This document shows positions 1-20,000 of a stretch of DNA of 20,000 bases, one piece after another (within the stretch, counting starts at the first letter, position 1; every line of letters begins with the position of its first letter). Origin of the DNA: an uncultured virus (IMG/VR IMGVR_UViG_3300038520_001826) (taxonomy: Duplodnaviria; Heunggongvirae; Uroviricota; Caudoviricetes). The notes beneath the pieces were generated by a model. It was not told where the DNA came from. It saw only the letters and a program-made list of their open reading frames with translations, and made no database searches. The translations under genes and the position numbers were made by a program. The stretch lies in IMG/VR virus record IMGVR_UViG_3300038520_001826; one strand, 5' to 3'.

Positions 1-50
1 AAGAGAACTGTTAAGAAAACAAGAAGAAAGAACCAATCCCAGCCTTCCAT
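1..50 (-). CDS. Partial (5' end) small putative membrane protein
   Basis: Hand-translated MEGWDWFFLLVFLTVL..., which runs off the window. Its ATG overlaps the TAA of the upstream exonuclease (TAATG). Hydrophobic stretch. Confidence 0.55.
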   Translation of the reverse strand, partial: MEGWDWFFLLVFLTVL

Positions 51-643
51 TACCAATCAACTCCCAATTCAACAAATTGTTCTTGTTCAACAGAAAATGC
101 TTTAACTAAACCATTATCCTGTCCATACTTCCATAAGTCATACACTAGTTGAGTATCTTTCATACAATACTCTACTACTTCATCATACTTACCCATCTTC
201 CATAATTTAGGTGCATCAGCACTATCCATGAGTTTAGAATCATCCATAGTGCATTTAACTAAATTACTAAGTTGAAACCTTTCACCATGTTCTTTATTTA
301 AGATTCTACTTGTATCAATATACTTCTTTTCATCGAGGTATTTGTTGATACAAAATATATCTAATGAATCTCTAAGAATTGGCAAATCAAATGAAGCAAT
401 ATTGTGTCCTAACAATACTCCGCCCTTTTGCAAATGTTCATCCAAGTCATATTTCAATTCTCTAATAGATTTAATTACATGACCCGATTTAGCAAAAGAA
501 TCAACAGGTTCATCAACATAAACAGTTCCATTATTTCCATCCCATGTAGCAACTGTTGATACTTGAAACATATGAGTATTTCCAAATCCACCGATGTCAT
601 AAGACATATTTTTGGTTTCTAAGTCAATAGCCATTACAGACAT
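50..643 (-). CDS. Stand-alone DEDD/RNase H-like 3'-5' exonuclease (PolB-exo/YprB-like)
   Basis: ExoI AIDLET, ExoII GHNIASFDLP, ExoIII YCMKD. Start placed at MSVMAID (643); the ORF track extends to 664. Confidence 0.85.
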   Translation of the reverse strand: MSVMAIDLETKNMSYDIGGFGNTHMFQVSTVATWDGNNGTVYVDEPVDSFAKSGHVIKSIRELKYDLDEHLQKGGVLLGHNIASFDLPILRDSLDIFCINKYLDEKKYIDTSRILNKEHGERFQLSNLVKCTMDDSKLMDSADAPKLWKMGKYDEVVEYCMKDTQLVYDLWKYGQDNGLVKAFSVEQEQFVELGVDW

Positions 644-648
644 AGTTA

Positions 649-870
649 TCATTCCTGTTGCCAAAGTTTAGAAATCTTCTTTTGCTCATCATCACCTTTA
701 TCTTCTTCAACATCTGTTCTTCTCTTTAAGAAGCAAACGATGTTGTTTCCTGCTACTGTTAGCATAGAACAACATTCCCAACCATCAGCACCATATGTAT
801 CTAAAGATTCAATAATTACTTTTGGCCCTTTTGCTACCTCAAAAACAAGGTATGTGTTTTCCCACTTCAT
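649..870 (-). CDS. DUF4177-like small protein
   Basis: MKWE...ESLDTYGADGWECCS...FLKR matches the recalled DUF4177 pattern (WEY..LN.LG.EGWELV..FKR). Confidence 0.65.
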   Translation of the reverse strand: MKWENTYLVFEVAKGPKVIIESLDTYGADGWECCSMLTVAGNNIVCFLKRRTDVEEDKGDDEQKKISKLWQQE

Positions 871-2321
871 TCTTTTTCATCTCCTTTATATTTTACGAAT
901 ACTGAACGGCCAACCTTATCTTCTTCAAACTTATGAGAAATTGTTTTGTAATAGTTATAAATACTAGGTTGGCTCTTTTTTGTTTCTTTTTGAACTCTAT
1001 CAAGGTATAATTTCTTACTTACAAAGCCTTCTTCGTCTTTTTCCATTTCTAAGAATACCTTAATAAAAGATGGAATCATGCTCTTTTCCTCAAGAGTCTT
1101 GCGTCGAACTCGGAGGCTATCAGTTAGCCAATCCACCAATGACTTATAGCATTGTCGGACAATTGCTGACGCTTGACGGACATTATTGCCCGTTACAATG
1201 AATCGCTTGCTTTTATCCTTAATTGAAGGACTTTGTGCAATAGAACATAATACACTTAACTTCATCAATGTTTCCATTAATCTAGTAGTAAAGTTCCCTG
1301 CAATCTCTTTCACTTCTTTACGCTTGCTTTGAATAAACTCATGCATATTCTCGTATTCAAAAAGCAAAGCATCGTTAAACTCTTTAGAATACGTCATTGT
1401 ATCTAAAGGATTACGCCCTACTTCTTCATATCTTTCCTTTAGGGTCGAATAGATATTAAATATAGCATTGGCAAATCTTTCAATTGGTTGATTAACTTCA
1501 ACATATTTACCTGCCAATGCTATTTGCTCTCTTCTCATCGTGTCTTGAACCTTATCTTCTACCGCCCAAACAAACACTAACATTCTTTGAAGCACACCCT
1601 TTTCGGCCATTACATCCTCTAAGTTCTTTGGAGGATATGTCATTGCCATTACCGAGCGTTCACAGAAACATTCCATTATATCGCCTTCTTTGAGTTTTTT
1701 CGTAATAATCCATGATTCGCCTGCTAAGGTATTCATTAGTGTATTCAAATATACAATGGAACTTTCTTTGTGTTGTGTTGCCTTAAATACTCCAGAATAT
1801 TCAAACTCATCCCAATGAGCCAAACCACTTCCTTCTAAAGCCCCTGCAATTCTTTCCCAATCATCATTGCCATCTTCATCAAATACTTTCTTATAATAAC
1901 CAATAAGAGATGCATCTGTATAATCAACCAATGAAAAGGTATCAAAGATTTTTGGTATTGCAATATCGTTCCTTACTGCTCTAGGGTGTCCTTGATTTTC
2001 ATTTATCTTTCTAAAGACGGATTTAGCAATTGGCCCTACAAAGTTATAAAGAGTTGATTTACCAGTTCCAGATGTTTGAATCCAACAAAAATGGATTCTA
2101 CTATCTGATATATTTCTACCCTTTGGTATTTGCACAAAGTCTTTTGAAACTTGACCTAAAATAGTAAAGAAAGAAATAGCCGCAGGAACTTCATTATAGT
2201 GTGATACTTCTGTTGCTGATTTCTGAAACTCCCTTACAATTGCAGGTAATGATTCTGACATCGTTCTTCTATCTTCAAATACTTCTTCAAGCATTTCTTC
2301 GTTAATTTCTTCTTCATTCAT
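867..2321 (-). CDS. AAA+ ATPase, putative replicative helicase (MCM-related / DUF3987-like)
   Basis: Walker A QTSGTGKS, Walker B HWDE, arginine-finger GVLQRM, sensor-2-like FTTRLMETLMKLS, possible C-terminal winged helix. Lies near the primase. Confidence 0.7.
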   Translation of the reverse strand: MNEEEINEEMLEEVFEDRRTMSESLPAIVREFQKSATEVSHYNEVPAAISFFTILGQVSKDFVQIPKGRNISDSRIHFCWIQTSGTGKSTLYNFVGPIAKSVFRKINENQGHPRAVRNDIAIPKIFDTFSLVDYTDASLIGYYKKVFDEDGNDDWERIAGALEGSGLAHWDEFEYSGVFKATQHKESSIVYLNTLMNTLAGESWIITKKLKEGDIMECFCERSVMAMTYPPKNLEDVMAEKGVLQRMLVFVWAVEDKVQDTMRREQIALAGKYVEVNQPIERFANAIFNIYSTLKERYEEVGRNPLDTMTYSKEFNDALLFEYENMHEFIQSKRKEVKEIAGNFTTRLMETLMKLSVLCSIAQSPSIKDKSKRFIVTGNNVRQASAIVRQCYKSLVDWLTDSLRVRRKTLEEKSMIPSFIKVFLEMEKDEEGFVSKKLYLDRVQKETKKSQPSIYNYYKTISHKFEEDKVGRSVFVKYKGDEKE

Positions 2322-3013
2322 ATTTTCACCTTATCTTCTGAATTTAATACATTAAGTATTCTGTCTGCTAATGTTTTACCAAACCCTTCTAGTTTTTGAA
2401 TTTCAAAACTAGTTTGTTCTCCTATTTCCATAACAGACCCAAAACTATCTATTAACAGTTTTGCTTTTTTATAGGACACTCCTTTTATGCTTGTTAAAAT
2501 ATCTAACCTTAAATCGTCGGTGCTTATTCTTTTAAATATTTGTGGTCTTATATTTTCTCTTTTAATTGGTTGCATTTTACATACTGCTGTAATAATGTCT
2601 GATGCTTCTTCTTCGCTATGAACCCAAAATGGCTTTGCATCCATATCTAATGTTATTCTTCCTAATGCTCCTAAAAATTTATTTCTTAGCATAATTAATC
2701 TTGATTTTACTGGTAATGTGCTTTTTGAGTGTTCAATAATTTTCCAAATTCCTTCTTCTAAATCTCCATATATAATAACAACATTTGTTTGATAGTGTCT
2801 ATCCATATTATCCAATTGTGTCCATAGTCTTTTTGACATTACAGACCCAATAAAATCTTCAACGGACTTCGCTTCAAAACAAACATTATCATATACATAA
2901 TCTCCTATTTCTAACCATTTCTTTTCTGTCTTTATGTTTAATTTTCGTGCTTTATCTTCGACTAACTTTACTAATCTCGAACCTTCTTTTTCTCTACTAT
3001 CAATTATTAACAT
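2318..3013 (-). CDS. ERCC4/XPF-family (Hef-like) structure-specific nuclease with HhH motifs
   Basis: IIDSRE, LEIGDY and FEAKSVEDF (ERKxxxD variant). C-terminal HhH pair IKGVSYKKA and LEGFGKTLA. Confidence 0.9.
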   Translation of the reverse strand: MLIIDSREKEGSRLVKLVEDKARKLNIKTEKKWLEIGDYVYDNVCFEAKSVEDFIGSVMSKRLWTQLDNMDRHYQTNVVIIYGDLEEGIWKIIEHSKSTLPVKSRLIMLRNKFLGALGRITLDMDAKPFWVHSEEEASDIITAVCKMQPIKRENIRPQIFKRISTDDLRLDILTSIKGVSYKKAKLLIDSFGSVMEIGEQTSFEIQKLEGFGKTLADRILNVLNSEDKVKI

Positions 3014-4040
3014 CTGGAAACCTCCAACATTTACCTACACAATAGCCTTCCGATATTAACTTATTACAGAACGGTGTTTTGTAATTACCATTTACTGTAA
3101 ATCTTGCGTGTTTGCGTGTTTCGCTTTCATCCCAATCTAACCACACATCATCTCTTTCTCCAAAAGAAGTTTTGATTTCAGATACAATCATATCAAGGAC
3201 TTTGTTCTTTTCTTCTAACGAATTGAGATTCGTTCCGAGAGTCAATAAATCTCTATACCATGAAACGAGGTATGCTCTCGCCATATGCGAAGGATTCTCC
3301 GTCATTATAGCATTGTGCAAACATGGCAATAGTGGGAGTTTTCCATCATACTTCGGAACGGAAACTTCGCCTTCTACTTCATCTATGGGGGGTTGTTCGG
3401 GAAACTTGACCTTGATATTACCCACCTTTCTGAAAGGAATACTTCTTGGTTTGGATGCTAATACAATCAATTCATCAAGACTTAAAGAAAGGTCATCATA
3501 AAACAAAGGAATACAGAAAAGAGCATTTCCATTCTTATCAGAAGACGACATATTAACAGTATTTGGAACTCGCCTCAAACGAGTCTTTTGCCCTACTCTA
3601 TCATCTAAAGTATTTTCAATCCCAACCTTTTCAATAAGCATATTTTTTATCTCCTTAAAATATGCTTGAATGTTTCTGATATTGTCAGTTCTTTCACCAT
3701 CTAAAAACAAATGAAAACCTCTTCCAGAAAAAAATAAAGTATGGCTAATATTTTGTTCTATTACCCAATCCATTAATACTTTAATATCCCTATACGCATT
3801 TTTAAGGTCGCCATCATGTCCGTCAAAATCCAAAAATATCCTGTCTAGTATTACAGATGAATCAATCTGCGCAGTTTCACTAAAATGCTCAAAATCATAA
3901 ACAGTCGTATAAACATTCGTTCTGTTATTCTGAATTTTTACAAAATTAATGTAGTCATTCTTCGTCAGAACTATTTTTCTTTTCATCTGTGGTGCGTTCT
4001 TTATGTGGCTTCCCGCCCAAACTGCTCTCGGAAATTTCAT
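3000..4040 (-). CDS. Archaeo-eukaryotic primase, PriS catalytic domain fused to PriL-like Fe-S C-terminal domain
   Basis: AEP motifs FLDFD, FSGRGFH and RLRRVPNT. C-terminal Cys set LPCLH...PFCNKL...YCVGKC. Start MKFPR follows a GGAGGT SD. Confidence 0.85.
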   Translation of the reverse strand: MKFPRAVWAGSHIKNAPQMKRKIVLTKNDYINFVKIQNNRTNVYTTVYDFEHFSETAQIDSSVILDRIFLDFDGHDGDLKNAYRDIKVLMDWVIEQNISHTLFFSGRGFHLFLDGERTDNIRNIQAYFKEIKNMLIEKVGIENTLDDRVGQKTRLRRVPNTVNMSSSDKNGNALFCIPLFYDDLSLSLDELIVLASKPRSIPFRKVGNIKVKFPEQPPIDEVEGEVSVPKYDGKLPLLPCLHNAIMTENPSHMARAYLVSWYRDLLTLGTNLNSLEEKNKVLDMIVSEIKTSFGERDDVWLDWDESETRKHARFTVNGNYKTPFCNKLISEGYCVGKCWRFPDVNN

Positions 4041-4326
4041 TGTTACTACCTCCAAAATTTACTGTTGCTTTATCTAGCATATTTCTAATTGTTCCTGCTA
4101 CCTCTGCTCTTAAATGTGTCATGCATAATTCTTTCAATACATCTGGATAATAAGAACCAACCATTGTATCGTTGATTTTAGTTTCCTTGACCATTCCAAA
4201 TCTTTCAATTAGATTCATTTCTGAATATAATTCTGTTGCTAGTTGTTCAATGGAAGATGAAAGATTTGAAATCTCATTGAAAGTCCACGACTTTGCTTTT
4301 ACCTTTAACTCAATCACTTCTTTCAT
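3955..4326 (-). CDS. Hypothetical protein
   Basis: 123-aa ORF with GGAGG SD. Its 3' end overlaps the primase start. Confidence 0.65.
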   Translation of the reverse strand: MKEVIELKVKAKSWTFNEISNLSSSIEQLATELYSEMNLIERFGMVKETKINDTMVGSYYPDVLKELCMTHLRAEVAGTIRNMLDKATVNFGGSNNEISESSLGGKPHKERTTDEKKNSSDEE

Positions 4327-4474
4327 TTTCTGCCTCCATAGTCATTATTTTCATAATAAGAAAATCGCTAAAAGATAATGGCGGTTGGTAATTAAACTTT
4401 ATTTGGTCATACAAATCCTTTAGTTCGATTTTATATTTTACAATCTTATCTTTTGCAACTAATGTTTTTCTCAC
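4310..4474 (-). CDS. Small hypothetical protein (~54 aa)
   Basis: Likely GTG start (VRKTLV...) just after the Cas4-like stop. Fills the gap in the operon. Confidence 0.5.
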   Translation of the reverse strand: MRKTLVAKDKIVKYKIELKDLYDQIKFNYQPPLSFSDFLIMKIMTMEAENERSD

Positions 4475-4478
4475 ATTA

Positions 4479-5384
4479 TCACACCCATGAATCATCTTGT
4501 GCGGCATCACAAATACCAAAATAAGAACAATGAGCGCAAGTCTTGTAAAAGAACTTAGCAGGGAATTGTTCTCTTTCATAGTGATGAATTAACTTAGCAA
4601 TATTATTCATTACAGAAGTCATAGACCTCTTCTTTCTTTCTTCTGCATAAATGTAGTTCGATGCTGGATAATACCAACCCCAATGTGTTACTTTATCATT
4701 AGGGTCAAGACCATTCTTAATCATAACTTCATCTGTTGCATTCTCAATAAGTAATTCATAAAATGCCATTTCTTTTCTCATTGAGGTTCTCTTGTAATCT
4801 TTCCAAGCACCTGTCTTATATTCAAAAGGAACAAGACCACCGTTTTCTTTAAAAATACGGTCAATGATTCCTTGAATATGGATTACATAATCTCTTTGCA
4901 AAGGAAACTTAGGATTGATGTTTGCAGGGATTGTAATTTCTGCATCAAACTTTCCTTCATTACAAACAGGTAAATATTCATGGACTTTACCTTCTGCCTT
5001 TGCTTCAATAAATCGTTGTGCTTCAAGAGAAGCAACAGTCAATGAAATATCATAGTATTCATCAACAGGCATTAATCCTGTGCAATATTCTAGGATTTCA
5101 CTATTGTTCATTTTTTCCGCCTTCTTAACATCAAAGTCATCAAAGAACTTCTCTCTATGATTGTGAAGAACCGTTCCTTTAAGCATCGCTTCGGTTTGGT
5201 CTTGAGGCAACCGTTGAACATAAGAAAAGTCGTATTTCTTTGGACACCAATCAAAAGTTCCCAAAGAAGACTTAGTTATTTTCAAGATAGGCATAGAGGG
5301 GTCATCATAATTTTCGTGATTCCATTGATAAGTGTATTCTCTCATCGAAGAAATCACCGCATTATATTTTTCGTCGTCGTTCAT
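4479..5384 (-). CDS. Cas4-like / RecB-family PD-(D/E)XK exonuclease with 4-Cys Fe-S staple
   Basis: SSLGTFDWCPKKY, GTVLH, GIIDRI, EYKTG and C-terminal CAHCSYFGIC. Confidence 0.88.
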   Translation of the reverse strand: MNDDEKYNAVISSMREYTYQWNHENYDDPSMPILKITKSSLGTFDWCPKKYDFSYVQRLPQDQTEAMLKGTVLHNHREKFFDDFDVKKAEKMNNSEILEYCTGLMPVDEYYDISLTVASLEAQRFIEAKAEGKVHEYLPVCNEGKFDAEITIPANINPKFPLQRDYVIHIQGIIDRIFKENGGLVPFEYKTGAWKDYKRTSMRKEMAFYELLIENATDEVMIKNGLDPNDKVTHWGWYYPASNYIYAEERKKRSMTSVMNNIAKLIHHYEREQFPAKFFYKTCAHCSYFGICDAAQDDSWV

Positions 5385-5385
5385 T

Positions 5386-5550
5386 TTAATCCTTCCTGTC
5401 TTTTATTTCGCATTCAAGAAAATCAATAGTCAAAATAAGGTGGTCAATAAATGAATATTCTCCTAATTGTCCTTCCTCATCTTCAACTAACATTCTTCCA
5501 TAGTGTTCCATCAGTTTTTTCTTTTTCTTTTCTATCTCTTCTCTATTCAT
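5386..5550 (-). CDS. Small hypothetical protein (54 aa, not in ORF track)
   Basis: Hand-translated MNREEIEKKKKKLMEHYGRMLVEDEEGQLGEYSFIDHLILTIDFLECEIKDRKD. It exactly fills the gap between polB-C and the Cas4-like gene. Confidence 0.6.
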   Translation of the reverse strand: MNREEIEKKKKKLMEHYGRMLVEDEEGQLGEYSFIDHLILTIDFLECEIKDRKD

Positions 5551-5551
5551 T

Positions 5552-6439
5552 TTACCACCATTCGTCTAATTTCATTTGTATTTTTCCTGTTCTTATTGAA
5601 GATACATCCCAATTCATCGCTCGATAAATTGGTTCAGCCTTTTTGATTATTTGTTCTGCATAATGTTTGTAGTCAGGCGTGTACCTTTCACATTCATCAT
5701 ATGTTGTTGCAGATACATATTCTACTTCTCTTTGTTCCTTCGTCAAAGGATGTGTATATGTACTATATACGTCTTTAACCTTAAGATATAAATAAGAATC
5801 ATCAAAGGTCATATCTAATTTTTCCCAAGCGTAAAGAATACCTGCAATACCTGAACCAATTGCAGGTCTTTTGTAAGTAGATGTTACAAACCTTTCTGTT
5901 TCTGTTCCGCATTTATCACACCATTTAATTTTAATACATTCTTTTAAGTGGTGTTTCTTCTTACATTCAGGACACTTAAGAATAATTCTATCTTCTCTTA
6001 GACGGCTACGTTTTACAATGTCAGAAGTATTTACTTTACCTTCCATAACTTCATTGTATTTATCAGAAAGATACTTGTTTATTTCTCCCATTGTCTTTTG
6101 TTCGACCCACATCTTCAATACTGTTGTTTGAACATCCTTAGCGAGTTTTGTTTCACTAACACGCTTTGCAGTAAAACCTGTCATTGTAAATTTAGGCTCA
6201 TCGAGCCAAACTCCATCTTCCCAAGATACTAAACCTGCGTTTCGATTCTTTGTTGTTCCAACACCTAATGCAGAATAATACTTTTCAAATTCAAGAACAA
6301 CTGGATGCTGTTCAAGATTCAATACATTAGGAAAGTGTTCACGAACTGAATCTTCAATCTCCTTGATTGCTGATTCAGCCTTTTCAATAGATTCAATCTG
6401 AACATAGATTGAATCTGTATGTCCATAAACTACTTTCAT
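5552..6439 (-). CDS. polB: Family B DNA polymerase, C-terminal subunit (motif C palm + thumb)
   Basis: MKVVYGHTDSIYV, LEFEK, KNRNAG, TGFTAKR and YAEQIIKKAEPI. C-terminal PIP box QMKLDEWW. GGTGAT SD at 6443-6448. Confidence 0.9.
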   Translation of the reverse strand: MKVVYGHTDSIYVQIESIEKAESAIKEIEDSVREHFPNVLNLEQHPVVLEFEKYYSALGVGTTKNRNAGLVSWEDGVWLDEPKFTMTGFTAKRVSETKLAKDVQTTVLKMWVEQKTMGEINKYLSDKYNEVMEGKVNTSDIVKRSRLREDRIILKCPECKKKHHLKECIKIKWCDKCGTETERFVTSTYKRPAIGSGIAGILYAWEKLDMTFDDSYLYLKVKDVYSTYTHPLTKEQREVEYVSATTYDECERYTPDYKHYAEQIIKKAEPIYRAMNWDVSSIRTGKIQMKLDEWW

Positions 6440-6442
6440 AGT

Positions 6443-6448
6443 ATCACC
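6443..6448 (-). promoter_or_regulatory. Shine-Dalgarno GGTGAT for the polB C-terminal subunit
   Basis: GGTGATACTATGAA is identical to the start context at 18481-18494 and complementary to the 16S 3' end (AUCACC). Confidence 0.7.
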
Positions 6449-6638
6449 AAGCGTTTTCAAAATAGATTTTATTATCAGTGTATTGCATCAATTCCTGCTT
6501 AATAGTTTTAATATCCTTAACTAAGTCTGCGAATGTTACATTCTCTTCGTAAAGTTGGCCTATTTCATTTTCAAGCCTCTTTACTGTTTGCTTCAAATTT
6601 GCTATTTCTGCTTTTAATTCTTTAATTTCTTTACTCAT
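6444..6638 (-). CDS. Small coiled-coil protein
   Basis: Heptad pattern IKELKAEIANLKQTVKRLENEIGQL. GGTGAT SD. Confidence 0.7.
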   Translation of the reverse strand: MSKEIKELKAEIANLKQTVKRLENEIGQLYEENVTFADLVKDIKTIKQELMQYTDNKIYFENAW

Positions 6639-6766
6639 AATATCACCGTTACGATTGTTATAATGGTTATAATGTTCACGATATTTACCATCATCAATAT
6701 CTTATTGCTTTTTGCTATCATAGCAAGAAGTTCTTTAAGAAGTTCATTAGTTTTGTCCATCATCAT
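6635..6766 (-). CDS. Small putative membrane protein (43 aa, not in ORF track)
   Basis: MMMDKTNELLKELLAMIAKSNKILMMVNIVNIITIITIVTVIL, with a C-terminal hydrophobic helix. ATGA overlap with the next gene. Confidence 0.6.
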   Translation of the reverse strand: MMMDKTNELLKELLAMIAKSNKILMMVNIVNIITIITIVTVIL

Positions 6767-6908
6767 AAACTTCACTTACCGTTACTATAATAGCGTTCCT
6801 TTTGAGATTGTTCATCATTTGAAATAATTCCTTTACTTCTTGTAAAGTAATATCCCATGTTTCTTCTGTATCATAAGATACTTCAACTGTTACAATTTTC
6901 TTCTTCAT
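6747..6908 (-). CDS. Small hypothetical protein (53 aa, not in ORF track)
   Basis: MKKKIVTVEVSYDTEETWDITLQEVKELFQMMNNLKRNAIIVTVSEVYDDGQN, with a GGAGGT SD upstream. Confidence 0.65.
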   Translation of the reverse strand: MKKKIVTVEVSYDTEETWDITLQEVKELFQMMNNLKRNAIIVTVSEVYDDGQN

Positions 6909-7143
6909 AAATATACCTCCATTTATCTTTTATTACCCAATGTTTAGTCCTTGATTTATTTCCAACAGGGTCAGCATATGGCTTTAGAAGTCGTGCTATT
7001 CTCGCCACTTTATAATACTTACCATGTTCTCTTTTGTAAAAATCAAGTATTTCATCTATTTGAAACTCATCAGGGTTTTCTACTTGTTGTAGAGATTGAA
7101 TTAACTTTTTCTTAATTCTAAGATTTCCTGCACTTCTACCCAT
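6883..7143 (-). CDS. Small basic protein, possible winged helix-turn-helix
   Basis: Pattern of helix / FQIDEILDFY / KVARIARLL / wing ending HWVIK. ATG immediately follows the polB-N stop. Confidence 0.55.
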   Translation of the reverse strand: MGRSAGNLRIKKKLIQSLQQVENPDEFQIDEILDFYKREHGKYYKVARIARLLKPYADPVGNKSRTKHWVIKDKWRYIYEEENCNS

Positions 7144-8799
7144 TTATTCCATCTCCTTTGCTTTAAATGCGGCTAAACGAATTGCTTCTCTTGCACTTGC
7201 AGTAATACTAGCGGCTAAATCTACATCAGCCCAACCAAATCCTTGAAAGGCTACAATGCCATAAAATGATGCCATTAATCTTTTTACTGCCATTTGGTTG
7301 TTATACCACTTGACATATTCATTTTTATCATCATTCTCTCTTGCTTCTTTCATAAGACCCTTGTATTTGTTTCTTAAATCTTTCAATTCAAGAACTGCGC
7401 TAGGTAAAAGACCTAGATTATCTGTCTTATAATACAACATTTGTTCTCTATCAGTAATACTGAAATCTCTAGGTGTTAAAATATTTACTCCAAATTCTGT
7501 TGGTTCTTCTGATTTAGTTTCCCATGAAATATTTCTTGCAATCATCATTGAAGGATATAGTCCTGCAAAATCAAAAGCAGCAACATTAAGATGCAATCCA
7601 TTTGTTTCTTCACTTAACGGGTCATAAATCATAGCACCATCGTATTCTTGACGTTTCTCTACCTTTTCACCTGTTGGTGCAATCCATGTAGCATGACGCA
7701 TAAAATAGATTGAACCCATATGACTTGCGTAAAAGCAAGCACTAAATGGCGCAATTAGAAGTCTTTGTAATGCTACGATTGCTTCACTACAATAATTCAA
7801 TTCATCAATTTCAACCATCAATTCAACATCTATCTGAGCATACTTAAGATATGTTTCAGTATCATTTAACCAACCTTCTCGATAGAATACATTCGGGTCT
7901 GGGAACTTTTCACTAACAAGTTTCTTTCTTCCCAATACTGATTCAGAAATGTAATCTAAAGACATTGACGGTAATGTTCCCCTTTGAGAGTCATTCCATT
8001 GTCTTTCAAAAGCAAGGTCTAAATTGAGGGTTATGCGACCCCCAATGGGCTGTTCGATAGGGCCGAACCCATTGTTACCATATTTGAAAATAAAGCCGTT
8101 CGTAGTCTTCTTAACGCCCTTAATCTCCAAAACTGGAGACATGATTGTGGGGTTTAATTCCAAAGCACACGCTCGCTCAAGGAGTTTTGGCAAATCGAAT
8201 TTTAGACCAAACCATGCAATTAACATATCAGGGTCTTTATCGACCATTGTGTGCATAAAGTTTTCAATCATATCCTTTTCACTATCAAACGTAAATGTAG
8301 ATGTAGTGTCATAAACTAAATCACGTTGCAATTCTTTTGGAAACCAAACCCATTGGAAGTATTTCTCATCATAATTATCATAAACCACAATAGTAGTAAT
8401 TTTATCATGGTGTTCACCGCCCTGTTGCCATTCCATATCCCAATACCATTTACGCATCTTATATTCAGGTAAAGAACCTAAAGTATCAACTGCATATCTA
8501 AAAGCATATGGAACATCTGCTTCAAAGGTTTTTACAAAAGAACGTCGAGCAATATGAATATCATCAGACTTATCCACATAAACTCTAGTCAATTTTTCAC
8601 CTTGAAGATTGTGCCAATTGCCCTCTTCATAAGTAAATTCTCTCTTAATGAATTTAGAAGGCGCATAATACTTAGGTTGATTATCAGAAGATAGGATATA
8701 GAAATAAGGAGTAAATTCAACAATTTTTTGTCTTTTCTCTCTACCCTCTCTCCATGATGTATAGATGTGCTTTCCTGTATCTGTTTTACTTATTATCAT
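7144..8799 (-). CDS. polB: Family B DNA polymerase, N-terminal subunit (N-term, exonuclease, motif A, fingers/motif B)
   Basis: FEADVP, ExoI DME, ExoII WFGLKFD, ExoIII YAQID, motif A DFAGLYPS, motif B QMAVKRLMASFYG, then AASITASAR. Confidence 0.92.
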   Translation of the reverse strand: MIISKTDTGKHIYTSWREGREKRQKIVEFTPYFYILSSDNQPKYYAPSKFIKREFTYEEGNWHNLQGEKLTRVYVDKSDDIHIARRSFVKTFEADVPYAFRYAVDTLGSLPEYKMRKWYWDMEWQQGGEHHDKITTIVVYDNYDEKYFQWVWFPKELQRDLVYDTTSTFTFDSEKDMIENFMHTMVDKDPDMLIAWFGLKFDLPKLLERACALELNPTIMSPVLEIKGVKKTTNGFIFKYGNNGFGPIEQPIGGRITLNLDLAFERQWNDSQRGTLPSMSLDYISESVLGRKKLVSEKFPDPNVFYREGWLNDTETYLKYAQIDVELMVEIDELNYCSEAIVALQRLLIAPFSACFYASHMGSIYFMRHATWIAPTGEKVEKRQEYDGAMIYDPLSEETNGLHLNVAAFDFAGLYPSMMIARNISWETKSEEPTEFGVNILTPRDFSITDREQMLYYKTDNLGLLPSAVLELKDLRNKYKGLMKEARENDDKNEYVKWYNNQMAVKRLMASFYGIVAFQGFGWADVDLAASITASAREAIRLAAFKAKEME

Positions 8800-8800
8800 T

Positions 8801-9568
8801 TTAATTACCTGCCGAAAACGGTGCTTTAATTATCATCCTGTCTTCTGCAACTAACAATAGCGGAAACTCATCCTTCACATAAAAATTAATATTCGTATTT
8901 TTCTTGAAAAACTTATGTAATGGGCCACTATATTCTAATGTTGCAGATTCACCAAAACAATTTGTTGGTGTAATTCTTTCTTCGTATTGATTCTGAATAG
9001 TAGCACCGCTTGAAAATGTAACGGTAGTACCATTGTAGTCTAGTTTAAATGCGCCATGATTTGCCAATTCACAAGATGAAATACAATCAGAATAAACATC
9101 TTGACTTAAGATAAAAGCACCTTCATACTTTGATTTACCAAAATCTGGTAAAGTTGTAATTTCTTCTTCATAGGTAATGTTAGATAACATACCTTGAAGT
9201 CGAGTAATTGCAGTCATATTAGGATGTTGAATTACTTTTGCTACACTAGCCTTCTTTGTTCCAGAACTAACTTGAATTGTATCATCTACAACAAAAGCAG
9301 TTAGTTCTCCGTATTTCTTAAGATACGGGACAAGAGTCTTAACATTACCAATAAACTCGCCATCTTCTGCACCTATCACTTCTAAATTGATATTCATAGC
9401 AAAGGTAGTATCTCCATTCCAAATGGATAGAGTATTACCTCTTAACTGCATTAAGAAATGTAGTCCCATCGAGTTATTTGTAAAACCCGATGAAGTTAGG
9501 TATTTACCTTTACCTTGAATACTTTCTAATGCTTCTGTAATTTGTTTTGTATTTACTGCAAATTTCAA
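8801..9568 (-). CDS. pcn: PCNA-like DNA sliding clamp
   Basis: 255 aa, with the clamp-like alternating helix/strand pattern and C-terminal FPLLL...MIIKAP. Directly upstream of polB, in a cluster with RFC. Confidence 0.7.
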   Translation of the reverse strand: MKFAVNTKQITEALESIQGKGKYLTSSGFTNNSMGLHFLMQLRGNTLSIWNGDTTFAMNINLEVIGAEDGEFIGNVKTLVPYLKKYGELTAFVVDDTIQVSSGTKKASVAKVIQHPNMTAITRLQGMLSNITYEEEITTLPDFGKSKYEGAFILSQDVYSDCISSCELANHGAFKLDYNGTTVTFSSGATIQNQYEERITPTNCFGESATLEYSGPLHKFFKKNTNINFYVKDEFPLLLVAEDRMIIKAPFSAGN

Positions 9569-10374
9569 ATCTTACCCTCCTGCAAATCAGGAATGCCGTT
9601 CCAAACGATATTAGGTGGAATACCTTCTCGAATAGTCCAACGTGTTCCGACCTTGTTACCATTGGTTCTTGAACCAATCAATTCAGCAACAAAGTGTATT
9701 TCACCTTTTACTTTTCTCTTAGAACAATGAATCTCTTGTTCTAGTTTTCCGCCCCAATCCTTCCATGCAGGTTGAATACCCGTAGCAACATTATCTACAT
9801 ACTTTTCAGTTTCGTGAGTAATATAAATTACATCACACTTTAGATTAAAAATTGCTTCAAGCAAATAATAGAAAGTTTTGTTTCTTGGGCCATATTGATA
9901 TGGCATCATTTTTGTTACAACAGTAGGATTTGGATTAACCTTGTAAATACATTTTTCAAACCATGTATCTACTCCATCCATCACAAAGATAGGCTTTTCA
10001 CCTTCTTCAATCTTCTGTCGAACATAACGAATAAAATCATGAGAGTTTTTCTCAGATGCATTAATATCAATTTTGTTCTCATTATCTTGAACAATTGGGT
10101 CAAACACTTCAATACGTTCTGTTGCGTCATGGCATTCAATCCATGTAGATTCAACACCACTATCCCAATCTAAAACGTAAATCTTACGTTCAGGGAAATC
10201 GAGAGCAATACCAGTTTTACCTGTTTTTGGTTCTCCCCAAATTCCTAAGACCATTCGACTTTTACGTTCTTGCCTTTTCTTTTCCATCAATTGTCTAAAG
10301 CGAGAATTGAAATCTTCTTGCTGTTTTCCAAAGTTGGTCGTCTTTTGTTCTCCTTTCTTATCTGTTATTCCCAT
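9565..10374 (-). CDS. RecA-superfamily ATPase (AAA_24 / Sak4 / RadA-like recombination protein)
   Basis: Walker A GEPKTGKT, VLDWDSG, Walker B FVMDGVD and YITHE. GGTGAT SD before MGITDK. Confidence 0.8.
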   Translation of the reverse strand: MGITDKKGEQKTTNFGKQQEDFNSRFRQLMEKKRQERKSRMVLGIWGEPKTGKTGIALDFPERKIYVLDWDSGVESTWIECHDATERIEVFDPIVQDNENKIDINASEKNSHDFIRYVRQKIEEGEKPIFVMDGVDTWFEKCIYKVNPNPTVVTKMMPYQYGPRNKTFYYLLEAIFNLKCDVIYITHETEKYVDNVATGIQPAWKDWGGKLEQEIHCSKRKVKGEIHFVAELIGSRTNGNKVGTRWTIREGIPPNIVWNGIPDLQEGKI

Positions 10375-10627
10375 AACTATCACCTAATTCATTTATATCT
10401 ATATCTAATTCTTTACCATGCATTTTAGTCCATGCCATTAAGATAGTTGCTAATTCTAATTTATCGCAAATATATCTTGCTTCTTTGGTTGAAAAGTGCA
10501 TCTTCAACCAATAAGTTCCATTCTCTTTTTCGTTCTTTCTCCATGTTAAGAAATCTACATTGGCTAAATCGACAATGTAGGCATCTCCTTTCAAAAGAAA
10601 CCTTTCTTCTTTTAAGTCCGTCGTCAT
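10358..10627 (-). CDS. Hypothetical protein
   Basis: 89-aa ORF with GGAGA SD, co-oriented with the operon. Confidence 0.65.
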   Translation of the reverse strand: MTTDLKEERFLLKGDAYIVDLANVDFLTWRKNEKENGTYWLKMHFSTKEARYICDKLELATILMAWTKMHGKELDIDINELGDSYGNNR

Positions 10628-10802
10628 AATTAAATCTCCGTATAGGGCTTTGCACCCATTTGAACGTCAATTACTTCCCTAAGTTCACGTTTATACTTAG
10701 TAACAAACCATTTCCACAATGAATTCTGTAATGTCGCCAACACATCATACCCCGTAACGAAGCAATACGACATTTCTAGGGGGAAAATAGTCGGAAATCT
10801 AC

Positions 10803-12023
10803 TCAAAACCAGTCGAAGTTTTCTTCGACGATTTCCTCCACTTCAACAGGTGAACCTGTTCTTTGGACAACATATAGTCCAGAAACATTGATTGTTACTG
10901 GGTCGGCTTCTCCATCCACCATTCTTTGTGAAGTTCTTCCGATAACAATTACAGAAGAACCTACTCCAAAGTCAATTGTTAAATGACTTGGAATCCAACA
11001 AGTAGTCATGTTGGAATCATTATCATAATCAAACTCAACAGTCATATCAGTTAGATTGATAATTCGATTACCATTCGCAGTTGGAGTCATATTCATATTA
11101 CAAACTGTTCCATCTGTAATTACAAATCTTTCCTTTGCAGGTAATGTTTGTCGCTGAATGTGCGCTCTATCAATTTCAACCAAAGGAACAAGATGGTTTG
11201 AAAAGTTATCAACCAAACATTGTTCAAAGTCAAAAGATGAAACATCTTGATAGTTCTCACTTTCAGGATTTACGTCTGAATGTTTCACTAAACTGTTCAA
11301 TGTAGTTTGTGTCATACCATAAATGGCTGAACCATCATCACTTGGAATACAAGCGAAATGAATCCATTCAAAGCAGTTTGGTGCAAAATCAACGGCAGGT
11401 TGATTCTTATACGAAAAAGTATAAGTTTTCATTTCTCCACCATCGACAGAACCAAAGAATACACCTGTTCGTCTAAACTGCTCTAATGGAAGAGGTTTTC
11501 CATAGTTGCGATTTTCTGCACCAGACATATATGTTGGTTGATTATCAAGCGGAATAACTGTTGTTCCGTTTTCTAATTCTTCTGCACCTTCGGGAAGATT
11601 TGAAACAATCTTCTCTTGATACTCATTCTTGTAATAACGTGAAATAACCCACTTACCTAAAGCATTTTGAGTTGCTACTGCAACATGACCATCTTCAAGT
11701 GCTTTATCAGCATCACGAAGATATTCTTCTTTTGCTCGGTTTCTATTCCAACTCATCATATCTCTAGGTGCTTCTAAAGCAACAAAGAAACCAAATGCAG
11801 CCTTTACAAGACTTCCACCTGTATTTCCACCATTAGAGGTATTTACTTTCTGTTGTCGTCGAAATTGTGCAACAAAGTTTCGCCAAAGTGCTTTAGCCAA
11901 ATCTGCTGTTGTTTCCACGTTATTCTCAACACAAATAGAATTGAATTTTTCTGTTGCTTCTTCAACAGTCATTCCAACAATTTGTGCGCCTTTTTCAATT
12001 TCTTTTTTCGTTTCGTCGTTCAT
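10803..12023 (-). CDS. RPA-like single-stranded DNA-binding protein (OB folds)
   Basis: C-terminal OB-like strand pattern (VITDGTV...IINLTD...TCW...SVIVIGRT) and acidic/aromatic tail EEIVEENFDWF. Replication context. Confidence 0.65.
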   Translation of the reverse strand: MNDETKKEIEKGAQIVGMTVEEATEKFNSICVENNVETTADLAKALWRNFVAQFRRQQKVNTSNGGNTGGSLVKAAFGFFVALEAPRDMMSWNRNRAKEEYLRDADKALEDGHVAVATQNALGKWVISRYYKNEYQEKIVSNLPEGAEELENGTTVIPLDNQPTYMSGAENRNYGKPLPLEQFRRTGVFFGSVDGGEMKTYTFSYKNQPAVDFAPNCFEWIHFACIPSDDGSAIYGMTQTTLNSLVKHSDVNPESENYQDVSSFDFEQCLVDNFSNHLVPLVEIDRAHIQRQTLPAKERFVITDGTVCNMNMTPTANGNRIINLTDMTVEFDYDNDSNMTTCWIPSHLTIDFGVGSSVIVIGRTSQRMVDGEADPVTINVSGLYVVQRTGSPVEVEEIVEENFDWF

Positions 12024-12048
12024 ATTTTTCACTTCCTTATTTTTTGTT

Positions 12049-12960
12049 TCAGATTAACTGACCTACAAGCCATGAAATCAATACTCTTGGTGTCATGGTT
12101 GTGGAACGGTATTCGCTTTCTCCTATTGTTCTTAAAAACTTAAATTTAACATTTGAGTCTATTCCTTCTGATTGAATAATACTATCATGCATACCCATAC
12201 AAATCTCACGAACAGACCTACCCATGTAAATCATATCGTGAAGGGTTGCTAAGACATTTGTATCTTTATTCATTATCAAATTAATTATTTTAACATATTC
12301 TTCTAAATTCATCTCACTTTGTTTTTTGAGTGTGATATTTGACGATTTTGCCGCTTGAATCTCGGTAATCGCTCTACGAATATCACCATTCATTGAATAT
12401 ATAAAGGGTAACAAGTCCTCATCCGAAAAACGATTAATGTTTTCGTTGGCTAAGATTCCCTTGATTACTTCTAAAATGACCTCATTAGAAAGAGGTTTGA
12501 AATGATAGTTTGCACATCGGCTTTGAAGAGGAAAGATAATTCTGTTTCTATCATTACAAGTAATGATAAACCGAATATTAGAAGCATATCGCTCCATGAT
12601 TCTCTTCAATGCATTCTGAGCATCGTTTGTCATTCCATCCATCTCATCTAATAAACAAATTCTAAATGGCACATCACCAATAGTTCCGCTTTGTGCAATT
12701 TGTTTAATTAGTGTTCTGACTGTTTCTAGTTTCCTATCATCTGATGCATTAACTTCAAAGAAGTTATCAGATGTATTATTACCCAATATTGTCTTTGCTA
12801 ATGCTAAAGCAGCACCAGTCTTACCTGTTCCTGCTCTACCATAAAATAACAAATTAGGTATATTTTTTTCTTCAATCCACGTTTCTGCATCCATAACAAA
12901 GTGTTCTTGTCCTACAATATCACTTAGTTTAGATGGTCTGTATTTTTCTGTCCATAACAT
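12049..12960 (-). CDS. rfcS: Replication factor C small subunit
   Basis: LWTEKYRP, GRAGTGKT, EVNASD, LDEMD, QSRC and GDIRRAI. Confidence 0.95.
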   Translation of the reverse strand: MLWTEKYRPSKLSDIVGQEHFVMDAETWIEEKNIPNLLFYGRAGTGKTGAALALAKTILGNNTSDNFFEVNASDDRKLETVRTLIKQIAQSGTIGDVPFRICLLDEMDGMTNDAQNALKRIMERYASNIRFIITCNDRNRIIFPLQSRCANYHFKPLSNEVILEVIKGILANENINRFSDEDLLPFIYSMNGDIRRAITEIQAAKSSNITLKKQSEMNLEEYVKIINLIMNKDTNVLATLHDMIYMGRSVREICMGMHDSIIQSEGIDSNVKFKFLRTIGESEYRSTTMTPRVLISWLVGQLI

Positions 12961-12962
12961 AT

Positions 12963-13505
12963 TTATTTCTCCTTATTTTTATGATAGCGTTCTCTTTGTT
13001 TTTTACGAAGGTTATCTTTATTTTTTTCATAATACTCTTTACTTTTAATAAGTAATGCTTCTTTATTTTTCCGATAATATTCCTTTTGCCTTTTATTGTG
13101 CTTATCTCTATTCTTATCTTTGTTTTTATGATAATGCTCCCTTTGTCTTTTTCTAATCTTATCCCTATTCTTTTCACGGTATCTCATACCTCGTATTTTA
13201 TCTTGTTCTTTATATTCTTCTGTGTTACGGTATTGCTTAATTCTTTCTTTAGCGATATCCATGTTATAATAACAAGCAACGACGATAAAGGACTCAATTA
13301 AATCTGCGTCGAGTAGAGTCACCAAGATATTAAATTGTTCTTCGGTCATTTCTTCCCAAATAAGCATTTGCATAAAGTTGTGGGGTATATTGAATTCCTT
13401 TTCCATTCTTCTGCGATGCCATTCTCTTACCTTTCCCAATGGCTGACCAAATCCGAATATTAGCATATTATTAAATTTTAATGACGTAAATCCTACTTTT
13501 CCCAT
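12963..13505 (-). CDS. Hypothetical protein with basic (Y..KNK/R) repeats
   Basis: C-terminal repeats YREKNRDKIRKRQRE / YHKNKDKNRDK / YYRKNKEALL / YYEKNKDNLRKKQRE. Start MGKVG follows the upstream stop. Confidence 0.65.
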   Translation of the reverse strand: MGKVGFTSLKFNNMLIFGFGQPLGKVREWHRRRMEKEFNIPHNFMQMLIWEEMTEEQFNILVTLLDADLIESFIVVACYYNMDIAKERIKQYRNTEEYKEQDKIRGMRYREKNRDKIRKRQREHYHKNKDKNRDKHNKRQKEYYRKNKEALLIKSKEYYEKNKDNLRKKQRERYHKNKEK

Positions 13506-13506
13506 T

Positions 13507-14373
13507 TTATTCACCATTGAAATAATCATTTAAATTCTTTATCTCCAATTTAATAGGAGCGTTTCTTTTCTTTCTAGGTTTTTCTAAGCCTAGCATCCTA
13601 CAATCGGTATTATTCAACCGCTTCATAGTATGTTTCTTAAACTCATCATCTTTCAATAATTGTTTAAGTATTCGTGTATCGGAATTTTTAATTCCTAGTT
13701 TTCTAGCCAAATAAGGAATCTTAGAATAGGTTCCTCTTTTTGGCATATTAATTCTGCCAAAGGTTTTACCTTGATGGGCATAGGCCAACATCTCATAAAA
13801 GTATCTTTGACTCCATCTTCTCTTAACTACACCATCAACAAAGATTAATTTATTGGGATGCATATTTTCTGCAAGCCATGTTAATATCTGCGTATCTGAT
13901 GGTTTGTTGTAGATAAGTAATTTACAAACTAAATCTCTATCAGTCTGTTTAAGATATTCCATTACCAAAGAGTATGTATCTCTCTCAAAAGTAAATGGTT
14001 CTTCGCTTCTAGGAGCAAGTTCTTTAATTGACTCAGATAAGTATTTCTTAGAACCTGCCCTTTTAATTTGACAAAGAGACTTGATTTCTTTAGGAACACT
14101 TTTTTCATTAATAGAAGTCAATACTACTTGACCTTTGTAGTTTCTAATGACATATAGAATGTCATCTTTTCTAGGCTTATAGTGAACGTCTTCAATAATG
14201 ATACCACTATCAATATCAATAGCAAAAATATCTTTGACTTCTATTTCATTCGCATAGAATATCAAAGGTTCCTTTACAAAGGTCAAAGCCTTTGTTGATT
14301 TTCCTGTTCCTGTTTTTCCTGTTATTAATATTGGTCTATTATTATTCATATTAGTTAATCCCATTAACTTCAC
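13507..14373 (-). CDS. Divergent, short RFC large-subunit-like AAA+ protein
   Basis: PILITGKTGTGKST, YANE, Walker B-like IIIEDVH, WLAEN and C-terminal PIP-like KNLNDYF. Near rfcS. Confidence 0.65.
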   Translation of the reverse strand: MKLMGLTNMNNNRPILITGKTGTGKSTKALTFVKEPLIFYANEIEVKDIFAIDIDSGIIIEDVHYKPRKDDILYVIRNYKGQVVLTSINEKSVPKEIKSLCQIKRAGSKKYLSESIKELAPRSEEPFTFERDTYSLVMEYLKQTDRDLVCKLLIYNKPSDTQILTWLAENMHPNKLIFVDGVVKRRWSQRYFYEMLAYAHQGKTFGRINMPKRGTYSKIPYLARKLGIKNSDTRILKQLLKDDEFKKHTMKRLNNTDCRMLGLEKPRKKRNAPIKLEIKNLNDYFNGE

Positions 14374-14921
14374 CCTTTATTAACGTGTGGACCTGTAACA
14401 TATTTAAATGCTGCTTTTCTGCAAAAATCACAGCAATATTTTGTTTCTTGCTTTTTATGCTGTTTGTATTCAGCACCACAAAAATCACAAGTAGTAGTCT
14501 TTAAATCTAATATAAACTGCTTCCTCGCTGCTTCGTTAAAGGCAAGAATTTGTGCTTCAGTTAAAATTCCTTGTTTTGTTCTTTTTATCGCCATACTTCT
14601 CGACCTTTGGCATTTACGGGAGCAGTATTTTTTATTGTATGTTGTTTTTTCGTAATCCTTACCACAGGCAAAACAAATCGCTTTTTCCATTTTCCTCTCC
14701 AGTCTTTTGATTCTTCGCCTTTCTTTTCTAACCTCTTCTTGTTTTGCCCTATTACAAGATTCAGAACAAAACTTGTGATTGCTTCTTTTACTACTAAATG
14801 TAGTAGAACAATATTCACATTTCTTTTCAGGAAACCAAATTTTCATTAAGCCGTTTAAAATCTCAGGTTTATCCTTAAATATTTCTTTCATCTGTTCTCT
14901 AGTTAAATAATTTTTACTCAT
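14370..14921 (-). CDS. Protein with three CxxC...(F/Y)CxxxC zinc-finger repeats
   Basis: CEYC..FCSESC, CFAC..YCSRKC and CDFC..YCCDFC. Confidence 0.75.
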   Translation of the reverse strand: MSKNYLTREQMKEIFKDKPEILNGLMKIWFPEKKCEYCSTTFSSKRSNHKFCSESCNRAKQEEVRKERRRIKRLERKMEKAICFACGKDYEKTTYNKKYCSRKCQRSRSMAIKRTKQGILTEAQILAFNEAARKQFILDLKTTTCDFCGAEYKQHKKQETKYCCDFCRKAAFKYVTGPHVNKG

Positions 14922-15319
14922 TATATTACCCCTTTTAATTCAAACAATTGTTCCATTCCCTCTAATGTGAGGTGTTGTTTATTTGCAACAATATCAATTG
15001 CTTTTCTTACTTCAGACCATTCTCCTCTTAAGTCTGGTAAAGCATCTGGAATGATTTCAGATAACTTATACAGATTTAAGATGCCACCAATTTTAAGAAT
15101 TGGTCTTGGTCTTGTTTTGTGTTCTTCTTCTTTGAATGTACTTTCTATTTCATATTGTAATAGCGTTCTTTCTATTGCTAATAGAAAGTCCCTATTACCT
15201 CGAATGTTTAGTCTTAGACGGACTCTATATCCAATCTTAGATTTATCGCATCTACTTAAATGCAAATCGAACTTTGAACAACTTAGAATGATTCCTATTA
15301 ACATATCTTTAGAAAACAT
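14921..15319 (-). CDS. Single-motif LAGLIDADG-fold protein, probably catalytically inactive
   Basis: LIGIILSCSKFDL...KSKIGYRVRLRLNI and KQHLTLEGMEQL match LAGLIDADG endonuclease patterns. The catalytic D/E is absent. Confidence 0.7.
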   Translation of the reverse strand: MFSKDMLIGIILSCSKFDLHLSRCDKSKIGYRVRLRLNIRGNRDFLLAIERTLLQYEIESTFKEEEHKTRPRPILKIGGILNLYKLSEIIPDALPDLRGEWSEVRKAIDIVANKQHLTLEGMEQLFELKGVI

Positions 15320-15320
15320 T

Positions 15321-15692
15321 TTATCGCCTACTTTTTTGAATAGTTTTGATATCTATGAAATCATAATTGATGCTCATTTCATACAAGCCCATTTCTAAAA
15401 CTTGCCTTAATAATTCCATCTGTTCAATAGCAATAACACCTATAACAAAATGTAGCATAAAGTTATATTGCATATCTTCTTGTTGTAAATCATACGGTAA
15501 ATCTTCTTCTACTTCATATGTAAATCCCATAGCCTGTTCATCTAACAATATTACATCATTTACAGTTAAGGCTAATTGCATGGCAATTCTAAAAGCAGTT
15601 CCTATCTCTTGGCTGATTAAAGTATCAGTATTAAAAATAAATTCAGTAGCCTCTTGATTTTCTTCAAGAAAGACTTCTAAATCATTCATCAT
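15321..15692 (-). CDS. Acidic hypothetical protein
   Basis: 123-aa ORF rich in D/E, co-oriented with the operon. Confidence 0.65.
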   Translation of the reverse strand: MMNDLEVFLEENQEATEFIFNTDTLISQEIGTAFRIAMQLALTVNDVILLDEQAMGFTYEVEEDLPYDLQQEDMQYNFMLHFVIGVIAIEQMELLRQVLEMGLYEMSINYDFIDIKTIQKSRR

Positions 15693-16143
15693 TTAATTCC
15701 CTCATGTGTTGAATTTGTGAAGGCCAATAACCGTTTGTTGATTGAGATGGATGCATTTCCCACCAATACAGATGTCCCGCAGTAAGGGATGAATGGTTCT
15801 TCTCTTTAGCATTTTCCTCTGCTCCGATTACTAAATCTTCTATTGCTCCTTCAATCCAAAGTTTAAGAAAGCCTATGAAATCTCTTGACACTGACATATC
15901 TGTATATTCTTTAACCATCGCCCTTAGTGATATTTTTCCAGATACATTGAACTTAGGTAATGATTTAACTTCGGGAACGATAAATTCTCCTTCTTCGTTA
16001 AAGTAAGGAACTCTTTCGACTTTCATCTTTCTTGGTCGTCCTTTAGGATTAACCATATCCTTTAGATGAGCCATCCCATCTTCAATCTTCATAACCATAT
16101 ATGTATTGCCTTCAATCAAAGTTAGTTTTCCCTTTTCAATCAT
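15682..16143 (-). CDS. Histone-fold protein with N-terminal beta domain and AT-hook
   Basis: PKGRPRK AT-hook. C-terminal SLRAMVKEYTDMSVSRDFIGFLKLWIEGAIEDLVIGAEENAKEKNHSSLTAGHL aligns by eye with the archaeal histone fold. Confidence 0.65.
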   Translation of the reverse strand: MIEKGKLTLIEGNTYMVMKIEDGMAHLKDMVNPKGRPRKMKVERVPYFNEEGEFIVPEVKSLPKFNVSGKISLRAMVKEYTDMSVSRDFIGFLKLWIEGAIEDLVIGAEENAKEKNHSSLTAGHLYWWEMHPSQSTNGYWPSQIQHMRELNDE

Positions 16144-16507
16144 TTTGAACACCTTGCTTCAATACAGACTTAATTACTTCTAAATCGGCTTCCTGTTCTA
16201 TTACCTTTAGAGCAAGATTGAAAACTTCCATAAGTCGTTTGTTTTCTTTTTGAAGAGTTTGGTCAGACTTTATTTTTACCTTTAGATACTTCATCATCTT
16301 TTTACCTAAATCGGGTTTAGTTGCATTAGGAGTATGTTCTAATCTAAGAATCAAAAGATGGTCATGAAGACTATTCAATCTTTCCTTAATATGTTTCAAT
16401 TTATGATATTCAGTTTTGATAAAAGAACCTACTTGGGTTTCTGTCATTGCTGAAATCTTAAAACATCTACCGTTGCTATCACTAATATATTTGTTACTGT
16501 ATGTCAT
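16136..16507 (-). CDS. Hypothetical protein
   Basis: 123-aa ORF with an ATGA overlap with the ligase stop. Confidence 0.65.
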   Translation of the reverse strand: MTYSNKYISDSNGRCFKISAMTETQVGSFIKTEYHKLKHIKERLNSLHDHLLILRLEHTPNATKPDLGKKMMKYLKVKIKSDQTLQKENKRLMEVFNLALKVIEQEADLEVIKSVLKQGVQND

Positions 16508-18024
16508 GCTAATTCCTCCATTCTTTTCATTGTGTCTATATCGCTTACAAACTTATCCTCTCTAATTCTTTGGCATCTAGGGAATCTGAGAGAAAGATTA
16601 CCCTTTGCGTCTTTGCTGACTAAATCAGCCCTAATTTCTAAAACTACTCTAGGTAAGAAATGATATGTTCCATCCTTAAATGATTCAACATTCTTTCTTA
16701 GAGTATTTGTTAATGTAATTAATTGAACATCTGTGAAACCACTTCCACACCATCCAACAGAAGTAAAACCATTATCTGATTTTACTGCAATTTCAAATGT
16801 AGCAAATACATTTGAGTTCTTTCCATCACCATACTTTGCTGAAATAATAACTACATCTAAATCAATTAGAGGCGGCTTATACTTAGCCCAGTATTTTGAC
16901 CTTTTACCAGACTCATAAGGTGCATCTGCATCTTTTACAATAATACCTTCAAACCCTTCATTAATTGCTTTATTATAGAAAGCCATTACATCAGTTGTTG
17001 AACGCTCGGCTTGGTCTGGTAATTTATTCATTTCAATCAATCTTTGAGAATAAGGCAAATTCATTATTGTTACGCCATCATACATTAGACAATCGAAGAT
17101 GACCCACTTTACAGGACACTTAGAGATTGCATCTGCTTTATCCTTAGAATGCACTCTTGTTCCTAATTTGGAATGTGGTGCGGGTGAACCGCCCTCAAGT
17201 ATAGGATAGATTTCACCATCCAAAATAAGTTCATCAACCTCATAGTTTCTAACCACTTCTGCTACATCAGTAAATTGTTCTGTAACAATTTTGCCTTTTC
17301 TATTAAAGATAATAACGCTATTCTTATTCTTATGAATTTGATAACGATTACCGTCATACTTGAAATCAACAATCTTGTTGTTAGGCCATTGTTTCATAGG
17401 CAGGGGTTTAGCCAACATAGGTTTGATAAAACTACCATGAGTTAAATTCATTGGTGGTTCTTCATTCATCTCATAATATGAAATAACATCACTAAGAGTA
17501 TTGAAGTTACAATGCTTCTTTACCTCTGATATTTTCTTCCCATAATGCTTTGCTAGAACTTTTTGAAGAGTTGAAGTTTGAATACCATTACGACTAGTTC
17601 TTAGCCAGTAGCGGATAAACCATTTTACTTCAATATCAGACATATTGTATATGTGTTCTTGAATTAAGTCAAACGAATTAGATACAATATTAGAACAATC
17701 AAGTTCTAAAAGAGTCTTGAAGGTTTTGATTGTATAAGTATTTTCTTTGTTTGAAGAATCTACCCAATACATTGCTTCTCCTAAATCTCCATAGGTATCA
17801 TATTCTGTTTGAATTTCAGATTCAAATACATCATAAACCTTAGCCATCCACTTCTTAGCCTTAGCCAAACCAATATTGTTTGATACTAAGTCTTGAGAAA
17901 GAATACTAAACAATGTTTGCTTGTCTTCAAAATTCTCCATTTCCCTTGAAAGGAATGTTACCGCTTGAGTTGGAGTCATAAACTCGCTCGCTTCCAGTAG
18001 TCTTGCTAATTGTTTCATTGTCAT
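16504..18024 (-). CDS. lig: ATP-dependent DNA ligase
   Basis: IKPMLA, motif I KYDGNR, LDGE, FDCL, EGIIVK, KYKP and LRFPR. N-terminal DNA-binding domain (YGDLGE). Confidence 0.96.
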   Translation of the reverse strand: MTMKQLARLLEASEFMTPTQAVTFLSREMENFEDKQTLFSILSQDLVSNNIGLAKAKKWMAKVYDVFESEIQTEYDTYGDLGEAMYWVDSSNKENTYTIKTFKTLLELDCSNIVSNSFDLIQEHIYNMSDIEVKWFIRYWLRTSRNGIQTSTLQKVLAKHYGKKISEVKKHCNFNTLSDVISYYEMNEEPPMNLTHGSFIKPMLAKPLPMKQWPNNKIVDFKYDGNRYQIHKNKNSVIIFNRKGKIVTEQFTDVAEVVRNYEVDELILDGEIYPILEGGSPAPHSKLGTRVHSKDKADAISKCPVKWVIFDCLMYDGVTIMNLPYSQRLIEMNKLPDQAERSTTDVMAFYNKAINEGFEGIIVKDADAPYESGKRSKYWAKYKPPLIDLDVVIISAKYGDGKNSNVFATFEIAVKSDNGFTSVGWCGSGFTDVQLITLTNTLRKNVESFKDGTYHFLPRVVLEIRADLVSKDAKGNLSLRFPRCQRIREDKFVSDIDTMKRMEELA

Positions 18025-18154
18025 CTATCATCACTTCCTTATTCTTATTTACTTCTTTTATCAATTGTTTGAGTAATTGACTAACTCTTCCTTCGTGTTT
18101 TTCTGAATATTCCCACATAGCATTTGCTAAGTATATCCAATCATTCTTCTTCAT
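17927..18154 (-). CDS. Small hypothetical protein
   Basis: MKKNDWIYLANAMW..., with GGAGA SD. The tail overlaps the ligase 5' end. Confidence 0.55.
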   Translation of the reverse strand: MKKNDWIYLANAMWEYSEKHEGRVSQLLKQLIKEVNKNKEVMIDDNETISKTTGSERVYDSNSSGNIPFKGNGEF

Positions 18155-18485
18155 TAGAATCAATCTCCTGTAATAGTCTTAGGAAATTAGTCATCATCAT
18201 AGAGACAACTTCTGCTTCATGTTGCTTATCTTTTTCAAGGAGTCTATGCATTACATGAATTAGAGTTGCTTGCGTTATTGCAGGTGCTAATTTTGCTAAT
18301 GAACCATTTAGTTGTATTTCCCAATAACAAATAAATGATGCTCTTGCAAAATAGTTTGCATATCGTATCTCTTGGGCATTCATATTAAAACTGTCAAGAA
18401 ATACTCCATCTAGTTTCTTTCGCTTTTCTTTGCACCATGATGCAAACTTTTTATCATTGTTTGCAATTAAGTATAGTTTATTCAT
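18141..18485 (-). CDS. Hypothetical protein
   Basis: Start MNKLY preceded by the GGTGATACT SD (18486-18494). Confidence 0.65.
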   Translation of the reverse strand: MNKLYLIANNDKKFASWCKEKRKKLDGVFLDSFNMNAQEIRYANYFARASFICYWEIQLNGSLAKLAPAITQATLIHVMHRLLEKDKQHEAEVVSMMMTNFLRLLQEIDSNEEE

Positions 18486-18489
18486 AGTA

Positions 18490-18774
18490 TCACCTATTAT
18501 ATGGCCATCCTTCCAAACCACGACAAAGTTGCATAATCATTCTTCGATATTCTAGACTATTTTCTGGATATTCCTTTTGCATTTCTAAAATCATTTTTAC
18601 TGCCTTTTCGATTTCTTCAGGGACATTATTACCGCTATCGAACCATTCTCTAATCTTATTAAATCTTTCTTGATAGTATTCACTAAAGAATTGTTTTTTA
18701 TGCTTTTCCCATTTTTCTAAAACTTCTGGAAAATGTGCTTTTAGCCATTTTAGTAATTCTCTCTCTGTATTCAT
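18490..18774 (-). CDS. Hypothetical protein
   Basis: 94-aa ORF with an ATGA overlap with the upstream gene. Confidence 0.65.
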   Translation of the reverse strand: MNTERELLKWLKAHFPEVLEKWEKHKKQFFSEYYQERFNKIREWFDSGNNVPEEIEKAVKMILEMQKEYPENSLEYRRMIMQLCRGLEGWPYNR

Positions 18775-19079
18775 TCTTCTTCATCTCCATAGACTTGCCT
18801 TTCAATATCCAAAAGTAAATCATAAACTACCTTCTGTAATTTAGCATATGAATTTTCAATATGTTGCGGAGTTACCCTACAACCTCTTCCACTATTTGCA
18901 GGTTTATCCATTGTCCTTTCAACAATCATAGCAAATAAATCAATGAGGTTTCCAGAATATCTTCTGAATCTACCATATGACCCATGAGCATATTGCCTAT
19001 CAGGATTTGCCTTTCTTAGTGCGTTTTTTGCTTGCACTTCACTTATTCTAGTTTTTGCCCAATATGTCTTTCTCTTCAT
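18771..19079 (-). CDS. Putative divergent histone-fold protein
   Basis: RISEVQAKNALRKANPDRQY (a1-L1), long a2 (YGRFRRYSGNLIDLFAMIVERTM) and RVTPQHIENSY (L2-a3, cf. H2A RIIPRHL). Confidence 0.5.
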   Translation of the reverse strand: MKRKTYWAKTRISEVQAKNALRKANPDRQYAHGSYGRFRRYSGNLIDLFAMIVERTMDKPANSGRGCRVTPQHIENSYAKLQKVVYDLLLDIERQVYGDEEE

Positions 19080-19284
19080 TAAACTCTCTCCTTAATATTT
19101 CGTATAGTATTTTTGCTTCTTCGGCATTCAAACGAATGCCTTTCCTTGATGGCTTATCATTATTAAACCATCTAATATCCAGAACATCTACATTCCAGTA
19201 TGTTCCTCTTTTAATCAAAACTTCATTGTTAGAATCTCTAACGATTCTACCAATTAAATTAAATTCATCTGTCAATTCATCCAC
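19048..19284 (-). CDS. PC4/Sub1-family ssDNA-binding protein
   Basis: EVLIKRGTYWNVDVLDIRWF...KPSRKGIRL matches the PC4 DIR...P..KGI.L signature. Confidence 0.8.
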   Translation of the reverse strand: MDELTDEFNLIGRIVRDSNNEVLIKRGTYWNVDVLDIRWFNNDKPSRKGIRLNAEEAKILYEILRREFNEEKDILGKN

Positions 19285-19676
19285 CCCTGTTTAAACTTTT
19301 CAAGTTCCTTTGCAGAAGTAAAGTATCTTGGAGTATCTAAATCATCTAAACGATTTACAACCCAACACGCACCACCCAATGATGAAATCTGAACAATTTC
19401 ATATTGACCATCATTAATCTCTAATACTTCCTTAGTTCCTATTTCTGGAACAAGTCCATACTTAAGAGTTAATTCATTTGCAACTGTATGCATATTTTCA
19501 AAAACATATTTGATAATATGCGCTCTTTGAATTGGTATCTTGGGTGCAACATCAATCTTTAATGAACCTGTCATATTACAGACAACGCATTTATTTCCTT
19601 TACAAATAGGACATTTTATTTTTGCTTTGTGTGGGGCTGGAAGCGTAACTGTAACTGCGGTTTTTTTATCGGCCAT
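19272..19676 (-). CDS. Hypothetical protein with DnaJ-type CxxCxG zinc finger
   Basis: CPICKGNKCVVCNMTG. Start MADKK follows a GAGGGA SD. Confidence 0.65.
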   Translation of the reverse strand: MADKKTAVTVTLPAPHKAKIKCPICKGNKCVVCNMTGSLKIDVAPKIPIQRAHIIKYVFENMHTVANELTLKYGLVPEIGTKEVLEINDGQYEIVQISSLGGACWVVNRLDDLDTPRYFTSAKELEKFKQGWMN

Positions 19677-19677
19677 G

Positions 19678-19791
19678 TCATCCCTCTCTCCTTTCAACGC
19701 TCATCGCTCCATCTTTATTTTTCTTTAGGATAGTAATGCTACCATCTTCATAAACTATCGTCATTCTTACTATTGTTTTATCATCAAACAT
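19678..19791 (-). CDS. Small hypothetical protein (37 aa, not in ORF track)
   Basis: MFDDKTIVRMTIVYEDGSITILKKNKDGAMSVERREG, with GGTGAT SD at 19795-19800. Confidence 0.55.
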   Translation of the reverse strand: MFDDKTIVRMTIVYEDGSITILKKNKDGAMSVERREG

Positions 19792-19795
19792 ATTA

Positions 19796-19876
19796 TCACC
19801 TAAACATACTTACCAAGACAATACTACCCAATAAAGAAATAAAAGTAAGTAGGACTATTTTTTCTACCTTTCTCAA
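19796..19876 (-). CDS. Possible 26-aa single-TM peptide
   Basis: TTG start after GGAGG. Translates as MRKVEKIVLLTFISLLGSIVLVSMFR. Confidence 0.35.
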   Translation of the reverse strand: MRKVEKIVLLTFISLLGSIVLVSMFR

Positions 19877-19878
19877 TT

Positions 19879-20000
19879 TTATTCCTCCAGTAATACTGCT
19901 GAATCTGTTGAAAGAAACAGTTTAGCAATTGATACTGCCGCATTGAAACTATTCTTTACCACAATTACAGGGTCGATAACTCCTGCTTCTTTAAGATTAA
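19879..20000 (-). CDS. Chaperonin (Cpn60/GroEL-TCP1 family), C-terminal end only
   Basis: Hand-translated NLKEAGVIDPVIVVKNSFNAAVSIAKLFLSTDSAVLLEE*, cf. the GroEL consensus GIIDPTKV..ALQNAASVA.L.LTTE. Confidence 0.85.
   Translation of the reverse strand, partial: NLKEAGVIDPVIVVKNSFNAAVSIAKLFLSTDSAVLLEE

Follow-up and report, generated by a model that had tools for sequence, protein, structure and literature searches.

A split family B DNA polymerase gene with a variable, gene-filled gap before motif C in a probable group B magrovirus

Can a DNA polymerase be built when its gene is cut in two between the motifs that form its active site? The question is raised by the polB locus of an uncultured virus (IMG/VR record IMGVR_UViG_3300038520_001826), of which a stretch of 20,000 nt, here called the window, was analysed; its genes lie on the minus strand throughout. 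Judged by its genes, the virus is probably a magrovirus from the group B lineage with a split PolB, tailed and infecting marine group II archaea; the group B assignment is based on the published description, gene content and relatives. Magroviruses rank with the most abundant viruses of archaea in the surface ocean. We know of no magrovirus that has been cultured, and to our knowledge the replicase has so far been studied from sequence only. Pfam and PHROG searches found an RFC-type clamp loader, an ATP-dependent ligase, primase-like proteins, ERCC4 and a Cas4-like nuclease. Traits of group B1 observed here are an archaeal-type replication module, marine origin, a genome near 100 kb (complete relatives measure 94.2-94.9 kb) and a polymerase catalytic domain divided over two nearby genes. 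The stretch or part of it was found in 20 DNA runs from nine studies, compared as assembled contigs, and the runs containing it come from marine or estuary metagenomes; no RNA run is among the 21 runs listed. The closest viruses in GenBank are tailed viruses of haloarchaea, and blastn against the GenBank phage collection gave no DNA match.

The split itself is already published. Philosof et al. (2017, Curr Biol; PMC5434244) reported a split DNAP in seven magroviruses of group B, which bears out the caution on novelty in an earlier sequence-only reading of this locus. The group B (B1) viruses share with the window the kind of virus, the replication module and adjacent split genes with genes between them; there is no essential difference, and the window appears to be another member. 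In the Figure S3 legend of that report the numbers of the paired split genes differ by 1-6 (e.g., gene_16_15, gene56_62), in keeping with the variable gap described below. The portion of the report available to us does not describe the exact cut (no residue lost, four residues before YGHTDS), the conserved gene trio in the gap, the gap endonucleases or the fold of the pair. To the 2017 report we thus add a clean cut four residues before motif C. The features of the locus are as follows.

5552-6439, minus strand: polB-C, 295 aa, beginning MKVVYGHTDS; M1, V3-S10, K92 and R93 invariant in 26 relatives
5555-5578, minus strand: C-terminal tail QMKLDEWW, PIP-box-like, putative clamp-binding; Q288 and W294 invariant
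5909-5974, minus strand: zinc-ribbon-like Cys4 insertion in the thumb (C156, C159, C174, C177), recognized by residue conservation
6410-6427, minus strand: motif C, YGHTDS, polB-C residues 5-10, aligned to VVYGDTDS of yeast Pol delta
6443-6448, minus strand: SD-like motif GGTGAT, 3 nt upstream of the polB-C ATG
6444-6638, minus strand: F2, coiled-coil, 64 aa, last gene of the gap core; 57/60 loci, dN/dS 0.58
6635-6775, minus strand: F0, microprotein, 46 aa from GTG; 59/60 loci, dN/dS 0.12
6747-6908, minus strand: F1, 53 aa, first gene of the gap core; 58/60 loci and 80/80 loci with F0, dN/dS 0.21
6883-7143, minus strand: F4, 86 aa, variable, predicted winged-helix-like; 19/60 loci, dN/dS 0.23
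7144-8799, minus strand: polB-N, 551 aa, C-terminus ...KAKEME* (full end ...AREAIRLAAFKAKEME), stop TAA at 7144-7146
7549-7572, minus strand: motif A, DFAGLYPS, polB-N residues 410-417, contains the first catalytic Asp; lines up with the Pfu motif A region

The sequence-only reading had described polB as cut into two genes just before motif C, and on this point the ORFs, Pfam, PHROG and alignment concur. Both halves are family B DNA polymerase by profile. PolB-N matches DNA_pol_B (PF00136) over positions 26-193 of 453 (E = 2.2e-19, 70 bits) and DNA_pol_B_exo1 (PF03104; 35.8 bits), and polB-C matches the next part of the former profile, positions 222-365 (E = 7.7e-9, 35.3 bits); both PF00136 scores exceed the curated cut-off of 23 bits. 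PHROG 262 is matched up to position 560 by polB-N and from position 574 by polB-C. At the break position the intact relatives read ...KEMGYEICYGHTDS, and alignment with the intact proteins P0002 and P0003 sets ...KVKEMGYEICYGHTDS against ...KAKEME* plus MKVVYGHTDS, so that the split pair has lost or gained zero residues. Nothing is missing at the break, where the earlier reading had expected almost no loss. Its claim that polB-C has its own start with an SD also agrees with the data: the ATG at 6439, which sits within a TTG-started ORF (5552-6460), is preceded by the GGTGAT motif, and an SD-like motif occurs before this ATG in 50 of 60 loci, compared with 6% of random 16-mers.

The division of catalytic residues follows from the position of the cut. 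PolB-N contains the N-terminal domain, the 3'-5' exonuclease, motif A, the fingers and motif B, and polB-C contains motif C, the remaining palm and the thumb. We take the family B motifs to be DxE for Exo I, DxxSLYPS for motif A and KxxxNSxYG for motif B; all three are present in alignment to Pfu, as D121/E123 (WDMEW), D410-S417 and K506...S511-F-Y-G514. Invariant among 26 relatives are D121/E123, D410, Y415, K506, Y513 and G514, and within motif A also L414 and P416. For motif C the family B form is YxDTDS with two aspartates; here it reads HTD, with His replacing the first Asp usual in PolBs and the second Asp (D9) retained. The same HTD occurs in the intact relatives P0002, P0003, P0012 and P0014; it is therefore a trait of the clade and uninformative on the split. 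The two catalytic aspartates, D410 of motif A on polB-N and D9 of motif C on polB-C, are indeed on separate polypeptides, as had been proposed. The two catalytic carboxylate motifs are thereby divided between the chains, and the putative clamp-binding tail goes with the small one. This tail resembles what we take to be the PIP-box consensus, Qxx[LIM]xx-aromatic-aromatic, and the intact relatives end in RLDEWF and TLEDWW. Of the four cysteines in the thumb insertion, C156 and C159 are invariant and C174 and C177 almost invariant; intact P0002 and P0003 lack the insertion.

Among the best 80 of 530 polB-N relatives in IMG/VR, the polB-N stop lies at the identical place in all 77 loci holding the N tail, and polB-C restarts with M-x-VVYGHTDS in all 59 loci holding the C half, which excludes chance. 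The comparison of split points over related contigs, which the sequence-only reading had proposed, thus returned a single break and a single restart. The halves are adjacent and in order in 59/59 loci, the gap between them varies from 424 to 2819 nt, and the cut site is shared by three more distant loci (L082-L084). For each half dN/dS is 0.15 among lineages 58-95% identical, indicating purifying selection. In the complete split-type genomes (CheckV 100%), PF00136 matches the two halves only (4/4). In a tree built by a quick method a single change suffices for the split; the separating branch has an SH-aLRT of 60, and intact P0002 is basal and unresolved. Intact relatives were found by a search of representative sequences; a search of IMG/VR for the intact P0002 form did not find it and gave only more split relatives. 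A homologue search for fused forms of at least 966 aa gave none at E 1e-10, a blank that is uninformative because this range excludes normal PolB lengths. The pattern points to a split that is fixed over a large clade and to a cut that is old.

To evaluate the fit of the halves, polB-N and polB-C were folded together. The pair reached an ipSAE of 0.79 (0.76-0.80 in three runs), compared with 0.01 for the best of three controls; this mark is attained by 116 of 157 solved complexes and by 2 of 215 mismatched pairs, counts that hold only roughly here because our own alignments were used as input. At least 98% of contacts agree between runs, and partner pLDDT is at least 84. Residues 402-409 of polB-N, the motif A strand, contact polB-C residues 11-14, the motif C hairpin against which they pack, and also residues 54-59; residues 550-551 of polB-N contact polB-C residues 1-18. 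The high score may stem from single-chain PolB structures that the model has memorized, and it is thus to be read as likeness to a polymerase and not as binding. The separate starts, the low dN/dS, the finding of a sole PolB and the co-fold all fit the earlier proposal of a polymerase working from two subunits in trans, and we put at about 85% the probability that the sole family B polymerase of this group B magrovirus consists of two polypeptides with the palm rebuilt non-covalently. Each half would be translated from its own start within a tightly packed block of same-strand genes, probably a single operon in which translation is coupled. In the non-covalent palm, the motif A strand of polB-N would pair with the motif C hairpin of polB-C, in which case the active site is composite, and the assembled pair would presumably be active. 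The cut falls exactly between two residues of the ancestral polymerase, and nature may here offer a template for a family B polymerase in two pieces, parted in the palm.

Other readings of the locus have to be considered. Inteins are frequent in archaeal PolB close to the catalytic motifs, and the break might be healed to give one full-length polymerase, whether through a split intein, a group I, group II or bulge-helix-bulge intron, or translational bypass. In the available portion of one source the Methanobacteriales split is attributed to faulty intein excision, and the Nanoarchaeum PolB halves are joined via a split intein (PMC4104785). In the window, however, polB-N stops at the exact ancestral residue and polB-C begins four residues before YGHTDS, which leaves intein halves no space. 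Residue 2 of polB-C is K, E, D or R and not a C, S or T nucleophile, and the absence of intein residues noted in the sequence-only reading holds at both new ends, where the halves abut without extra residues relative to intact relatives. Nor does the gap resemble a self-splicing intron, as it is full of selected ORFs, and an Rfam search of 5300-9000 at E up to 1 gave no match, intron ribozyme core included. Junction pairing was better than that of shuffles in none of 10 loci (z from -1.55 to +1.62), in what is a crude duplex test with mononucleotide shuffles and not a dedicated BHB search. Furthermore, a gap of such variable length contains genes under purifying selection, the polB-C ATG with its SD-like motif is conserved, and in six loci this ATG is immediately preceded by a stop codon. 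Healing is considered highly improbable.

It is also very unlikely that the two ORFs are relics or perform separate jobs (e.g., polB-N as a stand-alone exonuclease) while host polymerases replicate the virus. The His at the place of the first Asp of motif C could be taken as decay, but it is shared with intact relatives, and there is no variation in motif A, motif B, the K92-R93 pair or the second Asp of motif C, in halves that are always adjoining, ordered and under purifying selection. The virus moreover has clamp loader, ligase and primase-like genes, and polB-C retains its PIP-like tail. An assembly artefact or population chimera hiding an uninterrupted polB deserves mention because the window is a metagenome assembly and the same samples hold relatives with other gap contents, visible as joints between contigs. 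Against it, the identical break recurs across many metagenomes, contigs of one run (X1, records 2-4) tile both junctions, and a 9101-nt contig from another study (X6) is colinear over 5546-9000, both junctions included. Misassembly is excluded by these 77/77 stops and 59/59 restarts together with the independent 9.1-kb contig, and an artefact of any kind is barely conceivable. A polymerase of two non-covalently joined polypeptides is thus the reading that we retain.

Natural and engineered PolB splits are known, mostly in the fingers. The comparisons that follow rest on partial texts of the sources cited. The natural splits listed are those of T4-like phages and Methanothermobacter thermautotrophicus (PMC3061061). 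M. thermautotrophicus resembles the window in having an archaeal-type PolB cut in the palm into two polypeptides without an intein (PMC3061061, PMC4104785, PMC5434244; Kelman et al. 1999). Its split, however, lies ~83 residues C-terminal to Pfu 467/468 with the genes ~85 kb apart (PMC3061061), whereas the window is cut at about Pfu 533/534, before motif C, with the halves 704 nt apart; Philosof et al. likewise describe the magrovirus and M. thermautotrophicus split positions as similar, not identical (PMC5434244). In T4-related phages gp43A and gp43B are a viral PolB in two cistrons, as in the window, separated by 2 bp to 3 kb of diverse intercistronic DNA that includes a seg-type homing endonuclease gene (PMC3061061, PMC2988022; Petrov et al. 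2006, 2010), and in Aeromonas phage 25 gp43A and gp43B co-purify and show activity (PMC2988022). These splits differ in lying at the fingertip of the fingers, in bacterial viruses, rather than in the palm of an archaeal virus polymerase, and no conserved microprotein trio is described for them in the portions of these papers available (PMC3061061, PMC2988022). In Nanoarchaeum equitans PolB is also encoded by two genes (PMC4104785), and fractured genes are reported to have a homing endonuclease gene lying between their halves (PMC2677866); unlike the window halves, with no intein residues at their new ends, those halves bear intein parts and are ligated by trans-splicing. Comparable in working is the "genes in pieces" arrangement of phage Aeh1, nrdA-a/mobE/nrdA-b, in which a free-standing homing endonuclease gene interrupts an essential replication-related gene near its catalytic region (PMC2988022, PMC3045599), the pieces of which assemble without splicing (PMC2988022). 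The enzyme is a different one, and the endonuclease is present in the type case, whereas the magrovirus gap holds one in only 7 of 60 relatives and in the window not at all. By analogy the window may work like this class without the endonuclease gene that defines it.

The gap was then considered in its own right. In the window it comprises 704 nt (6440-7143) filled by four small ORFs on the same strand, which abut or overlap: the polB-N TAA is directly followed by the F4 ATG, whose AAGGAG ribosome-binding site lies within the last polB-N codons, the third and fourth ORFs share ATGA, and the F2 stop, a TGA, lies within the polB-C ribosome-binding site, 4 nt upstream of its ATG. The earlier reading had called this a four-ORF insert; the four ORFs are confirmed, but a single insert is not, as the gap consists of a conserved core, F1-F0-F2, and the variable F4. 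As many as 35 gap architectures occur in 60 loci, and joints between metagenome contigs start or end at gene borders, at 6439/6440 and 7139-7150. Endonuclease genes are first or second after polB-N in seven loci, of the HNH type in L009, L035 and L040 and MUG113/T5orf172 (GIY-YIG-type) in L005, L017, L018 and L061. Pfam and PHROG found no endonuclease family in the four window gap ORFs, and Pfam found no family for a 563-aa gap ORF in L070 or a 220-aa ORF in L007. The DNA between the halves would thus act as a landing pad where genes arrive and leave, a clear case of a broken essential gene become a gene-exchange hotspot. Because of this landing pad and the free-standing HNH and GIY-YIG genes beside polB-N in some relatives, the likeliest origin of the cut is an ancient insertion of an endonuclease or mobile cassette beside the conserved motif C DNA; such an origin is inferred, as the window and 53 of the 60 loci are without an endonuclease gene. 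We found no published description of the hotspot or of the F1-F0-F2 trio.

Pfam and PHROG gave no match for F4, F1 or F0 and only a sub-threshold coiled-coil Pfam match for F2. The F4 model (pLDDT 70.7; topology H-b-H-H-b-b-H) had no Foldseek match in the PDB at E up to 0.001 (best E 0.022), and its top matches, though weak, are all winged-helix domains. F1 is modelled as a single helix (residues 15-32, pLDDT 85.8). F0 probably starts at the ATG at 6766 (MMMDKTNELL...), giving 43 aa, and has an amphipathic helix and a hydrophobic, membrane-type C-terminal tail (predicted tail-anchored). In the ESM Atlas, F0 and F1 fall into unnamed clusters only (scores 0.83-0.89), which are leads at most.

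We lean toward the view that F1, F0 and F2 are passengers (morons) unrelated to the polymerase, at a site that tolerates insertions. Consistent with this, the 300-nt gap of the distant split locus L084 holds one unrelated 68-aa membrane ORF in place of the trio, L081 and L082 have an F0-like ORF downstream of polB-C and outside the gap, F2 evolves fast, and a membrane-type tail would be odd in a polymerase subunit. On the other hand, F0 lies between the polB halves in 69 of 69 assessable loci and, in a search of genome records that did not include L082, occurs once in each complete split genome (4/4) and in none of five intact-type records, two of them complete; profiles of F0, F1 and F2 matched nothing within 8 kb on each side of the intact polB loci L085-L111. 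F0, with 20 invariant columns, is also more conserved than the polymerase halves (pN 0.12 vs. 0.20-0.24), and the order F1-F0-F2 is retained in 53 of 60 loci despite turnover around the trio. It is possible, though unlikely, that F0 in particular, but also F1, serves the split polymerase as a dedicated partner (e.g., an assembly factor or membrane tether) that arrived with or soon after the cutting insertion and then became indispensable. If so, the polymerase would have at least three parts, with its extra subunits encoded inside the broken gene.

The family B polymerase (PolB) of this virus is encoded by two separate genes. Both are on the minus strand, as is every long ORF of the window:

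7144-8799, minus strand: polB-N (N half), 551 aa, C-terminal end ...ITASAREAIRLAAFKAKEME, stop TAA at 7144-7146
5552-6439, minus strand: polB-C (C half), 295 aa, ATG at 6439, N terminus MKVVYGHTDSIYVQIESIEK...

polB-N covers positions 26-193 of the 453 in the DNA_pol_B profile (Pfam, E 2.2e-19) together with the exonuclease domain, and polB-C covers positions 222-365 (E 7.7e-9); on PHROG 262 ("DNA polymerase"), the N half runs up to position 560 and the C half starts from position 574. When compared with solved structures, the N half was aligned to residues 105-525 of Pfu polymerase with Exo I, motif A and motif B in register, and VVYGHTDS of the C half was aligned to VVYGDTDS of yeast Pol delta. 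Intact relatives were sought among 1.84 billion representative proteins, which yielded P0002 (780 aa, 49% identity to the N half) and P0003 (815 aa, 45%), reading ...SITASARHATRSAALKVKEMGYEICYGHTDSIYIK... across the break site. In the alignment with these proteins, the "GY" pair is divided between the halves, E551 of polB-N matching its Gly and M1 of polB-C its Tyr, so that the cut lies between two adjacent ancestral residues, four residues ahead of YGHTDS, with no residue lost or gained. The sequence-only reading had described a break just before motif C, two genes, an SD of the second gene's own and a four-ORF insert, and ORFs, Pfam and PHROG bear out every detail; its "almost no residues lost" becomes zero against P0002 and P0003.

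Such a break could be an assembly error, or it could be healed by splicing or by intein halves. From 530 IMG/VR stretches encoding a polB-N relative, the best 80 (58-95% identity) were examined. The N half is cut by the locus end in 3 of these, and in 77 of the remaining 77 a stop lies 0-3 codons after the residue aligned to E551. The C half is present in 59 of the 77 loci and starts with M-[K/E/D/R]-VVYGHTDSIY in 59/59; the other 18 end 28-1799 nt past the stop, before the C half is reached. The distance from the polB-N stop to the polB-C ATG ranges from 424 to 2819 nt across loci. The same cut site is found in the more distant loci L082-L084 (44-46% identity to P0002), where the aligned halves are 2213, 867 and 300 nt apart, and polB is uninterrupted in all 22 loci of the P0003 lineage with the whole gene. 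Both junctions of the window are tiled by contigs from public runs, and a 9101-nt contig from a run of another study is colinear over 5546-9000, differing from the window at 258 letters and by 2 gaps. All or part of the stretch occurs in 20 DNA runs from 9 studies, and those with a label are all marine or estuarine. An assembly error, which the sequence-only reading had itself considered, is excluded by the conserved break, the tiling contigs and the 9101-nt contig.

There is no room for intein halves either, since the two parts abut when set against the intact relatives, with nothing lost or gained. In relatives, the second position of polB-C is occupied by K, E, D or R; Cys, Ser or Thr, one of which splicing would require there, never occurs, in agreement with the earlier remark that no intein residues flank the break. 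No Rfam match was obtained in 5300-9000 at E up to 1, and pairing between the two junctions was no better than in shuffles for ten diverse loci (z -1.55 to +1.62). An SD-like motif is located at -18 to -3 of the polB-C ATG in 50 of 60 loci (the 59 relatives and the window), against 6% of random 16-mers; the remaining 10 carry partial SD-like motifs before the ATG, and in six loci a stop codon lies immediately 5' of it. Judged by these signals, the halves are evidently separately initiated genes without splicing signals. In a quick 40-row tree built from N-half regions, one change suffices for the split; a single origin is compatible with this tree and is allowed rather than shown by it, since the separating branch has an SH-aLRT of 60 and the tree does not resolve where the intact P0002 belongs at the base of these lineages.

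Residue conservation was assessed in alignments of 26 diverse relatives, one per half. D121, E123, D410, Y415, K506, Y513 and G514 are invariant in the N half, and M1, V3-S10, K92 and R93 in the C half. Both halves are under purifying selection, each with a pairwise dN/dS (Nei-Gojobori) of 0.15. In four complete split-type genomes (CheckV 100%, 94.2-94.9 kb), the N part and the C part are the only matches to PF00136; in a complete intact-type genome, PolB is one 821-aa frame. Motif C (6410-6427, minus strand) reads (Y/A)GHTDS, with His replacing the first Asp of the DTD usual in family B polymerases. HTD is found in 59/59 loci of the split clade and in P0002, P0003, P0012, P0014, P0017 and P0019; because intact relatives carry it equally, the His is, at the sequence level, a clade trait independent of the split. 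In P0001, a 571-aa relative of polB-N, motif A is preceded by an inserted CxxC...CxxC segment (...KVCDSCNHKNDNDKTLKICVRCGE...), which is missing from the window.

The two halves were co-folded with the 26-relative alignments as inputs, giving an ipSAE of 0.79 (0.76, 0.80 and 0.79 in three runs), whereas the best of three controls scored 0.01. In calibration, 116 of the 157 solved complexes reached this mark, as did 2 of the 215 mismatched pairs; these counts hold only roughly for alignments of our own. Contacts agree to at least 98% among runs, and partner pLDDT is at least 84. The tightest predicted contacts pair N402-409, the strand into motif A, with C11-14 and C54-59, and the new ends (N550-551 and C1-18) lie side by side; the model is the ordinary PolB palm sheet rebuilt across two chains. 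Since single-chain PolB structures are abundant, this pass may reflect model memory, and it speaks for likeness and is not proof of binding. Together, the fixed cut, the selection, the lack of splicing signals and the predicted co-fold support the interpretation of the sequence-only reading, i.e., a two-subunit polymerase acting in trans.

In such an enzyme, the halves would associate by completing the palm sheet, and Asp410 of motif A (N half) and Asp9 of motif C (C half) would form a single active site. The small subunit would contribute the thumb, a Cys4 zinc-ribbon insertion and a PIP-like tail:

5909-5974, minus strand: zinc-ribbon-like CxxC...CxxC insertion in the polB-C thumb, C156 and C159 invariant, C174 and C177 nearly so (26 relatives)
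5555-5578, minus strand: PIP-box-like C-terminal tail QMKLDEWW of polB-C, Q288 and W294 invariant (26 relatives)

The thumb insertion is not found in the intact P0002 and P0003, and L084 has the first CxxC only. The clamp contact is presumed to lie on the small subunit; because the PIP-like tail sits on the C half, a sliding clamp would hold this half first and, through it, the N half. Magroviruses have been reported to encode a sliding clamp. An ORF directly upstream of polB-N (8801-9568, minus strand, 255 aa) has no Pfam or PHROG match and is a candidate for this role, which it would suit because of its size and its position between a Sak4-like ATPase and the polymerase.

The window further encodes a clamp loader, an ATP-dependent ligase, primase-like proteins, ERCC4 and a Cas4-like nuclease, and its nearest cultured viruses are haloarchaeal tailed viruses (24-26% identity). 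This gene content and these nearest viruses fit the magrovirus group (Philosof et al. 2017), treated as family Aoguangviridae in a 2025 paper (PMC11706807). The magrovirus polB split itself is already known, in print since 2017 (PMC5434244), where its position is described as similar, not identical, to the M. thermautotrophicum split and to the sites of inteins in other Euryarchaeota. Among other split enzymes, PolB of five T4-like phages is described as cut in the fingertip of the fingers, and that of M. thermautotrophicus in the palm, some 83 residues past Pfu 467/468, the two genes being about 85 kb apart (PMC3061061). For Aeromonas phage 25, the two polymerase fragments are recovered together on purification and have activity, and a seg endonuclease gene separates their genes (PMC2988022). 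Faulty excision of an intein has been put forward as the source of the Methanobacteriales split (PMC4104785). No published description of a conserved gap trio or of gap endonuclease genes was found in the text passages covered of the magrovirus and split-polymerase literature. The novel remainder is the anatomy of the gap, foremost the F0 microprotein.

The 704-nt gap (6440-7143) contains four same-strand ORFs of 86, 53, 46 and 64 aa, end to end. The ATG of the first is directly 3' of the polB-N stop TAA, the third and fourth share an ATGA overlap, and the stop of the fourth lies within GGTGAT, 3 nt ahead of the polB-C ATG; this tight packing suggests a single operon with translational coupling. 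The last codons of polB-N, AAG GAG ATG GAA TAA (7144-7160, minus strand), contain the AAGGAG ribosome-binding site of the next gene, and the KEM residues at this end are ancestral (KEMGY in intact relatives). Gap ORFs were gathered from the 60 loci and clustered, and the families present in the window are:

6883-7143, minus strand: F4, the first gap ORF, 86 aa, in only 19/60 loci
6747-6908, minus strand: F1, about 55 aa, in 58/60 loci
6635-6775, minus strand: F0, 43-46 aa, in 59/60 loci
6444-6638, minus strand: F2, coiled coil of about 64 aa, in 57/60 loci

The trio F1-F0-F2 is contiguous in this order in 53/60 loci. Around it, 35 architectures occur among the 60 loci, of which that of the window (F4-F1-F0-F2) is the commonest (13/60). 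The F4 model has a winged-helix topology (pLDDT 70.7), and winged-helix domains make up all of its best PDB matches, although these are weak (best E 0.022, none at E ≤ 0.001). Very small zinc-ribbon proteins with CxxC motifs account for many further gap ORFs (families F5, F6, F7 and F10). No Pfam match was obtained for a 563-aa gap ORF (L070:5980-7671) or for the Cys-rich gap ORFs of 220-221 aa in L007 (6656-7318) and L037 (family F17). Contigs of co-occurring relatives depart from the window exactly at gene borders (6439/6440 and 7139-7150). Over 6439-7150, such contigs in runs X3 and X13 lack some gap segments or carry other sequence in their place, the joints falling at gene borders, e.g., from 6766 to 7139 with 545 other letters between; several gap variants are therefore present in one sample.

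Endonuclease ORFs are found in the gap of 7/60 loci, always in the first or second position after polB-N: HNH in L009, L040 and L035, and MUG113/T5orf172 (GIY-YIG superfamily) in L005, L017, L018 and L061. Given these genes at that edge and the phage precedents, our best guess is that the split arose when a mobile cassette or a free-standing homing endonuclease inserted, long ago, beside the conserved motif C DNA.

The F0 consensus, MMMDKTNELLEELLAMIAKSNKILMMVNIVNIATIITIVTVIL, comprises an amphipathic helix followed by a hydrophobic tail, with 20 invariant columns. Its pS of 0.63 equals the synonymous divergence of the polymerase, and its pN is 0.12 against 0.20-0.24 for the polymerase halves (dN/dS 0.12; 0.21 for F1, 0.23 for F4 and 0.58 for F2). 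Because pS matches the polymerase while pN is lower, F0 is, by its substitution pattern, a real protein and better conserved than the enzyme surrounding it. Among the best 80 of 236 F0 relatives in IMG/VR, F0 lies between polB-N and polB-C in 69, the other 11 being cut by the contig end on the missing side, and it is accompanied by F1 in 80/80 and by F2 in 74/80. The F0 profile has one match in each of the four complete split-type genomes and none in five intact-type records (two complete); in L085-L111, the 8 kb flanking intact polB on each side contained no F0, F1 or F2. F0 may simply be a long-resident passenger without a polymerase role, and the distant split lineages speak against a necessary tie to the polymerase. 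The shortest gap among the loci, that of L084 with its aligned halves 300 nt apart, has no trio and holds a single unrelated 68-aa membrane ORF with hydrophobic helices (9510-9803). In L081 (2879-3052) and L082 (12812-12985), an F0-like ORF of 58 aa, matching the F0 profile at E 1e-9 to 8e-11, lies outside the gap, about 1.5 kb downstream of polB-C.

Follow-up and report, generated by a model that had tools for sequence, protein, structure and literature searches.

Do the unusual residues in the active site of a viral family B DNA polymerase (PolB) belong together, and is the enzyme that carries them still a replicase? The question is raised by a stretch of 20,000 nucleotides from an uncultured virus (IMG/VR IMGVR_UViG_3300038520_001826), hereafter the window. 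An earlier note had read the polymerase motifs as one span, 6233..7572, but the open reading frames and their translation show that this span covers two minus-strand genes, with a stop codon at 7144-7146 and a restart at 6439. The features of the split polB are as follows.

7144..8799, minus strand: PolB N-half, 551 aa, with the N-terminal and 3'-5' exonuclease domains, palm motif A and fingers motif B.
7549..7572, minus strand: motif A DFAGLYPS, with metal-binding D410 and steric-gate Y415; aligns with Pfu DFRALYPS (HMMER).
7258..7284, minus strand: motif B KRLMASFYG, with K506 kept and Ala for the canonical Asn; aligns with Pfu KLLANSFYG (HMMER).
5552..6439, minus strand: PolB C-half, 295 aa, start ATG 6439, with palm motif C, a KKRY-type motif, a thumb with a four-Cys insert and a PIP-like tail.
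6410..6427, minus strand: motif C YGHTDS, with His for the first Asp and catalytic D9 kept; VVYGHTDS aligns with Pol delta VVYGDTDS.
6233..6250, minus strand: KKRY-type motif KNRNAG, with the second Lys and the Tyr each replaced by Asn; TKNRNAGL aligns with NKKRYAGL.
5900..5974, minus strand: four-Cys, zinc-ribbon-like insert in the thumb (weak Zn_ribbon_8 match).
5555..5578, minus strand: C-terminal Q-x-x-L-x-x-W-W tail.

Read on the minus strand and translated, all four motifs lie where the earlier note had placed them. Its statement that both metal-binding Asp (D410 and D9 of the C-half) and the motif-B Lys (K506) remain also holds, and these residues are invariant, together with the steric gate Y415, in the 25-sequence alignments. 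Motif A reads DFAGLYPS in 76 of 81 rows of related loci. Motif C is YGHTDS in all 60 related rows that reach the region, the first Asp of DTD thus being His throughout, and KNRNAG is found in 57/60 rows, with ANRNAG in 2/60 and one row of the 60 ending short. Among the solved PolB chains whose alignments were inspected, none has His at the first motif-C Asp.

The assignment of both halves to family B is supported by profile and structure matches. The N-half is matched by Pfam DNA_pol_B (2.2e-19), DNA_pol_B_exo1 (7.6e-9) and PHROG 262 (2.6e-65), scores 35.8 bits with PF03104 and matches solved PolBs in the PDB down to 3.6e-18, while PF00136 (DNA_pol_B) gives 70 bits for the N-half and 36.4 bits for the C-half at a cut-off of 23. 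The N-half ends in ...AAFKAKEME-stop and the C-half begins with M[KEDR]VVYGHTDS in 24/24 sampled relatives, the two being separated by 684 bp with four small open reading frames (6444-7143). The same architecture is found in the relatives: all N-half homologues measure ~545-560 aa, a separate C-half lies 404-2799 bp downstream in each of the 60 loci long enough to show one, and the break point is identical in all relatives sampled. The nearest unsplit relative, P0124 (780 aa), reads continuously through the junction (...KEMGYEICYGH...), and both halves align with it end to end; thus no residues have been lost at the split. An intein remnant at the split was considered and discarded on the same end-to-end match. 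Nothing in the window matches an Rfam RNA family, so there is no hint that the gap holds an intron. PolBs of the P0150 type did not turn up in IMG/VR; the search with P0124 recovered only four more-distant split relatives, whose motif A is DFASLYPS. A split DNA polymerase has been described before in group B magroviruses (PMC5434244); the interruption of polB is thus known and adds little.

The four reading frames of the gap are listed here in the order in which they follow the N-half.

6883..7143, minus strand: 86 aa, directly after the N-half stop, no family match; homologues in 17/54 distinct loci.
6747..6908, minus strand: 53 aa, no family match; conserved in 52/54 distinct gaps.
6635..6775, minus strand: 46 aa, with a hydrophobic C-terminal tail; conserved in 53/54 distinct gaps.
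6444..6638, minus strand: 64 aa, coiled-coil-like, with weak coiled-coil family matches only; conserved in 51/54 distinct gaps.

The tail of the 46-aa product looks like a tail anchor, and in two loci (L110 and L111) its homologue sits downstream of the C-half instead. Neither these four frames nor seven larger gap frames of relatives match anything in Pfam or PHROGs.

Structure prediction is consistent with two halves that form one polymerase. The model of the two-half complex reaches an ipSAE of 0.78, the best control giving 0.00, at a mark that is reached by 116/157 solved complexes and 2/215 mismatched pairs, although resemblance to solved PolBs that are not split could by itself explain this result. 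Between the three runs, contacts agree to at least 98%, and the partner pLDDT is 85 or higher. In the model, the strand of motif A (399-414) packs against C-half residues 1-18 and 45-66. When the C-half is folded alone, confidence in its palm part is low, with residues 2-12 and 52-94 under pLDDT 50; the AF2 model of this half resembles archaeal PolBs in their C-terminal part (Foldseek E 1.5e-4 to 3a2f).

The catalytic apparatus is conserved well beyond the metal ligands. The exonuclease residues D121, E123 and D202 (Exo I/II) and Y320 and D324 (Exo III) are invariant in 25 relatives and again in a wider alignment of 19 sequences. In motif B, K506, S511, Y513 and G514 do not vary, and conservation of A510 is 90% or higher. 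Of the cysteines in the thumb insert, C156, C159 and C177 are invariant, with C174 conserved to 90% or more. The C-terminal tail is conserved in 25 sequences, with Q288 and W294 invariant, and resembles a PCNA-interacting (PIP) box, which would make it a candidate clamp-binding element. At the nucleotide level, the motif-C His and both Asn of KNRN are invariant in 52 distinct DNAs while their synonymous codons vary: the His is encoded by CAT in 38 and by CAC in 14, and AAT and AAC are about equally frequent at both Asn positions. In 80 loci the N-halves keep open frames at 58-95% identity. PolB is also the sole polymerase family found in two related genomes, a 95%-identical relative (G002) and a complete genome (G003). 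The split PolB is read as a putatively active proofreading replicase because the catalytic Asp, the exonuclease motifs and the PIP-like tail are conserved.

The survey of the pairing covered 110 cluster representatives, with 150 homologues listed of 3570. His occupies the first motif-C Asp position in 19 representatives, and none of these has the second KKRY Lys (17 Asn, one Ala, one ambiguous), whereas that lysine is kept by all 78 Asp representatives with an aligned KKRY motif; seven cultured relatives are likewise Asp plus Lys in 7/7 cases. The proposal that motif-C D>H and KKRY K>N go together is thus supported. The remaining changes behave differently. Tyr>Asn in the KKRY motif, which the earlier note had placed in the same covarying set, occurs in only 4 of the 19 His representatives and in the window. 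In a 72-row set it is found in 5/19 His rows and 0/53 Asp rows, and Ala in motif B in 12/19 His rows and 0/53 Asp rows. Tyr>Asn and motif-B Asn>Ala are thus recurrent secondary changes, seen only in His rows. The motif-A Ser>Gly, also counted before among the coordinated substitutions, is ordinary variation: it is present in 8/72 Asp rows, and Pfu has Ala there. The suggested survey of YGHTDS, KNRN and MASFYG therefore divides, His going together with loss of Lys while Tyr>Asn and the motif-B Ala accompany it in only part of the His rows.

Two groups of apparent exceptions were traced to alignment and inteins. The rows P0207, P0209 and P0259, apparently Asp plus Asn, proved to be Asp plus Lys after inspection and realignment. 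The 'NTDS' rows, of 1100-1200 aa, are not Asn variants in 8/10 cases, in which the reading comes from an intein junction (...YG[D/H], then S...HN, then TDS); the remaining two are P0167 and P0226.

The pair spans a very deep clade, at ~30% identity and with different virus groups included, and on the aligned sequences it is a real clade signature. Unsplit P0124 carries HTDS together with MNRN, and the His-Asn pair is therefore older than the gene split. A text search of the literature retrieved no DNA polymerase motif C described as HTDS, the GHTDS matches listed being unrelated. The pairing is the new point, the split having been known. The His-Asn pair is probably compensated, and the lineage has apparently swapped Asp-Lys for His-Asn in its active site without losing function.

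How often the pair has changed was followed on trees from IQ-TREE fast searches under LG+F+G4, a weaker model than a mixture model, with AU tests. SH-aLRT values of 97-99 support a clade of the His rows, and the AU test does not reject one common origin for all of them (p 0.073). Concordant changes between D/K and H/N number two on well-supported branches and three on the best tree, and a sign test on the co-transitions is not significant. Statistical proof of coupling is thus weak, because independent events are few (2-3); the AU results are no more than marginal. One apparent joint reversal is placed in the P0181 lineage (AU p 0.048, on a long branch), which is canonical at all four motifs in 7/7 clusters, a pattern that would also fit a misplaced outgroup. 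In comparison, the trees count five changes at the KKRY Tyr position, other residues included, and seven at the motif-B Asn position. Haloviruses and T4-like phages fall outside the His clade, which is probably the 'Magro' group of uncultured viral PolBs.

In RB69 the first motif-C Asp, D621, lies against the KKRY lysine, K706. The role of this lysine as a reader of the minor groove, invoked in the earlier note, agrees with published work, in which the second Lys of KKRY hydrogen-bonds the n-2 base (PMC4333401). With Ala in its place, RB69 and Pol epsilon lose nearly all synthesis, and in yeast the change is lethal (PMC4333401). Co-occurrence, conservation and the intact catalytic set are direct observations of the present work, and the explanation of them that we regard as probable is a two-polypeptide replicase with a linked, compensating His-Asn pair older than the split. 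The replicative PolB would be produced as two separate chains that come together non-covalently, the N-half bringing the exonuclease and motifs A and B, and the C-half motif C, the KKRY-type motif, the thumb and the clamp-binding tail. The charged Asp-Lys couple would keep the lysine seated in the minor groove at primer n-2, next to the metal-A site. Here an uncharged His-Asn couple with about the same total size would have taken over that task, so that the enzyme would remain a proofreading replicase. Loss of the KKRY Tyr and of the motif-B Asn would be later and repeated, and tolerated only in the altered background.

A change of function rather than like-for-like compensation would fit some of the same data. 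The pair could alter metal preference, with the His coordinating Mn or a different transition metal close to site A, or shift fidelity or the balance of synthesis and proofreading, the loss of the Tyr and of the motif-B Asn following from it. The replaced residues do lie at the primer terminus and in the metal-A region, and the confinement of both secondary changes to His rows agrees with such a shift. Selected RB69 mutants are reportedly rescued by Mn, going by the title of work by Zakharova in 2004. In addition, D411, D621 and D623 are termed a catalytic triad (PMC3792054). Strict conservation, however, is equally expected under plain compensation, and we hold a functional shift to be rather unlikely. 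A sharper form, in which the His instead of the KKRY lysine reads the n-2 minor groove and/or binds a transition metal beside site A, would amount to a rewired primer-terminus checkpoint with shifted metal use and synthesis/proofreading balance, in which the KKRY Tyr and motif-B Asn become dispensable and are then lost repeatedly; this we likewise consider doubtful.

The earlier suggestion of adaptation to a modified base, in which remodelled minor-groove and nucleotide contacts would make a non-canonical base acceptable as substrate or template, draws on the simultaneous alteration of several primer and dNTP contact residues, and ~85% of the reading frames in the related genomes have no Pfam match, leaving room for unfamiliar modification enzymes. 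The search in relatives gave it no support: PurZ-like, queuosine/DpdA-like, deaminase and methyltransferase families were all without a match at E<=1e-5 among the 106 ORFs of G002 and the 133 of G003. A thymidylate-synthase-family gene was not found in five related records, four of them at least 90% complete, and the depth of the clade and its range of virus groups also speak against this reading, which is very unlikely. The idea that the substitutions and the split mark a decayed polymerase, with replication left to the host enzyme, finds its arguments in the severe effect of Lys>Ala in model enzymes and in the interrupted gene. Against it stand the invariant metal-binding Asp pair, motif-B Lys, steric-gate Tyr and exonuclease residues, the open frames of the N-halves, the turnover of codons under constant amino acids, the conserved C-half start codon and PIP-like tail, and the place of the gene in a complete replisome cluster that includes clamp loader, primase and ligase; we judge decay extremely improbable. 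The compensated replicase thus remains the preferred reading. The second KKRY lysine is regarded as indispensable to family-B polymerases, and an abundant clade of marine viruses does without it, always with a motif-C His. This natural double mutant makes a clean double-mutant cycle possible, here and reciprocally in RB69 or KOD/Pfu, which could show coupling of the minor-groove checkpoint and the metal-A site, in a region that polymerase engineers also alter.

The surroundings of polB are those of a viral replication block. PHROG and Pfam matches identify an archaeal-type set of clamp loader, AEP primase, ligase and nucleases in the window. Two genes of these surroundings are listed here.

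8801..9568, minus strand: 255-aa gene adjoining polB, without Pfam or PHROG match.
12049..12960, minus strand: RFC-type clamp loader (PHROG 168 at 2.7e-58).

The product of 8801..9568 is probably the sliding clamp, judged by position alone; according to Philosof et al., no magrovirus replication block lacks a sliding clamp (PMC5434244). The orthologue of the clamp loader in G002 has AAA, DNA_pol3_delta2 and Rep_fac_C family matches. Relatives include contigs of 94-95 kb rated complete, and capsid, protease, tail-tube and terminase matches come from these relatives. They fit the head-tail module, the ~65-100 kb genome and the marine origin of magroviruses, some of their proteins coming from Tara sources. 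The window is probably a magrovirus replication block of the group B type, magroviruses being uncultured viruses that infect marine archaea.

Like the window, group B (B1) magroviruses combine RFC, primase, ligase and nucleases with a PolB that is interrupted within the catalytic domain (Philosof et al. 2017, PMC5434244), and the ribonucleotide reductase (RNR) and chaperonin reported for them (PMC5434244) are both found in the ~94 kb relatives of the window. The available part of that text, where it treats group B, gives no motif substitutions, exact break point or gap content. The 'Magro' PolB group of Kazlauskas et al. (2020, PMC7544198) is a viral lineage within the PolII-like clade, related to, but separate from, the halovirus/B5 and T4-like groups; the portion of the paper at hand remarks on a motif-C His only for B2 and G2, and its logos may show the Magro His uncommented. 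Among cellular enzymes, the PolB of Methanothermobacter thermautotrophicus also consists of two separately translated subunits with a non-intein split in the catalytic domain, at a position that is described as similar but not identical to the magrovirus one (PMC5434244). RB69 gp43, Pol delta and Pol epsilon share the fold of the window enzyme, and their motifs align with it position for position, the KKRY lysine being K706, K814 and K967, respectively, and the RB69 motif-C residues D621 and D623. In contrast to these canonical PolBs, the window enzyme has His for the motif-C Asp, Asn for both the minor-groove Lys and the primer-terminus Tyr, and Ala for the motif-B Asn. The first motif-C Asp is also missing from piPolB, B2/G2 and PolB_SITDG (Kazlauskas 2020, PMC7544198), for which the accessible text describes no pairing with the KKRY lysine. 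B2 and G2 resemble the window in their conserved motif-C His but belong to other clades and have degenerate exonuclease motifs (PMC7544198). By analogy, these cases show that the first motif-C Asp can be dispensable in some active PolBs.

All four polymerase motifs lie exactly where the earlier note had placed them in minus-strand translation (motif A DFAGLYPS, 7549-7572; motif B KRLMASFYG, 7258-7284; motif C YGHTDS, 6410-6427; KKRY-type motif KNRNAG, 6233-6250) and align with their canonical counterparts in Pfu polymerase and in yeast Pol delta. The region 6233-7572, previously taken as one gene, is actually two: a stop at 7144-7146 closes the N-half and a separate C-half follows downstream. 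The N-half is 551 aa long and ends in AAFKAKEME, and four small ORFs of 86, 53, 46 and 64 aa lie head to tail within 6444-7143. The most likely start of the C-half is the ATG at 6439 (MKVVYGHTDS...), because all 24 sampled relatives begin this half with M[KEDR]VVYGHTDS at the same point. From 530 related IMG/VR stretches the best 80 were used (N-half identity 58-95%), and a separate C-half lies 404-2799 bp downstream of the N-half in 60/60 rows long enough (59 loci and the window). All N-half protein homologues among the matches listed are about 540-560 aa, and more distant members (52-57% identical) break at the same residue. The nearest unsplit relative among the best 150 of 3570 matches, cluster representative P0124 (780 aa, 49% identical), is continuous across the junction (...KEMGYEICYGHTDS...), so the break cost no residues, and no intein stubs remain. 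Rfam found no RNA family in the window. The split itself is already published and nothing new: Philosof et al. 2017 described it for the DNAP of seven magroviruses of group B and called its position 'similar, but not identical' to that of other split or intein-bearing PolBs (PMC5434244).

The two polymerase genes belong to a viral replication block recognised by PHROG and Pfam scans, in a window of 33% G+C with almost every gene on the minus strand:
16504-18024, ATP-dependent ligase
14370-14921 (ORF), HNH endonuclease
12049-12960, RFC-type clamp loader
9565-10383, AAA_24 / Sak4-like ATPase
7144-8799 and 5552-6460, minus strand, family-B DNA polymerase in two pieces
4479-5384, PD-(D/E)XK (Cas4-like) nuclease
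3000-4055, primase-like gene
2318-3013, ERCC4 nuclease
50-664, DnaQ-like exonuclease

Three ORFs of the gap (window 6444-6908), of 53 aa, 46 aa (hydrophobic tail) and 64 aa (coiled-coil-like), are each kept in 51-53 of 54 distinct gaps (loci L001-L080), packed with overlapping stops and starts, and none of the three has a family match. In the more distant split relatives L110 and L111 the 46-aa ORF homologue lies downstream of the C-half instead. The gap of some relatives (L009:7657-8280, L017/L018:7666-8265) holds an HNH endonuclease gene that falls slightly short of the Pfam cut-off, or else a gene with a MUG113/T5orf172 domain; this fits a site between the polymerase halves visited by mobile endonuclease genes. 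An intein between the first Asp/His and the Thr of motif C (...YGD / S...HN / TDS) is carried by representatives P0158, P0190, P0208, P0233, P0241, P0249, P0261 and P0271; intein-bearing representatives are 1100-1200 aa long, and the magrovirus break point lies six residues upstream of the insertion site.

Modelled as a complex, the N-half and C-half gave an ipSAE of 0.78 against 0.00 for the best control, passing a mark that 116 of 157 solved complexes reach but just 2 of 215 mismatched pairs; three runs share at least 98% of contacts, with partner pLDDT of at least 85. The motif-A strand (N-half 399-414) packs on C-half residues 1-18 and 45-66 in the model, an arrangement that would rebuild the palm sheet. 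The good score may simply reflect likeness to unsplit PolBs, whose structures are solved, and does not in itself demonstrate binding between the halves. Folded alone, the C-half shows a confident thumb and a poorly defined palm part, and structurally it best matches archaeal PolBs over their C-terminal portions. A conserved Q-x-x-L-x-x-W-W/F tail at its end (window 5555-5578) looks like a PIP box (PCNA-interacting peptide), and a four-Cys zinc-ribbon-like insert, differing in length among relatives, is conserved in the thumb (5900-5974). Both metal-binding Asp and the motif-B Lys, which the earlier note had described as retained, are indeed invariant in the alignments, together with the steric-gate Tyr and all exonuclease residues; two basic residues that precede motif B, R476 and K480, are also conserved. 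A clamp-loader gene and a putative clamp gene adjoin the polymerase. Given this invariant catalytic set, the PIP-like tail and the neighbouring clamp and clamp-loader genes, the split PolB is read as an active, proofreading replicase of the virus.

YGHTDS is found in 60/60 split-lineage rows that reach motif C, and KNRNAG in 57 of the 60, with ANRNAG in 2 and the remaining row truncated. Among 52 distinct DNA versions, 38 encode the His by CAT and 14 by CAC, and the two KNRN Asn codons are AAT/AAC 25/26 and 23/28; the His and both Asn are thus held while their codons drift. Outgroups came from searching 1.84 billion cluster representatives in full with HMMER, using the best 150 of 3570 matches; 111 of them reach 600 aa or more, and 110 of the 111 have a motif C that could be placed. 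Residues were counted after local realignment and checked row by row.

First motif-C residue and second KKRY residue in 110 PolB cluster representatives
Asp and Lys: 78 rows
Asp, no KKRY region aligned: 3 rows
His and Asn: 17 rows
His and Ala: 1 row (P0187)
His and ambiguous (VNRR or NRRA, not Lys): 1 row (P0175)
Intein-interrupted motif C: 10 rows; second KKRY position Lys in 9, Ala in 1 (P0190)

The N-extein end, found in 8 of the 10 intein-interrupted rows (not P0167 or P0226), is YGD in 7 of them and YGH in the Ala row, P0190. Surveyed for co-occurrence, as had been proposed, motif-C His goes without the second KKRY Lys in 19/19 rows and Asp with an aligned KKRY region goes with Lys in 78/78; no His+Lys or Asp+non-Lys row was found among the 110 representatives from the best 150 of 3570 matches. 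Asp and Lys are also paired in 7/7 cultured relatives (five haloviruses, a cyanophage and Caulobacter phage Cr30).

Shared ancestry and coupling were weighed on trees built from the N-half region alone with the trait columns excluded. Sixteen His rows form one clade (SH-aLRT 99 with LG+G4 and 109 rows; 97 with the C20 mixture model and 72 rows), P0175 weakly joins the base of the main His clade, and the position of P0161 is unresolved in the tree. P0187 (His+Ala) is placed among Asp rows (support 94) and P0181 (Asp+Lys) is nested within the His clade (support 98), with 3 changes per trait, on the same branches, in the 72-row tree. Independent concordant pairs number 2 on starred branches and 3 on all branches, too few for a sign test. 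AU tests (LG+F+G4, fast searches) returned p values of 0.073 when all His rows were constrained to one clade, 0.048 with P0181 outside the main His clade and 0.22 with P0187 inside it. The P0181 lineage is real, comprising 7 clusters that share 56-100% identity with P0181 and occur on contigs of up to 90 kb. Each of its four motifs is canonical, which fits a joint reversal as well as a long branch placed wrongly. Pairing beyond shared ancestry is thus only partly demonstrable from these sequences; the safe statement is that the His-Asn pair arose at least once, deep in the tree, and has been held together across ~30%-identity divergence, and that where one member differs the other differs too. 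Each pair change is a single nucleotide step (GAY>CAY, AAR>AAY), yet zero intermediates occur in the 97 rows with a residue at both positions (78 Asp and 19 His), an absence which suggests that intermediates are not tolerated.

The second KKRY Lys (RB69 K706, Pol delta K814, Pol epsilon K967, phi29 K498) hydrogen-bonds the n-2 primer base in the minor groove. Almost no synthesis is left in K706A and K967A, yeast does not survive K967A, and the Lys>Ala mutant enzyme degrades primer instead of synthesizing (PMC4333401). Y708 bonds the primer 3' end, K705 and R707 touch the backbone, N564 reaches the beta-phosphate via a water molecule and K560 is the proton donor (PMC3564110), and D411, D621 and D623 are called the catalytic triad (PMC3792054). 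The charged Asp-Lys couple would here be swapped for a neutral His-Asn couple, with net charge the same, one side chain larger and the other smaller, and one of the two could still donate a hydrogen bond to the minor groove. In the work of Xia et al. in 2012, D621 and K706 reportedly fix each other's rotamers.

The coordination proposed in the earlier note for all substitutions holds for motif-C Asp>His with KKRY Lys>Asn, but not for the other changes. KKRY Tyr>Asn is present in the window, in 4 of 19 His representatives and in 0 Asp rows, and its position needs 5 changes on the 72-row tree, other residues included; motif-B Asn>Ala, in 12/19 His rows against 0/53 Asp rows of the 72-row set, needs 7, and the wider set holds one Asp row with motif-B Ala (P0247). 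Both seem to be tolerated in the His-Asn background alone. Motif-A Ser>Gly is best taken as ordinary variation: Gly is found in 8/72 Asp rows, Ala at that position in Pfu, and Ser in split relatives L111 and L112. An unsplit PolB (P0148-type) is also carried by a second virus group (L097-L109, contigs ~100 kb), which has AGHTDS and KNRN but keeps the motif-B Asn; this shows that Tyr>Asn arose there separately from the window lineage.

Adaptation to a modified base, also raised earlier, drew no support from relatives: no thymidylate-synthase-like, PurZ-like, queuosine/DpdA, deaminase or methyltransferase family was found by Pfam at E<=1e-5 in G002 (95%-identical relative, 83% complete, 106 ORFs) or G003 (complete related genome, 133 ORFs), and no thymidylate-synthase-family gene in 5 related records (completeness at least 90% for 4). 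Pfam matches are lacking for most G002 and G003 ORFs, so the result amounts to absence of evidence only. A ThiF-family (E1-like) gene lies amid unannotated genes in both (L090:2643-3203 in G002, L095:14841-15401 in G003), both genomes also encode a pyrimidine-dimer glycosylase and a UvrD-type helicase, and G003 has a TFIIB-like gene.

We rate the His-Asn pairing as what is new. The 'Magro' PolB group was defined by Kazlauskas et al. 2020, whose text, figure logos apart, mentions motif-C His for groups B2 and G2 only (PMC7544198); a full-text literature search found no paper linking HTDS to DNA polymerase motif C, and the matches listed for GHTDS were all unrelated.

The HNH gene of the replication block (window 14379-14918) is lacking in G002, where its flanks are joined directly, so that the window gene at 14370-14921 is evidently a presence/absence polymorphism, the pattern expected of a homing endonuclease; window 18483-18767 is missing from G002 too. 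The relatives resemble magroviruses as described in PMC5434244 in their contigs of ~94-95 kb rated complete, in their capsid, protease, tail-tube and terminase matches, and in a ribonucleotide reductase, a chaperonin and a TFIIB-like gene.
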